From sequence record PP174317.1: 64,000 nucleotides of DNA; one strand, given 5' to 3'. A program made the translations under genes and the position numbers. Below, one piece after another: positions 1-64,000 of this stretch. The notes below the pieces were generated by a model. That model was given only the letters and a program-made list of their open reading frames with translations. It searched no databases and had not been told where the DNA came from. Position 1 is the first letter of the stretch. Each line of letters starts with the position of its first letter. The DNA comes from Acinetobacter phage vB_AbaSt_W16.

Positions 1-2
1 AT

Positions 3-33
3 AAAAAAGGAGAGCAATTGCTCTCCTTTTTTA
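3..33. terminator. GC-rich hairpin (ggagagcaattgctctcc) flanked by A and T runs, immediately downstream of hoc. Likely a bidirectional rho-independent terminator.
   Basis: Inverted repeat with flanking homopolymer runs, seen directly in the sequence. Confidence 0.6.
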
Positions 34-34
34 T

Positions 35-1441
35 TTAATAAATGATGCCAACTTCAAACGCAGATCGATGAATAATTCGACCATTACGAGATTCTTGAAC
101 ATCAACTTCAGGGAAGTCGTCTAGCATTTTTGCAAGAACTGCTAAATGGCAATAATATGGTGAATCTTCCTTTGTAGCGGATTTCCAATCTTTACCATCT
201 TTAGTTAATTTTTCAATAGCATCCATTACCCACCAGCCAGCCCAAATATACGCAGAATTACGTTGTGGCAAAGGATGAACATATACTAATGGGCATTCTT
301 CAGGAACTTCAATTGTTTTAACTGAAATAGCCAATTCATTAGAAGTTACGGTAACAGAATCATAATCAGTAGCAGAAACAGCAACAGTTAATTTTACAGT
401 TTCAGTGCCAGCTTCCGTAGGTGTTTTTGTTAAAGTATTTCCCGTAGAATTATCAGACCATTTATACTCAACAGTTGCACCTTCTGGTATCCCATTCACT
501 GCAGATGTTATTGTATATGATTCGCCTAATTTAATAACTGGCGTTTCAGTTGCAATAACAACCGTTGGAGACATAGTTTTATTTTTAATAGTAATTTGAA
601 CAGCATTTGATGTAGCTATGCCATCTTGATAGTTTGGTGCTTTAACGGTAACTTTACAAGTATATGATGTTTGGCTATTTTTAGCAGCTATAAGTGCAAT
701 ACTTTTGGTTTTATTTGTGCTAGCACTACCCCAATCATAATCAATAGTAGCACCTTCTGGCGCCCCAGTAACTTCACATGTTAAAGTATATTGATCGCCA
801 ATTGTAACGAGTTCTTTATCCGTAGTAAGAAGAACTGTTAAATTCATAACGTTGTCTTCAACAGTTAAAGTAACAGTGTCTTCGGCTATTGAATCTTCAG
901 TATCTTGAGCCTTTGTTGTTGCTATTACCTTAACAGAATATGTTCCTGCTTTTGCGGGCTTATACGTCATTGTTGATGCGGTTGAATCTTGTGCAGCACC
1001 ATCTACAGTCCAAACATATGTTGTAATAGCATCAGGAATTTCTTCGGTACCACTGACTGTTGCAGTGAATAACTGCGATTTTCCTGTTGCAATTGATGCA
1101 GCGACTGGCGTAATTTTTACTGTTGTTGCCATTATTCTAGGCTCCGTTGTCATTGTGAATGATTTTTCTAATGTTAGTTCTTGATTGACGTAATCAGGAT
1201 GAGATAATTTTATAACACCTTTAATTGTGTGTTTACCAGGATGAGTAGCCGGTATAGCTAATTCATTTTCTTTAATAGATTCAACAATATTATTATCCAA
1301 ATACCATATAGGCTTATGGATAGTTAATTCATCGGAATTTTCTATTAAATCAAGTCCAGTTATATTATGTACCGCAGTTAATAACTCACCCCAAGGCGAT
1401 AACTTTATCATTAAGATATACTGGAACTTCCGGTATATCAT
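35..1441 (-). CDS. hoc: Hoc, the highly immunogenic outer capsid protein. It has tandem Ig-like domains and a C-terminal capsid-binding domain. A probable internal start at 1132 is preceded by a GGAG ribosome-binding site.
   Basis: The C-terminus (PLVYVHPLPQRNSAYIWAGWWVMD...PEVDVQESRNGRIIH) matches the T4 Hoc capsid-binding region, and the protein has repeated ~90-aa Ig-like modules. The segment MATTVKITP...QLFTATVSG at ORF residue 104 resembles the T4 Hoc N-terminus. Confidence 0.85.
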   Translation of the reverse strand: MIYRKFQYILMIKLSPWGELLTAVHNITGLDLIENSDELTIHKPIWYLDNNIVESIKENELAIPATHPGKHTIKGVIKLSHPDYVNQELTLEKSFTMTTEPRIMATTVKITPVAASIATGKSQLFTATVSGTEEIPDAITTYVWTVDGAAQDSTASTMTYKPAKAGTYSVKVIATTKAQDTEDSIAEDTVTLTVEDNVMNLTVLLTTDKELVTIGDQYTLTCEVTGAPEGATIDYDWGSASTNKTKSIALIAAKNSQTSYTCKVTVKAPNYQDGIATSNAVQITIKNKTMSPTVVIATETPVIKLGESYTITSAVNGIPEGATVEYKWSDNSTGNTLTKTPTEAGTETVKLTVAVSATDYDSVTVTSNELAISVKTIEVPEECPLVYVHPLPQRNSAYIWAGWWVMDAIEKLTKDGKDWKSATKEDSPYYCHLAVLAKMLDDFPEVDVQESRNGRIIHRSAFEVGIIY

Positions 1442-1479
1442 GCACTATGATTTTACTAAATGCCATTATAACCTCTTAT

Positions 1480-1500
1480 AATGTGAAATTGGGACCGAGA
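1480..1500. terminator. Hairpin gggaccgagaaggtccc between the 237-aa gene and hoc.
   Basis: Perfect 6-7 bp inverted repeat in an intergenic gap. No strong T-run follows, so it may act as an attenuator or RNA-processing signal. Confidence 0.4.
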
Positions 1501-1512
1501 AGGTCCCATTTG

Positions 1513-2226
1513 TTATGATAACACAACAAAACTTGAATTTCGTGTTTCACGAATACGGACATAACCGTCACGTTTAATATAATAAATTAAACTATATATT
1601 GTATCATACCCGTATGCGTGCGGGAATGATGTTGGATTTGACATCCAATTTGGGTTTTGAACGATCCAATCATAAATCCAAAATGGTAAAGTCACATACG
1701 AATGTTGACCATGACCAAGCATTAATAATGTTGGAGAAAAGTTTTTAGGTAATGAATCTAAAACACTTTTGCGTTCTTCAAGAGCATCAGTTAATTTTTC
1801 AGTAAAATCTTCAGGTAATGAAGATTGATCAAGAGATGTCATTTGGGGTTGATTAAAAGCTTCTGCTAAATCTTCATGTGTTAAACCTTTATCTGGTTTA
1901 ATCTCTGACTGGTTTTCAATAACTTTAATATCTTCAACAATTGGGGAATCAACTAAAAGTTCAGGTTCTTCTTTAAACTCGCCCTGTAATGTACCATCAA
2001 CACTGGCTTGAATCATATCTGCAATTGATATACCTTCATTATCTTCAGGCATTGGCTCATTTGCTAGTTCTTCTAATTGAGCTTCAATATCAGCAACCAT
2101 CTTATCAAAAGATTGGTTTTTCTTAACAGTAATATTAAAGGTTTTAGCATATTCAACTAAAGCTACTTTTGATGCTTTTAAATCTTCAATTTCACGCAAT
2201 TCATTAATATAATTAACATCTATCAT
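1513..2226 (-). CDS. Hypothetical acidic protein. It sits where T4 inh (prohead protease inhibitor) lies, between hoc and uvsW.
   Basis: 237-aa ORF with a Glu/Asp-rich centre and an aromatic-rich C-terminus. Synteny only; I cannot confirm similarity to Inh. Confidence 0.5.
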   Translation of the reverse strand: MIDVNYINELREIEDLKASKVALVEYAKTFNITVKKNQSFDKMVADIEAQLEELANEPMPEDNEGISIADMIQASVDGTLQGEFKEEPELLVDSPIVEDIKVIENQSEIKPDKGLTHEDLAEAFNQPQMTSLDQSSLPEDFTEKLTDALEERKSVLDSLPKNFSPTLLMLGHGQHSYVTLPFWIYDWIVQNPNWMSNPTSFPHAYGYDTIYSLIYYIKRDGYVRIRETRNSSFVVLS

Positions 2227-2295
2227 AAGATTTCCTCTATGAGTTTTATTTTATTTAGCTAAATACATTTATACTTTTATAATGAGCAATGCACC

Positions 2296-3798
2296 ATGAC
2301 TGATATTAAAATTGAATTTTACAATTATAGTCATGTGAGAATTATTGCTAAACAATCGATTTTTAGAGAGCTTCGCGATTATTTTTCATATTTCGCAGAC
2401 GGATACCAATTTCATCCAAAATATGTATATGGTGATTGGGACGGAAAAATTAAGCTAATGGAACCAAATGGTTTATTACCATTTGGCCTCGTTAATCAAG
2501 TGGTAAAATTCTCACAAAATAATATGATGACTATTAGCATCCATCCGGATGTATCACATATAAATGATCTAGATAAAGAAGTATTTATGAATTGGATTGA
2601 TTCCAAAAAATATTTTTCTGGGTCGGATGAAATTTATCCACATTGGTACCAAATTGAAGCGGTTTACCAATCATTAGTTAATAAAAGACGCATTTTAAAT
2701 TTACCTACTTCTGCGGGTAAATCACTTATTCAAGCATTATTAACAAAATATACTTTAGAACATTCTGATCGATCTGTATTAATTATTGTACCTACGACAG
2801 CATTAGTAACTCAAATGAAAGATGATTTTGTAGATTATCGTTTATTTGAGCCGGAAGAAATTGCAGAAGTACGATCAGGTTCAAAAATGAAACACCAGCG
2901 AGTTGTTGTATCGACTTGGCAAAGTGCTGTTAAAAAACCTGCAGATTGGTTTAATCAATTTGGGATGCTATTACTTGATGAAATGCATTTAGCAATTGGA
3001 ACATCAATTTCTTCTATTATTAAAAAATTAGCATATTGCGAATATAAAATCGGCCTATCAGGTTCATTGCGTGATGGTAAAGCTAATTTAATGCAATATG
3101 TTGGTTTATTTGGAGAAATTTATTGCCCGGTTACTACTAAACAATTAATGGATACGGGACAAGTCTCACAACTTAAAATCAATGCGTTATTCTTAAAATA
3201 TCCTGAACGGTTTTCAAATGCTATTGCTTCTTTAGATTATAAAGAGGAAATTAAAGTCATTACAAATTCGGCTAGACGCACACAGTGGGTGGCCGGCCTT
3301 TCTACAAAATTGGCAAGTAGAAATGAAAATGTGTTTGTAATGTTTAAACATGTTGAACATGGTAAACGAATTTATGATGAAATTAAATCATTAGGCTATG
3401 AACATGTTTATTATGTATCTGGTGAAATTTCAACAGAGCAAAGGACATTTTTTAAAAAATTAGCGGAAGAAAATGCAGGTGTAATTATTGTTGCATCATA
3501 TGGTGTATTTTCAACAGGAATTTCAGTTAAAAATTTGCATCATGTAATTTTTGCACATCCCGTAAAATCTAAAGTAATTGTTCTTCAAACTGTTGGACGG
3601 GTACTAAGAAAACACAAGTCTAAGTCTCTTGCACAGATTTGGGATTTGATCGATGATTCATCCATGACTGTTGAGAGTCATGGAATGAAGAGACGTAAAA
3701 ACGTCAACTATGCATTAAAACATGGCATTGAGAGAATTGAGAGATATGGTATCGAACAATTTGATTATGTCATGAAAAATGTGAACTTTCTTGAATAA
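2296..3798 (+). CDS. uvsW: UvsW, an SF2 DNA/RNA-DNA helicase.
   Basis: Near-collinear similarity to T4 UvsW (502 aa). Helicase motifs are present: LNLPTSAGKS (Walker A), DEMH (DExH), VASYGVFSTGISVKNLHHV and QTVGRVLR. Confidence 0.95.
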   Translation: MTDIKIEFYNYSHVRIIAKQSIFRELRDYFSYFADGYQFHPKYVYGDWDGKIKLMEPNGLLPFGLVNQVVKFSQNNMMTISIHPDVSHINDLDKEVFMNWIDSKKYFSGSDEIYPHWYQIEAVYQSLVNKRRILNLPTSAGKSLIQALLTKYTLEHSDRSVLIIVPTTALVTQMKDDFVDYRLFEPEEIAEVRSGSKMKHQRVVVSTWQSAVKKPADWFNQFGMLLLDEMHLAIGTSISSIIKKLAYCEYKIGLSGSLRDGKANLMQYVGLFGEIYCPVTTKQLMDTGQVSQLKINALFLKYPERFSNAIASLDYKEEIKVITNSARRTQWVAGLSTKLASRNENVFVMFKHVEHGKRIYDEIKSLGYEHVYYVSGEISTEQRTFFKKLAEENAGVIIVASYGVFSTGISVKNLHHVIFAHPVKSKVIVLQTVGRVLRKHKSKSLAQIWDLIDDSSMTVESHGMKRRKNVNYALKHGIERIERYGIEQFDYVMKNVNFLE

Positions 3799-3800
3799 CA

Positions 3801-3827
3801 AAAAGGAGCCTAACGGCTCCTTTTTTA
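3801..3827. terminator. Bidirectional rho-independent terminator (ggagcctaacggctcc followed by T6).
   Basis: Hairpin plus T-run between the convergent genes uvsW (+) and the 106-aa ORF (-). Confidence 0.65.
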
Positions 3828-4145
3828 TACATATTCCTTTTCATCAACATAAAATTCAATGTATTTTTCAACATCTTTAGAAGTTGCATATGCTATTACA
3901 ACACCGCGCTTAAAGTCAAGTTCTTTGACTAAAAGACGTTCATGCCAAGGATCAACGGCCCAACCAAATGGAAATTTACGATATGGACAAACAAAGTGAA
4001 CATTACGTTCTTCAATTCCGTTAAACATTAAACCGGGTGAACCAACAAATTGAACAACCCAACGTTCAGACATATTACGTACTGTTGGTACGTCACATGT
4101 TAATTTTGTAGTTTCTGCACGAAATGAATTAACTTTGTTTGTCAT
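3825..4145 (-). CDS. Hypothetical protein, in the T4 uvsW.1/uvsY.-2 position.
   Basis: 106-aa ORF with no overlap on the coding strand and a plausible ribosome-binding site. Confidence 0.5.
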   Translation of the reverse strand: MTNKVNSFRAETTKLTCDVPTVRNMSERWVVQFVGSPGLMFNGIEERNVHFVCPYRKFPFGWAVDPWHERLLVKELDFKRGVVIAYATSKDVEKYIEFYVDEKEYV

Positions 4146-4168
4146 ATCAATTTTCTCACTTTTAAAAT

Positions 4169-4459
4169 TTAGGAAAGTTGTTCATCACATTCTTCGCAGA
4201 CTGTCATTTCTGCAATTTGATTGTGAACACGTGTATCAGGAGAGCACCAACAATCACAGTTTTCACACAAGAATGTGTATGTTTCTAAGGTGTCATTGTA
4301 AATTACAGAGTCTCGTAAATCTGTATCAAGCCCTAACTCTGTCAAAACACGTTTATGTGTTCGACCAAAGTCATCACTACAACCTTCAAGTTCATCACGA
4401 ATTTGTTCAAATTGTTCTTCAGTTGGTTGAATTAGATTTTCCATCATGTGCCTCATCAA
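4169..4459 (-). CDS. Hypothetical acidic protein with a C-terminal Cys cluster (CENCDCWC...CEEC), probably a zinc ribbon. The true start is probably an internal Met near 4447.
   Basis: ORF carrying a CxxC...CxxC arrangement. The track start is TTG; a GAGG ribosome-binding site precedes the downstream ATG ATG. Confidence 0.45.
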   Translation of the reverse strand: MMRHMMENLIQPTEEQFEQIRDELEGCSDDFGRTHKRVLTELGLDTDLRDSVIYNDTLETYTFLCENCDCWCSPDTRVHNQIAEMTVCEECDEQLS

Positions 4460-4646
4460 TTAATTCTAATAAACTGTTTAACTTATTAACAGCCAATGTT
4501 GTATGGCCATTTAATGACGGATGACCTTCATATGTTACCATTTTAGATGTGCACCCACATGCGCATGGTGTAAGAAGAGTTAGAATTTGATATCCGCGGT
4601 AAAACAATTCACCTGTCGGTGAAACTTTCATTGTAACTGTACGCAT
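4419..4646 (-). CDS. Hypothetical small protein containing a CACGC motif.
   Basis: 75-aa ORF preceded by a GGAG ribosome-binding site. Its 3' end overlaps the next ORF by about 40 nt. Confidence 0.4.
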   Translation of the reverse strand: MRTVTMKVSPTGELFYRGYQILTLLTPCACGCTSKMVTYEGHPSLNGHTTLAVNKLNSLLELIDEAHDGKSNSTN

Positions 4647-4718
4647 TTTAACTCCGGTACATTTAGTCGATAGAAGAATAATATCATCATTTAATTAAGA
4701 TGTAAACCTTCAAATATG

Positions 4719-4750
4719 AAAAAGCCACAATTAAGTGGCTTTCTTTTTAA
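4719..4750. terminator. Hairpin aaagccacaattaagtggcttt flanked by A/T runs.
   Basis: Inverted repeat seen directly. It lies between small minus-strand ORFs. Confidence 0.45.
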
Positions 4751-4910
4751 CATCTGTATTTTTACAGCATGGTACGAAATGTGAAATGTATACACCCTGA
4801 TCATGACAAGGACAATCACAGTGTTTAAGTTCTTCTTGAATACGGGCATTGCGCTTTTTGAAAAATACAGGCGCAATTATTGATAAGATTTGAACTACTG
4901 GAATAGCCAT

Positions 4911-5081
4911 TATAATAACAACTCCGTTTCAGCTAAAATATTATCTTGCTCGCTTTCAGAAAAAGGCATTTCAGTTACATGTTGATAACAATGGCCAGGA
5001 TGAACCGGACCATGCTCGGTTTCAATTACTAATGCATCGTCAATTGGGGCCTTACACACGGCACAAATACGTTGCTCCATA
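4911..5081 (-). CDS. Micro-ORF of about 56 aa encoding a Cys/His-rich protein (CAVC...HPGHC). Coordinates are approximate.
   Basis: Hand-translated from the minus strand; an AGGAG ribosome-binding site precedes the ATG. It is below the 60-aa cutoff of the ORF track. Confidence 0.3.
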
Positions 5082-5302
5082 TTATTCTCCTAATTAAGCA
5101 CCGATGGTGCTGTGGCTACGCCACAAAATATTATTTATAAAATTATTTCCTTTATATATTAGATAAATTAGATATGCTTCTATATTCTATCCCCTAGATA
5201 TATCCCAATGGCGCAGCCCGCATTATACAAGTATGTTATCATAAAATAAAAGAAAAGCAAATTAATGCTATATAAATAGCATTCTGACTGATCGGAAATT
5301 GA

Positions 5303-5698
5303 TCAACGTCCAGCGCCAGATAATTGTAATTTCAATTGTTCTAGTGTATCAGGATTATCTAGGATACTGAATAAGACTGTTACGATAATCGCATTGGCAT
5401 CATATTGTGCTTGCACATCAACTGAAAGTCTAACAACCCTTGGTTCATATCGTCTAATTGCCGATGTAATACTTTTTTCAATAGTATTGGCTGTTAAAGG
5501 TGTCATATTTTCAAATAAGCTATCACCAATATCACATCCGAATTCTGGATCAAATGGTTTCGATCCTTTAGGTGTAGTAATAATTCCAACTAAAGAATTT
5601 TTAACCGCTCGGGCCCCGACTGAAGATGACATGTCTCTATTCCATGCCATCTTCATATCGGGTGATATGTCTTTATACATATCATTAATATTTTGCAT
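5303..5698 (-). CDS. 25: Baseplate wedge subunit gp25 (gpW/lysozyme-like fold).
   Basis: Collinear with T4 gp25 (132 aa). Conserved segments include GIITTPKGSKPFDPEFGCD and FENMTPLTANT. Confidence 0.95.
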   Translation of the reverse strand: MQNINDMYKDISPDMKMAWNRDMSSSVGARAVKNSLVGIITTPKGSKPFDPEFGCDIGDSLFENMTPLTANTIEKSITSAIRRYEPRVVRLSVDVQAQYDANAIIVTVLFSILDNPDTLEQLKLQLSGAGR

Positions 5699-6342
5699 TA
5701 TAAAATCTCCATAAAGCTCTTAAACCCTTTTATAATATGAACATGTGATTTGCCACATGATTTACATTTAATTGGTACGGGTAAAACCGGTTTTGGTGTT
5801 AATAAAATATTTTTAATTTTTTGAAGGTGTTCTTCTGTTAATAATTCATATAAATCATTTAATTCAGTGTCATTTAAATCTTCAATATTAATACGTTCTG
5901 TGCCAATATAAATTGCTTCAATACATTCTACAATCATTTTAGTAATATTATCATCAGCCCAAAGCTTTGGCCAACGTAGTTTTAATTTAAATTTATCGAT
6001 TGGATATAATTCTTCAATTGATACATCATTATAATCAATATAAGTATGGCTAACATTTAATTTAACACTTTGTGTATGTCCACATTCGCATGTATAATCT
6101 TGCTGAACAATATCTTCATGTTCTGATGCTGCTATTAACATAATCAAAATTAATTCGGCTTGATGTTTTTCATTGTGCGTATACGATGTATTGTTCATTA
6201 AAATATCGGAATATGCTTTTTTCAATAATTCGGAATCTGCATTTAGTTTTGCCAAATTTAATGCAGTATGTTCTCTCAATGTATAAGTTTTAGCGTTAAC
6301 AGATTCGGTATCAAGATTGATCGATAATTTTTTTTCAAACAT
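5698..6342 (-). CDS. 26: Baseplate hub subunit gp26.
   Basis: 214 aa against 208 aa in T4. It lies between 25 and 51 as in T4 and contains Cys pairs. Confidence 0.75.
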   Translation of the reverse strand: MFEKKLSINLDTESVNAKTYTLREHTALNLAKLNADSELLKKAYSDILMNNTSYTHNEKHQAELILIMLIAASEHEDIVQQDYTCECGHTQSVKLNVSHTYIDYNDVSIEELYPIDKFKLKLRWPKLWADDNITKMIVECIEAIYIGTERINIEDLNDTELNDLYELLTEEHLQKIKNILLTPKPVLPVPIKCKSCGKSHVHIIKGFKSFMEIL

Positions 6343-6376
6343 GGTAATGTTCTGCCTATAAATGGGTATATATCTC

Positions 6377-6384
6377 TATTTATA
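6377..6384 (-). promoter_or_regulatory. T4-type late promoter TATAAATA on the minus strand, driving genes 26-25.
   Basis: Exact TATAAATA on the minus strand, 35 nt upstream of the gene 26 start. Confidence 0.6.
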
Positions 6385-6388
6385 AATA
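6381..6388 (+). promoter_or_regulatory. T4-type late promoter TATAAATA, driving genes 51-27-28-29-48-54.
   Basis: Exact TATAAATA 22 nt upstream of the gene 51 ATG. It overlaps the divergent minus-strand late promoter. Confidence 0.65.
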
Positions 6389-6409
6389 TTTTAATAAACG
6401 GAGACCTCT

Positions 6410-7165
6410 ATGGCTAATATTATTAGATGTAAATTACCAGACGGCGTTCATCGTTTCAAACCATTTACTGTTGCTGATTACCGTGACTTTTTACTGGTTA
6501 GAAATGATATGGTCAGTAAAGACGAAGAAGAACAAGAAGTTTTGGTGAATGAGCTTGCTGCAGATTATTTTGGTGAATACCCAGAATCATGGCAGCATTA
6601 TATTTTTTTACAAGCCTTTACGGGATCAATTGGTAAAACTAAAATTCCAATTGTATTTGAATGTCCTGTATGCGGCAAAAAAACAAAGCGATTATTTAAT
6701 TTGTCTCAGGGACCTTTAGATAACCCTAAAGTACAGTTAAATGACGATACTTATATTTCATTTAAATTTCCAGAAAATTTAGAAGACGAACCAAGTCAAT
6801 TGATATTAAAAAATGTAGATAAAATTGAATATCAAGGTTCTACTTATAATTGGATGGAATTATCGAAAGAAACACAAGATGCAATAATTTCAATGATTAA
6901 TTTTGAAAAGTTTGAAGCTATTGTTAAAATGTTAAAGCCCCTGCATTTTGAAATGAAATTAAAGTGCTGTGAAGAACATACCTTGGTTTATGATGATTTA
7001 TGTTCTATTTTTAAATTATTAATAAATCCTGACGAAGTATTTCCATTTTATGAAATTAATCATATCTTAATTAAAAATAATTATGATATTAATTCAATTA
7101 TGGCAATGCTTCCAGCAGAACGTTCAATTGCTTTATCTTTGATTGAAAAGGATAATAAAAAATGA
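6410..7165 (+). CDS. 51: Baseplate hub assembly catalyst gp51.
   Basis: 251 aa against 249 aa in T4. It has a CPVCGKK zinc-binding motif and matches T4 synteny. Confidence 0.8.
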   Translation: MANIIRCKLPDGVHRFKPFTVADYRDFLLVRNDMVSKDEEEQEVLVNELAADYFGEYPESWQHYIFLQAFTGSIGKTKIPIVFECPVCGKKTKRLFNLSQGPLDNPKVQLNDDTYISFKFPENLEDEPSQLILKNVDKIEYQGSTYNWMELSKETQDAIISMINFEKFEAIVKMLKPLHFEMKLKCCEEHTLVYDDLCSIFKLLINPDEVFPFYEINHILIKNNYDINSIMAMLPAERSIALSLIEKDNKK

Positions 7166-8751
7166 CAGTGCAACAAAAACCAGGATATCCTAACGTTAGT
7201 ATTAAGTTGTATGAAGATTATGATGCTTGGACGGATAATCGATTTGTAGAATTGGCTGCAACATTTACAACATTAACAATGCGTGATGGTCTATACGGAA
7301 GAAACGAAGGTATCTTGCAATTTTATGATAATAAAAATATGCATATGAAAATGGATGGAGATCAAATTGTTCAGATTTCATTATCTAATGCAAATTCTAA
7401 AGATGTAGTAACTCGATTATATGGTGTTAAAGATAGTTCTGTTTCTGTTGATTCTAAAGGCGATAATATTATTGCGTTTAATTTAGCACCCTTACATGTT
7501 GTTGAAAATGTGTTATTTAGCAGAGCATTTTTTGCTAATGCTACTGAAACTATTCAAACTATGATCGATTCAATTTATCAGAAACGTGCCGAGATTAAGC
7601 CTAAAGTAGAAGGTATTAACATTTATGTACCTCGTGTTGCTTGGGTTAATGGTATTACTGAATATATGGATTATGTTCGTGAAATTGGTATTTCTGTTGA
7701 TTCGGAAACACATGCCTTTGTTTGGGAAGATATTTCTGGTATTAATATTACTGATTATAAATTTTTAATTGATCAAAAACCTCGCGTTATGGTTGTCGGG
7801 GATCAAAAACAAGTCGGTTCTTATGTTCAGCATATGGAATATGGTCTGGCTTATGATTTTACATGGTTAACTAAAACAAATCGCAATATACGCAACCCTT
7901 TAACTGATGTTACAATATATTCACATTCATTTAATGATAAAGAAATTCAGCGTATTTCAATTGGAGAAGGTACAAATACTGTTGTTGTATCTCGTTCTGG
8001 TGGATATTCTGAAATGACATATCGTAATGGATATGAAGAGGCCTTTAGATTATTAACAATGGCCCAATATGATGGTTATGCTACATGCAAATTAGTTGGT
8101 GATTTTACTTTAACGCCTGGTGTCAAATTGAATTTCGGCGATCGTAAAAATCAATTCGCTACTGATTTTTATATTGATGAAGTCGTACATGTTATTACAA
8201 ATAATTCATCAGAGACACATTTATACATGTTTACTAATGGTAAAGACTTAGTTCCTGTTGAAATTGAAAAAATTAAAAATGAAATCGAAACTATCACACC
8301 GCCTTCAGATACAACACAACCAGAAGCGATGGGTGATAAGAAAGGTGCTCAATGGGATTTAGATAAATTGGCCGAAGTTGTCACAAGAAATGCTCAAGGA
8401 CGTAAAGCTACTGGTAAATGTGCATTGTATGTTCGTAAGGCATTACAGGCAGCACAATTGCAAAGTTTCTTTGCCGGTGGTTTAGGAAATGCAAATGAAA
8501 TGGCTAAACCTCTTGAAAATATGGGCTGGATTGCTGTTGGTCAAAATGTTAAAAACGTTAAAAAAGGCGATATTTCAATATTCATGAAAACTAATACCCC
8601 ATTAGGTTCACAGTATGGACATATTGCGATCTTTAATGGAAGTCAATGGGTGTCAGATTTTATTCAAAATAGTGTACAACCTAATTCAAAAGATAACTTA
8701 ACTTATACAGTTTATAGAGCACGTTATGGTTATAGTGCGGGAGGTAATTAA
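7162..8751 (+). CDS. 27: Baseplate hub subunit gp27 fused to a C-terminal CHAP (Cys/His amidohydrolase/peptidase) domain.
   Basis: The N-terminal ~390 aa sit in the gp27 position and are the right length. The C-terminal ~140 aa carry GKCALYV, KKGDISIF and GHIAIFNG, which is a CHAP/NlpC-P60-type Cys/His pattern. Confidence 0.8.
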   Translation: MTVQQKPGYPNVSIKLYEDYDAWTDNRFVELAATFTTLTMRDGLYGRNEGILQFYDNKNMHMKMDGDQIVQISLSNANSKDVVTRLYGVKDSSVSVDSKGDNIIAFNLAPLHVVENVLFSRAFFANATETIQTMIDSIYQKRAEIKPKVEGINIYVPRVAWVNGITEYMDYVREIGISVDSETHAFVWEDISGINITDYKFLIDQKPRVMVVGDQKQVGSYVQHMEYGLAYDFTWLTKTNRNIRNPLTDVTIYSHSFNDKEIQRISIGEGTNTVVVSRSGGYSEMTYRNGYEEAFRLLTMAQYDGYATCKLVGDFTLTPGVKLNFGDRKNQFATDFYIDEVVHVITNNSSETHLYMFTNGKDLVPVEIEKIKNEIETITPPSDTTQPEAMGDKKGAQWDLDKLAEVVTRNAQGRKATGKCALYVRKALQAAQLQSFFAGGLGNANEMAKPLENMGWIAVGQNVKNVKKGDISIFMKTNTPLGSQYGHIAIFNGSQWVSDFIQNSVQPNSKDNLTYTVYRARYGYSAGGN

Positions 8752-9311
8752 TGCAAGGTATTCATTTAAATATTGTACCGGAAACTAAACAGCTAAATGT
8801 AAACGGTAAAACTATTAAAGTCCCAAAGCTGGGACTTAAGCATAGATTACTTTTAAAGCCAAATGAAAATCATGAAGAGTCAATGAAAACATTATTAGCT
8901 TCTATTGCTCCTAATTTATCCATGGCAGAGCGTGATCTATTAACTATACATTTACTAGCGTATAATGGTAAGATTCCAAATACGGTCATTAAGGACGGTC
9001 ATACGTATTCTATTGAAGATGTGTATATATGCCAGAAATTAAAATTCACATATGGTGATTACGAGTTCAAATTTAGATCACCTACATTTGAACTTTTGAA
9101 AGGTCCGGCCGATATACTGCTAAGTCAATGTTGTGTATATGTTAAAAAGAATGATGAAAAAATACAAGTGCCTGATTTTATGGATTTGCCTCCATTTGTC
9201 ATTAATTGGGTGGAACAAATTACAAAAACGATTGCTATTGATGGTCCAAACGGACCAATTAAAGGCCTTTATGAATTAGTGGAGTTATTCGATGGACCAA
9301 CCAGCTCGTAA
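8751..9311 (+). CDS. 28: Baseplate hub distal subunit gp28.
   Basis: 186 aa against 177 aa in T4. It matches T4 synteny and overlaps gene 27 by TAATG. Confidence 0.75.
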   Translation: MQGIHLNIVPETKQLNVNGKTIKVPKLGLKHRLLLKPNENHEESMKTLLASIAPNLSMAERDLLTIHLLAYNGKIPNTVIKDGHTYSIEDVYICQKLKFTYGDYEFKFRSPTFELLKGPADILLSQCCVYVKKNDEKIQVPDFMDLPPFVINWVEQITKTIAIDGPNGPIKGLYELVELFDGPTSS

Positions 9312-11049
9312 TATTAATAGCTTGCGTAGACAGGCTATTCCTGCCGCAAATGATGAAAACTTATCAGAAACTAGTTCATTACGTCGCGAAGTGCTTTTGG
9401 CCAATCAGACTAAAGCACAACAAATGCAAGCTGAAGCCGCAAATGATGAGGTAACAGAGTCTGAACGCCAAACGGAAGCATCTGAAACCCAAGTTAAACA
9501 AAATATTGATCAAATTGTAAATCAAAAAACTCAAATTGATCAAGGTGCTATAGGTAATTTATCATTATCAGAGATTTCATCTAATACGGGTGAAATGAAT
9601 ATTAAATTAGCCGCTTTAAGCGAACGACTTAAAGAAAAATATGAGGCAGCTAATGATGCTACTGTTGATTTACCGGTTAAGGCCGAAGAACCTACTACAT
9701 CAGAAAGTTTAAGTAGTAGAATTTCACCCGAAGACACAAATAACAATGTTATTCCTTCAGTAGTAGCCGATGACCCAAAGCCATCAAAAGATCTTTTAGA
9801 AAGTACCAATGAAGTTAAAGGTGCACCCTCATTAGGGCCGGCTGCAATGATTGTCTCAGGACTTCAAACTTTAACAGGTGCAGTTAAAACAGGCTTTGCT
9901 AAATCCAAATCTGTTAGTGATAAAATTGCGGGTATGCTTTTTAAATATACTGTAACTCAAGCCGTCAATGCTGCTAAAATTGCTTTGGCTGTATTTGGAA
10001 TTATCTTAGCGTTAGATTTACTTAAAATGGCATGGAATGCCTGGGGCGAAAAAATAATGGCTAAGTTTGAAGAATGGACTCAAACGTTTTCTAAATGGTG
10101 GGATAATTTTAAAGAATGGTCTACATATTTTTCTGATATGAAATATGCCTTTGAGGGTATGCAAGGCGATTTAATGGGTATCAGAAATGCTTGGGAATCT
10201 GGCGATTGGCCTGCATTAGCTTCTGCAATTGGCACTGCTTTTGTGGATGGGATAAAAACTTTAAGTGGTATTATGGATCGAGTGATAACAAAATTAATCG
10301 CTACAATTTTGAATAAACTTGGGTTTAAAGACACTGCAAAATCTATCGAAGCTGAAGGCTTGCAAAGATATCAGAATATGACTAATAATAAGTTAGACCC
10401 TGAAAATCAGCAAAAACTGGCAGAAGAACAACTTAAACGTGAAAAGAAAGACGGTCTTACTTCTACTCAAAGAGGCGTAACATCATTTTTACCAGATTCA
10501 TGGCGAGAGAAACTCGGTTTTATTACTAAAAATGAGCATTCTCAAATTGAAGCTGAAAAGAAAGACCAGAAGGCTCGACAATCTCTTAGTAAAGATGATC
10601 AAGTTAAAGTGGTTGCTGCTAGTAATGAAGCCAGAGAAGCTGTGGCTAGATTAGAAAATATTGCAGTCAATGCTGATCCAAATAATAAAGGCCAAATGGC
10701 TACTTTGGATAAATACAGAAAAGAAGCTCAAAATTATATAAATAATCCTGCTTTGTCAAAATCACCTAATGTTAAAGCTGAATTACAAAATCAATTAGAT
10801 CGTTTGACACCAAAACAATCTGTCAAAAATACAGTAACGCCTGAAACATCAACTGCGAGCAAAGACGTTCAAACAGCAAAAAATATTCAAATTGCAGAAG
10901 CCCAAAAGGCTAAAACAAATGCTGTTCAGAACAATAATACAGCAAATGTTCAGAACAATATTGTTAAATCTAGTCGACAATATAATGTTCAAGCCCCTAT
11001 TACAGGTACTGCGGCACCAGGTATTTTTAAGGCAACAGGTGTAAATTAA
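9292..11049 (+). CDS. 29: Baseplate hub subunit and tail length determinator gp29.
   Basis: 585 aa against 590 aa in T4. It is coiled-coil and Gln/Ala-rich with low-complexity tracts, and matches T4 synteny. Confidence 0.8.
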   Translation: MDQPARNINSLRRQAIPAANDENLSETSSLRREVLLANQTKAQQMQAEAANDEVTESERQTEASETQVKQNIDQIVNQKTQIDQGAIGNLSLSEISSNTGEMNIKLAALSERLKEKYEAANDATVDLPVKAEEPTTSESLSSRISPEDTNNNVIPSVVADDPKPSKDLLESTNEVKGAPSLGPAAMIVSGLQTLTGAVKTGFAKSKSVSDKIAGMLFKYTVTQAVNAAKIALAVFGIILALDLLKMAWNAWGEKIMAKFEEWTQTFSKWWDNFKEWSTYFSDMKYAFEGMQGDLMGIRNAWESGDWPALASAIGTAFVDGIKTLSGIMDRVITKLIATILNKLGFKDTAKSIEAEGLQRYQNMTNNKLDPENQQKLAEEQLKREKKDGLTSTQRGVTSFLPDSWREKLGFITKNEHSQIEAEKKDQKARQSLSKDDQVKVVAASNEAREAVARLENIAVNADPNNKGQMATLDKYRKEAQNYINNPALSKSPNVKAELQNQLDRLTPKQSVKNTVTPETSTASKDVQTAKNIQIAEAQKAKTNAVQNNNTANVQNNIVKSSRQYNVQAPITGTAAPGIFKATGVN

Positions 11050-11059
11050 GGTTAATTAT

Positions 11060-12142
11060 ATGCAAGTTAAAGAGTTAACAAGTGACTTTATGGCCAAAGC
11101 CGGTAGTATTATTTCTGCCGGGCAAAGTCAAAAGTCGAAAGAAACAAAAACTAAAATTATGACCGCTCAGTTTCCAGCTGAGCGTGCTGCTAGTGTTGAT
11201 ACAACAAATGCTGCGGAAGTAGGACAAAATTATCAAAATGGCTTACTTTTTACTGCATACGAGTACACATCTAGAACAACACCTGATTTAAGATCAATGC
11301 GACAACGTGTTCAAAAATCATACAAAGTTTTAGAAAGCACTCAAAAAATACTTTCTGCTGTTGCGGGAGTATCTGGCCAAACTGAAGGCCGTTCTACAAG
11401 TAAAGCACCAGTTGCAAATATTTTAATGCCTAGATCAAAAACAGATTCAGATAATACATCTCATAAATTTAATGATGTTGGAGAATCTTTAATCACTCGT
11501 GGTAACGGTTCACCGACAGGTATTTTATCTAATATGGCATCAACTGCTGTATTTGGTGCAATTGAATCTGCAACACAAGGCGCAATGGCTGATCATGGTG
11601 AACAAATCTATAACACATCAAGATCAATGTATGCAGGCGCTGAAAATCGTACTAAAACATATTCTTGGGATTTAACACCAAGAACACCAGAAGATTTAAG
11701 CCAAATTTTAAAGATTTATGAAATTTTTAATTATCTGTCATATGGTATGACCGGCAATTCGGCTTTTGCAAAATCAATTAAAGATGAAATTGATAATTGG
11801 TATAAGAAGACATTTATTAAGCCAATTAATGATGCGACCGGAACAACAACACAGTCAACCGTAATGGAATCAGTTACAAGCTTTTTATCCAATGTAATTG
11901 TTGTTTCAAATCCAACAGTATGGTTTATTCAAAATTTTGGTACGCAATCAAAATATGATGGTCTTGCCGATATTTTTGGACCGGCCCAGATTTCTAATAT
12001 TAGATTTGAAAAGACATCTGATGGTAATTTTAATGGGCTGGCCATTGCACCAAATATGCCTTCAACTTTTGTGTTGGAAGTTACATTTCGTGAAATTCTT
12101 ACTCTTAATAGAGCATCATTATATGGTGAGGACGTATTATGA
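11060..12142 (+). CDS. 48: Baseplate tail tube cap gp48.
   Basis: 360 aa against 364 aa in T4, in the syntenic position. Confidence 0.8.
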   Translation: MQVKELTSDFMAKAGSIISAGQSQKSKETKTKIMTAQFPAERAASVDTTNAAEVGQNYQNGLLFTAYEYTSRTTPDLRSMRQRVQKSYKVLESTQKILSAVAGVSGQTEGRSTSKAPVANILMPRSKTDSDNTSHKFNDVGESLITRGNGSPTGILSNMASTAVFGAIESATQGAMADHGEQIYNTSRSMYAGAENRTKTYSWDLTPRTPEDLSQILKIYEIFNYLSYGMTGNSAFAKSIKDEIDNWYKKTFIKPINDATGTTTQSTVMESVTSFLSNVIVVSNPTVWFIQNFGTQSKYDGLADIFGPAQISNIRFEKTSDGNFNGLAIAPNMPSTFVLEVTFREILTLNRASLYGEDVL

Positions 12143-13029
12143 AAAATACTGCTATTGCATTTACACTTGATGAATTCAATAATCAAATTGGTAATTTTGA
12201 TTTTCAACGTACCAATATGTTTTCTATGCATTTTGCAACTCGTCCAGCATCAAAGTCACAAGAATATCTAGGTACAATTTCACAAAAATCAAATGATAGC
12301 ATTATGTCTACTCTTGAGGCTATGGGAGTTACAAACGATAGTATCCAAAATGCAATTGCATCTATAATTACAATAGGTACTCAAAAGATTGTAAGAAAAT
12401 CTGGTGTAACTAAAATACTTATGGGTGCAATGACTAATCGTGTTGTTCAGTCTCTTTTAGGTGAATTAAAAGTTGGAACATATTTGCTTGATTACTTTGA
12501 TCAAGCATTTCCAACATCAGGTTTAATGGTTCAATCTTGTAAAATACCTGATAACCATTTAAATTATGAAATGGACCGTCAGCATAATGCACCCAATATC
12601 AAAATTACAGGTCGTGATTTTGAGCCTCTTGTTATAACTTTCCGTATGGATGCGACTGCATCCAACCATCGAGCAATGAATGATTGGGTAAATGCAGTTG
12701 AGGACCCTATTACAGGTCTTAGAGCTTTACCTATTGATGTAGAAGCGGATATCCAAATCAATTTACACAATCGAAAAGGCTATCCACACACGGCATATAT
12801 GTTTTCCGGGTGTATTCCAATGATTGTAGGCGGTCCACAAGTATCATATGAAGATAATAATCAAATTACAACATTTGATGTTACTTTTGCTTATAGATCA
12901 ATGCAATCTGGTGCCGTAGGATTAGAAGCTGCAAGGGCATGGATGGAAGACACAACTATTGATATTTCAAAAGGTCAAGTGAGCCCCAATATGAATGCAA
13001 TCCCGCCACAGCAATCAAGATTGCGTTAA
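12139..13029 (+). CDS. 54: Baseplate tail tube initiator gp54.
   Basis: 296 aa, in the syntenic position, overlapping gene 48 by ATGA. Confidence 0.8.
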   Translation: MKNTAIAFTLDEFNNQIGNFDFQRTNMFSMHFATRPASKSQEYLGTISQKSNDSIMSTLEAMGVTNDSIQNAIASIITIGTQKIVRKSGVTKILMGAMTNRVVQSLLGELKVGTYLLDYFDQAFPTSGLMVQSCKIPDNHLNYEMDRQHNAPNIKITGRDFEPLVITFRMDATASNHRAMNDWVNAVEDPITGLRALPIDVEADIQINLHNRKGYPHTAYMFSGCIPMIVGGPQVSYEDNNQITTFDVTFAYRSMQSGAVGLEAARAWMEDTTIDISKGQVSPNMNAIPPQQSRLR

Positions 13030-13054
13030 GTAAATTTAAATTGGAGAATATAAA

Positions 13055-15142
13055 ATGTTTGATCTTTTAACAGAAGCTCAATTAAATGAAATTTTTGATG
13101 CGGATACACCAGGTATTGTGTATCCCGTTGAGAATTTAACACCTAATGCAAAAGTACCACAAATGTTACATATGAAAGTGCCGGGCACTAATGATTTAAT
13201 TATTAGATTGACTCATTTGGATACAATAGGTACTCGCGTAAAAGCTGTGCAGCCAAATGATAAAACAGTTCAAGTCTTTTTAATGTCATTATCAGATAAG
13301 GGCAATATTACTGATTTTAGAGGTGGTTTAGGTACTGATCCAGTTGGTGCAATTAATACAATGTTTGCAACTGTAATGGATATTTCTAAAAAATATCACT
13401 TTGAATCGGTTTTATTCAGATTCACTAGAACAAAAATGAAAGGTAAATCTGAACAGGCTAAACGTGTTTTATCTCGTTTAATTAAACAAAGATCGGGAGG
13501 GCGATATACTACTTTAGAAGAAGTAACTCGATCGGAATCCAAAAAGTTTGATTTCGCTTTGGCTATAAAGAAAAATTCTGATTTATTAGATGATATTGCT
13601 TCTTCTGCTAAGGGATATCAAAAAGTTGAAACTAAGGCGGGTATTACATATATTAATGACAATACTGGTAATCAAGTAACTAAAGCTGAAGTTGTCGCTG
13701 ATGTATTAACATCACAATCTGCTAAAATTACAGATCAACAAATTGCAGCAAAATCTAAAATTTCCAGACGGGCCGCATTTGATGCAATGTATAATGTAGG
13801 AACAGAATTTTCAGCTAAACGTAATGAAGCCAATGAAACGACATTCCAAGAGTTAAAAAATACTGTTCCTATTACACCTGCAACTCGTCCGGAATCAATA
13901 GTTTTTAGACATATTGCGAATAAAATTAAATATAAAAGTTATGCAGATTCTTTACGTAATTGGAACCCAAAAGAAGTTAAGTATGGTCCTGGTAATTTAA
14001 ATGCAGAAACATTCTTAAGCATGATGAAAGATGTTTTTAAGACTACACCTGCGAACACTTTTAAATTGTTTCAAGAACATGTTGATGCATTTGCTGATAT
14101 TGTTGAGCAGACAGACCCGCGGGATACAAATGCAACTGTCGTTAAAATTGCAAATTATTTTTCATCTGGTAGATTTGCAGAATTAGATTTTGATGATAGA
14201 CAAACATTAATCAAAGGCGCTGTATATACTTTTATTCATTACATTTCAAATGATATAAGAGAAGCTTATAGCGATTATACAATAGGTGAAATTTCAGCAG
14301 AAACCAAATATACTGATGAAGATATTAAAGCTATTCAGTCTTATACAGGTAATCGATATGTAGAAATGAATGACTTTTTGACTGGCAGTCGTCCAAATAT
14401 TAGTCCTGCGACATTGGCTGAAATTAAAACATTAGATAATATTTTTGTGAATAAAGGTGATACTTTACCAAAAGGCACTAAAGTTTACCGCGGGATGTCA
14501 ATGAAGGTTCCGCAACTTAAAACGGTTGTAGAATCAAAAATTATGTATTTTGCTAATATTGTATCCACATCATTACTGCCTGTAATTTATAACGGGGCCT
14601 TTGCTGCAGTACATCCTACAATTGATAATGCGTCTACTGACATTACAAATTTAGATACAATTGAAGATGTATTGGGTTCAAAATTGTATACTCCAGACGA
14701 TGCATATGATTATAAACGTCATGGTGAAATTGGTAAAACTATTTCATTAGGTATGGTTATTTCAGGTGTTGATAAAATTAACTGTATTGTTCCTGGGAAT
14801 GTTTCATCATATTCTCACGAGTGTGAAGTTATGTTACCTCGCGGTACAGCAATGCGAATTATAAAGTTTATGGCACCGCCTGAAGATTCTGATGGTTGGG
14901 CTGCAACTGGTCTTATGTACTTAGATATAATTGCACCGGATCAACTCACAGAATCAATGGAATTTATTGATGGAGATAAATTCTTAGCCGAAGGCGTTTT
15001 AGAACCTATCTCATTTAGTAATATGTTTAATACTAGACATAAAATATTAACCGAGTCATTAACACCAGATAATGAAATGTCTAAAGATTTATTATTAAGC
15101 TGTATTAATATGAATCAAGTTCCAGATAGATTTATGCGTTAA
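13055..15142 (+). CDS. alt: Alt-like ADP-ribosyltransferase, an injected internal head protein.
   Basis: 695 aa against 682 aa for T4 Alt, in the T4 alt position between 54 and 30. The ADP-ribosyltransferase triad is present: YRG (Arg), VSTS (S-T-S) and ECEVMLPRG (E-x-E). Confidence 0.85.
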   Translation: MFDLLTEAQLNEIFDADTPGIVYPVENLTPNAKVPQMLHMKVPGTNDLIIRLTHLDTIGTRVKAVQPNDKTVQVFLMSLSDKGNITDFRGGLGTDPVGAINTMFATVMDISKKYHFESVLFRFTRTKMKGKSEQAKRVLSRLIKQRSGGRYTTLEEVTRSESKKFDFALAIKKNSDLLDDIASSAKGYQKVETKAGITYINDNTGNQVTKAEVVADVLTSQSAKITDQQIAAKSKISRRAAFDAMYNVGTEFSAKRNEANETTFQELKNTVPITPATRPESIVFRHIANKIKYKSYADSLRNWNPKEVKYGPGNLNAETFLSMMKDVFKTTPANTFKLFQEHVDAFADIVEQTDPRDTNATVVKIANYFSSGRFAELDFDDRQTLIKGAVYTFIHYISNDIREAYSDYTIGEISAETKYTDEDIKAIQSYTGNRYVEMNDFLTGSRPNISPATLAEIKTLDNIFVNKGDTLPKGTKVYRGMSMKVPQLKTVVESKIMYFANIVSTSLLPVIYNGAFAAVHPTIDNASTDITNLDTIEDVLGSKLYTPDDAYDYKRHGEIGKTISLGMVISGVDKINCIVPGNVSSYSHECEVMLPRGTAMRIIKFMAPPEDSDGWAATGLMYLDIIAPDQLTESMEFIDGDKFLAEGVLEPISFSNMFNTRHKILTESLTPDNEMSKDLLLSCINMNQVPDRFMR

Positions 15143-15145
15143 AAG

Positions 15146-15170
15146 AAAGGGCCCATGAAGGACCCTTTCT
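15146..15170. terminator. Hairpin aagggcccatgaaggaccctttc followed by T-rich sequence, between the two alt genes.
   Basis: Inverted repeat plus T-run, seen directly. Confidence 0.6.
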
Positions 15171-15171
15171 T

Positions 15172-15179
15172 TATAAATA
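15172..15179 (+). promoter_or_regulatory. Late promoter TATAAATA upstream of the second alt paralogue.
   Basis: Exact TATAAATA 23 nt upstream of the ATG at 15202. Confidence 0.6.
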
Positions 15180-15201
15180 GAATATAGCTAGGAGAAATAA
15201 C

Positions 15202-17352
15202 ATGTTATTAGAAAATATGACAATTGATCAATTAAACGAAGTTTTTGACGCCGATAATTTGGGTACAATTTATCCCGTTCAAGATTTAACCCCAAAGGCA
15301 AAAGTACCTCAAATGCTTCATATTAAAGTGCCTGGTACTAATGATCTATTAGTTCGATTAACTCATTTGGATACTGTTGGGACTCGTGTAAAAGCAGTTC
15401 AACCTGGTGATAAAACCGTTCAAGTGTTTTTAATGTCACTATCTGAAAAAGGAAATATTACAGACTTTCGTGGTGGTTTAGGTACCGATCCAGTTGGTGC
15501 AATTAATACTATTTTTACAACCGTTTTAGATATTTCTAAAAAATTTAGATTTGATTCCGTATTATTCCGTATCCCTAAAAATAAAATGAAAGGTCAAGAA
15601 CGTGCGGTACAACGAGTTCTTTCAAGATTAATTAAAAATCGTTCAGGTGGTCGTTTCACAACATTAGATGAAATTGAACGCGATGAATCAAAGAAATTTA
15701 GTTTTGTAATGGCGTATCGTAAAAATTCAGATGTTTTAGATCAAGTCCCATTATCGGATAATATTGAAAAAGTTGAGACTAAGGCAGGTGATACTTTTAT
15801 TGATAAAGATACTGGAAAGCAAGTTTCTAAGGCAGAGGCGGTGGCTTCCGAAATTGTTAAAAAAGCTGAAAAGATTACAACTAAAAATGTAATTTCAAAA
15901 ACTAAAGTAAGTAAGCAAGCTTTAATCGCAGCCCTTTATGGTGAAATCGAAACTACTAAAATGAGTACCGCTGCTCTTGAAGTTTTTAATGATTTACAAT
16001 CAACAGCAGAACCTTTATCATCAAAAGGTGTAGAACTTTCAAAAGGCGTTTCTATGGCTGAAAGTTCAATGAAGAATAGTTTAACTACTTTATCATATAA
16101 TCTTGAGCGAGTTTCTCAAGTTGGCCGTGATCAACGTTTTGTGAATCACCCTGCGACTAATTTGGTAACTCATGTTGAGTATCAATTAGCAAGCAATATT
16201 GGTTGGCCGATGGCTGAAGCGGAATCATTTGGTCGCTATCTATTGGGTCGAATTTCAGATGTTTTACGTAAAGCAAAACCTCTTCAATTAAATAATGCAT
16301 TTAAAGATATCGCAACGGCTGCCTTAGAACATGAAGGATTTAGAAAATTAACTCTTGCACAACGTTTAGATGTTATTGCACCTATTGTGACTTATATTAT
16401 TAATGATACATCAGAAGATATGTCTAGAGTTGTTTCACGATCGCCTAATTTGTATGGCACTGCAAAATGGTCTCAGGCTCAAGCAGAAGTTGTTAAAAAT
16501 TATTGTGATACGTCATATGACTTAATTAATGGTTTCTTGCGAGGTATTAATAACCCAGGTTCGCCTAAACGTCTGTATGAATTGGTTGAAACTATGGACT
16601 CAGTATTTGAAGAGCATGGGATTCGTCTTAAGAAAGGCACATTATTATACCGTGGCCAAAAATTAACAAAGCAAGATTTTGTTAAAACTATGGAAAATAA
16701 AATGTTCTATTTCCGAAATTATGTTTCCACTTCAATGACTCCAATCATTTATGGTATATCGCAATTTGGTGAAGGTAGTATTGCTGCAATGTTAGCTGAT
16801 AATCCAACTAACGCAGATACGCATACACCTGAAGAAATTGTTCAATCTGCTCAAGGTGAAGTTTCACCTCAAGATGAACTTATGAATATGACATATTATG
16901 GTGAGCGTGAAGTTCCAAGTATTTCATATATTATTTCGGGTGCGGATAAACTTAAAGTGATTATCCCAGGTTCATTAGCCGAATATTATGATGAACAGGA
17001 AGTTATTCTTCCTCGAGGTACAGTCATTAAGTATAATACTGTAATAGGTGGAAACCTTGATAAAACTGCCGATGGTTCTGCTCTATTAAAAAATATTATA
17101 GTTGAAGCCGAAGTTTTAGATCCATCTTTATTAAAAGAATCTGTTGTTTATGATGGCGATCTTTTCATGGAAACAGGTGAAATGGTTGCAGTTGATTTAA
17201 TTACAGAAGATGTGGCAGAAGTTACGGAATCACCATCTAATTCCTTTTCAGCACAATTCCGTAAACCAAGATTCGAAAATGAGTCTAATGAAATTTTACA
17301 AGCTTTATCTGCAATAGCATTTAAAAATATTAAACCTAAATTTATTAGCTAA
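15202..17352 (+). CDS. Second Alt-like ADP-ribosyltransferase paralogue.
   Basis: The N-terminal ~220 aa are about 75% identical to the upstream Alt. The C-terminal domain keeps YRG, YVSTS and EQEVILPRG, while the central region has diverged. Confidence 0.85.
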   Translation: MLLENMTIDQLNEVFDADNLGTIYPVQDLTPKAKVPQMLHIKVPGTNDLLVRLTHLDTVGTRVKAVQPGDKTVQVFLMSLSEKGNITDFRGGLGTDPVGAINTIFTTVLDISKKFRFDSVLFRIPKNKMKGQERAVQRVLSRLIKNRSGGRFTTLDEIERDESKKFSFVMAYRKNSDVLDQVPLSDNIEKVETKAGDTFIDKDTGKQVSKAEAVASEIVKKAEKITTKNVISKTKVSKQALIAALYGEIETTKMSTAALEVFNDLQSTAEPLSSKGVELSKGVSMAESSMKNSLTTLSYNLERVSQVGRDQRFVNHPATNLVTHVEYQLASNIGWPMAEAESFGRYLLGRISDVLRKAKPLQLNNAFKDIATAALEHEGFRKLTLAQRLDVIAPIVTYIINDTSEDMSRVVSRSPNLYGTAKWSQAQAEVVKNYCDTSYDLINGFLRGINNPGSPKRLYELVETMDSVFEEHGIRLKKGTLLYRGQKLTKQDFVKTMENKMFYFRNYVSTSMTPIIYGISQFGEGSIAAMLADNPTNADTHTPEEIVQSAQGEVSPQDELMNMTYYGEREVPSISYIISGADKLKVIIPGSLAEYYDEQEVILPRGTVIKYNTVIGGNLDKTADGSALLKNIIVEAEVLDPSLLKESVVYDGDLFMETGEMVAVDLITEDVAEVTESPSNSFSAQFRKPRFENESNEILQALSAIAFKNIKPKFIS

Positions 17353-17354
17353 AG

Positions 17355-17380
17355 AAAAGGGAGCCTTATGGCTCCCTTTC
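17355..17380. terminator. Bidirectional terminator (gggagccttatggctccc with flanking A/T runs).
   Basis: Hairpin between the convergent alt paralogue (+) and the 68-aa/ligase genes (-). Confidence 0.65.
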
Positions 17381-17587
17381 TTATACAATATGTAAAATCC
17401 GATGGACCATAGTATGGCCTAAATCTTCATTTTTAATTAAATTTTTTGCAAATTTATCTCGTTGTTCCAATGATTCAAAATTTAATTGTGTAACAGCCAC
17501 ACTAGTTGACACTGTAGTGTTATTGGTTACACCTGTTCGTATTATTTTGGCATGAACTTCTAAAATTGCTGTACACATTTTACTCAC
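17381..17587 (-). CDS. Hypothetical small protein downstream of DNA ligase.
   Basis: 68-aa ORF whose start overlaps the ligase stop codon. Confidence 0.4.
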   Translation of the reverse strand: MSKMCTAILEVHAKIIRTGVTNNTTVSTSVAVTQLNFESLEQRDKFAKNLIKNEDLGHTMVHRILHIV

Positions 17588-19088
17588 CTATTACATTCAT
17601 TGCATCAGGGAATACATCTACAAGGGTATTTGTATCGGTTTTATCTCGGCGAAGTTTAAGAATAATTGGTAAGAATAAACTCACATGATCTTTACGACCT
17701 TCTGCAGTAATCCATCCATTGCATTTAATTTCAGCAATAGTTCCAATTAATTCTTCAGACATTACCATTAGTTTTGTGCGATTTAGTTCATCTAATTCAT
17801 CAAATGGGATGTCAATCCATTCGCCTTTAACTTTAATGGCATTTGTATCTGTAAACCCTGAACCACATTTAACTCGGATTAAATTATCATCAGATCGTAA
17901 TAAAACAGCGCCAACTTTAGATGGGTCTTTAGAATGTTCAACTACACCGACAATACGCAAATCGATTGTAATTTCTTCTTTAAACTTAACTTGGTTTTTA
18001 GATCGTTTGTTTTCCCAAAGACCAAATGTATTTTTAAGAATAATACCTTCAAGGCCTTGCTCAACATATGATTTATAGATTTCACGAGCTTCATCTACAT
18101 TATTAACAATTGTACTTTCAATTAAAATAACACGACGAGATTTATGAGCTAACTCGGTTAATTGCTGGAATCTGACCGAATATTCTAAAGACTTTTCGCC
18201 ATCATAAATTACTTTTAACGGCACTAAATCCCATACTTGGAAGCTCATTGATGCGGCTTCTTGTTTACTAATTGTGCCTTTAAGAGATTTATTTGCGATA
18301 CCATTTGATTCAGAACGTAATGCAACAACAGCTTTACTTTCTTTATCTGATACAACTTGGGCGGTGCCTGTGACTTCTTCGTTATCCATCATCCACTCGA
18401 TACCAACAGCTTGATTACCGGTATCTTTTGAAGCAAAGTAAACCAATTCACCATCAACCATACATGGTCCATGTACTTCACGGAAAGCTCGGGTCATTGA
18501 GATTAAATCGGATTTTAAAATATCCAAGCCGAGATATTCATTACCGGCGCGTGAAAATAATTTTACATCTTCAAGATTATCTCCGCGGATTTCAGCAAAA
18601 CAGCGTGCACCATCTGCTTTTAATTGTGCATATGCTGGATATTTAATTTCAGCCAATGCTTTCGCAGACATAGAAGACGCAAGCATTTGAGGTTGTTTTG
18701 GAATTAAACCTTTCCAAACTTTGTTTGCAATTGTGGCACCAGCCCCAATATCTAAATCACGTGCAATGACACGTTCAACTACAATTGCGTCTGCTTCCGG
18801 TAAAGAGCTTAGACAATCTGCCAACATTGCAATAGCCGCATTTCCTGTTACTTGACGTGTTGCAATTACTTGTTCTAAAATATTAAGAACATCGTCTAAA
18901 CTACGTTCGGTATCTGATCCTTGTACATCATAAAATGGAATTTTCTTAATACCGTATTGTAGACGAGGATGGTACGCCATACGGAATACACGCTTAAAAA
19001 TATCATTTTTCGCATATTCTTTAATAATTTCTTGCTTTTGATTTGTCGAATCTGTTGCAGCAATTTCATTTAAAATATCTAAAATCAT
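17580..19088 (-). CDS. 30: ATP-dependent DNA ligase gp30.
   Basis: 502 aa against 487 aa in T4. Nucleotidyltransferase motif I KADGARC is present, and the gene sits next to alt as in T4. Confidence 0.92.
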   Translation of the reverse strand: MILDILNEIAATDSTNQKQEIIKEYAKNDIFKRVFRMAYHPRLQYGIKKIPFYDVQGSDTERSLDDVLNILEQVIATRQVTGNAAIAMLADCLSSLPEADAIVVERVIARDLDIGAGATIANKVWKGLIPKQPQMLASSMSAKALAEIKYPAYAQLKADGARCFAEIRGDNLEDVKLFSRAGNEYLGLDILKSDLISMTRAFREVHGPCMVDGELVYFASKDTGNQAVGIEWMMDNEEVTGTAQVVSDKESKAVVALRSESNGIANKSLKGTISKQEAASMSFQVWDLVPLKVIYDGEKSLEYSVRFQQLTELAHKSRRVILIESTIVNNVDEAREIYKSYVEQGLEGIILKNTFGLWENKRSKNQVKFKEEITIDLRIVGVVEHSKDPSKVGAVLLRSDDNLIRVKCGSGFTDTNAIKVKGEWIDIPFDELDELNRTKLMVMSEELIGTIAEIKCNGWITAEGRKDHVSLFLPIILKLRRDKTDTNTLVDVFPDAMNVIGE

Positions 19089-19147
19089 TTAGAACTCCAA
19101 GTTAATAGGGACATATACATTTTAACATATAAATTTGTACAGCAAGA

Positions 19148-19822
19148 TTAAAAAGTTTTTTCTGCATATTCTTGAATAGGAAGAACTCTCGATAGGTAAT
19201 GCAATCGTACTTCATTTAAGTCTTTAGCAGTATAATGTGGGACTGGGCATTCAGGTCTTGGTCCACGTTGAATATAATAACGCGGTACATCAGGCAACAC
19301 GCGCGAAGCAGACTCGATATTAGAGCATACATCATCAATAAACATGACAATATTTTCATATTTAAAACGCACACGTTTTAAGATTTGGTCTTTACTTTCA
19401 CCAAAATTACAAACAAAAATATCTTTAAATGCACCCGGAAATAATGCATTTAAGTTAAACATACGGTTCATAACGGTATCTTTGTCTGTACCTAATGCTG
19501 TAACTGCAACAAAATCCCAATGTTCCTTCATTGTATTAATCATCTCAAGGGCATCTTGATATGGAGACAAATACTTAATAAAATTAGATTTATTGTAATC
19601 TTCCATAAAAATTTTGGCAATAGCCGGATCACATCCAAACAATTCGGCCGGAGACATAAATTCTTCAGTTAAAATACATTTAAGAGCATTGTCTGTATTT
19701 AAAGCATGTTTAGCCAAATAATAAGGCAAACCCGATTGCCATTTAACGCAAACACCATCGATATCAATAGCAATTACAGGGCGTTTATTTTCATTACGAG
19801 TAAAATTCATTTCATCATCCAA
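19148..19822 (-). CDS. HAD-superfamily phosphatase, resembling 5'(3')-deoxyribonucleotidases.
   Basis: HAD motif I IAIDIDGVC (DxDGV) and motif IV FIDD are present. It occupies the T4 30.x accessory region. Confidence 0.55.
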   Translation of the reverse strand: MDDEMNFTRNENKRPVIAIDIDGVCVKWQSGLPYYLAKHALNTDNALKCILTEEFMSPAELFGCDPAIAKIFMEDYNKSNFIKYLSPYQDALEMINTMKEHWDFVAVTALGTDKDTVMNRMFNLNALFPGAFKDIFVCNFGESKDQILKRVRFKYENIVMFIDDVCSNIESASRVLPDVPRYYIQRGPRPECPVPHYTAKDLNEVRLHYLSRVLPIQEYAEKTF

Positions 19823-20291
19823 ATTTTTTGATTAAAAATTCACGATACTTTTCGCGAATACTAGTTAAAGTCCCTACAAATTCTTCCACTGTTAGAATTG
19901 TGTCATAGGGGTCAGATTTTCCAATTGTATGTTTTAACTCTTTATCTAATGTGTCATATAAAGCTTTTTGATACTTTTCATTTTGAGCAAAACAACAAGT
20001 AAATGCTTTCTTTAATAGATTTTGATAAAATTCAGAATGCCTATTAAAAGGCTGCCCTTTCCAATAAAGAGTTTGGCCTTTAATTGGTCGAATACCTCCA
20101 GAAGTTTTTGCTTTAATGCCATGCATTGCAAAAACTTCTTTTTGGCGAACTGGATTGCTTTCACGAAGACCTTGTAAAAAGCCTTCGGTTGATCCAAAGA
20201 AAGTATTATCCATTATAAATGGATTTTCTGTTAAATTGCTAAGTTGACCTGCGGGTCCAGGCAATCTAAAATATATGTCTATACTATCCAT
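19815..20291 (-). CDS. Hypothetical protein (T4 30.x region).
   Basis: 158-aa ORF overlapping the neighbouring gene by 8 nt. Confidence 0.5.
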   Translation of the reverse strand: MDSIDIYFRLPGPAGQLSNLTENPFIMDNTFFGSTEGFLQGLRESNPVRQKEVFAMHGIKAKTSGGIRPIKGQTLYWKGQPFNRHSEFYQNLLKKAFTCCFAQNEKYQKALYDTLDKELKHTIGKSDPYDTILTVEEFVGTLTSIREKYREFLIKKFG

Positions 20292-20349
20292 AACAATCTC
20301 AAATTATCATGTCACGGAAATATTATATTATAGTTTTATTAAAAAGTAA

Positions 20350-20375
20350 AATAAAAGGGCGCAATTTGCGCCCTT
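20350..20375. terminator. Hairpin aaagggcgcaatttgcgcccttt.
   Basis: Inverted repeat with T-run, seen directly. Confidence 0.6.
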
Positions 20376-20378
20376 TTA

Positions 20379-20615
20379 TTAAAGATCCATATGAATTTTA
20401 TTATCGATTTCTTGTACTTTAGCAAGTAAATGAGAAACTAATACGCCAATATCAGTATAAACACGTTTTTCATTTTGTGTTTTTGCTGCTTTTTGTTCTT
20501 GACTTACATCACGTAAAAATGACTCAATCGATTTTCTAAGATTAGAACTTTTATTAATCAAAGTCGATTCATTTAATTGTTGAGTTTCTGCTATAATTTG
20601 TTCAAATGTTTTCAT
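20379..20615 (-). CDS. Hypothetical small protein. The start is trimmed to the internal Met so the overlap with the upstream gene becomes TAATG.
   Basis: The track ORF is 20379..20669. The Met at 20615 coincides with the stop of the upstream gene. Confidence 0.4.
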   Translation of the reverse strand: MKTFEQIIAETQQLNESTLINKSSNLRKSIESFLRDVSQEQKAAKTQNEKRVYTDIGVLVSHLLAKVQEIDNKIHMDL

Positions 20616-20935
20616 TATAAGGTTCCAATGAATGTTGCGGATTGTTCTGGAATATGAATTGATACCCAAAGTTTACGATATAATTCTACGGATTCAAAAT
20701 GCACTTCATTTACATTTTCTTTATGGGCATATTGAAATAATTCAGGATCATTACGTAAAATAAAACTACCTTCTAATTCCGATCCGTCTGAAATAATAAC
20801 AGTTTCACCTGGTTTTCGGGTCCGGTTTAAATCTACAAATACATAATCCTTTGGCCCTAGTTTTCTAGGTGTTTCAAGAGTTGTATTGTATCCAGCATCT
20901 TGACTATCTTCTTTAATTTGTTGGTAGGTTTTCAT
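20615..20935 (-). CDS. Hypothetical protein.
   Basis: 106-aa ORF. Confidence 0.45.
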   Translation of the reverse strand: MKTYQQIKEDSQDAGYNTTLETPRKLGPKDYVFVDLNRTRKPGETVIISDGSELEGSFILRNDPELFQYAHKENVNEVHFESVELYRKLWVSIHIPEQSATFIGTL

Positions 20936-20943
20936 TTAATTTC

Positions 20944-21192
20944 CTATTTTAATGTCACTATAATATGTCGCACCGCTTTATGTGCTCGAGAACATAAACG
21001 CTTTGCATATTTAATTTCATCTACTTGAATTAGCTCATCATGTAAAGCTTTTTGCGCCGGATTTAAGTGTTTGAAATACTGTAAAAAATGTAACATTGAT
21101 GCTTGCACATCAATAATAGAACCGTAATTATCGTGGCCTCTTGACCAAGCTGTACGCTGAATATTTAGAATATGTTGAATTTCTTGTTCCAT
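20944..21192 (-). CDS. Hypothetical 82-aa protein. Its position and length match T4 rIII, but I cannot confirm the similarity.
   Basis: 82 aa, equal to T4 rIII, lying between the ligase-proximal ORFs and gene 31. Confidence 0.4.
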   Translation of the reverse strand: MEQEIQHILNIQRTAWSRGHDNYGSIIDVQASMLHFLQYFKHLNPAQKALHDELIQVDEIKYAKRLCSRAHKAVRHIIVTLK

Positions 21193-21237
21193 TTCTTTTA
21201 CTCTATAAAGTTATTTTATAGTAGTATTTATAATAGA

Positions 21238-21262
21238 AAAAGGGCCCGAAGGCCCCTTAATT
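21238..21262. terminator. Hairpin aaaagggcccgaaggcccctt.
   Basis: Inverted repeat, seen directly. Confidence 0.55.
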
Positions 21263-21590
21263 ATTTGTATACACAAGCAATATTACGATAATGACATGTG
21301 ATGTATTTTTCATCTCGATCTTTTTCTTTAGCATTACCATATGCTACATCGGGATGAGGTACATTTAATTTATCCCCTAATGGAAACGGGCAACCGTCGC
21401 CAATTTCAAATAATCCTTTTGGAACATTAGGGCCAATTTTAAACACCTCGCAAATTTTAGGTACTTCACCTTGTTCGCGAACACCAATGACCAAATCTGG
21501 AACTACATCTGAAAAAATTTCAGTACCAGCTGAACGCGCTACCGCTTTTAATACAACATATTCGCCTAATGCAACAATTTCTTTTGACAT
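21261..21590 (-). CDS. 31: Co-chaperonin gp31, a GroES analogue needed for major capsid protein folding.
   Basis: 109 aa collinear with T4 gp31 (111 aa). Matching segments include GEYVVL, QGEVP, NVPHP and the C-terminal YITCHYRNIACVYK, aligned to T4 FVTCHYKAIPCLYK. Confidence 0.9.
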   Translation of the reverse strand: MSKEIVALGEYVVLKAVARSAGTEIFSDVVPDLVIGVREQGEVPKICEVFKIGPNVPKGLFEIGDGCPFPLGDKLNVPHPDVAYGNAKEKDRDEKYITCHYRNIACVYK

Positions 21591-21593
21591 AAT

Positions 21594-21923
21594 TTACCCT
21601 TCAATTTTAGATTGAGCTTGTTTTAAGATTTCATCTTTATTTAGTCCATCAAATCCAATTAAATCATCAAAAGAGAATGAACGCCATCCATCTTTAATAT
21701 CATATACCGGCAATGATGTAGTAGATTCTTTACGAATAGAACCATCTGATTTAGGTGGTGGATTCATATATTTTTCATAAAGTTCTTGATCAATTAGACC
21801 AGGATCACGTGTTGCTGATAACACACGAATAGAACCATCTTTCTTTTTAAAAACAACTTCATGAATACCTAAAGATAGTTTTAGTTTTAGGTATTCGCGT
21901 AAAACAATATTGGAATCAGACAT
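21594..21923 (-). CDS. Hypothetical protein.
   Basis: 109-aa ORF between 31 and cd. Confidence 0.45.
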   Translation of the reverse strand: MSDSNIVLREYLKLKLSLGIHEVVFKKKDGSIRVLSATRDPGLIDQELYEKYMNPPPKSDGSIRKESTTSLPVYDIKDGWRSFSFDDLIGFDGLNKDEILKQAQSKIEG

Positions 21924-22471
21924 TATTCGCCTCCGAAATTAACAATATTTTCCCAATTCAAATTTTTAAGTTGGACTTTACTGATTTGGTGGACTTGGAC
22001 ACCGGCATCTGTGAGAATTTTTTCCCACCCTGGCTGATTTCGATCATAGCTCTCTGAGTAGACCAATTGTTTAATGCCACTGTTGGCAATAGCTTTTGCG
22101 CAATCAGGACACGGGCTAAGAGTGACGTACATTGTCGCACCTTCAATCGCTGTACCATTCTTAGCTGCATATAAGATTGCATTAAGTTCTGCATGGATTT
22201 CATTTGCCTTGCTCCAGGCACTGTGTAATTCACGACACCCACGTTTAAGAGCGGTTTGGTTGGTATGAGGAGGCACCGGATTGTATCTGTTAACGGTCCA
22301 TCCTTCTTGTTCGGCATGATCACAGCAATTTACTCCTCCGGCCGGTGAGCCGTTATATCCAGTTGAAATAATACGTCCATTTTTTGCAATAACGGCGCCA
22401 ACTTTCCAAGATACACATTTAGATTCTTGTGACACAAGATATGCAATTTGCATTAATGATGTTGATTTCAT
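21923..22471 (-). CDS. cd: dCMP deaminase.
   Basis: Zinc-binding motifs HAE (CCDHAE) and PCxxC (SPCPDCAKAI) are present. 182 aa against 193 aa in T4, in the syntenic position. Confidence 0.9.
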   Translation of the reverse strand: MKSTSLMQIAYLVSQESKCVSWKVGAVIAKNGRIISTGYNGSPAGGVNCCDHAEQEGWTVNRYNPVPPHTNQTALKRGCRELHSAWSKANEIHAELNAILYAAKNGTAIEGATMYVTLSPCPDCAKAIANSGIKQLVYSESYDRNQPGWEKILTDAGVQVHQISKVQLKNLNWENIVNFGGE

Positions 22472-22521
22472 TTCATTACCTCATAGAATAAGGCTATTAT
22501 ATTTCAAATAGCCTTATAGCT

Positions 22522-22836
22522 TCATCCAATACACAAATAACGAGAATTACGTGTTTCGACTAATGTGAATTCACTGTCGATAGACGAAACTGATTTAACT
22601 ATTGATGTACGAATCATGTCGCCATCAACAAAGCGTTCATGTTTATCAAAGAAGATTCGGCCGCCAAACGAGAAGCCAGGCACAACCAAGATTAAGCCAG
22701 TACAGTCATGCTCTTTAATGAATTTTTCAGCACGCCCATCGGCTTTAAGTAAATCGATCATTTCATCGACACTTGATTTAGAAGGCACTTGGTTTAAGGT
22801 AACGTCAATTGCTTTTAATTTTTGATAAAGGTTCAT
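22522..22836 (-). CDS. Hypothetical protein.
   Basis: 104-aa ORF whose stop overlaps the start of the NUDIX gene. Confidence 0.45.
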   Translation of the reverse strand: MNLYQKLKAIDVTLNQVPSKSSVDEMIDLLKADGRAEKFIKEHDCTGLILVVPGFSFGGRIFFDKHERFVDGDMIRTSIVKSVSSIDSEFTLVETRNSRYLCIG

Positions 22837-23360
22837 TGTATTTCCTCAACGTGGTGTACGTAATATTGTCCAGCAGAAGCTACAAGAAACTTCTTGATTG
22901 CTTCTACTGCTGAAGTTGCATAAAATTCATCTTGTGGTGGATATTTTAGTTTAGTGTCATGAGTGTACCAAATTTGGTATTTTTTAATATATCCAAAATG
23001 AATTAAAGCATCACGATTATATTTGCCAAATGTGCCTTCCATTAGCTTATCTGCAGTAACCCATTCCACTAAACCTGTTTCAGATTCAGCTAAAGGCTGA
23101 TAAGGTTTCATGCTTGATGGAATTGCATGAAATGTGCTAACTTCAAATTCACCATCAATTGCAATGTATGGATCACTTAAATCAAGAACTGTGGGCCAGA
23201 TGCCGGTCTCTTCAAGGCATTCACGTTTAGCACCTTCAACAATTGTTTCGCCTAAATTGACTTTACCGCCTGGCAAACCAAAATCAGTTAGGTCATCTTT
23301 GCGACTTACTGCAAGGAATTTTCCATTATTTTCAATAAGTACACATGCTGCATAACGCAT
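22833..23360 (-). CDS. NUDIX hydrolase.
   Basis: Nudix box GLPGGKVNLGETIVEGAKRECLEETGI, which fits the consensus Gx5Ex7REUxEExGU. Confidence 0.85.
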   Translation of the reverse strand: MRYAACVLIENNGKFLAVSRKDDLTDFGLPGGKVNLGETIVEGAKRECLEETGIWPTVLDLSDPYIAIDGEFEVSTFHAIPSSMKPYQPLAESETGLVEWVTADKLMEGTFGKYNRDALIHFGYIKKYQIWYTHDTKLKYPPQDEFYATSAVEAIKKFLVASAGQYYVHHVEEIQ

Positions 23361-23361
23361 A

Positions 23362-24279
23362 TCAAAACTCTCCGAAGTTAACTTGACAACAATTCACACC
23401 AATACGACGCCACATTTCACAAACTCTGTCCCGATCATCAAAGGCGCATTCAACATTATAATGTGGTGCAATTTCATCCCAAAAGATTTCTTCTTTAACA
23501 ATGTCATCCGCTCGAGTATCATGCCACTTACGCATTAATAAACGATCAGCAGGAATACCATTCTTATTCAACCACTGTGCAGTTAAATTTTGATATTCAA
23601 TATGATTATCGGTATTACCTGCATTTCGACCTGATACACAAATAATCAAATATCCATTTTCTTTGTACATTTTAAGAATATTTGCAACAAAATCATTGAC
23701 AGTATCATCAATTAATTTTGGATAATCAAATGCATGACGATGATCATTATTGGCCAAAGTGCCATCTAAGTCAAAGATAACTGCTTTTGGTTTCGTATTA
23801 TCTGGAATATAGTTAAACTGCTTGCCCATATACTGTTGCATTTTTAAAAACATATCACGCAAGACAGGTTTTGGAACAGCTTTATCCCCTCGTACATTAT
23901 TACGTTTTTCTAATTCAATCCAAGATACGTCAAAAGGTTCCAATGTAAACTCATATGTATTTTTTGGAAACATTGCTGCAACATCATCAACAATTGCCTT
24001 ATAACCTGAGCGAGTATCAAAATTTAAGTTAGTATCCGCAATAATAATGGTCTCTGTGGACTGATTTGTCAATGCAAATTTAAGAGACTCTTTAACTGCA
24101 TTTGTAACAATATTTTCAGTTACACGTGAATACTTATATTGACCACCACCTTTTAACATAGTACGAAGATCATCACGATTTAATACAATTGTATTTTTAT
24201 TTTTGGCAGCATATTCCGCAGCCCAAGTTGATTTACCCGATCCAGGTGCACCGACTGTTAAAATTACATGTTTACGCAT
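23362..24279 (-). CDS. pseT: Polynucleotide 5'-kinase/3'-phosphatase.
   Basis: N-terminal Walker A GAPGSGKST (kinase) and C-terminal HAD motif VIFDLDGTL (phosphatase). 305 aa against 301 aa in T4. Confidence 0.92.
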   Translation of the reverse strand: MRKHVILTVGAPGSGKSTWAAEYAAKNKNTIVLNRDDLRTMLKGGGQYKYSRVTENIVTNAVKESLKFALTNQSTETIIIADTNLNFDTRSGYKAIVDDVAAMFPKNTYEFTLEPFDVSWIELEKRNNVRGDKAVPKPVLRDMFLKMQQYMGKQFNYIPDNTKPKAVIFDLDGTLANNDHRHAFDYPKLIDDTVNDFVANILKMYKENGYLIICVSGRNAGNTDNHIEYQNLTAQWLNKNGIPADRLLMRKWHDTRADDIVKEEIFWDEIAPHYNVECAFDDRDRVCEMWRRIGVNCCQVNFGEF

Positions 24280-24280
24280 T

Positions 24281-24472
24281 TTATTTTCTCACACAACTAT
24301 ATTTGGCTTTACTTACAAATTTTTTGGTGTTTTCATCTTTAAGTTGCTCGCCTGCAACTAGACATACATTTGGATTTCTGAATCCATCGATGGTAATAGT
24401 ATGAACCTCGTCTGAAAACCAACCAAACATTGTAATAGTAACAATTAATGTATACATTTTTATTTCCCACAC
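24281..24472 (-). CDS. Hypothetical small membrane protein.
   Basis: 63-aa ORF with one hydrophobic segment. Its start overlaps the stop of the upstream gene. Confidence 0.35.
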   Translation of the reverse strand: MWEIKMYTLIVTITMFGWFSDEVHTITIDGFRNPNVCLVAGEQLKDENTKKFVSKAKYSCVRK

Positions 24473-24948
24473 AATAAATCGATTAACTCCGCTGCTTCTT
24501 CAAGGTCCAATCCATCAAATAAAATATGGCGTTTGCATGTGGTTGGTTTGGCTTTATCTTTACCGGAAGCAATAAGCATTTCATCAAATGTTGCTTCTTT
24601 ATGTAAAATACCCATACGAATTTTTGGAGATGTACCACAAATAATGTATACTTTGCAACCATTAATTAATATGTTAGGTTGAGTTTCATTAATAAAGACT
24701 TCGCCATTTTTGATACGATTTTCAAAAAAACGTTTAGCTTCACGAATATGATCATCTTTTGCCAAAGAAGCTGCTAATTTTTTACGTTCTGCAGCATCAG
24801 CTAAAGTTTGACGCTTTAATACAAGTTTACGTAAATCCGCAAAAGTTCCAACACGTTTACCGTCCTTAAGTACACTATACCAATCCTTTGAATCTCCAAA
24901 CATTTCAACTAAAACTTCTGGAGTCAATGTATATACTGTATGTTTCAT
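24460..24948 (-). CDS. Hypothetical protein in the T4 alc position (between pseT and rnlA).
   Basis: 162 aa against 167 aa for T4 Alc. Synteny only. Confidence 0.45.
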   Translation of the reverse strand: MKHTVYTLTPEVLVEMFGDSKDWYSVLKDGKRVGTFADLRKLVLKRQTLADAAERKKLAASLAKDDHIREAKRFFENRIKNGEVFINETQPNILINGCKVYIICGTSPKIRMGILHKEATFDEMLIASGKDKAKPTTCKRHILFDGLDLEEAAELIDLLCGK

Positions 24949-25019
24949 TTTATTTTCCTCATGTGTTTAAAAAGAATAAACCCATTATGCACAAATCATA
25001 ATGGGTTGTAAACATTAAT

Positions 25020-25253
25020 TTATTCATGTGTTCGAAAAATATTCAAAGTTCTTTCAAAATTACGTAATGTAGTTGACTTTACTTGAATAACTTTAACTTT
25101 ACCTGGTTTAATACTATTGCTTAAATTATAAATTTCAGTTTGTTGTACAAATATTTTAACTTGTAATTTCATTAACTCTGTACTAAGACTTTTAACTTTA
25201 TGCATTAGAAAACATATGCACAAAAAACATATAATAAGCAATAGTGTTACCAT
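25020..25253 (-). CDS. Hypothetical small membrane protein.
   Basis: 77-aa ORF with an N-terminal transmembrane segment (LLLIICFLCICFL). Confidence 0.4.
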   Translation of the reverse strand: MVTLLLIICFLCICFLMHKVKSLSTELMKLQVKIFVQQTEIYNLSNSIKPGKVKVIQVKSTTLRNFERTLNIFRTHE

Positions 25254-25255
25254 TT

Positions 25256-26407
25256 TTATTCATCCACAATATTTGTTCTGTACTCAGGTGGTACAAAGCG
25301 GCCAAAATTTTTCAGAAATACTTTATTGATTTCTTTAACCATATCTTCAATAGAAATTTTACCAGTGTATAATAACATAGAAACACCAAAAAGTTCAAAC
25401 ATATTTAAATTTTTAAAGTATGTTTGAGCATCTATAGCATAATCTTTCCGCTCTACTCCTTTATGACTATCATGGAATCGGGTTAATTCGGTAATAGCTG
25501 TGTTTAAATATGTGAAAAATATATTTTCAAATTTTTCAATTTTAGCTTTAGATAGTTCATCATCAAATAATGATTTAATATCATCTGAGCCACCTTCAAC
25601 GACAACTTGAAATAAACCTTCATTATTGTTTAATGTGTCTTTGACTCGATGTAAATTTGAATACCATGCGGTTTTAAGTTTAAATTGAAGTCCTGATTTC
25701 ATTACAAATACATAACCTTCTGTATTTTGCATTGATCTAATTTCTTCAATAACTTCATCAGGGTTGCCCTGTGGAATAATTGCGTCCACTAAAAATGGCC
25801 GTAATGCAGCATCGGCTTGAATTTCTCGATATGATACATACTCGCCAGTTTCATTATTACGAACATTTAATAAAATTAAAGCTCGTTCTGGATAAGCAAT
25901 AACAATTCGATTATTAGGAGCAACATATTCAAAATTACATGTATACCCTGCCTCGGCTAATTCTAAAACGCGGGCTCTTAAATGTTTATATTGAATAGCC
26001 CACAATAAGTTTGTAGCCTCAATTGCTTGAGTAGATGTAATACTGGCCTTTGATTTTAAGTATAAATCACCTTTATCAATGTAAGATGAAACCAATGAAC
26101 CATCTACTTTATCCATACCATACTCAATTGTAGATAAATCTAAATCTGTAGTAAATGGATTTTCATTTAAGTTAAAAAATTTCTCCATTGGTCTTGACAT
26201 AATACGAACTGGAGTTTCATCATCCATTTCGAACATAATGCCTCGACATTCTAATGCATCGGGTTTTAACCAATCACTATAACTTGCATAATGGTATGTA
26301 AAGATGCGAACTTTTGTACCTTGAATAGTTGTAAAATCTTTATAGAAAAAATTAGTAAAATTACCCGGCACAATTAAGGCCATTAAATTGTTGTATAATT
26401 CTTGCAT
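25256..26407 (-). CDS. rnlA: RNA ligase 1.
   Basis: Collinear with T4 RnlA (374 aa): MQELYNNLM..., the ligase lysine motif KVDGSLV, and FNLNENPFT. Confidence 0.93.
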   Translation of the reverse strand: MQELYNNLMALIVPGNFTNFFYKDFTTIQGTKVRIFTYHYASYSDWLKPDALECRGIMFEMDDETPVRIMSRPMEKFFNLNENPFTTDLDLSTIEYGMDKVDGSLVSSYIDKGDLYLKSKASITSTQAIEATNLLWAIQYKHLRARVLELAEAGYTCNFEYVAPNNRIVIAYPERALILLNVRNNETGEYVSYREIQADAALRPFLVDAIIPQGNPDEVIEEIRSMQNTEGYVFVMKSGLQFKLKTAWYSNLHRVKDTLNNNEGLFQVVVEGGSDDIKSLFDDELSKAKIEKFENIFFTYLNTAITELTRFHDSHKGVERKDYAIDAQTYFKNLNMFELFGVSMLLYTGKISIEDMVKEINKVFLKNFGRFVPPEYRTNIVDE

Positions 26408-26417
26408 GACAACTCCA

Positions 26418-26443
26418 AAATAAAGGGGCGAAAAGCCCCTTTT
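26418..26443. terminator. Hairpin aaaggggcgaaaagcccctttt.
   Basis: Inverted repeat plus T-run between nrdB and rnlA. Confidence 0.6.
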
Positions 26444-26445
26444 TA

Positions 26446-27579
26446 TTAACGTTTTAAGTATTTACGACGGAATTCAGCAATTATATTTGAATCCACATCA
26501 TTGTCAATTTGATTGATCAAGTAAGAACTTAATTCAGCCTCTTGCTTCGCGACTTGTACTGAAGACGCCATCAAGTATTTGTTTACCCAAGGTAATGGAT
26601 GTGATTTAGGTCGTTCAATTGGGCAACGCAACCCAACGTTATTCATTGACGGTACTAATTGATAATCAATAAAGTCCCAAACAAGTTCAACGGTTAAACC
26701 ATCTGGACACCCATTGCGATAAACATATTGAGCCCATGCCCGTTCTTGATCACGAACATCCATAAACATAGATTCAGCTTCTTCTTTGCATTCAAGTGCA
26801 ATTTCTCGCCATTCTGTGCCGTCAATACCTTTGTTCATTTGTTGAATGATATAACGAGTGCCTTGGTGATGAAGGTTTTCGTCTCGTGCAATAAATTGCA
26901 TGATTTTCATGTTACCTTCCATGATTTTCATGTTTTCAAAGAAGTTCCACGTCGAGATGAAAGACACATAAAAACGAATTGCTTCTAATGCATTAATTGC
27001 ATGTAAACATAAGTATAATGCTTTCTTTAATTCACGGAATTGTTCAGGAGTATCAACGCCGCGAATTTTATCAGCTTGCCACAAAATAGTTTGTTGACGT
27101 AAAGCATCATAGCGTTCACAGATTGCGGTGGCTCGAGCCATAATTTCTTTATTTGCAACTACGCCATCAAAAATTTTAGATGGGTCAGAATATAAGTTAC
27201 GAATAATATGTGTGTATGACCGAGAGTGAATAGTTTCAGAGAATGTCCACGTGACCAACCAAGTTTCAAGTGCAATATCAGAACAAATATCACCAAGGGC
27301 TAAAATTGGAGCTCGGCCTTGTACAGAGTCCATTAGAATTTGATAACCAAGATTATTTGTAAAAACTTCTTGCATTGCTTCGTTTAATTTCTTAAACTGG
27401 CCGACATCCGTTGAAAGGTTTACTTCCTCAGGTCTCCAAAACTGCGCTAATTGATTTGTAGTTAAATCTTCAAACTTTTGATGCTTTACTTCTTCATAAC
27501 GTGTCACACCAGTAGGCTCACCAAAAAACATTGGCTGTAACATATGATTGGCTAATTGATTAAAAACTGTGTTGCTCAT
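26446..27579 (-). CDS. nrdB: Ribonucleotide reductase small (beta) subunit.
   Basis: The di-iron/tyrosyl radical family signature FSETIHSRSY is present. 377 aa, with no intron. Confidence 0.92.
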   Translation of the reverse strand: MSNTVFNQLANHMLQPMFFGEPTGVTRYEEVKHQKFEDLTTNQLAQFWRPEEVNLSTDVGQFKKLNEAMQEVFTNNLGYQILMDSVQGRAPILALGDICSDIALETWLVTWTFSETIHSRSYTHIIRNLYSDPSKIFDGVVANKEIMARATAICERYDALRQQTILWQADKIRGVDTPEQFRELKKALYLCLHAINALEAIRFYVSFISTWNFFENMKIMEGNMKIMQFIARDENLHHQGTRYIIQQMNKGIDGTEWREIALECKEEAESMFMDVRDQERAWAQYVYRNGCPDGLTVELVWDFIDYQLVPSMNNVGLRCPIERPKSHPLPWVNKYLMASSVQVAKQEAELSSYLINQIDNDVDSNIIAEFRRKYLKR

Positions 27580-27633
27580 TTAAAATTCCTATGTAGTGAG
27601 GCCCGAAGGCCTCAATTTAAATCTATTGTATCA

Positions 27634-30045
27634 TTAAAGTTTGCAAGCATCGCAATCCGCTTCTGATGCATCATCTACGCCTGACCCATCATCCGTATTG
27701 TGATAATACATATTCTTGTTACCAAAATAGAAACAGAACAACATATCATCCATCATTTGCGACATAGGAACTTTACCATTTTCATATGAATTTGGTACAT
27801 AATACGTGTTAATTGAAATGGCTTGGTCGGTCCACTTTTGTTCAATAGCCATTTGAGTTAAATAACCCTTATTGCCATTGCGTGCGGCAGATTCCCATGC
27901 AAAATCATAGAACATCTGATTTACTTCATAGTTAGGAACCATTTGGTTAAACGAACCATCTTTGGATTGTTTATAAGTTACAGGCTTAAGAGGTTTTTCA
28001 ATACCATTTGTTGAATTGGATACTTGAGAAGATGATTCACAAGGCATTTGGGCAGATAACGTTACATTACGCATACCAAATTCTTTAAGATCAATTCGTA
28101 ATGCTTCCCAATTCAATACGTAGTTTGGCGGAACCAATTCATCAACATTTTTACAATACCAATCGATCGGTAATTCACCACGGCCATATTTGGTTTTCCA
28201 AAGTTGTGGCGAAGGACCTTTCTCTTTGGCTAACTCAATCGATGCTTTGATGAGAGCATATTGTAGACGTTCAAACAATTCATGAGTAAGCTCATTACCA
28301 TCTTCATATGATGCTGCTTGTGATGCTAACCAGGCAGCAAAGTTAGTAACACCAATACCTAATGAACGGTATTCTTTTGCTTTTAATGCATTTTTATGAG
28401 GATAATCTTGATAATCAAGTAAGTTATCCAAGGCGCGTACCATTACCATACCGATGCGATTTACTTCATCCTGGTTCTTCCAATCAAAGTTGTCAAGTAC
28501 CCAAGCAGATAGTGTACATAATGCAATTTCACCGAGGTCTTCTTGAACATTAAACGCATACTCATTTTCAGTAGGTTCATATTCATTTGATACACGCTTA
28601 AACAAATCTTCTACGGTTGGCAATACAACTTGATTTGTTCCATAAGTTTCAATGAATTTAACAATATCACCTTTTGCAACGGCAAGGCGTTGATCTTTAT
28701 ATGTACCTAATGCAACAGTATGCAGGGCGATTTCTGCACATAAGTTAGACATTTTAACGGGTGCAATTGTACGAATCCATGGGCCAAAATTATTGATATT
28801 ATCCACATGTGATGGGTATAAACGAGCAGTATTTGCACGTTCTGTCATGAATAAGCCCATAAACAACTCGGTTGCTTTAATACGTTTTTTACGTACAAAC
28901 GGGTCCTTTTCTAAATTTTCATATAATTCACGGAACAGATTTTCATCTCGGAAGAATGCATCATAAAGTTTACCCTCTAGTACATCCGGGCTAAACAATG
29001 TAACATAATCATCCATTAAATAGCGTTCAATCATTAAATTGTTTAATTGAATACCATAATCCATATGACGAATACGGTTTTCTTCAATGCCCTTATTGTT
29101 CTTAAGAACCATAAGGTTTTCACATTCTAAATGCCAAATAGGCCAGTACGCAGTAGCAGAACCTTTACGAATACCACCTTGAGAACATGAATGGACCGCT
29201 GCATTTTTAAGTTTCCAAAATGGTGTTACACCAGTGTGTTTAACTTCACCTGGACCAATTTTAGACCCTTCGGCACGGATTGCACCACCACCGATACCAA
29301 TACCAGCACGTTTAGAAACATATTTTACAATAGCTGATGTACTTTCAGTAATTGAATCTAGGCTATCGCCGGTTTCAATTAAAACACATGAACTAAATTG
29401 ACGAGTTGGGGTACGAACACCGGCAAGAATAGGAGTAGGTAAACTAACTTGTTTTAATGATGTTGCATCATAAAAATCTTTTACGTATTGAATACGTTTA
29501 TCTAAAGGCTCATCTTGATGTAAACACATACCAATGAGTATAAACATAAATTGTGGTGTTTCATAAATTTTACCAGAAGATCGATCTTTTACAAGATACT
29601 TATCTTTAACTTGCATCGCACCTGCATATGTAAAATTAAAATCACGGTCATGATCGATAATTGAATTTAAACTATCATAGTCTGCTTTAGACCACTTTGT
29701 TAAAAGTTCTTTATCATATACACCCTGTTCTACACCAGATTTAACATGATCATATAAATGGGGTGGATCAAATTGACCAAATACTTCTTTACGAAGACCA
29801 AACATTGCTAGATTTGATGCGACATATTGATAATCTGCGGATTCGACTTGAATGGAATCGGCTGCAACTTTAACAATAGCCCGTTGAATTTCAGTTGTGG
29901 TCATTTCATCTTTAAAGAATACTTGAGCCCGTTCATAAAGCTCATACGGATTAATTGTCGTACCTTCGACAGACCATTCTAAAACTTGAATAATTTTTGC
30001 AGGGTCAAACTCTTGTGCAATACCTGAACTTTTGATTACTTTCAT
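27634..30045 (-). CDS. nrdA: Ribonucleotide reductase large (alpha) subunit.
   Basis: 803 aa with an N-terminal ATP cone. The class Ia catalytic core is present, including PCESSSQVSNSTNG and the C-terminal Cys pair. Confidence 0.92.
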   Translation of the reverse strand: MKVIKSSGIAQEFDPAKIIQVLEWSVEGTTINPYELYERAQVFFKDEMTTTEIQRAIVKVAADSIQVESADYQYVASNLAMFGLRKEVFGQFDPPHLYDHVKSGVEQGVYDKELLTKWSKADYDSLNSIIDHDRDFNFTYAGAMQVKDKYLVKDRSSGKIYETPQFMFILIGMCLHQDEPLDKRIQYVKDFYDATSLKQVSLPTPILAGVRTPTRQFSSCVLIETGDSLDSITESTSAIVKYVSKRAGIGIGGGAIRAEGSKIGPGEVKHTGVTPFWKLKNAAVHSCSQGGIRKGSATAYWPIWHLECENLMVLKNNKGIEENRIRHMDYGIQLNNLMIERYLMDDYVTLFSPDVLEGKLYDAFFRDENLFRELYENLEKDPFVRKKRIKATELFMGLFMTERANTARLYPSHVDNINNFGPWIRTIAPVKMSNLCAEIALHTVALGTYKDQRLAVAKGDIVKFIETYGTNQVVLPTVEDLFKRVSNEYEPTENEYAFNVQEDLGEIALCTLSAWVLDNFDWKNQDEVNRIGMVMVRALDNLLDYQDYPHKNALKAKEYRSLGIGVTNFAAWLASQAASYEDGNELTHELFERLQYALIKASIELAKEKGPSPQLWKTKYGRGELPIDWYCKNVDELVPPNYVLNWEALRIDLKEFGMRNVTLSAQMPCESSSQVSNSTNGIEKPLKPVTYKQSKDGSFNQMVPNYEVNQMFYDFAWESAARNGNKGYLTQMAIEQKWTDQAISINTYYVPNSYENGKVPMSQMMDDMLFCFYFGNKNMYYHNTDDGSGVDDASEADCDACKL

Positions 30046-30371
30046 AAATCCTCTATACTAAATTCGTCTTTAAAAATTCTGTTAACTACCTTAGCAATTA
30101 TATCACCATGACATGCGCGAGGCGCACAAGTGCAACCTAAACGTTGCCCACGGAGCACTTCTAAATGATCAATAGTAATAACACCAGATTTGACCTGGTT
30201 AATAAAATAGTCTTTAAATAGGGGAATTGCTTTATCACCATATTCTTCTACAGTGAAGGGATTTCCCCAAATTGTCCCGCGCTGAATATTCACATCGAAG
30301 TCGGATTTGTATTTATTAACAACTCGGCAGACCTCATTGGCCCGCCATAGTCTCACAGATCGATCTATCAT
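30042..30371 (-). CDS. Hypothetical protein with a GCTCAPRACHGD motif.
   Basis: 109-aa ORF between nrdA and td with a conserved-looking Cys/His motif. Confidence 0.5.
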   Translation of the reverse strand: MIDRSVRLWRANEVCRVVNKYKSDFDVNIQRGTIWGNPFTVEEYGDKAIPLFKDYFINQVKSGVITIDHLEVLRGQRLGCTCAPRACHGDIIAKVVNRIFKDEFSIEDL

Positions 30372-30577
30372 TTTTTAGATTCAAGTTTTGTCTTTGCATC
30401 AGAATATTCTAATGCAAAGTAAATTACTAAAGCCCAAGCAAAAACAGCAGAAGCAAAAAATGGATCATTTGACACTAGATATGCCAAAGCACCAAAACCT
30501 CCTGCAGCCGGAATACCAAAACACCAGAATTCAGTCATTAATACTAAAATTGGAATTATTGCTTTAAACTTATTCAT
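30368..30577 (-). CDS. Hypothetical small membrane protein with two transmembrane helices.
   Basis: 69 aa with two hydrophobic helices. It overlaps its neighbours by ATGA. Confidence 0.4.
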   Translation of the reverse strand: MNKFKAIIPILVLMTEFWCFGIPAAGGFGALAYLVSNDPFFASAVFAWALVIYFALEYSDAKTKLESKK

Positions 30578-31509
30578 TACGCTGACATCGGCATCGGAAT
30601 TGCAGGATGATGCAAGTAATTAATCAATTTAAAATCTGCTGGAGTCGCCTTTTCAAAATCTTCCAAAGTACGTAATTCTGGATTAATCCAAAGTTTTGGT
30701 AAATCATATGGTACACGAGTTAATTGCTCTTTAATGCCATCGATTTGGTTTAAGTAAATGTGTGTATTACCAAATTGACCAACTAATTCACCAGGTTGCT
30801 TATTTAAAATACGACAGAAAATATGTGTTAAAACAGCATAAGACGCAATATCAAACGGCATTCCAAGCGGAACATCTACACTTCGCATTTTAAACAATAA
30901 ACTAAGTTTATCGCCTTGAATATTAATCTGGAATCCAGTATGACAAGGTGGTAAGATAGGTTTATCAACACTTAACTCTGTGCCTTGTGGACCAGTTGGA
31001 TTTTCCCAAGTTAATTGTGGATTGTATGCTTCTACCAATAACCGACGTGAAGTTGGATTTGCTTGAGCTTCTTTAATTACAGCTTTTACCTGGTCCAAAC
31101 GAGGTAAAAATACAAGATCACCATCGGCATCACGAACTGCATTTAAACCAAATCCACGCCATTGTGTACCATAAATTAAACCACAATACCCATCAGTGTA
31201 TCCAAGTTCTGTACCTTGTTTTTCATAGTTTGCGTCCCAAATCGTTTTCTTTTCAGGATTATAACGATGCTCTTCACCATGTGTAATTGCACGCAATTCA
31301 TTTAAATCTGTTGAACCTCGAAGGAACCACAATAATTCTGCAACTACAGATTTAAATGCTAATTTTTTAGTTGTTACTGCCGGAAACCCTTTTGATAAAT
31401 CAAATTTTAGTTGTTCACCAAATGTAGCTAAAGTGCCGACACCTGTACGATCATCACCTTTATAACCATTTTCAAGTACATGTTTTAATAAATCATTATA
31501 GTTACGCAT
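30577..31509 (-). CDS. td: Thymidylate synthase.
   Basis: Active-site motif PPCH in ILPPCHTGFQ. 310 aa, with no intron. Confidence 0.92.
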   Translation of the reverse strand: MRNYNDLLKHVLENGYKGDDRTGVGTLATFGEQLKFDLSKGFPAVTTKKLAFKSVVAELLWFLRGSTDLNELRAITHGEEHRYNPEKKTIWDANYEKQGTELGYTDGYCGLIYGTQWRGFGLNAVRDADGDLVFLPRLDQVKAVIKEAQANPTSRRLLVEAYNPQLTWENPTGPQGTELSVDKPILPPCHTGFQINIQGDKLSLLFKMRSVDVPLGMPFDIASYAVLTHIFCRILNKQPGELVGQFGNTHIYLNQIDGIKEQLTRVPYDLPKLWINPELRTLEDFEKATPADFKLINYLHHPAIPMPMSA

Positions 31510-31550
31510 ATTAAACTCTCAGTTAAGGATAATTAAATTATACCGTGAAA

Positions 31551-32072
31551 TTACAGTGAGCGAATAGTTTCTACAAGTTGAATACCCGGCGAAATATTCC
31601 AAAAATTAATATCTTGAATCATGCCAAATGTTTGACATGCAATTAAAAAATCTTTACTTAAATGTTGGGTAATCTCTTTTGTAGGCTTTAATACTAATTG
31701 AGATTCATAAACAATATTCGCATAAGGTAATGCAATCTTAAGTAATTCTGCGCCACCGATTATTGAATAAGTTTCAAGTTCATCTTTTGACCATTCTTCT
31801 AAACGATCATAGATATGATCAATATTCGCATATCTATATGCTTTGCTGCCATCTTTAGTTTTAGGGGCAGTTCTACTAAAATTACATGCAACAATATGAT
31901 CACGATCAGGTAATAAACCAGGCAAAGACATAAATGTTTTTGCGCCCATTACTAATTTTGTATTAGTAGTCCACTTTTTAAAATTTTTAAAGTCTTGACT
32001 AATGTGTGGCCAGGGCATACCATCATGAGAACCAAATGCAGTGCCGCAATGCGCAAATACAAGTTGAATCAT
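31551..32072 (-). CDS. frd: Dihydrofolate reductase.
   Basis: 173 aa with a DHFR-like N-terminus (MIQLVFAHCGTAFGSHDGMPW). It sits next to td as in T4. Confidence 0.85.
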   Translation of the reverse strand: MIQLVFAHCGTAFGSHDGMPWPHISQDFKNFKKWTTNTKLVMGAKTFMSLPGLLPDRDHIVACNFSRTAPKTKDGSKAYRYANIDHIYDRLEEWSKDELETYSIIGGAELLKIALPYANIVYESQLVLKPTKEITQHLSKDFLIACQTFGMIQDINFWNISPGIQLVETIRSL

Positions 32073-32455
32073 TTTAAATATCCTTTTTGTTCAAAATATG
32101 TTTCCGGTTCATTTTTACAAGAAATTTTATAATGCCAAATATTATGCACACGCACACGTGTAATTTTATATCGATCATGCATTTCATGGCCTTTCAAATC
32201 AAAACAATATTTTAAAGCCATACAAATAAGAACACGCTTAGGCATAATTTTCAAAATAATTTTACTAAGAAAATCTAATTTGTAACCCATCGCATTAAAA
32301 ATTTCAATAATCCAATCTCGGCTTAAACGCGCAAATGTTTCACGTTCTGCTGAATTTTTTAACTGTTGTGCGCGGTTTAAAAACTCTTGACGTTGTTGCT
32401 CTTTAGTATCACTAACTAACTTTGCAATTGCATCTAAATGCTTTTCTGTTTTCAT
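32069..32455 (-). CDS. Hypothetical protein (frd.x region).
   Basis: 128-aa ORF. Confidence 0.45.
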   Translation of the reverse strand: MKTEKHLDAIAKLVSDTKEQQRQEFLNRAQQLKNSAERETFARLSRDWIIEIFNAMGYKLDFLSKIILKIMPKRVLICMALKYCFDLKGHEMHDRYKITRVRVHNIWHYKISCKNEPETYFEQKGYLK

Positions 32456-32781
32456 TTCAATTTCTCCATAAATTTTAGAGTTGCATCTTTATCAAATTTT
32501 GTAAAAGACTTAACTTTTACAAAGGGCTGTTTTTCTCGACGTAACATAACTTCATGATTTGATACCCGATGTAACACCCAATCATCTTCAATTTCATAAA
32601 TTACAAGATAGTCATATCGATTAGGTTTAAATTTGGAATTATTAAAATTTCCATCTTTAACCCGTTTTAAAAATTCTATTGTATCAGTAAACCATTTAAA
32701 GCGGCTTTGCCATGCAAAAGGTTGAAATTCTGATACCTTATTGAATTCATCTTCACACATTAAACGATATAAAGTAATCAC
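32452..32781 (-). CDS. Hypothetical protein (frd.x region).
   Basis: 109-aa ORF. Confidence 0.45.
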   Translation of the reverse strand: MITLYRLMCEDEFNKVSEFQPFAWQSRFKWFTDTIEFLKRVKDGNFNNSKFKPNRYDYLVIYEIEDDWVLHRVSNHEVMLRREKQPFVKVKSFTKFDKDATLKFMEKLK

Positions 32782-32815
32782 TTAGATGTACCCAAATTTG
32801 TAACCAAATAATTTT

Positions 32816-33274
32816 CTAAATGACCAAATTTTGACGTAATGTTTGTGCTACATTAAGTGCCTGTTGGATTTCATCACGACTTTTGCTCTCTAATGAAGAT
32901 GTCACCAATTTAGTTAACTTTTCATTATTTTTTGCAATTGCAGTAGTTAGACGGAGTTCCATTGGCGGCAGCTTATCACTAATTAAACGTAAATTTTCAT
33001 TTAGAATATCATAGCTATTAAAGAAACACCACATACCAAAAATATCAATATCTATCGTATATACGGCTTTTGTTTCAATGTCTTTAATCATTGTTACACC
33101 AACAGTAATACCATTACGATCATTAACTTCTATAACTTCAAATTTAGCCCCAGGAACAAAGGCTGGAACATAATGACTTATAGCCGCATTAGATGCTGTA
33201 GTATGATTCCAACGTTCTAATACTTCATAAATTTCGCCTACACGAATTTGTGGATAATTACTCATATCATGCAC
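32816..33274 (-). CDS. Hypothetical protein (frd.x region).
   Basis: 152-aa ORF. Confidence 0.45.
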   Translation of the reverse strand: MHDMSNYPQIRVGEIYEVLERWNHTTASNAAISHYVPAFVPGAKFEVIEVNDRNGITVGVTMIKDIETKAVYTIDIDIFGMWCFFNSYDILNENLRLISDKLPPMELRLTTAIAKNNEKLTKLVTSSLESKSRDEIQQALNVAQTLRQNLVI

Positions 33275-33327
33275 TCTTTAAAAGTATTTTGAAAATTATA
33301 TCACAACTGAAATAAAAATGAAATAAA

Positions 33328-33350
33328 AAAAGAGGACCGAAGTCCTCTTT
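33328..33350. terminator. Hairpin aaagaggaccgaagtcctcttt downstream of gene 32.
   Basis: Inverted repeat, seen directly. Confidence 0.6.
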
Positions 33351-33354
33351 AAAA

Positions 33355-34275
33355 TTATAAACCTTTTAACAAGTCATCTAAACCAGGATCAGCAGCCGGA
33401 GCAGCTTTAACAGGTTCAGGTGTTGCAACAGGTTCTACATCAGTTTGAGCGGTAGCAGTGAAACCAGCCATTTGCTCTTCAAAATTATCAAGTTCATTTG
33501 CAATATTATCAGCATGAGTTGCGGCTTGTGCTGCTGCACCACCCATAACAGCAGTACCCATAATACGTTTAAATGTTTCTTCATTTTTTTCAAAACTATT
33601 GAATTGATCTTTTGCAGTTAACACATCAATATCAACCATATTATCGATTAATTGTTTTTGATATGCTTCATCTTCAATATTTTGAATCTTAGATTGACCT
33701 AAGAATTTACATTCGTCATAGTTGCTAAAACCACCAACTTGCTTAACTTTAAGAATAAAGTTTGCGCCTTCGAATGGACATGTTACATCAACAGGAATTT
33801 CACCCATATCAGCATTTACTTCAATCATCGCATTGATCTTATCCATAACTTTTTGACCAAAACGATATTTAAACACTTGACCTTCATTTTTAGGATTAGC
33901 TGGGTCTTTAATAACCAAGATGTTACACCAGAAAGAAGTTTTGCGTTTAATTTTACCATACAATTGATTGTCTGTATTATATAAATCATTATCAGAAATA
34001 TATTTACATACAGGGCATGATTCAAAATCGCCATGAGTAGATGTACAGTTTTCGATATACCATTTACCGTTATTTTTGAAACCGTGGTTTACAAGTTTAA
34101 CAAATGGGATTGATTCGGGTGTACGACCAGGCAAGAAACGAATTACAGCAGTACCATTTTTTGCATTGTCTAGCTCAAGTTTCCATTCTTTACCATCGGC
34201 TTCATTAAATGAACCTGCACCTTTCATTGCTTGAAGTTGAGCGGCTAATTGAGCTGGGTCTTTACGTTGAAACAT
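33355..34275 (-). CDS. 32: Single-stranded DNA-binding protein gp32.
   Basis: Collinear with T4 gp32 (301 aa). Matching segments include [22 protein letters not shown], the zinc site CxxxC...CPVC, and LYNTDN. The C-terminus is acidic. Confidence 0.95.
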
Positions 34276-34397
34276 AATTTATTTTCCTAACAGTTGGTGA
34301 TACACCTTGGATATTAAACTCACAAAAGCTTGTGTACCTAAGCTTCAGGAGAGATTTTATTTTATCATTAAGATTTTGAAAAGCATCTTAACAATAT

Positions 34398-34405
34398 TAT
34401 TTATA
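34398..34405 (-). promoter_or_regulatory. Late promoter TATAAATA on the minus strand upstream of gene 32, heading a long structured leader.
   Basis: Exact motif on the minus strand, followed by a 120-nt leader containing palindromes. Confidence 0.5.
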
Positions 34406-35056
34406 TCAGTATTTTGCAGCCTTTATTGATGTTTTAAATGCCTCACGGCACTCATCAGCATCAACTATAAACAATAGTCTATAGGCTTTTAATCGTACCG
34501 AATAATTCGACCATATGATGTTGTCATATTGATCATGCTTTTCAATAATATTCAAAAAGCTATCAAGCATAATAAATGTTTCAAATGAAATTATTCCACT
34601 CTGTAAAAGCTTGAATATATAAGACATTTGAGTTGATTCATTATAACAAAAGATATCGTTAAGCGAGTTTACATTAACTTTCTTTGCAAAATAATAAATG
34701 TTTCGAACATCTGCGTCATATCGAGACTTAACTTGACGAAGTCTAGCTAAATAAGTCTGATAAAAGTTGACGGCATCTGCATCAGAAATATCGCCAATCC
34801 AAGCATCTTGGTTGGCAACCAAATTACTAATGAAGATTAAAGACAATTCTTTAAGAGTAAATTTTTTAGACAATTTTTCAAAGAAAAATTTATCTTTGCG
34901 TTTGGCGTATGCAGAGTCAGAAACTTTCATACGCCAATCGGATTTAATGACATCTCGACGACCATTAAAATGATTTTTCAATTGAAGATACAAGTTATAT
35001 ACACTTTTGCCGTCAATTTGAATGTTATTGTTTGGAGGCAATAACAATTTAACCAT
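34406..35056 (-). CDS. 59: Helicase loader gp59.
   Basis: Collinear with T4 gp59 (217 aa): DGKSVYNLYL, FISNLVANQDAWIGDISDADA and FKLLQSGIISFETFIMLDSFLNII. Confidence 0.95.
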   Translation of the reverse strand: MVKLLLPPNNNIQIDGKSVYNLYLQLKNHFNGRRDVIKSDWRMKVSDSAYAKRKDKFFFEKLSKKFTLKELSLIFISNLVANQDAWIGDISDADAVNFYQTYLARLRQVKSRYDADVRNIYYFAKKVNVNSLNDIFCYNESTQMSYIFKLLQSGIISFETFIMLDSFLNIIEKHDQYDNIIWSNYSVRLKAYRLLFIVDADECREAFKTSIKAAKY

Positions 35057-35351
35057 ATAAAAAGTCCAATGTACTATGGGTATTTTGTTTAGTTAAAGAA
35101 GGTTTTAAAATATTATCTTCAATAACTTCAAGCTTTAATTGCTCAATAATAGCCTCTGGTATATACCTGGCAAATTGCGATTCAGGAATTGATCGTTCTT
35201 CCATCCACCAAGTCACAGCTTCAAGCACAGACAATCCAGTTGCGACAAGATCATCGATCTCTGCCGCAGTGGTCTGTTTATCATATGCTTCTGCAACTAA
35301 CTTAGTTGGATTCCCCGTAACCGGGGTTTCTTCAGTTAGTAAACAATGCAT
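35049..35351 (-). CDS. 33: Late transcription co-activator gp33. The start is set to the internal Met; the track ORF extends to 35396.
   Basis: The C-terminal half matches T4 gp33 (IPESQFARYIPEAIIEQL...LDFL). Starting at Met16 removes a 65-nt overlap with dsbA. Confidence 0.75.
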   Translation of the reverse strand: MHCLLTEETPVTGNPTKLVAEAYDKQTTAAEIDDLVATGLSVLEAVTWWMEERSIPESQFARYIPEAIIEQLKLEVIEDNILKPSLTKQNTHSTLDFLYG

Positions 35352-35598
35352 CGTAGGCTTCCAAAGTTTCTTCAGATTCATTTTCAAAAGCTTCACGACT
35401 ATCTTTATGATACATGCTCAAAAGCTTATTAAATTGTTTCGGTTCAAACCCAAACTCATCTTGTGCGCGCTTACGAATTTCTTTAATCGCATCATTTGCA
35501 CCTTCAATAATAGCTTTATGATTAGAACATTCTTTAATCATTGATTTGATCATGTCGCCATGTGCAGCTTGATTGTATTCAACTTTAGTTTTAGCCAT
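35332..35598 (-). CDS. dsbA: Double-stranded DNA-binding protein DsbA.
   Basis: 88 aa collinear with T4 DsbA (89 aa): MAK...HG, IRKRAQDEFGF and LLSMYHKD. Confidence 0.88.
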   Translation of the reverse strand: MAKTKVEYNQAAHGDMIKSMIKECSNHKAIIEGANDAIKEIRKRAQDEFGFEPKQFNKLLSMYHKDSREAFENESEETLEAYDALFTN

Positions 35599-35657
35599 TT
35601 CATTTACCTCATTGATTTGGTATGTGTTTATTTTAACATTTATTCCCGGAAAGCGTC

Positions 35658-36728
35658 TTAAAACGCATTGATATCCGGGAGTAATTTAGTTAAACCTGAT
35701 TTTACAAAATAAGAATAAATCTTACCTCGTGGCGCAGGTGTTGATGTTTTATATGCTTCCAAGATTGCATCTTGGATATCCTGACGGATATAATTAAAAT
35801 CAATTAAAACACGGTTTTGTGTAAAGCGATGAAATTGTATTTTTGCAATGCGTTCTGCCATTATTTCAATATCACCATTAAATGATTCAATAGCTTCTTC
35901 TGACATACCTTGCAGCATTAAAAGATTTTTTGCACGCTCAAGACCTTTCTTTTTATCTCTAACTTTATTTTGCACATCTTCTAAGTAAATTTGATAAATT
36001 TCATCATCAGTTTTGCCAACACATGCTTTAATAAATGCTTCATAAGTCGGAGGCGTACGCTCAATAGATGTATCAGCAGTTAAGAAATAATCGCCTCGTA
36101 CTTTTGTTGATGCAACACAGTCCTTTTTATCACCTTTAATAATTTTTGTTAAACAATCTTCCTCAGGTGAACCTGTTTTATGTTTAACGAATTTCTTTTG
36201 AATTGGTGAATATTGATCAACATTTTCAATAGTATGCAACTGCGTAAAGTCACCATCTGATGAAATAATACGAACTTTATAACCAAGTGAACTAAGATAT
36301 TTTGATAATACCGCAATACAGTCATCGGCCTCTGCAAATTTAACATCAATTACATGATAAGGCATATTATCTTTTAACTCTTGAATAACAATATTAAGAG
36401 CTTCAAAATATCCTTCCCAGTCAAATGATTCTTTTTCTTTATCAGCATCGCGTTTAATAGCACGATTTCGCTTATAATAATCTTGGAATTGTCTGCGCCA
36501 ATATCCAAATTTCGCATTATCTACTGTAATAATAATTTCGGTAAAACCTTCAGCTTTAAATTTTAAAGCATTTACTTTTAAAGTAGATAAAACTAGTTGT
36601 CGTACTTTAGGAACAGTAAATTTTTCACCTGGATCATATGCTACTGCAACAGTTGCTAATGCAATTTGAGACAAGTCAATAAGAGCAGCACCTTTTTCAG
36701 GTTCACCCATCATAAAATCTAAACTCAT
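35658..36728 (-). CDS. rnh: RNase H, a FEN-family 5'-3' exonuclease.
   Basis: Collinear with T4 RNase H. Matching segments include IDLSQIALAT, DNAKFGYWRR, ISSDGDFTQLH and PRGKIYSYFVKSGL. Confidence 0.92.
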   Translation of the reverse strand: MSLDFMMGEPEKGAALIDLSQIALATVAVAYDPGEKFTVPKVRQLVLSTLKVNALKFKAEGFTEIIITVDNAKFGYWRRQFQDYYKRNRAIKRDADKEKESFDWEGYFEALNIVIQELKDNMPYHVIDVKFAEADDCIAVLSKYLSSLGYKVRIISSDGDFTQLHTIENVDQYSPIQKKFVKHKTGSPEEDCLTKIIKGDKKDCVASTKVRGDYFLTADTSIERTPPTYEAFIKACVGKTDDEIYQIYLEDVQNKVRDKKKGLERAKNLLMLQGMSEEAIESFNGDIEIMAERIAKIQFHRFTQNRVLIDFNYIRQDIQDAILEAYKTSTPAPRGKIYSYFVKSGLTKLLPDINAF

Positions 36729-36767
36729 AATATAATCTCTCTAAAAGAAGTTGTACCCATCATATAA

Positions 36768-36775
36768 TATAAATA
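36768..36775 (+). promoter_or_regulatory. Candidate late promoter TATAAATA, distal, about 230 nt upstream of gene 34.
   Basis: Exact motif in the rnh/34 divergent intergenic region. Confidence 0.4.
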
Positions 36776-36957
36776 TTAAAAGCATCTAAATTGCACATTT
36801 ATGTGCTGGGCGAAGCCCTATATCTATTCCGGCTTAAATAGTAAAAGCATAGGGGGTAGGGGGTAAACCCATTATAACATTTAGATTTTGTAAAGCAAGT
36901 TTACTCAAATTTTAAGTGGTCAAAATACATACAGTATAGGTCCACGGAGACGCTTTT

Positions 36958-36965
36958 TATAAATA
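36958..36965 (+). promoter_or_regulatory. Late promoter TATAAATA for the gene 34-35 operon.
   Basis: Exact motif 38 nt upstream of the gene 34 ATG. Confidence 0.6.
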
Positions 36966-37003
36966 CAAGATATAATATCTTTAATATTAAAGGATAAATT
37001 CAA

Positions 37004-40000
37004 ATGGCAGAAATAAAGACAAGTTTCCGTGCCACATACGGAATTGATGCGGGTGGCGAAAAAGTTATCAATGTCAAAAAAGCAGATAAAACTGTAATGA
37101 CTGATGGCGTAAACGTTGAATACCTAATTCAAGAAAACACAACTCAAATGTATGACCCTGAACGCGGCTATCCAAAAGATTTCGCGGTTTTATTTAATGG
37201 TCGTTTATGGTATGCAAAACAAGCTACACCAACTCCAGCTGGGCCTTTTAATGAAGGTTACTGGTCTCCTGCACGTACTGACCCTAAATGGTATCAAGTC
37301 GCGGGTAATCGTACAATGCAAGTTGGTGAATATCTAACTATTGATACTCTTTCAGTTCGTAATCTTGAATTAACATTACCATCAAATGCACAAGAAGGCG
37401 ATAACATTACTATTCGTGATGTAGGCGGTGAACCTGGTTATGCAGATATTTTAATTAAAGCCGGAACTCAATCTATTATAGATAAGGGTGAACGACTTAA
37501 AGAAATTAAAATGACAATTCCATTTTCAGAATGGACTTTCATTTATGTTAATAAATTATGGACATTGTACAATGGTTCAGAAGCAGATTTAGCAAGAACT
37601 CTTAGACCGGCTGATACTCCATATAAAATTCAATCGGGTGAAACTATTTTACGCTCATATGATAGAGCAAGTCCGATTAAAGTTCAGTTTCCTAAAAATG
37701 CTAATAACGGAGACATGATTCACTTTGTTGGTATGGATGCAGCAACATCAGCCCCGTATTTTCATTTAGAATTAAATTCTTTTGACGCAAATACAAGTAT
37801 TATTGCACCAAATACGCCAAAAGTTGTATTACAACGTTCATTATCTGGTTATTTTATCTATAATGCAACGACTAGAATCTGGATGTTATTTGATTCTGAT
37901 ATGACTGATCGTCTTCGTACAGTTAGTTCAGATACAAACCTATTTCCGAATGAAACTGTATCTGTTGTGGGTACATCAAATGCAACTGTACCTGCATTTA
38001 CACTGACTTTACCTACTCAAGTGTCAGATGGTGATCAAATTACGGTGGCATTGAATTATATGCGTAAGGGTCAAACAGTTAATATTACGGCTTCGGGACG
38101 TGATATGATTTTGACCAATAAAAATCTGACACAATTTCCAAAGCGTAAAGACTACCCAGAAGAAGGTAATTGGGTTAATACAAAATCACTTCAATATAAT
38201 GGTGCTAGTGATTATCCTCCGGTAATTACGTTTGCATATATTATCATGAATCCAGATCCAGACCCAACCAAATTCCTGGCACAATGGATGGTTGTTGATA
38301 ATAATCCTATGATTGAACGCGTTGACCCTACTAATCCAGCACGTTTGGGTGTTATAGCTTTAGCAACTCAAAATCAAGCCAATTTAGATAAAGGTCAAAT
38401 TGCAGCTAACCCAATTGCAAAAGAACTCGCAATTACTCCTGAAACATTGGCAAATCGTACTGCTCTTGAAAGTAGACAAGGTATTGCGGCAATTTCAACT
38501 AAAGATCAAAACTCTTTGCCTACGGATAGTGCAGCTTATGATGATTTAACGATTGTTACACCATTAAAGTTGAATCAAAAACAAGCAACAGAAACTATGC
38601 GAGGTTTAGCCGAAATTGTAGATGATACTGAGATAAAGAGTAATACTAATGATACTCATATTATTACACCTAAGAAATTAGATGCTCGTCGCGCGACAGC
38701 TTCATTATCTGGTGTGGCAATGTTAGTAGAAACAGGTGGTGTTTCAGCAACTGCTCGTAATGCGCCAGGTACTGGTATTTTTAACTATGCCGATAATGCA
38801 CGTGTCATTACCCCTACAACATTGCGTGAATTTAAAGCAACTGAGACCCAACAGGGTGGCGGTTTCTTAGCAATGGACTCAGAAGTTATCGCAGGTACAC
38901 CTAATCCAGCTGGTATACCATTATTGGTTACCCCTGAACAACTTCATAAAAAGACAGCAACAACAGGCCGTATTGGTTTTGTTCAAACTGCGACCGAAGC
39001 TGAAGTTTTAGCCGGAACTGATCCATTGAAATATGTTTCGCCATTTACTTTAGCTAAACGTGTTGCTACAGATAGTGCGACTGGTCTTGCTAGATTTGCA
39101 AAACAGACTGAGTTTAATGCAGGCACAGCTGGTTTAATTTCAGACCCTGCTGTAATTAAAACATTCTTTAGTGATGCAACTAGAACCGAGGTGGATAATA
39201 CTTCAGGACTTACACAAAGTGGAAATTTATGGACTTCTACAGTGTTTAATATTGTTGCGCCAACTGATAAACAACGAGGTACAGCTAGATTATCTACTCA
39301 AGCTGAAGTGAATACTGGTACAGATTATACTACTATTGTTACACCTTTAACACTACATAATAAGAAGTCGACTACAACAGCTGAAGGTATTATTCGTGTC
39401 GCAACCGATGCAGAAACTAATACCGGTACATCTACTAATACTGCAGTTTGTCCATTAAGTTTAAAAAATATGATTCAAAAACAAGAATCATGGGCTGCAA
39501 GTAATATAGTACGAGGCCCAGTATTACTATCCGAAGGTGCAATGACTTTTGCTGGGAATGATGTGACAGGTTCAACTGCTGCATTATTACCTACATACAA
39601 ACAAGTTGGATATGCAATTTCACCATATGAATTGAATAAAACTTTAATGAATTTCTTACCGGCTAAAGCTAAAGCAGTAGATTCTGATAAGTTGGATGGA
39701 TTTGATTCAACTCAATTTGTGCGCAGGGATATTGATCAAACAGTAGCAGGCTCAATTACATTTACAAAACCTATTGTTGTAAAAGATGCGGCTACTGTTG
39801 AAGGTTTATTGCTTGCAGGTACGCCAGGTGCAAACGGATATGATAAACCTGCTGTACCGGTTTTAGGGTTAAAAGCTATTGTAAATGGTGCAAATTGGAT
39901 ATTTGCATGCGATGGTACAAGCAAAGCCCCAGCTTCGCCTAAAATTCATTTTGGTTACAAGTACAATGGCGCATCTGATGCTGCGATTGATATACAAGCC

Positions 40001-40852
40001 TTTGAAATTAATCATAATGGTGAAACATCATTTAATTCAACTTTGACTGTGGCAGGTGCATCAACATTCAAAAGTAGTTTGAATGTATCTGACATTATTA
40101 ACACAGATTTAGGTTATCGTATTGATGGACGAGACGCCATTACTGTGGTAGACAATATAACTAAAGTAGGTACTATTGCTAGACCATTAGATTTAATTGG
40201 ATCAGATGCTGGAAATATTCGAGCATTAGATAGTGGAACAGTATATCAGGTCTTAACTACAAAAAATAGAGCATCCATTTTAGATCCTCTTTATGTTAAG
40301 AAATCTGGCGATACAATGACTGGTGCTCTAACTTTGCAACAAGCATCAATTAGAGCAATACGTACAGAATCGGCAACCTTTGCAACTGCTGCGCCGACAG
40401 CAACTACAGCGGGTAGCTGGAGTTCAAATATTGTAACTGCTGCAATTTATAATTTATTCCCTGGATATTTGGTTCCAGTTTTTGATAAATTAAAACCGAC
40501 TATTATTGAAAGTTATACTGAAGTTAAAGGGCCTGGTATTTTATCACAGGTTGGTACAGATAAAGTTGAAGGTACTTATCAAATTTGGGCTCCGCGCCCG
40601 ACAGTAGCGACTGCCAATCATAATGCAAATACAATTTATACTCGTATTTGGAATCCGGTTAAAAATGCATGGGAAGGTTGGTCTTACGCCTTTAACTCAA
40701 GCATTAGACCTACTGCTAGTGATATTGGTGCAATTCCTAATAATGGGTCTGCATTAGATAACTTAACTATCCGTGACTGGATTCAAGTTGGTAATTTGCG
40801 CATTTATGCTGATCCATTAACTAAAAATGTCCGTTTTGATTGGATTGAATAA
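37004..40852 (+). CDS. 34: Long tail fibre proximal subunit gp34.
   Basis: 1282 aa against 1289 aa in T4. It has repeated ~40-aa modules of the form G-x-A-x-x-A-T-x-x-E-x-x-x-GT...TP..L, and sits upstream of 35-36-37. Confidence 0.9.
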   Translation: MAEIKTSFRATYGIDAGGEKVINVKKADKTVMTDGVNVEYLIQENTTQMYDPERGYPKDFAVLFNGRLWYAKQATPTPAGPFNEGYWSPARTDPKWYQVAGNRTMQVGEYLTIDTLSVRNLELTLPSNAQEGDNITIRDVGGEPGYADILIKAGTQSIIDKGERLKEIKMTIPFSEWTFIYVNKLWTLYNGSEADLARTLRPADTPYKIQSGETILRSYDRASPIKVQFPKNANNGDMIHFVGMDAATSAPYFHLELNSFDANTSIIAPNTPKVVLQRSLSGYFIYNATTRIWMLFDSDMTDRLRTVSSDTNLFPNETVSVVGTSNATVPAFTLTLPTQVSDGDQITVALNYMRKGQTVNITASGRDMILTNKNLTQFPKRKDYPEEGNWVNTKSLQYNGASDYPPVITFAYIIMNPDPDPTKFLAQWMVVDNNPMIERVDPTNPARLGVIALATQNQANLDKGQIAANPIAKELAITPETLANRTALESRQGIAAISTKDQNSLPTDSAAYDDLTIVTPLKLNQKQATETMRGLAEIVDDTEIKSNTNDTHIITPKKLDARRATASLSGVAMLVETGGVSATARNAPGTGIFNYADNARVITPTTLREFKATETQQGGGFLAMDSEVIAGTPNPAGIPLLVTPEQLHKKTATTGRIGFVQTATEAEVLAGTDPLKYVSPFTLAKRVATDSATGLARFAKQTEFNAGTAGLISDPAVIKTFFSDATRTEVDNTSGLTQSGNLWTSTVFNIVAPTDKQRGTARLSTQAEVNTGTDYTTIVTPLTLHNKKSTTTAEGIIRVATDAETNTGTSTNTAVCPLSLKNMIQKQESWAASNIVRGPVLLSEGAMTFAGNDVTGSTAALLPTYKQVGYAISPYELNKTLMNFLPAKAKAVDSDKLDGFDSTQFVRRDIDQTVAGSITFTKPIVVKDAATVEGLLLAGTPGANGYDKPAVPVLGLKAIVNGANWIFACDGTSKAPASPKIHFGYKYNGASDAAIDIQAFEINHNGETSFNSTLTVAGASTFKSSLNVSDIINTDLGYRIDGRDAITVVDNITKVGTIARPLDLIGSDAGNIRALDSGTVYQVLTTKNRASILDPLYVKKSGDTMTGALTLQQASIRAIRTESATFATAAPTATTAGSWSSNIVTAAIYNLFPGYLVPVFDKLKPTIIESYTEVKGPGILSQVGTDKVEGTYQIWAPRPTVATANHNANTIYTRIWNPVKNAWEGWSYAFNSSIRPTASDIGAIPNNGSALDNLTIRDWIQVGNLRIYADPLTKNVRFDWIE

Positions 40853-40862
40853 GGAGACTTAA

Positions 40863-42899
40863 ATGGCTAAAGAGACATTCATTGCCTCATTTGCAAAAGA
40901 TGTAATTGAGGCGAGTGTCTTTTCAGAAGCTGATGCTGTAGTATATCAGTTTAAAATTGGAGGGGCAACGGATTATTCGACCCCTCCTTATCTGAAAAGA
41001 AATGATGAAGATTTAACGGGTACAACTTTAAAAGGTTTAAATCTTAGAGGATTTAAAACGGCCAATGGTGTTCCAGAAATTAAATCTTTTGAATTAACGC
41101 CAACAGATTCAACAATGAATACTGGATTTACTTCATATATGAATAGCTCAGGCAATCCATATGTTGTTATTATGAGTGGCCCTGGACTAAAATCATCACC
41201 TTCTGTTGATACTTGGTTTAAGACTGTTGGTTCAGTAAATTGGCCAGGTACATTTTTGGCAAATAATTATTCATGTGGTTATGTTGGCATTTATAATTCA
41301 GCCCGTAAAAAGATTGTATCTGAAGTTTTATTATCAACTGACGGTACCGATAAAAATTTAGCAGAACTATCAGTAGTTTTTGATGAACTTAATGATATCG
41401 GTGCAGTTGGAATGCCCTCTAGAATTGTGTATGATACCGAAGAATATGCAACGATGAATGGGTATGAATATAAACGGTTTCCGACAAATAACGCTATTAA
41501 TAAAATGTCAGATTATGGCTTATTGCCGGGCGCCGTTGTAGAACTATCTGCAGATTTATATGCCGATGCTGTTATGACGTCTTCTAATATGAAAACCAGA
41601 GTAAATTTACGTTGGTATAATGCATCAAATGCTTTAGTAGATTCATCCACAATATTAGAATCTAACGGTACAGGCTGGACTTCAATTGGTAAATACTCAA
41701 CTGCACCAGCTACAGCAACTGGATTTACAGTTGTGGTTTCAAGATTTCCTCGTAATGATGCTGTAACTGGTAAATCATCTATTAAAAATATTGTTTTGAC
41801 CGAGACTTCTCGAGACGGCAGTAAGAAGAATGGTAATGCAATTATTGGTATTCACGGTATTAAAGCAGGTCGTTTTGTTGAACAGCAAACAGCAAATCAT
41901 TTAATGGATTTGGGTATTTTTACAACAAGCGAAACTAATACTGTTCCAATTGTTGGTATTCGTGAAAATAATGGTACCTTTGTTTCAGAAGAAATTGATT
42001 TTACTATTGATCAAAAATTACCAACATTTTTATTGTTCAAACGAAATTCATCGGGTTCATATCATAGCGATGGACTATCAATGAATATGTATGAGGTCGG
42101 TCCAAATATTCCTAGATTTGATACTGGATATGATGCGACTACTCGTAAGGCTTATAATAGGGGGTTGTTGGTTGAAAAACGTGCTACTAATTTGTTAGTT
42201 AATAGTAATTTTGATGTTCTAGACCCTGTTCCATGGGGTGCTACTAAACCATTTACAACTACACGCAATGCAAATGGCACTATTAAAGTTGCAGTAAATA
42301 CATCAAGTAGATTAGACTTTCAAAATCACCCTACATTGCGTAAATTAAATCTTGCTGCAAATATTGATTATACCACATCTCATTATTTGAATGGTAACTA
42401 TCCAAATAGTTATATGTATTGGTTAAATCCGAATGGTGCAGGTGCTCTTTATTTGGGCACAATTGGTGATATAACGCCACTAGCTACAACTAATGCATTA
42501 ATATCTCGTACTTTTACTACTAGACGATTAACAACGCCTTTAGCTAATGGTGATTTAATGCGAGGGTATAATGCCAATGAGGTAACCGATGGTTGGTATA
42601 ATGTTGGTTATTCACAAGTTGAAGCCGGTTTATATCCTACTTCATGGATTCGTACTCTTGAAGAACCTGCAACAAGAGAGCCTGATATTTTAATATTAAA
42701 CGTTGATAATTATACAGGGTCTGTTTTATTAGAATATGAGCGACAAGACAATAATAAAATAGAGAAAAAATGGGTTGATTTAACAAATGCTAAACAACCT
42801 GAGTTGTCATCTTATTTGGATGTTGGTGTATGGATGCGTTCTGTTAAAATGTGTAAGTATATATTATCAGATGCTCAAAAACAAGTGTTTACGGGATAA
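40863..42899 (+). CDS. 35: Long tail fibre hinge (knee) protein gp35, enlarged relative to T4.
   Basis: It lies between 34 and 36 as in T4, but is 678 aa against 372 aa in T4. Confidence 0.7.
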   Translation: MAKETFIASFAKDVIEASVFSEADAVVYQFKIGGATDYSTPPYLKRNDEDLTGTTLKGLNLRGFKTANGVPEIKSFELTPTDSTMNTGFTSYMNSSGNPYVVIMSGPGLKSSPSVDTWFKTVGSVNWPGTFLANNYSCGYVGIYNSARKKIVSEVLLSTDGTDKNLAELSVVFDELNDIGAVGMPSRIVYDTEEYATMNGYEYKRFPTNNAINKMSDYGLLPGAVVELSADLYADAVMTSSNMKTRVNLRWYNASNALVDSSTILESNGTGWTSIGKYSTAPATATGFTVVVSRFPRNDAVTGKSSIKNIVLTETSRDGSKKNGNAIIGIHGIKAGRFVEQQTANHLMDLGIFTTSETNTVPIVGIRENNGTFVSEEIDFTIDQKLPTFLLFKRNSSGSYHSDGLSMNMYEVGPNIPRFDTGYDATTRKAYNRGLLVEKRATNLLVNSNFDVLDPVPWGATKPFTTTRNANGTIKVAVNTSSRLDFQNHPTLRKLNLAANIDYTTSHYLNGNYPNSYMYWLNPNGAGALYLGTIGDITPLATTNALISRTFTTRRLTTPLANGDLMRGYNANEVTDGWYNVGYSQVEAGLYPTSWIRTLEEPATREPDILILNVDNYTGSVLLEYERQDNNKIEKKWVDLTNAKQPELSSYLDVGVWMRSVKMCKYILSDAQKQVFTG

Positions 42900-42900
42900 A

Positions 42901-42926
42901 GAAAGGGCTTCGGCCCTTTTCTCTTT
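42901..42926. terminator. Hairpin aaagggcttcggcccttt followed by a T-run, downstream of gene 35.
   Basis: Inverted repeat, seen directly. Confidence 0.6.
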
Positions 42927-42927
42927 T

Positions 42928-42935
42928 TATAAATA
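42928..42935 (+). promoter_or_regulatory. Late promoter TATAAATA for genes 36-37.
   Basis: Exact motif 23 nt upstream of the gene 36 ATG. Confidence 0.6.
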
Positions 42936-42957
42936 TCTTTAAAGAGGATAAATTGAT

Positions 42958-43671
42958 ATGGCAGATTTAAAAGCCGGTACAACGATTGGCGGGACACTCG
43001 TTTGGACTCAGGGTAATTTCCCATTATTCCCGACAGGTAATACACTTTTATATAAAACATATAAAATATATTCTGAAAATGATAAACCTCAAGCTGATGA
43101 TAATGACTTTGTATCAAAGGCCCAAGGAGGTACTTATAACTCGACAGTCGTTTTTAATAAAAATATTGTTTTACGAGCTGCCGGCGGCACATCAGGCAAT
43201 TTGACATCTATTAATCTTTATGGAGGCCTTGGCGATGGTGCTATGCCAACATATGGCTTTTATGTCGGAAGTACGGTTGATGAGTCAAACGGAAACCACG
43301 GCTCTGTAGTAGGTAACTGGGCCGTTTATAATGTTGCTGCTAATGGCGGATGGATTTTTAGAACACAGTCAAGGAACGTGGCGTCTATTAACACTGATGG
43401 TACAGGCACATTCAACGCAGTTAACATTGACTTAAATCCTACTATAGCGTCACATGCTACACGCAAAGACTACGTTGACAATTTAATAAATACCGTTACG
43501 GATAACGCAAATAGTAAAGTTTCTAAGACAAATCCTAATGGCGATACAATGGTAGGCCCATTAACTGCTCCAAACTTTATTTCAACAAAGGTCGCTACTG
43601 CGCCAGCACAAGTTCCTCAATTAGGACAAGTTGTTCAACGGGGCGTAATTCTAGATTATGGAACATTTTAA
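42958..43671 (+). CDS. 36: Long tail fibre distal half-fibre small subunit gp36.
   Basis: Collinear with T4 gp36: MADLKAGTTIGG..WTQGNFPL, YSENDKPQADDNDFVSKAQGGTY, TRKDYVDNLINTVT and GPLTAPNF. Confidence 0.92.
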   Translation: MADLKAGTTIGGTLVWTQGNFPLFPTGNTLLYKTYKIYSENDKPQADDNDFVSKAQGGTYNSTVVFNKNIVLRAAGGTSGNLTSINLYGGLGDGAMPTYGFYVGSTVDESNGNHGSVVGNWAVYNVAANGGWIFRTQSRNVASINTDGTGTFNAVNIDLNPTIASHATRKDYVDNLINTVTDNANSKVSKTNPNGDTMVGPLTAPNFISTKVATAPAQVPQLGQVVQRGVILDYGTF

Positions 43672-43683
43672 GGAAATTATCAG

Positions 43684-46600
43684 ATGGCATTAGATCCAAA
43701 TATTAACAGAATTAAATTTTTACGATCTTCTACTGCTGGAGCTAAACCTACTACTGCAGCGATTCAACCAGGCGAAATTGCTATCAATTTGGCAGATAGA
43801 ACTCTTTACTCAACCGATGGTAATGCTATTATTGATATCGGTTTTGGTTTGGGTGGAAGTGTCAATGGGCCAATAAATGCAACAGGGCAAATTAGTACCA
43901 ATGACTTTTTATATTCAAAGTATGGATTTTCTGTAAATTCAGAAACTGCAGATGGACGCGGTATTTCATTATATGGCAATGGATATACCGCATCAAACGG
44001 TCTGCCATCATATGGTCTTGCGATGGCTGCTACAAGTAAATACGGTACATTTGGTGCTGTGTCAGGTTCGCACGCAACTTACCTTACTACAAACTCAGGT
44101 ACTGACCGTGGTTGGATTTTTAACTATAACGGAACTACCAATGTAGCTTCAATTTCGGGAACCGGCATTGCGACATTTGCACGTGTAGATGCTCCGTTAA
44201 ACGGTAATGCTAATACAGCAACTAAACTTCAATCAGCTAGAAACATTAATGGCGTGTTGTTTGACGGCACATCGGATATTAATACACCAGCTATCACTGA
44301 CGTCGTTTCATTTGATAATAGAACTGTTAAACCTTCTGATGTTAGAAATAAAGCCATGGGTGTTTATTTTACTTCAAAGGCAGGTTTAAATGGCGCGGCT
44401 GATACCAATTATGGTGATTTTTTATCTCTAAGCACCTATCAAGATGGCTCCGGAGGAAAGGTAAACGGTTTATATTTCAATAAATTAACTCGAGAAATAT
44501 TACATTACCAGACAGATTTAAATTCAAATTCGTGGGGAACTCCGAAAACGATTGCGTATACAGATAGTTCTATTACCGGTAATGCTGCATCAGCAACACG
44601 CTTACAGACAGCAAGAACTATCAATGGTACTGCATTTGATGGTACTGCGAATATCAATGTCAATGCTACATATTCGGAATTTATTCCTGATGGTGCGAAT
44701 TTAAATGATTATAAAACTCCAGGGCTATATTATTGTCCTACTGATGCTGGTGCAGCGACTCAATTAAATTTACCGTTTAGTAATGCGTATTCGTTGTTTG
44801 TTGAGAGACATGCTGGAATTAAACAGACTATTACCCAATATGCGACAAATAAAACTTTTATTCGTAAATTTTATAATGGTTATTGGGATAATTGGCGTCA
44901 ATTAGCTTTCTTAGACCCAAGTGATCAGAAATTTACAGAAAATATCACTTTGGAAAAAGCTTCTTCTGACGTAGCAATCAACATTAAAACTACTACTGAT
45001 AATACTTCTGAACTTATTTTAAGCAATAGAAATAAAACAGCGTCTGTAAGTCTTGTATCAGACGGTACTTTTTTATTATGGGATTCAAATAGACAAACAT
45101 CATTCATGTCATTTACACCAGATGGTGTACAATCGACATTAAATTCTAAGTTGTTGATTAATACTCCAGCATCGCTAAATGTTACAGGCGGAGAAACATT
45201 TGCTGTTACGGGTGGAGAAAGCTCTCCGATTAGATTTAAAATTAACCGCGGTGGGGCAATCACTACTAACTCGCCTGTTACTGGTGTTTCTTCTATTCCC
45301 CATGCTATATCATTTAACTGGTATAATACAGAATGGCAAATAGGTAACGTTCGTGATGGTTCTACCGGTACCGTTGGTTTTGGTATTACTAAATTCAACG
45401 ATACGTTAGTATGGCGCCATGATGGTAATACTATGACCAACTACGGTAACATTAGTAATACAGGTTCGATCAGTACGCAAGGAAATATTTCATCTAATGG
45501 TAACTTAAGTACTGCAGGTTCAATCAGCGGAGATAGTTTAATCACTAGAACTGGTCGTATCGGTGCGCCAACATCTACGTATCACTATCTCGATATCGGT
45601 AGAGATGGTACAGATATTACTACAGTCGGTCAATATGGAGGTGCATTTAGAGTTGTTGATACAGCTATCGGCAAAAATACATTCAGTGTTGACGCAAATA
45701 CAGCTATTTTCGCTGGAAGAATTGTCACAAAGCCTGGTGCATTTTATCAAAATATAACAGACTTGGGTAATGCGACTGCAGCTATTACAGTTCCAGATGT
45801 AGTGGCTCCACAAAATACTACAGGATATGTTCCGTTCATTCATGGATCAGTTCAAACGAATGGCTCTGGCTATAGAACTAACGTATCTATTGGTGCTTTG
45901 AGAGGTTCTAATACTTGGTCATCTTCGGGTGCTTATATCGCTATCGGTGGAAATGATAACTATACGACAGAAGATTTTAGATTCATGCCTGGTGGTTATA
46001 TTGGTACAAGTCGCGGTACTTTAAATATCTTAGGTACTTTAAATGCACCTACTTTAACATCTACAACTGGATCTTTCACTACCGTTAATACAACAAATAT
46101 TAACGCCCAAGGCAGTATTGTGATGAGTGCTGCGCCTGGTGGATCTGGACGAAGCGGTATGTATACAGGAAATGGTGACGGTGCGTCCTTCTCTACCTGT
46201 AATATGGATATAGGTTCTCATTGGGGCTTAGGATTCAAAGATAATTTAGGAAACAGAAATATTTTCTTTGATACCCGTGCAGGTAATGCGTCGTTTAAAG
46301 GATCTATTAGAATCGGTGCATCTTTTGCTGATGAGACTCAATTATTACCTATGTCAAACCAACTTCAAATATTAACTTCAGGCGGACAAGCTAGAAATAT
46401 TTCGACTGGTGGTGTATTGGCTTCTGATACTTACGCCGATGCTAGTAAAGTTCCTGTAAACGGCATCTACTCAAAAGGTGATATTAAAACATCTACATGG
46501 GTATATGCATCTAAATTCACTGGTCCTACTGGATCAGGTGATGGTATGTTTGACGGTAATGCCAATACAGCTACTAAACTACAAACTGCTAGAACTATCG

Positions 46601-47535
46601 GTGGTGTGTCTTTTGATGGTTCTGCAAACATCAACTTACCTGGTGTGAATATCACCGGTAACCAAAATACAACTGGTAATGCAGCTTCTGCAACTTGTTT
46701 GCAAACTGCAAGAACTTTCCAAATTACTGGTGGCATCACAACAAATGCAGTATCATTTGACGGACAACAAAACGTTACATTGACCGCATCTAATGTCGAT
46801 GGTTCAAAAGTTACAGGCAAAGTTCCTGCAGCCGCACAAGCCGATAATGCAACAAATGCTACTAAGGCAAACACATTAGATATTGCAGGACAAAAGGAGG
46901 CCAAATTAGTTGCGACTTGGACTGGTGGAGTTTATGTTGGATATTCACAGACAGCAAAATATTATTCACCTACTCAAATTCAGATTGAACTTGGCTCGGG
47001 TACAGTAGTACAAGATCGAATTTCCCAAATTAAAGTAGGATCTTTATTACATGGTGTGTTTGCTGGTTCTACCGGGTGGTCTAATGGATTGTCTACCGGA
47101 AGAATAATACAAGTAACAACTAATCGAGTATCCGGTGTTATTGATGCTATTGTTGAAATTCCTCATTCTATTAGCCCGGGTAATGTGACTTCGTTTAATG
47201 TTTTAGCTGTGACATATAACTCATCTAATTGTAGTTTTATTGGTAATATTGCAGCATACGCCAAACAAGACCTAGGAGCAAATTCAGGTTGGTCTTGGTT
47301 ATTACGTACATCTACTGCTATAAACAATCCATCTGTGTCAATAAGTACCTCTGGTGATACTGCAACTATAGATGCTCGCCTTGATTTAGGTTGGTTCTTA
47401 TCAGGTAAAAATCCAACAGCTGGTTCTGCAACTATGATTAACTCGAACACATGTAATTTTATTGTGTCAGATAATAATACTGATACCGCATCAAGTTGTG
47501 GTTATATATCAATACAAATTTGGGATGTTGTATAA
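43684..47535 (+). CDS. 37: Long tail fibre distal subunit gp37, the receptor-recognising subunit.
   Basis: The N-terminus (MALDPNINRIKFLRSSTAGAKPTTA...GEIAINLADRTLYS) matches T4 gp37. An internal motif GNAxxATxLQTARTINGxxFDGTANIN recurs four times. 1283 aa against 1026 aa in T4. Confidence 0.9.
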   Translation: MALDPNINRIKFLRSSTAGAKPTTAAIQPGEIAINLADRTLYSTDGNAIIDIGFGLGGSVNGPINATGQISTNDFLYSKYGFSVNSETADGRGISLYGNGYTASNGLPSYGLAMAATSKYGTFGAVSGSHATYLTTNSGTDRGWIFNYNGTTNVASISGTGIATFARVDAPLNGNANTATKLQSARNINGVLFDGTSDINTPAITDVVSFDNRTVKPSDVRNKAMGVYFTSKAGLNGAADTNYGDFLSLSTYQDGSGGKVNGLYFNKLTREILHYQTDLNSNSWGTPKTIAYTDSSITGNAASATRLQTARTINGTAFDGTANINVNATYSEFIPDGANLNDYKTPGLYYCPTDAGAATQLNLPFSNAYSLFVERHAGIKQTITQYATNKTFIRKFYNGYWDNWRQLAFLDPSDQKFTENITLEKASSDVAINIKTTTDNTSELILSNRNKTASVSLVSDGTFLLWDSNRQTSFMSFTPDGVQSTLNSKLLINTPASLNVTGGETFAVTGGESSPIRFKINRGGAITTNSPVTGVSSIPHAISFNWYNTEWQIGNVRDGSTGTVGFGITKFNDTLVWRHDGNTMTNYGNISNTGSISTQGNISSNGNLSTAGSISGDSLITRTGRIGAPTSTYHYLDIGRDGTDITTVGQYGGAFRVVDTAIGKNTFSVDANTAIFAGRIVTKPGAFYQNITDLGNATAAITVPDVVAPQNTTGYVPFIHGSVQTNGSGYRTNVSIGALRGSNTWSSSGAYIAIGGNDNYTTEDFRFMPGGYIGTSRGTLNILGTLNAPTLTSTTGSFTTVNTTNINAQGSIVMSAAPGGSGRSGMYTGNGDGASFSTCNMDIGSHWGLGFKDNLGNRNIFFDTRAGNASFKGSIRIGASFADETQLLPMSNQLQILTSGGQARNISTGGVLASDTYADASKVPVNGIYSKGDIKTSTWVYASKFTGPTGSGDGMFDGNANTATKLQTARTIGGVSFDGSANINLPGVNITGNQNTTGNAASATCLQTARTFQITGGITTNAVSFDGQQNVTLTASNVDGSKVTGKVPAAAQADNATNATKANTLDIAGQKEAKLVATWTGGVYVGYSQTAKYYSPTQIQIELGSGTVVQDRISQIKVGSLLHGVFAGSTGWSNGLSTGRIIQVTTNRVSGVIDAIVEIPHSISPGNVTSFNVLAVTYNSSNCSFIGNIAAYAKQDLGANSGWSWLLRTSTAINNPSVSISTSGDTATIDARLDLGWFLSGKNPTAGSATMINSNTCNFIVSDNNTDTASSCGYISIQIWDVV

Positions 47536-47545
47536 TTCAAAACAC

Positions 47546-47576
47546 CGAAAACAGGAGCCATAAGGCTCCTGTTTTC
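47546..47576. terminator. Hairpin aaaacaggagccataaggctcctgtttt downstream of gene 37.
   Basis: 10-bp stem plus T-run, seen directly. Confidence 0.7.
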
Positions 47577-47577
47577 A

Positions 47578-47585
47578 TATAAATA
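47578..47585 (+). promoter_or_regulatory. Late promoter TATAAATA for holin t.
   Basis: Exact motif 27 nt upstream of the t ATG. Confidence 0.6.
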
Positions 47586-47612
47586 TCTCTATTAAATCAT
47601 AAATGACTAACT

Positions 47613-48344
47613 ATGAACACTTCAATCAAAGACCAACAACCCTCAGCACAGGCTGAAGATAGCACACTTACACCTGAAAAAAATGGAAATGCTTCACATC
47701 GTAGCTCTCTACCAGTGTTTGATTTTATATTTGGCTTATTGAATATACTATTCAAGGATGGAGCAACAGGAAAACTTCTCGCATCTCGAGTAGCAGCCCT
47801 TTTTGCAGTGTTTATCATGATAATGATTTGGGTGAAAGCTGATGCTATAGGAAAATTATACGTAGAGGCGTCATATGAATCATATGCGCATGCATTGCAA
47901 GTAGAACGTAACAAAAGATTTGATTTAACTATACAAGAACAAATCCAAAGCGTTCATGTCGCAACGGGTTCTGATTTTTCTGGTGTTTACGTATTTCGTC
48001 CAAAAAATTTAAATTATTTTGTTGACTTAGAAGTATATGAAGGGAAAATACCAGAATCGGTCGATCCTAAAAATTTAGGTGGATTTCCTGTAGATAAAAC
48101 ATCTAATGAATATATGGCACATCTTGCCGGTCGATCATTTGATTCTGAGACTGAATTTGCATATTTACCTAGTACAGAAGATAATAAAGGCCTTGCATAC
48201 ATGTATTCGTGTCCATATTTTAATTTGGATAATATCTATTCTGGTTCTGTTGCGATGTACTGGTATGGTAAACCCCATATAACAAAAAAGCGACTTGAAT
48301 CAATTTGTAATCAAGCCGCTCGTGCGATAGGTAGAACTCGTTAA
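47613..48344 (+). CDS. t: Holin T, the lysis timing protein.
   Basis: Collinear with T4 T holin (218 aa): a single N-terminal transmembrane helix, FRPKNLNYFVD, YMYSCPYFNLDNIY and LESICNQAARAIGR. Confidence 0.92.
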   Translation: MNTSIKDQQPSAQAEDSTLTPEKNGNASHRSSLPVFDFIFGLLNILFKDGATGKLLASRVAALFAVFIMIMIWVKADAIGKLYVEASYESYAHALQVERNKRFDLTIQEQIQSVHVATGSDFSGVYVFRPKNLNYFVDLEVYEGKIPESVDPKNLGGFPVDKTSNEYMAHLAGRSFDSETEFAYLPSTEDNKGLAYMYSCPYFNLDNIYSGSVAMYWYGKPHITKKRLESICNQAARAIGRTR

Positions 48345-48619
48345 GCTAACTTAGCCGAGTTCATTACCATTGTTAATTTTCTATAAATCGGTTCATGACC
48401 AGAAAGAAATTCTTCGATAAGAGCTTCTTTCTGACGATTTGTAATATCTTGAGTTAAATTCCAAAGTGACGTAGCAGTCACTTTTTTATTACCAATAGTA
48501 ATCCCAAGTTCATTTAAGAATGCAATGAATAACGCTTTATTTTCTAAAATATCATCATGACCAAATTTAATTAAGATTGATGCTACTGCGATAATTTCTT
48601 GTAAAGTTTCAAACAACAT
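48341..48619 (-). CDS. asiA: Anti-sigma-70 factor AsiA. The start is set to the internal Met; the track ORF extends to 48661.
   Basis: EIIAVASILIKF, ENKALFIAFLNE and the LIEEF pattern align with T4 AsiA (90 aa). Confidence 0.85.
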   Translation of the reverse strand: MLFETLQEIIAVASILIKFGHDDILENKALFIAFLNELGITIGNKKVTATSLWNLTQDITNRQKEALIEEFLSGHEPIYRKLTMVMNSAKLA

Positions 48620-48632
48620 GATATTTCTCCAA

Positions 48633-49256
48633 TTAAGCTTTAATATATTTGATAACGGCATTTACTAAAATTTCAAGATTTTCCATTGTGCGTGGTAAAT
48701 CCATATAGGTTACGGTTGGAGTTACTTTATGAACTACCATACCGATAGTTTTAAAATATTCAACTTGACCCTCTTCAGGTTTACGAATACTAATTCGTAA
48801 TAAGTCTGCATTGCGGATTTCAATACTTGCAATACCCTTTAAACGCTTTGTGAAATGTACAAATAAATTACTACGATCTTCTGTATAATCAGGTTTCGTA
48901 TCAATATTATTTTCTAACATTGCAAATGTGCGTGATACCATTTCTAACATTTCATCATTAATTTTTCGCTTAACTGTACCACGTTGTTTAATGTTTAAAT
49001 CAATATTTTCGCCTTTAATCCACAATTCTGCTGCAAGTTCAATTAATTCTTGACCTTCAGGTGAGATTGTAATTTTATCTGCAGACTCATTAATATAACC
49101 ATATTCAATTAATTGATCTATAATAACCGGAACAAATTCAATACGTTTAACGTATGTTTTATTGTAAAGATCTTCTAACAATTCAAGACCTTCAGACCAA
49201 GGCGTTTGTTTATGAAGTTGTTCAGCGGCTAATTGATAATATTCAATCTTATTCAT
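48633..49256 (-). CDS. motA: Probable MotA, the middle-promoter transcription activator.
   Basis: 207 aa against 211 aa in T4, and the gene order asiA-motA-52 is conserved. The sequence similarity I can recall is only modest. Confidence 0.55.
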   Translation of the reverse strand: MNKIEYYQLAAEQLHKQTPWSEGLELLEDLYNKTYVKRIEFVPVIIDQLIEYGYINESADKITISPEGQELIELAAELWIKGENIDLNIKQRGTVKRKINDEMLEMVSRTFAMLENNIDTKPDYTEDRSNLFVHFTKRLKGIASIEIRNADLLRISIRKPEEGQVEYFKTIGMVVHKVTPTVTYMDLPRTMENLEILVNAVIKYIKA

Positions 49257-49320
49257 AATTTAAAATAACTCACATTTCATTTGTTAAGGGTATATTAACA
49301 ATTATCCCTTATTTTGTACA

Positions 49321-49347
49321 ATTAAGAGGGGCCATTTTAGGCCCCTT
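49321..49347. terminator. Hairpin gaggggccattttaggcccctt followed by a T-run, downstream of gene 52.
   Basis: Inverted repeat, seen directly. Confidence 0.6.
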
Positions 49348-49352
49348 TTTAA

Positions 49353-50699
49353 TCAAACGAGGCGTTCTAATGCATCAAGGTCTAATTTATATTCAGTTTG
49401 AGCAGTTGTGGTCTGCCAATACTCTAAATCTTTTTTAGCTTCATGTGCACGAGCTTTTAAGTTTTCAATTTCATCATCTGTCATATGATAGATGTTCATT
49501 GATACTAATTGATCTTCAAAACCAACAAACGGCTGATAAGTAGACAATTCGTCCTTAAGGGCCGCTTTAGTTTTACCCTTAATAACAATATTTCCACTAT
49601 TAACTTCTTTAATGAAAAGTGCTTTTGCCAATGCAAGTTTAAAAGTATGTTCACTTTTAACTTTCATATAGTCAATACGTTTATCAACATATGTTAAGCG
49701 AGCTTTAACAAATGCATTAATTAGTTCCGATGCATTTTCAAATTTATCGTTTAAGCGACCTTTATCATCAATAACTACAATATTTTGTGAGACCTTTTCA
49801 ATTAATTTAAAGTCTGACATAATTTTTGCATGTTTTGCTGCTTCGTCTTCTGGGAATCGATAATCTTTACGGAATTTAATTTTAAATCCAAATCCTGCTT
49901 TAGAGCAGTCATCTTCGTATGTAATTAAGCCTTTATCTTCAAGATCATCTAAAACCTTTTCAACATATTTTGCACGATCAAATGAATATGGAATTTCCGT
50001 AATATGCATTTGGGTTCGAGATGTAAAAGTGTATTTTCCATGCAATTCATATTTGCCCGGCTCATCAAGTTTAATCACTTCTCCTTTAAATTGAGGGAAT
50101 GACACTAATGGTTCTTTGTCAAGCTTACCCTCAAGCGCCAATCGAGTACATTCTAATACACTTGCAAAACTATGAGGTAAAATATTTGTTGCATATCCTG
50201 TAGCAATACCCTTAACACCATTTAATAATACTGTAGGTACTACCGGCAAATAAAAACGAGGAGGTAAATGCTCTTCATCTGGATGCTTCGGTGCAATTTC
50301 AATATCTTTATAAACCTTTCTAAAGTTTTCAGAGATACGACAAAATACATAACGAGATGCAGCAGCTTCTTGTACAAGACGCGAACCAAAGTTACCTTGA
50401 CCGTCTAAGAATGGCAAATTATTATTCCAAGTATTTGCCATTAATGCCCCTGCTTCTTGTGCGGATACTTCACCATGATGGTATCCAGCATCGGCCACGC
50501 CGCCTGCAACAGACGCTAATTTATGAAATTTTGCATGATTGCCTTTAGACATTTCTAAAGCACGATAAATCATAAAACGTTGAACGGGTTTAAACCCATC
50601 CATCATATTAGGAATTGCACGGTTTTCAACTGTATATAAAGCATACCCTTTAGCTTCATTATTAATAATATCAACTAAATCACGATTGATATTCTGCAT
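49353..50699 (-). CDS. 52: Topoisomerase II medium subunit gp52 (GyrA-like).
   Basis: Collinear with T4 gp52 (442 aa). Matching segments include VENRAIPNMMDGFKPVQRF, LASVAGGVADAGYHHGE, and the FRKDY box with its active-site Tyr. Confidence 0.93.
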   Translation of the reverse strand: MQNINRDLVDIINNEAKGYALYTVENRAIPNMMDGFKPVQRFMIYRALEMSKGNHAKFHKLASVAGGVADAGYHHGEVSAQEAGALMANTWNNNLPFLDGQGNFGSRLVQEAAASRYVFCRISENFRKVYKDIEIAPKHPDEEHLPPRFYLPVVPTVLLNGVKGIATGYATNILPHSFASVLECTRLALEGKLDKEPLVSFPQFKGEVIKLDEPGKYELHGKYTFTSRTQMHITEIPYSFDRAKYVEKVLDDLEDKGLITYEDDCSKAGFGFKIKFRKDYRFPEDEAAKHAKIMSDFKLIEKVSQNIVVIDDKGRLNDKFENASELINAFVKARLTYVDKRIDYMKVKSEHTFKLALAKALFIKEVNSGNIVIKGKTKAALKDELSTYQPFVGFEDQLVSMNIYHMTDDEIENLKARAHEAKKDLEYWQTTTAQTEYKLDLDALERLV

Positions 50700-50732
50700 A
50701 TTAACTCCTCTATAATTTTAAATACACAATTA

Positions 50733-50924
50733 TTACTTAATTAATTTAAAACAAATAATAATTGTAATAACTGAAGTGATTGCGAGTTTAACCAAATAAA
50801 TTGGGTCACTAAAATTAACAACTTGCATTGTTTTATGTATAGTAGCATATACAAACAATAACACTAAAGCTAAAAGTTGATTAGTACTCATTTGACATAT
50901 ACCCCTTAGTATTTTTGTGCCCAA
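50733..50924 (-). CDS. Hypothetical small membrane protein.
   Basis: 63 aa with two hydrophobic segments. It lies in the T4 ac/52.1/stp region. Confidence 0.35.
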   Translation of the reverse strand: MGTKILRGICQMSTNQLLALVLLFVYATIHKTMQVVNFSDPIYLVKLAITSVITIIICFKLIK

Positions 50925-51385
50925 AATTTAAAGTTATCATTTAACATACGATTCTGTTCTTCCAAATTTTGGAAATCATCAGAGTATTGCGCTGTAAATG
51001 CCAAAGCAAGTTTACCTTTACCAAACCCATTTGTTAAAACTTTTAATTTATCAAGACTTACAAAATAAATGTCAAATGCTTCAAGTGTAGAACATAATGC
51101 CTCACCGGTTTTTGTACGTCGACGACGAATTTGTGAAACAATATTACGAAGACCCGATTTTGTGCGTTGACGTCCTACATAAAAACGAGCGTATACTTCA
51201 CCTCGCTTAACATGTACAAAGAAATAAAACCCTGGAGCATTTAAATTTGACACTGGCGGTTCATCGGTAAAAGGCTCATATAAATTACCTTTAGCCGTTA
51301 AACGCGCGATATGTTGTGCCTTTGCCAATTTTAAATCTTTTAGATACATGTGGCTACGAGTTGTGTTCAATTTCGATTTTTTCAT
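50906..51385 (-). CDS. Hypothetical basic protein with a degenerate GIY-YIG-like motif. It may be a Seg-like homing endonuclease remnant.
   Basis: The segment PGFYFFVHVKRGEVYARFYVGRQ resembles GIY...(10)...YIG, and an Arg-rich stretch follows. Confidence 0.35.
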   Translation of the reverse strand: MKKSKLNTTRSHMYLKDLKLAKAQHIARLTAKGNLYEPFTDEPPVSNLNAPGFYFFVHVKRGEVYARFYVGRQRTKSGLRNIVSQIRRRRTKTGEALCSTLEAFDIYFVSLDKLKVLTNGFGKGKLALAFTAQYSDDFQNLEEQNRMLNDNFKFWAQKY

Positions 51386-51433
51386 ATCATTAACCTTTGT
51401 TTGATGATGAGATTATTTTAACACCATTTAATA

Positions 51434-52057
51434 TTAATGTAAACCCTTATAAAAGAAATAATTTGAATTATTTTCAGAGGGTCGTTGCCTATCATTAATA
51501 TAATATCCGGTAAAATTGGATTTTTGAACAACTTCTTTTAAGCCTTCTTGATTTGCAATTAAAAAGGGTTCAAATGTCCATACACTTCTATGCAATTCTG
51601 TTGTTTTAAAAATAACAATTATATCTGGAATACCTGTAGTTAAAAATGGTTTTATATTAAGGCCAGTTGACCCAGGATATAAACCAGATTGGCCTGTATT
51701 TACGGATACCCATTTAGCACCAGATTGTTGTGTTTTAACTTCAATTCTCATACCGTAATATTCGGGTCCTGCTAACACATCAAATGCATACGTCCATGGA
51801 TCATTAATATTAACGTTCTCATCATTAATGCAATGTCCTTTCATGTGTTGTGCGATATATTGTTCAGCAAGCTGTGCAATAACACATCTTTGTAAAACAG
51901 ATTCAGTATCAGTTTCACCATTATATTCTAGGGCATGTTTGGTTGTATCAATAACCTTTTGTTTAGATTCAGGTGTTAGATCGCTAACGCCTAATGTAAT
52001 AGGTTTTAATGTAGTTAAATGTATCCACGCCTTATTTTCTTGCATCTTTATCTCCAA
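51434..52057 (-). CDS. Hypothetical protein in the T4 denB (endonuclease IV) position, immediately downstream of rIIB.
   Basis: 207-aa ORF. Synteny only. Confidence 0.4.
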   Translation of the reverse strand: MEIKMQENKAWIHLTTLKPITLGVSDLTPESKQKVIDTTKHALEYNGETDTESVLQRCVIAQLAEQYIAQHMKGHCINDENVNINDPWTYAFDVLAGPEYYGMRIEVKTQQSGAKWVSVNTGQSGLYPGSTGLNIKPFLTTGIPDIIVIFKTTELHRSVWTFEPFLIANQEGLKEVVQKSNFTGYYINDRQRPSENNSNYFFYKGLH

Positions 52058-52082
52058 TGAAAAAGGGCCCGAAGGCCCCTTT
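52058..52082. terminator. Hairpin aaaagggcccgaaggcccctttat.
   Basis: Inverted repeat, seen directly. Confidence 0.55.
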
Positions 52083-52088
52083 ATTTAA

Positions 52089-53426
52089 TTACATTTTAAC
52101 TTCATCTAATACAGTATATTCGCAGGTTCTCATCTTGGCGTTAGAATAATCTACTGGAATAGATACAACATCTTTTGGATGTACTTTAACACGTACAACT
52201 TTATTACCAGGTGTAGTACCATAATGATCCAAATAAGATTTTGAACATACATGTAGACCAGCTGAGCATGTTTGGTTATCATCTGAATTAACTAGGCCAC
52301 GCACCATTTTTAAGGTTTTACCCGGAGAGTTATCCATTGTACCAGTAAAGATATCCAAGAAATCTGAACGAACTTTCTTCCATGCAATAAAATGGCCATC
52401 TGCAGTAATTTCAATGTCATTGGCTTGTAAAAAGTCAAATAAACGCTCAATTGCGACATCGCTTGGGTTAAGCATTAAATTCTCTAAGAATGGCAAGAAG
52501 AACTCAAAATCTTCTCCTTTATTCATAGCTTCAATAATGCGACGGGTTAAACCTGATTTAATTTCAACGCCTTGATAAAATAATTGACCATTAGTAATAG
52601 TTACATTATTTTTAACATATTTTGAAACTGCATGCTCAATATTAAGAAGTTGAATAGCTTTATCAAATTCTTTTGCCACCAAAGCTTCAATTGCTTGTTT
52701 AAAATTCGGATGGCTAGAGTCAGCATTAATAGTCTTGCGACCTTCTGTAATGCTAATAAACTTATTTGATGCGGACCAAACAGGTTCAGCTTTATGCTCT
52801 TCTTTTTGTGCTTTTGCAATAGCTTGATTTGTACCCTCAATAATTGCTGCACTAAAATCTGGGCGTGCTTCAAGCTGCGCCTTTTCAATTTGCTTTTTGC
52901 TAAAATATTTGTGTAGCGTAATATGGTCTCGAATCCAAGTAGTATCTTGGCCATTATTTTCAAACTTATTACTCGGGTCATATACTACAGGTGTTTCGCC
53001 GTCATAGTCGTGAGTACGAACCACAATTTTTCCAATACGGAATTTACGCAGAACACCCATATCATGTTCATTGAAGAACCAATCACCAAAACCTTCTTTT
53101 GGATCAACGTCGTCTTCGGTTTCATCAGTAATATAAACGTCTTCACAAACAATTACACCATCCAATGGATTACCTGTAACTTCAAATGATTTTACAATAA
53201 AATCATCACGAACTTGTAAAATTGTTCCTGGCCAAGCAAGTTGTGCCACACCGTCTTTAATTTTAAACAATTTCAATGTAGCTTCAGAGCGCGGAGTTTT
53301 TAATGCACGAGTGATTGTATCAACATGGACACCAAAATCACGAGCAATTGAAACTTTAGATTGACCTGACAAGAATGCAATAATTACCGCATTAATATCT
53401 GCAATTGATAATTTACTATTTCGCAT
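52089..53426 (-). CDS. rIIB: rIIB, membrane-associated rapid-lysis/exclusion protein B.
   Basis: The C-terminal two thirds align with T4 rIIB: GEDFEFFLPFLENL, RLFDFLQANDIEIT, SAGLHVCSKSY, VKVHPKDVVSIPVDYSNAKMRTCEY. 445 aa against 312 aa in T4, with an enlarged central region. Confidence 0.88.
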   Translation of the reverse strand: MRNSKLSIADINAVIIAFLSGQSKVSIARDFGVHVDTITRALKTPRSEATLKLFKIKDGVAQLAWPGTILQVRDDFIVKSFEVTGNPLDGVIVCEDVYITDETEDDVDPKEGFGDWFFNEHDMGVLRKFRIGKIVVRTHDYDGETPVVYDPSNKFENNGQDTTWIRDHITLHKYFSKKQIEKAQLEARPDFSAAIIEGTNQAIAKAQKEEHKAEPVWSASNKFISITEGRKTINADSSHPNFKQAIEALVAKEFDKAIQLLNIEHAVSKYVKNNVTITNGQLFYQGVEIKSGLTRRIIEAMNKGEDFEFFLPFLENLMLNPSDVAIERLFDFLQANDIEITADGHFIAWKKVRSDFLDIFTGTMDNSPGKTLKMVRGLVNSDDNQTCSAGLHVCSKSYLDHYGTTPGNKVVRVKVHPKDVVSIPVDYSNAKMRTCEYTVLDEVKM

Positions 53427-53535
53427 GACGACTTCCTATAAAAAGAGTTGTATAAAATTCAATAAATGGCCAGACTAACACGCCAATGCCTGTTAGTCCG
53501 AGTGTTACTGCAACATATATTTCAATAATACTCAT
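53416..53535 (-). CDS. Micro-ORF (~39 aa, hydrophobic) overlapping the rIIA stop (TAATG) and the rIIB start. Coordinates are approximate.
   Basis: Hand-translated: MSIIEIYVAVTLGLTGIGVLVWPFIEFYTTLFIG... It is below the track cutoff. Confidence 0.3.
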   Translation of the reverse strand: MSIIEIYVAVTLGLTGIGVLVWPFIEFYTTLFIGSRHAK

Positions 53536-55739
53536 TAAGTACCCAATAGTTTAACGATGTCATTTATCATATGATCATCGAGTGAATATTTGTTATCCAA
53601 AACATAATATATTGTAGGGTGTTTTTCGCGGAAAGCGAGTAACTTTTTCTTATATGCATTTTCAGCCGCAATATGTCTTTCATTATATAAAACAATTGCG
53701 TCATTTAATCCTGGATAAGAAGACCCTCCAATTATACGAATATCTCTAACCTTTTTAAATAACCGATGCATTTCAACAGCTTCTTCACTGCGTGGAGCAG
53801 TTAATAAAGGTATAATAGATTTCACCAATTTTTCACTGCTTAACACATTTTGAATAAATGTTGATGTATTACTAAAAGAATATTTGCTTTCTGGAAAATC
53901 AGTTAGTAATTTAATCACAAGATCACACATATCTTTGAATGCGCAAATTAAATTACTATTAGCAGATACTCGTTTATAAATTGATGGTCGAACCAAATAC
54001 AATTTAGTAATACCTTGCTTCGCTAATATATCTCGTACGGTATATTGACTGAGATTATTAATCGTACTAAAATTAAATGATTTTGCTGAAACATTATCGC
54101 GATAAAGACCCAACACATAACCATTTAATTCTTTAATTTCATTACTAGTCAAATACAATAATTTAGTATCCCAAGATTTACGTTTTTCATTGTACTCCAT
54201 AACTTCCGCATTTGGAGATGCAGGTCGTTTTTCAGCCGGTGCAGTACGAGGTTTTTTAACGCCATATCCTGGAACTAATTTGCGAATATCTTCCATTTCA
54301 CTTGATTTATACACATGTACAATATCATCGCCCATTACCGACTTAATTTCATTAATAACATTAAGACCGGATGGTGAATTTTGCACCACTAATACATGAT
54401 CGTATTCTCTTAAAGCATCATCTTCTGTTGAATGACATAAACCTTTAATGGCAGCACGAGTTTTATGCATTGTTGTATCGCATATAATAATCCATGCCCG
54501 GCGTTTTGTATAGGTATAAATTCGATCTACTGATGTTTCAGATACCTTTAAACGACGATATGAACTTGGCTCTACCAATTTACGCACCTTTGGTGAGTAC
54601 TTATCGGCTATATAAACGGTTGAATGATTTACAATTGCTTCGCGTAAATGAGGCATCTCAACTGATTTATTCAATTCTTTAATTGTCATGCCTAAAAATT
54701 TGATGCCTTTAGACTCAAGAATTGAATATTGTGAACCTGGTAAATTATGCAACTTACGTAAAAGTTCACGACGATTTGTGATCTTTTGCAAAGAAGCAAT
54801 ATCTGCAGCCATTTGTTGCTCATTTAATGTGTTAACACGTGTTCGCACATTTTTAAGAGTTCGTTCGTCAAATTGCAGTTCCTCTCGTGAAGGCTGCGGC
54901 ATTAATTCACCTGATGCAAAGTGAATATATGTGACGTCACTTTTTGTGCGTAACCAAGATGCATCAACGCCATCGACACCATTTAATGGATATACAATTG
55001 AGCCATAAATTGCATATACACCATTCGGTTCAACACTCATACGTTTATTTTCAATAATATGGCATTGACGAGTTGCAAACCAATCATCATTATAACCACG
55101 TAAATCATATAAAGATAATATATCCAGATTTACGCCTAAAACCTGATACGCCGATTTTGGGAATGGTCGTAAAATACGAACAAGTTCATTATGCCATTTG
55201 GGAATATCATCAATTTTACAAGGTACAGTTACTTCAATACCATCTTTATCCCCTTCTTCATATGGTCCAGAATAAACTTTAACCAATTGAGGTTCGCCGC
55301 CAGATAACATTGCATTATAAATTGTACAAATTCCAGCATGATATGACGCCACAGTAAAGGTATCTGTGTATGAGAATGGAGATTTTGCACCCAGTCCAAA
55401 TGCACCCGTTTGTCTATCACAATCTGCTTTAGTTGATGCAAAGTATTGCGTGTAAATAGTGGTCATGTCTTCTTCATCTAGACCTGGACCAAAATCACGT
55501 ACTACAAATCGAGGATCAAGCTCATTTGGTGCTTTAATTATAAAAGGTGTATCTTGATTATTTGCAATAATATGAGCATCATTTGCATTGCAAATAACTT
55601 CACGCACAACAGCACGAATTTTATGTTTATAGATACCACTTGACAAAATTTGGAATGCTTTTGCATTTGCCGCAATAGTAAAACTTTGTGCTTTACCTGC
55701 ATTACCCAAAATAACTTCTTGTTCAACATGCATTTTCAT
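53535..55739 (-). CDS. rIIA: rIIA, membrane-associated rapid-lysis/exclusion protein A.
   Basis: Collinear with T4 rIIA (725 aa). The N-terminal GHKL-type ATPase-like region matches (EQEVILGNAGKAQSFTIAANAKAFQILSSGIYKHKIRAVVREVICN, RDFGPG), along with GLGAKSPFSYTDTF and GVYAIYGSIVYPLNGV. Confidence 0.93.
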   Translation of the reverse strand: MKMHVEQEVILGNAGKAQSFTIAANAKAFQILSSGIYKHKIRAVVREVICNANDAHIIANNQDTPFIIKAPNELDPRFVVRDFGPGLDEEDMTTIYTQYFASTKADCDRQTGAFGLGAKSPFSYTDTFTVASYHAGICTIYNAMLSGGEPQLVKVYSGPYEEGDKDGIEVTVPCKIDDIPKWHNELVRILRPFPKSAYQVLGVNLDILSLYDLRGYNDDWFATRQCHIIENKRMSVEPNGVYAIYGSIVYPLNGVDGVDASWLRTKSDVTYIHFASGELMPQPSREELQFDERTLKNVRTRVNTLNEQQMAADIASLQKITNRRELLRKLHNLPGSQYSILESKGIKFLGMTIKELNKSVEMPHLREAIVNHSTVYIADKYSPKVRKLVEPSSYRRLKVSETSVDRIYTYTKRRAWIIICDTTMHKTRAAIKGLCHSTEDDALREYDHVLVVQNSPSGLNVINEIKSVMGDDIVHVYKSSEMEDIRKLVPGYGVKKPRTAPAEKRPASPNAEVMEYNEKRKSWDTKLLYLTSNEIKELNGYVLGLYRDNVSAKSFNFSTINNLSQYTVRDILAKQGITKLYLVRPSIYKRVSANSNLICAFKDMCDLVIKLLTDFPESKYSFSNTSTFIQNVLSSEKLVKSIIPLLTAPRSEEAVEMHRLFKKVRDIRIIGGSSYPGLNDAIVLYNERHIAAENAYKKKLLAFREKHPTIYYVLDNKYSLDDHMINDIVKLLGT

Positions 55740-55749
55740 ATTAAAATTC

Positions 55750-55893
55750 TCATTGAATACTATCTAAGTACAACATATACAATATCATAAGTTGTTTGAT
55801 TTGTACAATCTTTAAGTCCTGCATTTGATTTGGATCAAGAAATGTATTCAATTCTTGATCCAATGCAATTTCATAATCTGTATATGTTTTCAT
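55750..55893 (-). CDS. Micro-ORF (~47 aa) coupled by TAATG to the upstream 68-aa gene and ending 10 nt before rIIA.
   Basis: Hand-translated; it is below the track cutoff. Confidence 0.3.
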   Translation of the reverse strand: MKTYTDYEIALDQELNTFLDPNQMQDLKIVQIKQLMILYMLYLDSIQ

Positions 55894-56099
55894 TACAAAC
55901 CATGGCGTTTAAGTAATTCAATTGCTTTACGTTCATCTTCTTCGGATGCAACGCCTGCTTCTAAACGAGCCGCCATTTCCAGGTTTAAATTACGTTCAAT
56001 TGCGGCTTCATGTACATCAAAAAAACGTTCAGTTGAATGATGTTGTCGTTTAATAGCTTCAGCAAGATTTTTTTTATTAATTACAGGTGGACAAATCAT
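55893..56099 (-). CDS. Hypothetical small helical protein.
   Basis: 68-aa ORF. Confidence 0.4.
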   Translation of the reverse strand: MICPPVINKKNLAEAIKRQHHSTERFFDVHEAAIERNLNLEMAARLEAGVASEEDERKAIELLKRHGL

Positions 56100-56111
56100 T
56101 TCAATTTCCTC

Positions 56112-56438
56112 TTACATTGCAAGTAAAGTTACAGTAGCTTTACCATTTTCAAATTTAGATACTTCCATAATGAACTGTTCGCCGATGATTGATTTACATT
56201 CATATAAACCTTCACCTTTACGGATGTAGTTTACATTCCAGAATGCAATCATTGTATCATATTCTTCTTTAGAAGTTACATTAATTACAAAAGTAGACAT
56301 ACCTTTCTTATTAAAAACTTTCCAATCAATCTCACCAATTTTACCTTCCATTTTGTTTAAAGTGAAAGATACATCAGAAAGAATAATGTTAGTCATTTTA
56401 ATTTGAAAACGTTCTGCTTTTTTAGTTAATGTAGCCAT
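56112..56438 (-). CDS. Hypothetical protein.
   Basis: 108-aa ORF. Confidence 0.45.
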   Translation of the reverse strand: MATLTKKAERFQIKMTNIILSDVSFTLNKMEGKIGEIDWKVFNKKGMSTFVINVTSKEEYDTMIAFWNVNYIRKGEGLYECKSIIGEQFIMEVSKFENGKATVTLLAM

Positions 56439-56518
56439 GATAATTTACTCAGTGTTTGTTCATTTGATGTAGTTATTATATAAGAATTTAATAAGCATGT
56501 AAACCCTTTAAATGAAAA

Positions 56519-56547
56519 AAGGTGCAAATAATGCACCTTTTTATTAA
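56519..56547. terminator. Hairpin aaaaaggtgcaaataatgcaccttttt.
   Basis: Inverted repeat with T-run between the 209-aa and 108-aa genes. Confidence 0.6.
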
Positions 56548-57173
56548 AGTTTTAAAATAGTACCATATAAACGACGAACATATGTACGATAATCAACAAG
56601 AGTCTCTTCATCGACATAATATTGCGGAACATTTAACCAGTGTTCAGCACCCATATTATCAACAATATAAGGCACATTGAGTTGGTAATCATATTTGATA
56701 TTATGAACATATCGACGACGTTGGCCGTCTGTATAGTCTACAAGGATTTCAGCGCCAAGTAAAAATTTACAATCTCTAAAATATGGTGTTAGTTCAGGTC
56801 GTTCATATCTTTCATGTAAAACTACTTTTGCATTTACACCTTTTAAAACTAACATTTGACGACCATCATGTGGGTGTTCATCTACATAATAAGATTCGAG
56901 CCAACGATGTTCATTTGTAAATTCATCACCAAAAATTAAATCCAACCAAGTTGTACCTGGGTTAAGTTTAACATTTGCACGAACGTTTACCGTAATAATA
57001 TCAGTAAGATTATATTTATAATCAAGTTCAAAAATTTGGCCGTCTTTATAATTATCTAAACGCATCCAACCCAAACCTACAATATTAAGTAGTGCAATAT
57101 GAGTAAACTTTTCTGGGTTATAAACACCTGCATCCAAAATCAATTCACGTAAAGTATTCATATTAATCCTCAT
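56544..57173 (-). CDS. Hypothetical protein, the last gene of the ATP-grasp operon.
   Basis: 209-aa ORF. Confidence 0.5.
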   Translation of the reverse strand: MRINMNTLRELILDAGVYNPEKFTHIALLNIVGLGWMRLDNYKDGQIFELDYKYNLTDIITVNVRANVKLNPGTTWLDLIFGDEFTNEHRWLESYYVDEHPHDGRQMLVLKGVNAKVVLHERYERPELTPYFRDCKFLLGAEILVDYTDGQRRRYVHNIKYDYQLNVPYIVDNMGAEHWLNVPQYYVDEETLVDYRTYVRRLYGTILKL

Positions 57174-57284
57174 TTAAATGCTTTTTAAACTTTTCTTTTC
57201 TGTCATATTTTGACTTGTCTTTTACAACCTGCATCTTAAATGCAGGTGTTCTAACAGCTTTTGCAACTGGATTACGTTTATTTC

Positions 57285-57524
57285 TCATTTCTTCTCCTTG
57301 TATGATTGATACAATCGATATGGCGTCATGAGACCAATAAGTAAATAAATTAGTAGATATACTAATGAAGAAAATAGCAATCCTATAACTGGCATTTGAC
57401 CAATAAAATCGGTTTTGTTTGGACCGAATTTATGATCATGATGACCTTCATTAACGTATCGATTCCAACTAAATGTACCTTTCAAATTTGTCTTAACAAT
57501 TTTAATTAACTTTTTCATTTCCAT
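57285..57524 (-). CDS. Small protein with a C-terminal transmembrane helix (tail-anchored-like). Its start overlaps the end of the ATP-grasp gene.
   Basis: 79 aa with a hydrophobic C-terminus (VIGLLFSSLVYLLIYLLIGLM). It overlaps the upstream gene by 10 nt. Confidence 0.45.
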   Translation of the reverse strand: MEMKKLIKIVKTNLKGTFSWNRYVNEGHHDHKFGPNKTDFIGQMPVIGLLFSSLVYLLIYLLIGLMTPYRLYQSYKEKK

Positions 57525-58783
57525 AACTCCAAATATTTGGTTTCTAAATCTTCTGGCACAAAGAAATGGCTTGCAAAAAATGCGTCCATACCTGTGACAA
57601 GATTTCGATCTTCACGAATAGACATACCACATGCTTTGTCACCAATAATCCATGAGCCAATGATCGGATAATATCCATCGTGCGGTTGAATTTCATGCCA
57701 TTGTTGGTACATATAGCCCCAATGATCATATTCAGGTACTTTGTGAGAACCCGGAGCCAAATGACTAAGCTCTTCGCCAGAACAAAAATGCGAACGATAG
57801 ATGTTTGAACCTTCGCGGCCATGAATTGCTTTCTTAGCATATTGACCCGATTTTGGATGATGATTCCCATCAAAACTCGCCAATAAATTAGGGTGATTAG
57901 GGAACATTTCCCATAACTTAATAAGCATTGCTTTGTTTGAAAGCAGCATTTTCCATGCGGGTTCCATCCAACGAGTGTTAGTACAGTCAAGAATGTCAGA
58001 ACCAAATTTCTCTTCAGTCATCCATTCCCAAGGATAAAGTTTAAAACAATTTTTGATCTCTTGGTCTTGAAGATCGATAAACGATTTAGTTTCAGGGCCT
58101 GTGCCAATACGTTCTTTCAAAAGACCAATATCTTGCATTTGCAATTCTTTAACAGATAAACCAGCACGAAGTGCAGAATCCATCAAATAAACTAAATTAC
58201 CAAAGTCTTCATGACGGAATCCACCGCTTGATGCAAAATGAACTAATTCGCCTGGTTTAAATCGTTCCTGCCAAACTTCTTGAAGAGTTTCATCAATAAG
58301 ATTATATTGAATACGCAGATCATCTGGATAATCACGACCGTCTGGTAATTTTTGCATACTTTCAATATAATTCCATTGTGCTACAGAACATTCAAGAATT
58401 GAAACTGGAGTGTCGCCATTATACTCAAACATTTTTAATGAGTCATCAGAGCCAAAAGCAAGATCGAAACGTCCATATAATGATTTATCACCACGATTCC
58501 AAGATTGTTCAATTAAAGGAATCGAATTTTCATCCAAATTGAAGTACTCAGGATAATCACCAGATTTGATCATTTGTTCTACCATTGCATAAGACATATC
58601 GTGTAAGTCTTGTGATGCAGCTTGAATACGGTCAATTTCACTTTCTGACATTCCATATACAACGCCTTCTTGCCAATATGGTGCAGCATCAGGTCCAGAA
58701 GGGGCATTCCAATAATTGAAGCCAATTCCCTCTAAAAGTTCAATGTGATTAGGACGGATTTCGAAATTGCTATGGCGTTTCAT
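57515..58783 (-). CDS. Glutathionylspermidine-synthetase-like ATP-grasp amidoligase. It is a standalone synthetase domain of the YgiC/YjfC family with no amidase domain.
   Basis: Collinear with the E. coli YgiC/Gsp synthetase domain. Matching segments include LQDQEIKNCFKLYPWEWM, EPAWKMLLSNKAMLIKLWEMFPNHPNLL, KKAIHGREGSN, IIGSWIIGDKACGMSIRED. Confidence 0.85.
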   Translation of the reverse strand: MKRHSNFEIRPNHIELLEGIGFNYWNAPSGPDAAPYWQEGVVYGMSESEIDRIQAASQDLHDMSYAMVEQMIKSGDYPEYFNLDENSIPLIEQSWNRGDKSLYGRFDLAFGSDDSLKMFEYNGDTPVSILECSVAQWNYIESMQKLPDGRDYPDDLRIQYNLIDETLQEVWQERFKPGELVHFASSGGFRHEDFGNLVYLMDSALRAGLSVKELQMQDIGLLKERIGTGPETKSFIDLQDQEIKNCFKLYPWEWMTEEKFGSDILDCTNTRWMEPAWKMLLSNKAMLIKLWEMFPNHPNLLASFDGNHHPKSGQYAKKAIHGREGSNIYRSHFCSGEELSHLAPGSHKVPEYDHWGYMYQQWHEIQPHDGYYPIIGSWIIGDKACGMSIREDRNLVTGMDAFFASHFFVPEDLETKYLELWK

Positions 58784-58845
58784 ACTTTACTCATTTTTTA
58801 AAGATTTCAGAAATTTTACACTAATAATAAAAACATGTAAACATT

Positions 58846-59130
58846 TTATCTAAATTTAGTGTATTCACATCGATGTTGTGGGATTTTCATATAACGATCG
58901 GCTAATGTTAAATTAACATATGTACCATCGGAATACCATGTAATAGAACTATCATTACCTGTATACGTGACAATCGAATCACCCGAAAGTGATAAACACT
59001 TAAGCGTAACTGTACCGGCAGGTGTATATTCTTGATTTGCTTTTGGGTGTTGCATTACAAAAATACTTAATGCAATAATAATTCCAATAATTAAACAGAA
59101 TATCATTTGACCATTATTTAATTTATTCAT
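58846..59130 (-). CDS. Small membrane-anchored or secreted protein with an N-terminal transmembrane segment and two Cys in the periplasmic part.
   Basis: 94 aa. A hydrophobic N-terminal segment (MIFCLIIGIIIALSIFVM) is followed by a soluble domain. Confidence 0.5.
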   Translation of the reverse strand: MNKLNNGQMIFCLIIGIIIALSIFVMQHPKANQEYTPAGTVTLKCLSLSGDSIVTYTGNDSSITWYSDGTYVNLTLADRYMKIPQHRCEYTKFR

Positions 59131-59135
59131 AAAAA

Positions 59136-59157
59136 CTCCAAAGGGCCGAAGCCCTTA
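59136..59157. terminator. Hairpin aaagggccgaagccctt between the lipoprotein gene and the 94-aa gene. It may be an attenuator.
   Basis: Inverted repeat, seen directly. Confidence 0.45.
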
Positions 59158-59161
59158 ATTA

Positions 59162-59683
59162 TTAACCACCTGAAGATACTGCACCACCGAAACCACCACG
59201 AGAAGTTGACGTACTACGAGACACTGCAGCGGCTTTAGTTGAAACCGCACGTGATTCGGTTGCTCGATATGAATTTAACGTGTTTCGAGCCGGCGGAACA
59301 TATGCACTTGATCCCATTGCTTGTTGACGAGATTTAAATGAATTATATGACCCATTAGACATCATATTGCCGAGCATCATGCCCATTGCGCCAGCCATCA
59401 TCATATCCATGCCACTAAATCCTGAATTTGATGCAGCTTGTGTTGCGGCGGCAGGATCAGTTTTATGCAATTCAAGTAATTTTACCCAATCTTCGTATGT
59501 GCCGGTATAACCTTTAGCTTTGGCCTCTTCATATGATTTGCTTAAAGTATCAGCGACTTGAACAAATGCACCTTCAGGAGTTTGCGCTACATTTGATGCA
59601 ACAGCAACAGAATCATCTTTGGCACAGCCTGCTAATACAAAGGCAGGTACCATCAACATTACAATAGATTTTTTCAGTTTCAT
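59162..59683 (-). CDS. Lipoprotein with a Met/Gly-rich hydrophobic segment and a Ser/Gly-rich C-terminus ending in GG. Its architecture resembles DUF1190 (YgiB/YjfM).
   Basis: Signal peptide plus lipobox (VLAGC), then MDMMMAGAMGMMLGNMM, then the C-terminus TSRGGFGGAVSSGG. From memory, E. coli YgiB has a similar arrangement (LAGC, FWMPLMAGYMMGRLMGGG, C-terminal TRGGFGE...SMGG). Confidence 0.7.
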   Translation of the reverse strand: MKLKKSIVMLMVPAFVLAGCAKDDSVAVASNVAQTPEGAFVQVADTLSKSYEEAKAKGYTGTYEDWVKLLELHKTDPAAATQAASNSGFSGMDMMMAGAMGMMLGNMMSNGSYNSFKSRQQAMGSSAYVPPARNTLNSYRATESRAVSTKAAAVSRSTSTSRGGFGGAVSSGG

Positions 59684-59690
59684 TTTTCAC

Positions 59691-60032
59691 CTAGATATCA
59701 ATAGAAGAGAATTGTGCAATAATAGTCAAACCTACTGAAATGAAGATAAGACCGACCCATGCACCAAGGTCTAAATTTTGATTAAGCATTATTTTTGCAA
59801 GAAATGCAGTAGCAACGGCACCAAGGCCTGACCACATAACATACAATATACCAGCTTGCATATATTTTAATGCGATAACACAAGCAATAAATGATCCAGT
59901 GTATAATATTGCACCAATTATAAGAGGTCCAATATTATTAAAACCGTCTGCCTTTGCCATATAAATGGTTGATATTACATCAGTGGCTATTGCTACCAAT
60001 AGCCACATTACACCTATTTGACTAGATGTCAT
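59691..60032 (-). CDS. Small multidrug resistance (SMR/EmrE-like) four-helix membrane transporter homologue.
   Basis: 113 aa aligning along its full length with EmrE: AxDVISTIYMAKADGF against AEVIGTTLMKFSEGF, YVMWSGLGAV against YAIWSGVGIV, and NQNLDLGAWVGLIFISVGLTII against GQRLDLPAIIGMMLICAGVLII. The conserved TM1 Glu is replaced by Asp. Confidence 0.8.
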   Translation of the reverse strand: MTSSQIGVMWLLVAIATDVISTIYMAKADGFNNIGPLIIGAILYTGSFIACVIALKYMQAGILYVMWSGLGAVATAFLAKIMLNQNLDLGAWVGLIFISVGLTIIAQFSSIDI

Positions 60033-60385
60033 TTGAATTCACCCAAAACATTATATGCCTTTTTAAGCCATTCATCACGAGTCAAATAAGGGCCAATATC
60101 CGATGTAAATAACTTGATGACTTTCCATGTACGTTCAGTATAACGAGAGTATGACCAATCAGCAAATAATCCAATCCCTGATTCATCCATATCTGGTTTT
60201 TTAATACCAAAAATACGACGAATAGTTCGGGATTCAGATACATCACCCCACTCGTCAGTAGACCATCCAAATGTTTTGCCGATAACACATGTTTTATATT
60301 CACCCATACTAAATTCAGTATCTTGAGGTAATTGTTCAACAGCTTCAATAGCACGGATAAGGCCGTTAATTAAATTAACTTTCAT
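60029..60385 (-). CDS. Hypothetical cytoplasmic protein, the first gene of the SMR/lipoprotein operon.
   Basis: 118-aa ORF whose stop overlaps the SMR start (ATGA). Confidence 0.5.
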   Translation of the reverse strand: MKVNLINGLIRAIEAVEQLPQDTEFSMGEYKTCVIGKTFGWSTDEWGDVSESRTIRRIFGIKKPDMDESGIGLFADWSYSRYTERTWKVIKLFTSDIGPYLTRDEWLKKAYNVLGEFK

Positions 60386-60427
60386 TTTGATTTGCTCATG
60401 TTATTTGGTATGTTCATATAATAATAA

Positions 60428-60456
60428 AAAATCCAGGCTATGTACATAGCCTGGAC
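60428..60456. terminator. Strong rho-independent terminator downstream of rnlB (tccaggctatgtacatagcctgga with T-run on the minus strand).
   Basis: 10-bp perfect stem plus T6. Confidence 0.7.
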
Positions 60457-60469
60457 AAAAATATTTTAA

Positions 60470-61489
60470 TTATTCTACTTTATGCACAGCAAAATCTTGT
60501 TCAGTCCAATATTCACGCACATCAACTTGAACAATTTTCTGCAATTCGCCCTTAAGTTTAGATGGAGCTTCTGCTTGATTAATACTAATACCTTCACGTT
60601 CAGCTTCAGTAAGTAGATCGTGCATTGTCATACCTAAAAGTTTACCAAACATTTTTGGATTTAATTCACCAATATGTGAGGCGACATTTGAAATACGAGC
60701 TTTTGTTGAAAACTCTGATAACTTATTCAAAAGGTCTTTATCTGCTTCCGATAAAGGTACCGGAATTTTAGGTAATTTACCTTTACCCTTTTCTTTAAAT
60801 TTATCAGTTTTGTATTTGATGGCAACACGTGAACCGTTATTTAAAAACAATGGGTATACAGGTTTAATAACAAGACCTTCACCTACATTATCAGTTGGAG
60901 CTGGTTGTGCATGATAACCATACATATTGTCCCAAGTTAATGATGGTACAATTGTATTAAATTCAACAGGCAATTTAAGAAGTTGTTCCAAACTACCATG
61001 GGCAATTAAAGGCGCAATTTTTAAACCATGATGTTCACAAAATGCTTGCACACTACGGTCATCCCACCAACCATTTGAAATTCCTGCCGCCGGCGCATCT
61101 AAAAAGATATCGAAAACATAAAATGATTTTGGACCATAATCAACTTCTTTTTGAATATTACCACCAGCATATTCACCAAAGATTTGCATTGAATTCCAAC
61201 CGTCGCCATTATCAATAAGTAATTTTTGAACAGCTTTAAATACATCATCCAAATCTTTCATTACATCTTCATAACCAAAGAATTTTTCAGTTGGGCCGAT
61301 TGGCCCTGAACGTTTACAAGCTTGAATGTTGTCTTTAGTAATGATAATTGAGAAGTTTGTACCATGGATTTTTTCACGGGCCACAAATTCACATGCATTG
61401 CCACCATTTTGAGCAGCAACATCAAAACAGGCCTGGATGAATTTACCATTAGTATGATTTTCAAGGCTTGAATATTTTTTAAAAGTCAT
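60470..61489 (-). CDS. rnlB: RNA ligase 2.
   Basis: Collinear with T4 Rnl2 (334 aa). Matching segments include FKKYSSLENH, the active-site lysine motif VAREKIHGTNFS, VDYGPKSFYVFDI, NGSRVAIKYK and LSEADKDLL. Confidence 0.93.
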   Translation of the reverse strand: MTFKKYSSLENHTNGKFIQACFDVAAQNGGNACEFVAREKIHGTNFSIIITKDNIQACKRSGPIGPTEKFFGYEDVMKDLDDVFKAVQKLLIDNGDGWNSMQIFGEYAGGNIQKEVDYGPKSFYVFDIFLDAPAAGISNGWWDDRSVQAFCEHHGLKIAPLIAHGSLEQLLKLPVEFNTIVPSLTWDNMYGYHAQPAPTDNVGEGLVIKPVYPLFLNNGSRVAIKYKTDKFKEKGKGKLPKIPVPLSEADKDLLNKLSEFSTKARISNVASHIGELNPKMFGKLLGMTMHDLLTEAEREGISINQAEAPSKLKGELQKIVQVDVREYWTEQDFAVHKVE

Positions 61490-61525
61490 TTTATGTCTCC
61501 AAAATAATTTAGGGATAAGATTAAT

Positions 61526-61903
61526 TTAAATGTCGCTTTCTACAATACCAAAAATTACACTGGTATCCACATCTTCAAGTTTATGGATGATAATTCTAAG
61601 GCCTTTAACAATTCCGGTAATTTGGTTAAAATCACCATCTGATAAGGTTTTAAAGGCATCTTGACCACCATAATGTACAATGAAAGGGTCGTCTAATTGA
61701 ATATAATGAGTTTTTAATGGATTTTTTGCGTATCGTTTAATACTTTCCAAATCGTATGATAGATTCAGTTTTAATAAATCGTTATATTTTGGAAAGCGTT
61801 TAAGAGCTTTAATAATTAATGATCGATCTTTAGGGTCCGCCAGTTTAATGGCATCATTAAAAGACTTAATGAATGTATTATAAACATCTGGAGTGAGAAG
61901 CAT
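61526..61903 (-). CDS. Hypothetical protein, paralogue A of a duplicated small gene.
   Basis: Its N-terminus shares YNxxIKxFNDAI...FPKYxxLK with the ORF at 62114..62578. Confidence 0.5.
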   Translation of the reverse strand: MLLTPDVYNTFIKSFNDAIKLADPKDRSLIIKALKRFPKYNDLLKLNLSYDLESIKRYAKNPLKTHYIQLDDPFIVHYGGQDAFKTLSDGDFNQITGIVKGLRIIIHKLEDVDTSVIFGIVESDI

Positions 61904-61904
61904 T

Positions 61905-62138
61905 TTATTTTCCTTTACTTAAATTTGCCCGAACAAAACAGTCTTTTGCTTCTAATAACTTACGCAACCCCGTCTGTGTTTCTTCACATGCGGGCAAAGA
62001 TAAAACCATTTTCGCCGCAAGATCGCCTATACCTTTAGATACTTCTTGTAAGTGCGGTGGCAAATGGTCATATGCAAAATACTGTAAAATTGGATAAGAA
62101 TTTGCATAGAGTGTTAATTTCTCATTAGATTCAGACAT
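61905..62138 (-). CDS. Hypothetical small protein lying between the two paralogues.
   Basis: 77-aa ORF. Confidence 0.4.
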   Translation of the reverse strand: MSESNEKLTLYANSYPILQYFAYDHLPPHLQEVSKGIGDLAAKMVLSLPACEETQTGLRKLLEAKDCFVRANLSKGK

Positions 62139-62578
62139 TTTTCGCCTCCAGGTTTTTGTGGTTTTGGCGTACCGCGCACAACTAATCCAATTACTGGTGT
62201 ATTAGCATTAGTTGTTACATTGATACCTCGGGTAAAACGAATACAATAAACAACTTCAGCATCTAATATATTTGCAACACTATCACTACCTGTCGTTAAA
62301 CTACCCATCCAGCTTTTAACCGAAACAAATTCGCCCATGTCATTTACATATGTTGGGTCATCAACAAATTTAATGCCTGACGCTTTTAATTCAGCATATT
62401 TTGGAAATTCATTACGCATCTTAATAATCTGGTCTTTAAATTGACCCAAGTATTGATCATAGACTTTTTTACCGTCTCCAAACGTAATATAGCCGTTAAT
62501 AGCATCATTAAATGTTTTAATGAGATTATTGTAAATTTCGGCATTTAAAGGTACTGCACGTTTTACTACTTTAACCAT
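62114..62578 (-). CDS. Hypothetical protein, paralogue B of the duplicated small gene.
   Basis: Its N-terminus (AEIYNNLIKTFNDAI...EFPKYAELK) is paralogous to 61526..61903. Confidence 0.5.
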   Translation of the reverse strand: MVKVVKRAVPLNAEIYNNLIKTFNDAINGYITFGDGKKVYDQYLGQFKDQIIKMRNEFPKYAELKASGIKFVDDPTYVNDMGEFVSVKSWMGSLTTGSDSVANILDAEVVYCIRFTRGINVTTNANTPVIGLVVRGTPKPQKPGGEKCLNLMRN

Positions 62579-62599
62579 TTTAAATCTCCATAGTGGATG

Positions 62600-64000
62600 T
62601 CAAGAAGACATCCACTCTTTACGAAGTTCTGCATTTTTACCTAACAACATTTCAAATTGTGTTTCCCATGATTCTGGTAATTTAACAACTTCGAAATATG
62701 GTTCGTTAATAACGCGTTCATATTCACTTTCTTCAAGTGAACCAAGTCCTTTGATATATCGACAAGTATAACCTTTAAGACTATCTTTATCGGCATCATA
62801 TTCTTCTGATGTGTAATACCATTTTTGGTCTTTACCCTTTTGACAAATCCAAACAGGTGTTTTTACAAATTTAATTCGGCCTTGTTCAAATAATTCAGGC
62901 CAATTACTGAAGAATGCAAGCAACGACGGGTAAATTGAACCGGTACCATCAACATCGGCATCTGTCATAATCGCAACATTGCGATAATTAAGGCTATCAG
63001 CTTTTTCGCCAATAGTTAACCCCATAATCGCACAAATATCAAAGATTTCTTTATTCTTTAACATATCTGTTGCGGATAAGCCCCAGGTATTAAGAACTTT
63101 ACCGCGTAACGGATATCCGCCATGTAATTCACGATTACGTGTTGAAATTAAATAACCAATTGCAGAATCACCTTCTGTTAAAAACAGAGTTGTTTCTTTT
63201 TGATCATTACCATAACCATTTGCTTTAATATGCTTAGATACTTTGGCTTTAGCAGCAGCTTTATTTGCTTTGGTTTCTGCAGCCTTTTCTGCGGCAAGCT
63301 TACGTGCAAGAACAGCTTCAATAATTGGCATTAAAATATCTTCATTTGCCATAAACTGCTTAGCAATTTTCTTGATATCAATATCAATATGAGATTTAAC
63401 TTCACCCGCCGGAGATGTTAAACGTTCTTTAGTTTGTGAATCAAACCGTAAATTCTTCATATCTTTTAAGAATAATAATACGGTTACACATTCTTTAATT
63501 CTAGCCTTATTAACATCAATTTTATATTTGCGTTTAATTGACGGGATAAGTTCATTTGCCAATTCATCCATTACATAATCAAGATGTGAACCACCTACTT
63601 TTGTATGAATAGCATTTACATATGATAAGTGACGGAATCCATCTTCCGAACGACCAATTGCAAATTGCACATTATCAGTTTCTGCTGTAATCGCAGATTC
63701 ATCATATTGTTTTGCATATTTTTTAAAATTACCTTGAACTTTTTTACCATTAAATTTAAATTCAATTTCAGGGTAAACAACAGCCAATGTTTGCATTTGA
63801 TCTTCAATAATTTGAACAATTACATCATCGATCGCATCGCATTCAAAATGACTAAAGTCTGGAGTAAATTTAACTTCAGTACCCTGCGTTTGTTTTGCAT
63901 ATACTTTTTGTGTCCAATCAATATTGTCCATATTATTGACACAATGAACAATTAATGTTTGTTCCCCATCACATGTTGTACCAATAAATTCTTTTGAAAA
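62600..64000 (-). CDS. 39: Topoisomerase II large subunit gp39 (GyrB-like). This is the C-terminal TOPRIM/transducer part; the ORF runs off the window edge, so the N-terminus lies outside.
   Basis: TOPRIM motif LFLTEGDSAIGYL, followed by the C-terminal region that T4 gene 60 encodes. There is no stop codon upstream of the annotated Met at 63931 through to position 64000. Confidence 0.85.
   Translation of the reverse strand, partial: FSKEFIGTTCDGEQTLIVHCVNNMDNIDWTQKVYAKQTQGTEVKFTPDFSHFECDAIDDVIVQIIEDQMQTLAVVYPEIEFKFNGKKVQGNFKKYAKQYDESAITAETDNVQFAIGRSEDGFRHLSYVNAIHTKVGGSHLDYVMDELANELIPSIKRKYKIDVNKARIKECVTVLLFLKDMKNLRFDSQTKERLTSPAGEVKSHIDIDIKKIAKQFMANEDILMPIIEAVLARKLAAEKAAETKANKAAAKAKVSKHIKANGYGNDQKETTLFLTEGDSAIGYLISTRNRELHGGYPLRGKVLNTWGLSATDMLKNKEIFDICAIMGLTIGEKADSLNYRNVAIMTDADVDGTGSIYPSLLAFFSNWPELFEQGRIKFVKTPVWICQKGKDQKWYYTSEEYDADKDSLKGYTCRYIKGLGSLEESEYERVINEPYFEVVKLPESWETQFEMLLGKNAELRKEWMSS

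Follow-up and report, generated by a model that had tools for sequence, protein, structure and literature searches.

A cassette of a YgiC/YjfC-type ligase, a DUF1190-like lipoprotein and an SMR transporter in Acinetobacter phages, with a putative role at the cell envelope

The closest described systems are the bacterial ygiB-ygiC and yjfL-yjfM-yjfC modules, which have been linked to envelope stress; ygiB belongs to the Cpx regulon. As the earlier note, a first reading of the sequence alone, had stated, tolC is co-transcribed with ygiBC (PMC11762307), and PspA operons contain DUF1190 and ligase genes (PMC11237479). Work cited in PMC11762307 reports peptide-spermidine ligase activity for YgiC/YjfC and no glutathionylspermidine synthetase activity, and RefSeq product names for proteins of this type agree with the ligase activity. 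GspS homologues in phages have been noted since 2006 (PMC1524935; PMC9992855; PMC4319498).

Organization of the locus

In this study, we examined a locus in a 64,000-nucleotide stretch of Acinetobacter phage vB_AbaSt_W16 (PP174317.1; here called the window), which is 99.9% identical to Acinetobacter phage ZZ1 (NC_018087.3). The locus genes correspond to ZZ1p0005-0012, and each of them was already annotated in GenBank. The cassette lies in the variable early region adjoining rIIA. All seven minus-strand open reading frames (ORFs) of the earlier listing were recovered at their coordinates, and a 41-aa DUF7230 ORF had been overlooked. The following features were identified:

60431-60456, minus strand: hairpin with an 11-bp stem, then TTTTTTATTATT, between rnlB and the 118-aa gene (terminator scan, sequence read)
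60029-60385, minus strand: 118-aa gene, ZZ1p0012 (ORF list)
59691-60032, minus strand: SMR transporter, 113 aa (Pfam Multi_Drug_Res)
59162-59683, minus strand: DUF1190/YgiB-like lipoprotein, 173 aa (Pfam by way of orthologues, alignments)
59141-59156, minus strand: GC-rich hairpin with UUCG loop, separating the lipoprotein gene from the 94-aa gene (terminator scan, sequence read)
58846-59130, minus strand: 94-aa signal-anchor protein (alignment, phrog_20143)
58813-58841, minus strand: promoter-like TTTACA-17-TAAAAT, immediately ahead of the ligase gene (promoter scan, sequence read)
57515-58783, minus strand: ligase, 422 aa (Pfam GSP_synth)
57285-57524, minus strand: 79-aa protein of tail-anchored type (ORF list, locus comparison)
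57163-57288, minus strand: 41-aa DUF7230 protein, between the 79-aa and 209-aa genes (Pfam, phrog_2701)
56544-57173, minus strand: 209-aa protein (no family match)
about 56515-56540, minus strand: hairpin AAAGGTGCA-TTATT-TGCACCTTT and T-run, downstream of the 209-aa gene (sequence read)
56475-56503: promoter-like TTTACA-17-TATAAT, beyond the hairpin ending block 2 (promoter scan)

The genes form two blocks whose limits are hairpins and promoter-like sites. The hairpin with T-run after rnlB (60431-60456) marks the upstream limit of block 1, and the one at about 56515-56540 marks the end of block 2. Of the two hairpin-bounded operons proposed before, the two blocks with their hairpins stand, but the internal hairpin precedes the 94-aa gene rather than following it, so that the operon to which this gene belongs is ambiguous. 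Its GGAG ribosome-binding site is found in the sequence past the UUCG-loop hairpin, which could act in attenuation or in stabilising the RNA. The TTTACA-17-TAAAAT site resembles a T4-type early promoter, as a consensus match only.

The ligase and its lipoprotein partner

The 422-aa protein matched Pfam GSP_synth with an E value of 3.7e-107 (359 bits), and the nearest PDB structures were YgiC (7uk8, 1.7e-68) and YjfC (7uk6, 2.9e-55). By homology it belongs to the ATP-grasp acid-amine ligases of YgiC/YjfC (peptide-spermidine ligase) type, as had been suggested, and is a standalone enzyme with neither an amidase domain nor a signal peptide. The equivalents of Gss residues R316, D318, E330, N332, E391, K498, K533, R538 and R598 are all kept, showing a predicted active site that is intact in its catalytic, ATP and Mg residues. 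Three positions differ from Gss, and YgiC and YjfC differ likewise; we take these positions to be glutathione contacts.

The assignment of the 173-aa lipoprotein to a DUF1190/YgiB-like family likewise held, on sequence grounds and by way of its orthologues: the ZZ1 copy scored 18.2 bits, below the Pfam DUF1190 cut-off of 22, whereas the orthologues of DLP1 and Acj9 reached 23.4 to 27.3 bits and ORF096c of Aeromonas phage 31 reached 76.6 bits. Profile alignment with hhalign matched its N-terminal part to YgiB at 95% probability. In the protein, the lipobox LAGC (Cys20) and an acidic N-domain are followed by a segment rich in Met and Gly, a linker that is basic and rich in Ser and Thr, and the C terminus SRGGFGGAVSSGG; it has the lipobox, Met/Gly segment, RGGFG and terminal GG in common with E. 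coli YgiB and YjfM.

The C terminus, RGGFG-x7-GG, is near-invariant: the final 12 residues include 10 that never vary in an alignment of 14 homologues that are just 39 to 71% identical to the ZZ1 protein. The C-terminal Gly-Gly to which attention had been drawn is present in ZZ1 but in just 26 of 56 viral tail proteins, with GS, GA and SS as alternatives. The invariant tail element is RGGFG, located 7 to 14 residues before the C terminus, and not the terminal GG. Most members of the tail-protein family have an N-terminal signal or anchor alone, so the tail should be exported with the protein and end up in another compartment than the ligase, which is cytoplasmic.

Pairing of the two genes, in bacteria and at this locus, had been pointed out earlier. 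We scanned about 12,700 ORFs at 80 bacterial and 80 viral ligase loci for the tail motif and found an RGG[FYWI]G-tailed ORF within about 5 to 6 kb of the ligase at 73 of the bacterial and 56 of the viral loci. No locus had more than one such ORF; its strand was always that of the ligase, and mostly it lay directly upstream. The lipoprotein-ligase pairing is therefore real; it is almost universal among bacteria and frequent among phages, and hundreds of bacteria carry the pair on the chromosome.

Transporter, small neighbors and distribution

The 113-aa protein matched Pfam Multi_Drug_Res (E = 1.7e-13, 51.3 bits), in line with the transporter called earlier, and by its sequence is a divergent four-helix transporter of the SMR family, whose members include the spermidine exporter MdtJI. 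The NCBIfam Qac/EmrE/MdtI models gave 48 to 54 bits, far short of their cut-offs of 103 to 226; for the Qac and EmrE models the figures were 38 to 54 bits against 160 to 226. In an alignment with EmrE, Tyr40, Tyr60 and Trp63 have retained equivalents, but Glu14 is replaced by Asp18, and Asp is found at this position in every phage and plasmid copy. In EmrE, the E14D mutation impairs proton coupling. The GenBank label QacE was rejected in view of the low NCBIfam scores and this Asp. Elsewhere, the usual membrane partner of the pair is a four-helix DUF350 protein (64 of 80 bacterial and 24 of 80 viral loci); it is missing here, and SMR occupies its slot.

The 94-aa protein combines an N-terminal signal anchor with a beta-rich exported domain of ~55 aa and two invariant cysteines, C45 and C88, in the alignment. 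It is a recurrent cassette partner in Acinetobacter phages and one 381-kb contig, and at one of the ligase loci a weak homologue lies beside SMR, lipoprotein and ligase. Its AF2 single-sequence model had a pLDDT of just 61. The label MliC lysozyme inhibitor, carried by relatives, was unsupported by Pfam or PDB profile search. The soluble 118-aa protein (phrog_21305), whose stop overlaps the SMR start (ATGA), occurs only in Acinetobacter T4-like phages; its AF2 model (pLDDT 79) had no PDB fold match at E<1, and its BFVD relatives came from phages only. The 79-aa gene overlaps the ligase stop and encodes one C-terminal hydrophobic helix; it is present in Lazarusvirus relatives and missing from Acj9, Acj61 and Ac42. 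The very basic 41-aa protein (DUF7230, E = 6e-13, 49 bits; phrog_2701) is encoded next to the ligase in all Acinetobacter T4-like phages examined, including Ac42. The 209-aa ORF exists as listed but has no Pfam or PHROG family match and is confined to ZZ1 and Henu6, which makes it co-transcribed cargo and not the conserved module member it was taken for.

Searches of 50,697 phage records with the ligase, lipoprotein and SMR showed that the three genes co-occur in 51 to 56 Acinetobacter phage records. The earlier note had stated that T4 has no counterpart between rIIA and rnlB; neither T4 nor any T-even Escherichia phage was among the listed matches to the three proteins, and the Escherichia SMR matches listed came only from 48- to 50-kb phages, one of them named Lambda. 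The outcomes that the note had said would speak against it were family placement failing, no co-occurrence in related phages and loss of ATP-binding residues; instead, the families were recovered, the genes co-occur and the residues are intact.

Gene order is kept in no fewer than three named genera of phages (Zedzedvirus, Lazarusvirus and Acajnonavirus), in Acj61 and on plasmids, at 60 to 85% identity. Acinetobacter megaplasmids carry SMR, lipoprotein and ligase in the order of ZZ1, with 60%, 33% and 64% identity, respectively, and without the 118-aa gene; despite the low identity of the lipoprotein, its 13-residue tail is identical. Since the triad is found on these megaplasmids, the transporter is, contrary to the earlier supposition, not the phage's own addition. 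Ac42 has the ligase and the 41-aa gene, but in the 5 to 6 kb or so around its ligase there is no gene for SMR, the lipoprotein or the 94-aa protein, and the phage-wide lipoprotein matches do not include Ac42. Conversely, YgiB-like sequences occur in 138 further phage records, the majority from Enterobacterales phages, and the listed organisms have no ligase, so lipoprotein and ligase are separable. The dN/dS ratios of ligase (0.03 against the phage DLP1 copy), 94-aa, SMR and lipoprotein genes were 0.03 to 0.12, compared with 0.17 for rnlB and 0.37 for rIIA, showing strong purifying selection on the cassette that exceeds that on either flanking gene.

Proposed function and alternatives

From the gene content, we infer a function in polyamine amidation tied to the envelope. 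The core would consist of the cytoplasmic YgiC/YjfC-type ligase, the exported DUF1190 lipoprotein and a four-helix inner-membrane protein, with the 94-aa protein as a putative fourth part in Acinetobacter elements that is small, disulfide-bearing, membrane-anchored and exported. The ligase would convert the C-terminal carboxylate of a peptide or protein to an acyl-phosphate and amidate it with a polyamine, in Acinetobacter presumably 1,3-diaminopropane or spermidine; work cited in PMC8458285 names 1,3-diaminopropane as the major polyamine of Acinetobacter. The carboxylate could be donated by the conserved tail of the lipoprotein, modified before Sec export, or by a small peptide, in which case the cationic product would reach the lipoprotein by SMR transport through the inner membrane. 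Points against this reading are the compartment split, the non-universal GG, Ac42, the ligase-free YgiB-like phages, the Asp in SMR and the sub-threshold DUF1190 score.

Alternatively, soluble cytoplasmic peptide- or thiol-polyamine conjugates might store or buffer polyamines for translation and DNA packaging, with SMR exporting the surplus like MdtJI and the lipoprotein not being a substrate. We consider such pool management unlikely. Phages do encode many polyamine enzymes, a gss homologue in Motura clusters with homospermidine synthase (PMC9992855), the MdtI model gives a score on the SMR protein, and Ac42 has its ligase without the lipoprotein. However, neither the near-universal RGGFG-tailed, exported neighbor of the ligase nor the invariance of the tail would be explained, nor would the ligase-free organisms listed among the lipoprotein-like phage records, and at the three presumed glutathione contacts the ligase departs from Gss, and so do YgiC and YjfC, neither of which makes glutathionylspermidine. 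Even less probable is that the ligase places a polyamine on phage DNA or a nucleotide precursor, which we find hardly credible: such a role was once suspected for the gss homologue of PhiW-14, a phage with hypermodified thymine in its DNA and a distant GspS homologue as its sole candidate polyamine-related protein (PMC5977210), but the ZZ1 enzyme is nearest to YgiC, its gene neighbors encode exported or membrane proteins and not nucleotide metabolism, and the pairing also exists in bacterial chromosomes.

Superinfection exclusion or anti-defence, modeled on T4 Imm and Sp, would have the lipoprotein and the 94-aa protein stop the DNA entry or lysozyme of a second phage, with ligase and SMR as auxiliaries. 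Early-type promoter-like sites ahead of the ligase gene, membrane-bound or exported products, the lysozyme-inhibitor label and the position beside rIIA are consistent with this, but neither Pfam MliC nor a PDB profile matched the 94-aa protein, no PADLOC model was matched by any cassette protein, and the triad on non-phage megaplasmids together with the pair in bacterial chromosomes argues that the basic function is not phage-specific; we regard exclusion as quite improbable. A passenger cassette, in which SMR is a biocide-resistance (QacE) gene along for the ride without coupling or benefit to the phage, would fit the GenBank label and the occurrence on plasmids, yet it is very unlikely given the Qac/EmrE scores, the replaced Glu14 equivalent, the kept gene order and dN/dS values below those of the flanking core genes.

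The reading that we favor, if only slightly above even confidence, is that the cassette is a mobile, phage-adapted ygiB-ygiC/yjfL-yjfM-yjfC module producing a polyamine-bearing envelope component. This conserved early-gene cassette probably alters the envelope of the infected cell, and the polyamine-bearing component would stabilise or alter that envelope during the latent period.

Gene layout, accessory genes and selection

The region is 99.9% identical to Acinetobacter phage ZZ1 (Straboviridae, Twarogvirinae, Zedzedvirus), and position 1 of the ZZ1 GenBank record corresponds to position 53535 of the window. Between rIIA and rnlB, the cassette (56544-60385, minus strand) encodes, in 5'-to-3' order, a 118-aa protein, an SMR transporter (113 aa), a lipoprotein (173 aa), a 94-aa protein, a ligase (422 aa) and proteins of 79, 41 and 209 aa. 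The ORFs that an earlier note had called from the sequence alone are all present on the minus strand, with their coordinates correct, and correspond to ZZ1p0005-0012; its list had overlooked one basic ORF:

57163-57288, minus strand, very basic 41-aa protein (Pfam DUF7230, E 6e-13; phrog_2701)

GenBank names two genes of the cassette, as 'glutathionylspermidine synthase' and 'quaternary ammonium compound-resistance protein QacE', and the others are 'hypothetical'.

The intergenic sequences, with their hairpins and promoter-like sites, are in broad agreement with the two blocks described in the note. A strong hairpin with a T-run lies 3' of rnlB, a UUCG-loop hairpin separates the lipoprotein gene from the 94-aa gene, a promoter-like TTTACA-17-TAAAAT is found 5' of the ligase gene, and a hairpin with a T-run 3' of the 209-aa gene is followed by a TTTACA-17-TATAAT site. 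Most genes inside each block overlap or almost abut, with ATGA overlaps between the 118-aa and SMR genes and between the 79-aa and 41-aa genes, a 10-nt overlap of the ligase and 79-aa genes and an 11-nt overlap of the 41-aa and 209-aa genes.

The cassette is retained in the phage under selection. Comparison of ZZ1 with DLP1 yielded dN/dS values indicative of purifying selection for the ligase (0.03), the 94-aa protein (0.06), the SMR transporter (0.08) and the lipoprotein (0.12); the flanking genes rnlB and rIIA gave 0.17 and 0.37. In the same comparison, dS was 0.6 to 0.8 for the lipoprotein, 94-aa, ligase and 41-aa genes (window 57163-59683 against the DLP1 locus, L002) and 1.3 to 1.9, roughly double, for the 118-aa, SMR, 79-aa, rnlB and rIIA genes. 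This divergence pattern hints at a more recent recombinational exchange of the stretch between Zedzedvirus and Lazarusvirus.

Among the accessory genes, the 41-aa ORF lies 3' of the ligase gene in every Acinetobacter T4-like phage examined, Ac42 included. Its product may work together with the ligase. The model of the 118-aa protein reached a pLDDT of 79; Foldseek against the PDB returned nothing at E<1, and all its BFVD relatives were from phages. Its BFVD match E5EYW1 was compared with the products of the genes upstream of the Ac42 ligase, Ac42p007 (BLASTP, no alignment) and Ac42p008 (hhalign, 0.1% probability), and both identifications were rejected.

A signal anchor, five predicted strands and two invariant cysteines characterise the 94-aa protein, which is labeled an MliC/PliC lysozyme inhibitor in related phages. 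This label found no support in Pfam or PDB profile searches: Pfam gave a weak Ig_2 match (E 0.034) and nothing else, and a profile of 7 homologues matched no PDB sequence at E<=10. A word-indexed homologue search retrieved one relative, and the AF2 single-sequence model (pLDDT 61) was too weak for a fold search. In Acj61 (locus L095, 5360-5644 and 5648-5926), the gene occurs in two tandem diverged copies, whose products share 39% and 38% identity with the ZZ1 protein. The 209-aa protein is confined to ZZ1 and Henu6. Its gene and a 108-aa gene (window 56112-57173, minus strand) form an insertion relative to DLP1, and neither product matched Pfam, PHROGs, NCBIfam or PADLOC. The PADLOC defence models also gave no match to nine cassette proteins.

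The ligase and the SMR transporter

The 422-aa protein belongs to the Gsp-synthetase-like ATP-grasp family, as the note had proposed. Pfam GSP_synth matched it with 359.2 bits (cut-off, 29.3) over residues 17-407, aligned to positions 5-370 of the profile (length, 371). The nearest solved structures in a PDB search were YgiC (1.7e-68) and YjfC (2.9e-55), to which it is 37% and 34% identical in our ligase alignment (A3). The match to Gss was weaker (1.2e-12) and confined to the C-terminal part, and trypanothione synthetase is, like Gss, far more distant. Gss residues 1-250 have no counterpart in the alignment, leaving a standalone synthetase domain. The ZZ1 ligase shares with E. coli Gss (24% identity) the ATP-grasp synthetase core and the Mg-, ATP- and phosphate-binding residues but lacks the N-terminal CHAP amidase domain.

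The active site is intact, and the ATP-binding residues expected from the first reading are conserved: R105, D107, E120, N122, K284, K318, R323 and R390 are all identical to R316, D318, E330, N332, K498, K533, R538 and R598 of Gss, which we take to be its Mg/ATP/acyl-phosphate residues. E192 is likewise identical to Gss E391, presumably a spermidine contact. The positions of S335, S337 and C338, which we assume to contact glutathione in Gss, are occupied by T, V and S in the ZZ1 ligase and differ in YgiC and YjfC too.

A review (PMC11762307) ascribes to YgiC peptide-spermidine ligase activity and no glutathionylspermidine synthetase activity and calls its physiological substrate unidentified; ATP-dependent polyamine-to-peptide ligation is reported only for E. 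coli YgiC and YjfC. The RefSeq product name of both E. coli proteins is 'peptide--spermidine ligase'. Because YgiC lacks glutathionylspermidine synthetase activity and RefSeq uses this name, the label 'glutathionylspermidine synthase' of the phage gene is probably wrong in detail; unlike Gss, the nearest relatives of its product, YgiC and YjfC, do not make glutathionylspermidine. In one IMG/VR contig (L136, 6001-7242), the ligase frame is seemingly split into a 140-aa ORF and the C-terminal part, with a frameshift or an error of assembly as possible causes.

The 113-aa protein, read as EmrE-like from the start, is a member of the SMR family (Pfam Multi_Drug_Res, 51.3 bits; cut-off, 23.7). It has four helices and the size of about 110 aa, its residues 10-108 align end to end with EmrE 6-104, and the equivalents of EmrE Tyr40, Tyr60 and Trp63 are kept. 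Glu14 of EmrE is essential. In place of this membrane-embedded Glu of helix 1, the ZZ1 protein has Asp18, and all seven related phage and plasmid copies carry Asp at this position, whereas EmrE, MdtI and MdtJ carry Glu. Copies with the exchange include the following:

59691-60032 of the window, minus strand, ZZ1-type SMR gene
5637-5984 of L006 (Acinetobacter megaplasmid NZ_CP039144.1), SMR gene
3725-4108 of L094 (381-kb IMG/VR contig), SMR gene

The ZZ1 protein missed all NCBIfam subfamily cut-offs by a wide margin, with SMR_qac_int as the best match (54.1 bits against 188); the scores for EmrE, MdtI and QacE were 52 (against 162), 48.6 (against 103) and 37.9 (against 185). Its gene is linked to ligase and lipoprotein genes, whereas EmrE, Qac and MdtJI stand alone. 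The assignment as QacE found no support, given scores far under the cut-off and the Glu-to-Asp change. The label 'QacE resistance gene', widespread in A. baumannii phage genomes, is probably an over-annotation, and such an unjustified label bears on safety screening for phage therapy.

The lipoprotein and its linkage to the ligase

The lipoprotein carries the signal peptide and lipobox seen in the first reading (MKLKKSIVMLMVPAFVLAGC, LAGC), and the lipobox Cys is invariant in an alignment with YgiB and YjfM. Also common to the three proteins are a Met/Gly-rich hydrophobic stretch, RGG[FY]G and a terminal Gly-Gly. As to its proposed membership in DUF1190 (Pfam PF06693; gathering score, 22 bits), the ZZ1 copy itself scored 18.2 bits (E 0.0032), somewhat under the cut-off; its orthologues in DLP1 (23.4), the metagenomic relative P0004 (26.8) and Acj9 (27.3) lie above it, and the Aeromonas phage 31 lipoprotein ORF096c reached 76.6 bits. 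The megaplasmid copies described below gave no match to Pfam DUF1190. A profile of the phage lipoprotein family compared better with YgiB than with YjfM, yet partially; with YjfM, the RGGFG tail alone was aligned (3.7% probability). The Cys-rich N-terminal domain of DUF1190 has been called 'metal-chelating' (PMC11237479). ZZ1 and other Acinetobacter-type lipoproteins have no Cys beyond the lipobox, and the N-domain of the ZZ1 protein thus differs from that of YgiB, with its conserved cysteines.

Residues R162-G166 and G172-G173 are invariant in 16 sequences, including YgiB and YjfM, and 10 of the 12 C-terminal residues do not vary among 14 phage and Acinetobacter homologues that are 39 to 71% identical to the ZZ1 lipoprotein (example of a tail peptide, STSTSRGGFGGAVSSGG). 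No other part of the protein is as constrained as the tail. RGGFG is followed by 7 residues in ZZ1 and by about 23 to 25 in enterobacterial YgiB-type proteins. The Gly-Gly ending to which the note had drawn attention is found in ZZ1, YgiB and YjfM, but about half of the viral homologues end in GS, GA or SS.

A bitopic topology, with a second glycine-zipper helix and a cytoplasmic tail, was also considered. In the copies from Acinetobacter plasmids and Aeromonas, the charge pattern is compatible with it, at -8 to -17 ahead of the segment and +8 behind it. As a general solution it was discarded, because a second hydrophobic segment is restricted to 7 of 141 family members and the candidate segment of ZZ1 is under the threshold.

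Through a host homologue of the lipoprotein, two non-mobilizable Acinetobacter megaplasmids came to light (NZ_CP039144.1 and NZ_CP044456.1; 395 and 275 kb), each with an SMR-lipoprotein-ligase triad whose gene order and common strand match those of ZZ1. The proteins are 60% (SMR), 33% (lipoprotein) and 64% (ligase) identical to those of ZZ1, the 13-residue tail of the lipoprotein, SRGGFGGAVSSGG, is identical, and the SMR protein has Asp at the EmrE Glu14 position as well. Unlike the ZZ1 protein, the megaplasmid lipoprotein is longer (245 aa) and has a clearly hydrophobic glycine-zipper segment, and homologues of the 118-, 94-, 79-, 41- and 209-aa proteins are absent from the megaplasmid cassette. 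In L006 (NZ_CP039144.1, 337528-350265), the surrounding genes have no Pfam match, and the triad may lie inside a mobile island, since a tyrosine recombinase gene is located about 2.5 kb upstream. The 381-kb IMG/VR contig carries the SMR-lipoprotein-ligase set together with a weak homologue of the 94-aa protein.

Lipoprotein and ligase were paired well beyond these replicons, in line with the pairing that the note had drawn from bacteria. Ligase searches supplied 80 loci each from bacteria and viruses, with about 12,700 ORFs in all. An ORF with an RGG[FYWI]G tail, the motif lying 7 to 25 residues from the C terminus, was present in 73 bacterial and 56 viral loci, the latter including Ralstonia phage phiRSL1 and Achromobacter phage Motura. 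Each of these loci contained exactly one such ORF, with no further one among the roughly 12,700. Without exception it shared the strand of the ligase gene, and in most cases it was the gene immediately upstream. In ZZ1, both genes lie on one strand with the 94-aa gene in between, and Aeromonas phage 31 has a KGGFG variant of the motif. Using an HMM built for this analysis, we found a DUF350 (YjfL-type) four-helix protein beside the pair in 64 of 80 bacterial and 24 of 80 viral loci and no match among the ZZ1 proteins. The slot of the small membrane protein is filled by the SMR protein in ZZ1, instead of DUF350.

As for co-occurrence in T4-like phages, which the note had suggested surveying, 56 Acinetobacter phage records contain the ligase, 51 the lipoprotein and about 53 to 56 the SMR gene. 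Ac42 is an exception: the ligase and 41-aa genes are kept, but genes for the SMR protein, the lipoprotein and the 94-aa protein are missing from the vicinity of its ligase gene. YgiB-like sequences were detected in 138 further phage records (including a few contaminating bacterial sequences), mostly of Klebsiella, Erwinia, Cronobacter, Serratia and Citrobacter phages; apart from Salmonella, their listed organisms are absent among those of the ligase search. Three ligase-less examples were inspected, and all kept the lipobox, the Met/Gly segment and the RGGFG...GG tail:

1501-2079 of L174, YgiB-like lipoprotein of Citrobacter phage Moon
1501-2070 of L175, YgiB-like lipoprotein of Klebsiella phage KNP2
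1501-2118 of L176, YgiB-like lipoprotein of Erwinia phage Deimos-Minion

As the E. coli chromosome carries ygiC and yjfC, we would expect, by analogy, that the hosts of such phages also supply a ligase.

A probable mobile variant of the ygiBC and yjfLMC modules

The best-supported reading is that the ZZ1 cassette is a mobile variant of the bacterial ygiBC/yjfLMC module. Like ygiB-ygiC and yjfL-yjfM-yjfC of E. coli, it combines a standalone ATP-grasp ligase without amidase domain, a lipoprotein gene upstream on the same strand (in ZZ1 with the 94-aa gene intervening) whose product shares the lipobox, Met/Gly-rich segment, RGGFG and terminal GG, and a small membrane or efflux-related gene alongside. 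It differs in being phage-borne and downstream of early-type promoter-like sites, in its SMR-family membrane partner in place of DUF350 or TolC, in its extra phage-only genes (118, 94, 79 and 41 aa) and in the absence of PspA, YjfI and YjfK neighbours. The literature ties the bacterial module to the envelope: ygiB is dependent on Cpx, an envelope-stress system, tolC and ygiBC share a transcript (PMC11762307), and DUF1190 and the ligase are found together in operons with PspA, an association described in PMC11237479.

Phage homologues of GspS have been noted since 2006 (PMC1524935) and later in PMC5587285 and PMC9992855, and phage Moon was reported to encode a YgiB-like lipoprotein (PMC4319498). 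The GspS-like genes of Aeromonas phages 31, 44RR2.8t and 25, Ralstonia phage phiRSL1 and Achromobacter phage Motura are of the YgiC family (31 to 38% identity to ZZ1 in tblastn), and a DUF1190 or RGGFG-tailed protein is encoded upstream of the ligase in phage 31 (ORF096c), phiRSL1 (ORF051) and Motura. Unlike ZZ1, these phages have no SMR gene, and Motura has a DUF350-like protein; its gss homologue is clustered with homospermidine synthase (PMC9992855). In Aeromonas phages, a Band-7/SPFH lipoprotein lies near the GspS-like gene, the domain having been reported in 44RR2.8t (PMC1524935). In phage 31 (L003, 1190-2998), ORF096c is located two genes downstream of this second lipoprotein, a context that echoes the PspA and Band-7 context of bacterial ligase operons (PMC11237479). 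The individual cassette genes are already annotated, and the kind of system, of which ZZ1 carries a variant, was known beforehand, though functionally uncharacterised. In the literature, we found no description of the SMR-for-DUF350 swap, of a cassette common to Acinetobacter phages and megaplasmids, of a rule for the tail motif that spans phages and bacteria or of the many DUF1190 lipoproteins in phages that have no ligase.

The chemistry would be the amidation of a C-terminal carboxylate with a polyamine; the major polyamine of Acinetobacter is 1,3-diaminopropane. The ligase might cap the conserved tail of the lipoprotein before export, or it might make a small cationic conjugate that the SMR protein would carry to the periplasm, where the lipoprotein would act. 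Capping of the tail is favored by the fixed spacing of RGGFG from the C terminus and by the ligase-less phages that still have the lipoprotein, but export of the tail is predicted for most of the family, and the replacement of Gly-Gly in about half of the viral homologues also argues against it. In its full form, the tail-capping proposal states that the RGGFG-x(7-14)-COOH tail of DUF1190 is the physiological YgiC/YjfC substrate, that its carboxylate receives a polyamine cap before or during export, and that large virulent phages deploy the modified lipoprotein, with their own or the host's ligase, to re-engineer the envelope of the infected cell; we regard this as tentative and, on balance, rather unlikely. 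Such capping would bear a loose resemblance to ubiquitin-like Gly-Gly activation and to the amidation of the glutathione Gly by Gss.

For the natural substrate of YgiC and YjfC, which are conserved enzymes, the comparative data yield one hypothesis, namely, that the invariant tail of the neighbouring protein is the substrate, and point to a small, strongly selected phage cassette as a place to test it. If it is true, the compact Acinetobacter phage cassette and the phages with the lipoprotein but no ligase would be the simplest system for finding the long-sought YgiC/YjfC substrate. The phage records with DUF1190-type sequences number well over 200; T4-like phages of Acinetobacter and Aeromonas are among them, as are phages that infect Klebsiella, Erwinia, Cronobacter, Serratia and Citrobacter, and the breadth of this family points to an unrecognised phage action on the Gram-negative envelope.

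What the first reader, a model, noticed from the sequence alone, without database searches (positions are those of the whole stretch)
59691..60032. Phage SMR (EmrE-like) homologue with Asp in place of the essential membrane-embedded Glu
The 113-aa protein aligns over all four helices with EmrE. At the position of the invariant TM1 glutamate (E14 in EmrE) it carries aspartate, in ATDVISTIYM. E14 is the proton and substrate coupling site, and the E14D change alters pKa and transport behaviour in EmrE. A phage-encoded SMR with this change suggests altered substrate or proton coupling, or a non-transport role such as a membrane scaffold for the adjacent lipoprotein/amidoligase module.
Basis: partly seen in the sequence, partly recalled or inferred. 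Interest (0 to 1): 0.55.

Follow-up and report, generated by a model that had tools for sequence, protein, structure and literature searches.

The report
Asp-type SMR transporter in polyamine-ligase module
The phage gene is a real EmrE-like small membrane transporter whose key membrane-buried glutamate is an aspartate, and this is a fixed trait of a small, undescribed subfamily in Acinetobacter and Moraxella and their phages and plasmids, usually sitting next to a YgiB-like lipoprotein and a YgiC-like peptide-polyamine ligase.

Summary
ORF 59691-60032 (-), 113 aa, is ZZ1p0011 of Acinetobacter phage ZZ1, annotated 'QacE'. It passes the Pfam SMR model and aligns without gaps to EmrE residues 6-104, which puts Asp18 on Glu14. 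Asp18 is its only membrane-embedded charge, and the protein contains no Glu.

The Asp is neither phage-specific nor a one-off. It is present in all 58 informative related loci, in phages, a megaplasmid and Moraxellaceae chromosomes. Both Asp codons are used and no Glu codon occurs. The rest of the SMR machinery is kept: the Tyr switch, the binding-site Trp, the GxG fulcrum and the TM4 glycines. A set of residues around the site is changed together (G/A17 to S, P55 to Q, A59 to L, A61 to V). No named SMR subtype model reaches its cut-off.

In 16 lineages, including every phage copy and the deepest branch, the gene is followed by a YgiB-like lipoprotein and a YgiC-like ligase.

Best reading: a working dual-topology SMR cation transporter of a new Asp-type subtype that serves a mobile polyamine-conjugation module. 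The substrate and transport direction are inferred, not shown.

Verdict: new variant of a known kind; interest about 0.6.

The parts
59691..60032 (-). Asp-type SMR transporter gene (113 aa; ZZ1p0011, annotated 'QacE')
   Evidence: Pfam PF00893 scores 51.3 bits. Gapless alignment to EmrE residues 6-104. AlphaFold2 predicts four helices, and Foldseek's top hits are EmrE and Gdx-Clo. All NCBIfam SMR subtype models score far below their cut-offs.
59979..59981 (-). Codon GAT for Asp18, the position of EmrE Glu14 (the 'central glutamate')
   Evidence: Read directly from the sequence using the offset of 4. Asp is invariant in 38 of 38 full-length relatives and 58 of 58 informative loci. Codons are GAT 47 and GAC 7 in 54 distinct genes, with no Glu codon.
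59162..59683 (-). YgiB-like (DUF1190-like) lipoprotein, 173 aa. It starts 7 nt after the SMR stop codon, and an AGGTGA Shine-Dalgarno-like sequence lies inside the SMR 3' end.
   Evidence: Lipobox LAGC, a Gly/Met-rich hydrophobic stretch, and a C-terminal SRGGFG...GG-stop are shared with E. coli YgiB (alignment A3) and YjfM. The same features occur in all 15 linked loci checked. Pfam DUF1190 reaches only 18.2 bits against a cut-off of 22.
58846..59130 (-). 94-aa protein with an N-terminal membrane anchor (PHROG 20143). It is a phage-lineage insert between the lipoprotein and the ligase and is not part of the three-gene core.
   Evidence: It is absent from the bacterial and plasmid versions of the module, where the lipoprotein directly precedes the ligase.
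57515..58783 (-). YgiC-like ATP-grasp acid-amine ligase (glutathionylspermidine-synthase family), 422 aa
   Evidence: Pfam GSP_synth scores 359 bits. It is 37% identical to E. coli YgiC, E 6e-76. RefSeq names YgiC 'peptide--spermidine ligase'.
60029..60385 (-). 118-aa ORF whose TGA overlaps the SMR ATG (ATGA), suggesting translational coupling. It is specific to this lineage (PHROG 21305).
   Evidence: It is found only in ZZ1- and Lazarus-type phages.
60431..60456 (-). Terminator-like hairpin (11-bp stem plus T run) between rnlB and the 118-aa ORF, overlapping a promoter-like site. It may mark the 5' boundary of the transcription unit.
   Evidence: This is a consensus match only; the counts do not exceed those in shuffled sequence.
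59141..59156 (-). Second terminator-like hairpin, just after the lipoprotein gene
   Evidence: consensus match only.
57163..57524 (-). Two small overlapping ORFs downstream of the ligase: a 79-aa protein with a C-terminal TM segment and a 41-aa basic DUF7230 protein
   Evidence: The 41-aa ORF is conserved next to the ligase in other Acinetobacter T4-like phages, including Ac42, which lacks the SMR.

Best explanation
ZZ1p0011 is most likely a working SMR-family transporter that assembles, like EmrE, as an antiparallel homodimer. It belongs to a previously undescribed subtype in which the membrane-embedded carboxylate that binds proton and cationic substrate is Asp rather than Glu. In this subtype the surrounding pocket has been rebuilt around the shorter side chain: Ser at EmrE position 17, Gln at 55, and Leu and Val at 59 and 61, flanking the Tyr switch.

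The subtype evolved as the first gene of a three-gene mobile module: SMR, then a YgiB-like lipoprotein, then a YgiC-like peptide-polyamine ATP-grasp ligase. Large Acinetobacter phages carry this module as a host-derived auxiliary cassette. The transporter most likely moves a small polycationic substrate of that pathway across the inner membrane. Candidates are a polyamine such as 1,3-diaminopropane or spermidine, or a polyamine conjugate.

Shown here: homology, fold, the Asp position and its fixation, the co-varying pocket residues, and the gene linkage. Inferred: homodimeric dual topology, transport activity, substrate class, and transport direction.
For: 1. Family membership and the Asp position are established.

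2. Selection acts on Asp specifically.
- Asp is present in 58 of 58 loci and 82 distinct sequences, down to 48% identity.
- Both Asp codons are used, and Glu never appears although it is one mutation away.

3. The transport machinery is retained. These positions are at least 99% conserved in the clade and shared with 115 Glu-type representatives:
- A10, I11 and T18
- Y40, F44 and Y60 (the Tyr switch)
- W63
- G65-x-G67
- G90 and G97
The review PMC9574504 names these features as mechanistically essential.

4. The pocket is remodelled in a coordinated way. Positions 17, 22, 55, 56, 59, 61 and 74 carry clade-specific invariant residues.

5. There is one SMR gene per locus and the K+R bias is small (typically 2 versus 3), as in EmrE. 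This fits a dual-topology homodimer.

6. Linkage to the lipoprotein and ligase is seen in 16 lineages:
- T4-like phages
- 274-kb and 381-kb jumbo-phage contigs and other phage-like contigs
- megaplasmid pB18-1
- the A. rudis chromosome and Moraxella and Acinetobacter MAGs
- bacterial-looking contigs
- the deepest-branching member, P0050
All 15 linked loci checked for the motif, plus the P0050 locus, have the YgiB hallmark motifs.

7. The neighbour is tied to polyamines and efflux.
- E. coli YgiC and YjfC are peptide-spermidine ligases (RefSeq names; Pederick 2023 as cited in PMC11762307).
- ygiBC sits in the tolC operon.
- yjfL-yjfM-yjfC has the same gene order: small membrane protein, DUF1190, ligase.

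8. Asp occurs naturally at this position in MdtI-type (polyamine-subtype) subunits. P0122 and the C-terminal half of P0150 pass the MdtI cut-off, at 115.9 and 116.2 bits against 103.

9. The clade is confined to Moraxellaceae. Their major polyamine is 1,3-diaminopropane (Hamana & Matsuzaki 1992, cited in PMC8458285).
Against: - There is no functional data of any kind.
- 39 Moraxellaceae chromosomal copies stand alone, 35 of them at the cysI-DUF934 position. The transporter can therefore be kept without the ligase next to it.
- Phage Ac42 keeps the ligase without the SMR or lipoprotein. Aeromonas and Ralstonia phages have the ligase with other neighbours.
- The MdtI model scores no better than the Qac and EmrE models (48.6 versus 52-54 bits), so sequence alone does not point to polyamines.
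- In EmrE, E14D lowers the pKa. From my own knowledge, it also impairs coupled transport at neutral pH, so activity of an Asp-type pump cannot be assumed.
- The NJ tree that places linked copies basally has no support values and rests on about 110 columns.
Confidence: 0.5

Rival explanations
1. It is what the GenBank annotation says: a QacE/EmrE-type multidrug and quaternary-ammonium efflux pump, carried by the phage as a resistance moron. On this view Asp is a tolerated conservative substitution.
For: The best-scoring NCBIfam models are Qac and EmrE (54 and 52 bits). EmrE is the closest solved structure. The aromatic pocket residues Y40, F44, Y60 and W63 are kept. PHROG 1395 carries this name.
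Against: - Every Qac and EmrE model is far below its curated cut-off (54 versus 188, 52 versus 162).
- In the profile search the clade is set apart from ordinary SMRs. Full-length members score 183, 124 and 94 bits, against 77 bits or less for Glu-type SMRs.
- The gene lies at a fixed chromosomal position in 35 of 39 unlinked loci, or in the ligase module. It is not in resistance cassettes.
- Strict Asp conservation with co-varying pocket residues argues for a specific adaptation rather than drift.
- Plasmid-borne Qac genes are only about 35-40% identical to it.
Confidence: 0.12
2. It is a working Asp-type SMR transporter for some other small cation or metabolite, unrelated to the ligase. The adjacency would reflect shared mobility or an ancestral accident rather than a shared pathway.
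For: Most chromosomal copies are unlinked. Ac42 has the ligase alone. YgiC-like ligases in other phages have different neighbours.
Against: - The same order and orientation (SMR, lipoprotein, ligase) persists while SMR identity falls to 48% and the flanking genes change completely. This holds across phages, a plasmid and chromosomes.
- Intergenic gaps are short, or the genes overlap.
- All phage copies are linked.
Confidence: 0.2
3. It has lost transport function and serves as a membrane scaffold or chaperone for the lipoprotein and ligase module.
For: The central Glu is replaced. The lipid-subtype SMRs show that the family can replace this residue (Asn; PMC9574504). The gene is tightly coupled to the lipoprotein gene.
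Against: - The replacement is still a carboxylate and is invariant.
- The Tyr switch, Trp, GxG fulcrum and TM4 glycines, which matter for alternating access, are all conserved.
- 39 loci keep the gene with no adjacent lipoprotein or ligase to scaffold.
Confidence: 0.08
4. It is a guanidinium exporter (Gdx/SugE type).
For: Gdx-Clo is the second-best structural match. Gdx is the most common SMR function (PMC9574504).
Against: - The SugE model scores 26.5 bits against a cut-off of 126.
- The Gdx-defining Trp16 position is Ser.
- No guanidine riboswitch, or any other Rfam cis-regulator, lies near ten bacterial and plasmid loci or near the window gene.
Confidence: 0.03

Closest known systems
EmrE / Qac subtype of the SMR family (PF00893)
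   Same: Length of about 110 aa, four TM helices, and a gapless alignment at about 35% identity. A10, I11, T18, Y40, S43, F44, Y60, W63, G65xG67, G90 and G97 are conserved. It is a single gene with weak K/R bias, which fits an antiparallel homodimer.
   Different: The central carboxylate is Asp, not Glu. G17 becomes S, K22 becomes A, P55 becomes Q, A59 becomes L and A61 becomes V, all invariant in the clade. It fails every Qac and EmrE NCBIfam cut-off. Its genomic context is a YgiB/YgiC module or a fixed chromosomal site, not resistance cassettes.
MdtI/MdtJ polyamine-exporting SMR heterodimer
   Same: It belongs to the SMR family, and the proposed substrate class is polyamines. Natural MdtI-type subunits with Asp at this same position exist (P0122, and the C-terminal half of P0150).
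   Different: MdtIJ genes are always found as a pair (PMC9574504), whereas this is a single gene. The MdtI model scores 48.6 against 103 and the MdtJ model 23 against 122. In the fused MdtJ-I-like proteins the partner half keeps Glu, whereas here both protomers would carry Asp.
E. coli tolC-ygiB-ygiC and yjfL-yjfM-yjfC operons
   Same: A DUF1190 lipoprotein followed by a YgiC/YjfC peptide-spermidine ligase, preceded by a gene for an envelope transport or membrane protein.
   Different: The upstream partner in E. coli is the outer-membrane channel TolC or the DUF350 protein YjfL, neither of which is an SMR. YjfL shows no homology to the SMR (hhalign probability 0.9%). The physiological role of the E. 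coli modules is itself unknown (PMC11762307).
ArnE/ArnF lipid-flippase SMR subtype
   Same: This is the only described subtype in which the central Glu is naturally replaced (by Asn). It is also embedded in a biosynthetic operon (PMC9574504).
   Different: Here the replacement keeps the negative charge. There are no arn genes nearby, and it is a single gene rather than a pair.
EmrE E14D laboratory mutant
   Same: The same residue change at the same position.
   Different: E14D is a single substitution in a Glu-adapted pocket and has a lowered pKa (10.1101/141937). The natural clade carries additional fixed changes around the site that may retune it. No measurement exists for the natural proteins.

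Membership tests
SMR family (Pfam PF00893, DMT superfamily) | Profile HMM score above the curated gathering cut-off over the full domain | tested here: met
   51.3 bits against 23.7, covering profile positions 4-93 of 93.
SMR family (Pfam PF00893, DMT superfamily) | Protein of about 100-120 aa with four TM helices and the EmrE/Gdx fold | tested here: met
   The AlphaFold2 model (pLDDT 92.1) has helices at 3-27, 34-54, 60-83 and 89-108. Foldseek matches EmrE at TM 0.73-0.81 and Gdx-Clo at TM 0.71-0.80.
Proton-coupled SMRs (Gdx, Qac, polyamine subtypes) | Central membrane-embedded glutamate in TM1 (EmrE E14, Gdx-Clo E13) | tested here: not met
   Asp18 occupies this position, and it is Asp in 58 of 58 related loci. 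Among the 150 best 50%-identity representatives the position is 126 Glu, 11 Asp and 3 Gly. The protein contains no Glu.
Proton-coupled SMRs (Gdx, Qac, polyamine subtypes) | Tyrosine switch (Y60), binding-site Trp (W63), Ser43, the TM3 GxG fulcrum, and the TM4 G90/G97 glycines | tested here: met
   Y64, W67, S47, G69-L-G71, G94 and G101 are invariant or nearly invariant in the clade.
Proton-coupled SMRs (Gdx, Qac, polyamine subtypes) | Antiparallel dimer; for single-gene members, dual topology with weak positive-inside bias | tested here: inconclusive
   There is one SMR gene per locus, and K+R counts on the two sides differ by 0-2, as in EmrE. Oligomeric state and topology cannot be measured with these tools.
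Proton-coupled SMRs (Gdx, Qac, polyamine subtypes) | H+-coupled transport of a cationic substrate | not testable with these tools
   Requires reconstitution or resistance assays.
Qac subtype (EmrE, QacE, etc.) | NCBIfam subtype models above their curated cut-offs | tested here: not met
   SMR_qac_int scores 54.1 against 188, EmrE family 52.0 against 162, and QacE 37.9 against 185. The bacterial relatives behave the same way.
Gdx (SugE) subtype | SugE model above cut-off, Trp at Gdx-Clo position 16, and frequent control by a guanidine riboswitch | tested here: not met
   SugE scores 26.5 against 126. The position is Ser in 99% of the clade. No Rfam riboswitch was found in ten bacterial and plasmid loci.
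MdtIJ polyamine subtype | Paired mdtI/mdtJ genes, with the MdtI or MdtJ model above cut-off | tested here: not met
   It is a single gene. MdtI scores 48.6 against 103 and MdtJ 23.1 against 122.
ArnE/ArnF lipid subtype | Central Asn, paired genes, and an arn operon context | tested here: not met
   The residue is Asp, the gene is single, and the neighbours are a YgiB-like and a YgiC-like gene.
YgiB/YjfM (DUF1190), for the neighbouring lipoprotein | Pfam DUF1190 above cut-off | tested here: inconclusive
   18.2 bits against 22 (E 0.0032). Relatives score lower still.
YgiB/YjfM (DUF1190), for the neighbouring lipoprotein | Lipobox Cys, Gly/Met-rich hydrophobic segment, and C-terminal SRGG(F/Y)G...GG-stop | tested here: met
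   Alignment with E. coli YgiB shows these columns invariant. YjfM has the same C-terminal ending. All 15 linked loci show the features.
YgiC/YjfC peptide-spermidine ligase (GSP_synth ATP-grasp), for the neighbouring ligase | Full-length GSP_synth domain and close similarity to YgiC, without the GspS amidase domain | tested here: met
   PF03738 scores 359 bits over residues 17-407. It is 37% identical to YgiC, E 6e-76. The bifunctional GspS model matches only the C-terminal part and is far below its cut-off (90.6 against 882). Enzymatic activity was not tested.

The most novel reading that the evidence does not exclude
The Asp-type proteins are a fifth functional SMR subtype. They would be the dedicated inner-membrane component of the still-unexplained YgiB/YgiC (DUF1190 plus peptide-polyamine ligase) pathway. 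The shorter Asp carboxylates and the rebuilt pocket would be tuned to a short di- or polyamine headgroup. The invariant C-terminal Gly-Gly of the lipoprotein would be the carboxylate that the ligase amidates with the polyamine. Phages would then carry a complete cassette that decorates an envelope lipoprotein with polyamine, or re-routes the host polyamine pool, during infection.
Probability: 0.15. Interest if true: 0.8.

Novelty: new variant of a known kind. Interest (0 to 1): 0.6.

Why it matters
1. The central glutamate is treated as the defining mechanistic residue of proton-coupled SMR transporters. The 2022 family review lists four subtypes, with Glu in three and Asn in the lipid subtype (PMC9574504). 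A naturally fixed Asp with co-evolved pocket residues is a ready-made experiment on how side-chain length and pKa set coupling and selectivity in the smallest known transporters.

2. The physiological role of YgiB/YgiC and YjfM/YjfC is an acknowledged open question (PMC11762307). A conserved partnership with a small-cation transporter narrows the hypotheses to a pathway that moves a polycationic molecule across the inner membrane. It also provides a compact three-gene system to test.

3. The gene is propagated in databases as 'QacE quaternary ammonium resistance protein' in dozens of therapeutic-candidate A. baumannii phages. The evidence here indicates that this label is unsupported, which matters for phage-therapy safety screens that flag resistance genes.

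Tried and rejected
- Chance or misalignment of the Asp: rejected. The alignment is gapless and there is no Glu anywhere in the protein.
- One-off mutation or sequencing error: rejected. Asp is present in 58 of 58 loci with two codons.
- Phage-specific innovation: rejected. The same residue is found in 43 Moraxellaceae genomes.
- Gdx assignment: rejected.
- Homology between the SMR and E. coli YjfL (DUF350), which sits in the equivalent operon position: none.
- Riboswitch or other Rfam element near the gene, in bacteria or in the window: none above threshold. Only weak sub-threshold hits appeared in the window.
- Promoter and terminator scan: two hairpins were noted, but site counts do not exceed those in shuffled sequence.
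- Literature searches found nothing. Topics searched were SMR plus glutathionylspermidine plus phage, the phage 'QacE', and an Asp-type SMR.
- The ZZ1 and KARL-1 genome papers do not mention the gene.
- The IMG/VR scan added only four loci, because the search patterns were clade-specific.
- P0054, a divergent Asp-bearing relative, lies only on contigs shorter than 1 kb, so its context is unknown.
- A monomer AlphaFold2 model cannot show the dimer pocket.
Full report
**What the window is.** Region 57000-62000 is 99.9% identical to Acinetobacter phage ZZ1 (HQ698922 / NC_018087), a T4-like phage of the Twarogvirinae. The ORF in the finding is ZZ1p0011, annotated 'quaternary ammonium compound-resistance protein QacE'. 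The existence of an SMR-like gene here is therefore already recorded. The Asp substitution and what follows from it are not mentioned in any paper I could search. The ZZ1 genome paper does not discuss the gene.

**Checking the observation.**
- The ORF runs from 60032 to 59691 on the minus strand and encodes 113 aa.
- It passes the Pfam SMR model at 51.3 bits against a cut-off of 23.7.
- It aligns without a gap to EmrE residues 6-104, E 2.8e-11.
- The constant offset of four residues places Asp18 (GAT, 59979-59981) on EmrE Glu14.
- The AlphaFold2 model built on 38 relatives is confident (pLDDT 92.1) and has four helices, with Asp18 in mid-TM1.
- The closest solved folds are EmrE and then Gdx-Clo.
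- The protein has no glutamate. Asp18 is its only charged residue inside a predicted helix core.

**Is the Asp an accident?** No.
- The word-indexed protein search returned 47 relatives down to about 50% identity. All 38 full-length ones carry Asp.
- Scans of phage, plasmid and genome collections, plus contig look-ups, gave 58 informative loci. All have Asp.
- Across 54 distinct gene sequences the codon is GAT 47 times and GAC 7 times. It is never GAA or GAG, although Glu is one transversion away.
- A full HMMER scan of 1.84 billion representatives shows the clade is small and isolated. Its full-length representatives score 183, 124 and 94 bits, and ordinary SMRs begin at about 77 bits.
- Among the best 150 representatives the position is Glu in 126, Asp in 11 and Gly in 3.

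**What else distinguishes the clade.** I compared 82 distinct clade sequences with 115 Glu-type representatives column by column.

Shared and at least 99% conserved (EmrE numbering):
- A10, I11 and T18
- Y40 and F44
- Y60, the 'tyrosine switch'
- W63
- G65-x-G67, the TM3 fulcrum
- G90 and G97

The SMR review describes these as the core of the alternating-access mechanism (PMC9574504).

Clade-specific and invariant or nearly so:
- E14 to D
- G/A17 to S. This is the position of Trp16 in Gdx-Clo, which hydrogen-bonds the central Glu there.
- K22 to A
- P55 to Q
- A59 to L and A61 to V, on either side of the Tyr switch
- position 74 to L

This looks like a pocket rebuilt around a shorter carboxylate. 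It does not look like a decaying transporter.

No curated subtype model comes near its cut-off:

| Model | Score (bits) | Cut-off (bits) |
|---|---|---|
| Qac | 54 | 188 |
| EmrE family | 52 | 162 |
| MdtI | 48.6 | 103 |
| SugE | 26.5 | 126 |
| MdtJ | 23 | 122 |

The bacterial relatives behave the same way. There is a single SMR gene per locus and the K+R bias between the two membrane faces is 0-2, as in EmrE. This is consistent with a dual-topology homodimer, but that is an inference.

**Where the family lives.**
- The genome scan found the gene in 43 species genomes. All but one 394-bp fragment are Acinetobacter or Moraxella.
- In 35 of 39 stand-alone chromosomal loci it sits at the same place, downstream of cysI and a DUF934 gene. 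There it is a vertically inherited core gene.
- The A. baumannii version is seen on at least 1000 contigs under generic names such as 'SMR family transporter', 'DMT family transporter' and 'quaternary ammonium transporter'.
- The Asp is therefore not a phage invention.

**The neighbours.** In ZZ1 the SMR gene overlaps the stop of an upstream 118-aa ORF (ATGA). Seven nucleotides after its own stop comes a 173-aa lipoprotein gene. Next are a 94-aa membrane-anchored protein and then a 422-aa GSP_synth-family ATP-grasp ligase.

The ligase is 37% identical to E. coli YgiC, E 6e-76.

The lipoprotein only brushes the Pfam DUF1190 model (18.2 against 22 bits). It nevertheless shares three features with E. 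coli YgiB and YjfM:
- the lipobox cysteine
- a Gly/Met-rich hydrophobic stretch
- an invariant C-terminal SRGG(F/Y)G...GG-stop

The order SMR, YgiB-like lipoprotein, YgiC-like ligase recurs in:
- all Acinetobacter T4-like phages that have the SMR
- a 274-kb jumbo-phage contig
- a 381-kb IMG/VR contig
- two other phage-like contigs
- a metagenomic T4-like contig
- the 275-kb A. indicus megaplasmid pB18-1
- the A. rudis chromosome
- Acinetobacter and Moraxella MAGs
- bacterial-looking contigs
- the most divergent clade member, P0050, at 48% identity

All 15 linked loci checked for the motif, and the P0050 locus read separately, contain the YgiB hallmark motifs. In a neighbour-joining tree the linked copies are basal and the stand-alone chromosomal copies form one derived clade. 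The tree has no support values, so it is suggestive only. The simplest history is that the Asp-type SMR arose within the three-gene module. The module became mobile on phages and plasmids, and one Acinetobacter lineage later fixed a solo copy at the cysI locus.

**What is known about the partners.**
- E. coli ygiB-ygiC lie directly downstream of tolC.
- The paralogous yjfL-yjfM-yjfC has the same order: small inner-membrane protein, DUF1190, ligase.
- YjfL is not homologous to SMRs.
- RefSeq now names YgiC and YjfC 'peptide--spermidine ligase'.
- A 2025 TolC review summarises that they lack glutathionylspermidine synthetase activity but have peptide-spermidine ligase activity. It states that their physiological substrate and the role of YgiB remain unknown (PMC11762307).
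- One SMR subtype, MdtIJ, exports polyamines (PMC9574504).
- Two of the few Asp-bearing proteins outside the clade pass the MdtI equivalog cut-off: P0122 at 115.9 bits and the C-terminal half of the fused tandem SMR P0150 at 116.2 bits, against 103. In the fusion proteins the other half keeps Glu.
- Acinetobacter's major polyamine is 1,3-diaminopropane (Hamana & Matsuzaki 1992, as cited in PMC8458285).

**Best explanation (confidence about 0.5).** This is a functional, homodimeric SMR cation transporter of a distinct Asp-type subtype. It acts as the membrane-transport component of a mobile YgiB/YgiC-type polyamine-conjugation module, which large Acinetobacter phages carry as a host-derived auxiliary cassette.
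- Shown: homology, fold, position and fixation of the Asp, the co-varying pocket, and the conserved linkage.
- Inferred: oligomeric state, activity, substrate class (a polyamine or polyamine conjugate), and direction.

**Evidence that weakens it.**
- Solo chromosomal copies exist.
- Phage Ac42 has the ligase but no SMR or lipoprotein.
- YgiC-like ligases in Aeromonas and Ralstonia phages have other neighbours.
- The MdtI model scores no better than the Qac models.
- EmrE E14D has a lowered pKa.

**Rivals.**
- A generic Qac pump, as annotated (0.12). This is disfavoured by the failed subtype cut-offs, the context, and the specific conservation pattern.
- An Asp-type transporter functionally unrelated to the ligase (0.2).
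- A non-transport scaffold (0.08). This is disfavoured by the retained transport machinery and by the solo copies.
- A guanidinium exporter (0.03). This is disfavoured by the scores, by Ser at the Trp16 position, and by the absence of any riboswitch.

**Novelty and verdict.** The gene and its SMR homology are already annotated. The following were not found in the literature available to me, including the review that defines four SMR subtypes:
- the fixed central Asp
- the co-evolved pocket
- the clade's restriction to Moraxellaceae and their mobile elements
- its conserved partnership with YgiB/YgiC

I rate it a new variant of a known kind, with interest 0.6. It gives SMR mechanists a natural Glu-to-Asp system, it gives the unresolved YgiBC question a testable transporter partner, and it indicates that the 'QacE resistance' label on many therapeutic-candidate A. 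baumannii phages is unsupported.

Noticed in passing
window 59162-59683 (-); also L028:6428-6973, L064:2245-2916 (E. coli ygiB), L070:4388-5026 (E. coli yjfM): Every YgiB/YjfM-like lipoprotein examined ends in SRGG(F/Y)G...Gly-Gly-stop. An invariant C-terminal Gly-Gly next to a peptide-spermidine ligase suggests the lipoprotein's own C-terminus could be the ligase substrate. This is speculation and was not tested.
   Followed up: partly
window 57163-57288 (-): A 41-aa, very basic ORF matches Pfam DUF7230 (49 bits). It stays next to the ligase in other Acinetobacter T4-like phages, including Ac42, which lacks the SMR and lipoprotein.
   Followed up: partly
L061 (Acinetobacter phage Ac42, NC_014660 1-8056): Ac42 keeps the YgiC-like ligase (65% identity). 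Between rnlB and the ligase it has three unrelated ORFs with no Pfam hits in place of the SMR and the YgiB-like lipoprotein.
   Followed up: partly
P0122, P0150, P0173 (representative proteins): MdtI-type SMR subunits with Asp at the central position exist. P0150 and P0173 are single-chain tandem SMRs whose N-terminal half has Glu and whose C-terminal MdtI-like half has Asp. Three other representatives have Gly at this position.
   Followed up: partly
window 60431-60456 (-) and 59141-59156 (-): Two terminator-like hairpins bracket the unit formed by the 118-aa ORF, the SMR and the lipoprotein. The first overlaps a promoter-like site, and a weak sub-threshold Rfam hit (L20 leader, 25 bits against 58.7) falls on it.
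   Followed up: no
L003 (A. baumannii AP022077.1, 8001-8411): In this strain the chromosomal Asp-type SMR gene is disrupted at its 3' end by an IS element (rve transposase). The result is a 136-aa fusion ORF.
   Followed up: no
L008 (CAKLQH020000002.1) and PLSDB hits H129-H131: There are database labelling problems. The 254-kb 'Acinetobacter phage MD-2021a' contigs carry ordinary chromosomal genes such as cysI, gcd, rtcB and lysP. Several 3.6-4.1 Mb A. baumannii records sit in the plasmid collection. The 90% protein cluster holding the A. baumannii SMR also mixes in the neighbouring DUF934 protein.
   Followed up: no
L062 (Aeromonas phage 31, NC_007022 49356-56531): The distantly related YgiC-like ligase of Aeromonas T4-like phages also lies just downstream of an annotated lipoprotein (307 aa) and a 'putative integral membrane protein' (202 aa). 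This suggests a recurring trio of membrane protein, lipoprotein and ligase with non-homologous membrane partners. The ZZ1 lipoprotein gives a weak tblastn hit there (E 7e-4).
   Followed up: no
L071/L072 (contigs carrying P0050): The deepest-branching Asp-type member lacks the otherwise invariant Tyr40-equivalent (Cys instead) and has Lys instead of Gln at the P55 position. Its YgiB-like partner is twice as long, at 363 aa.
   Followed up: no
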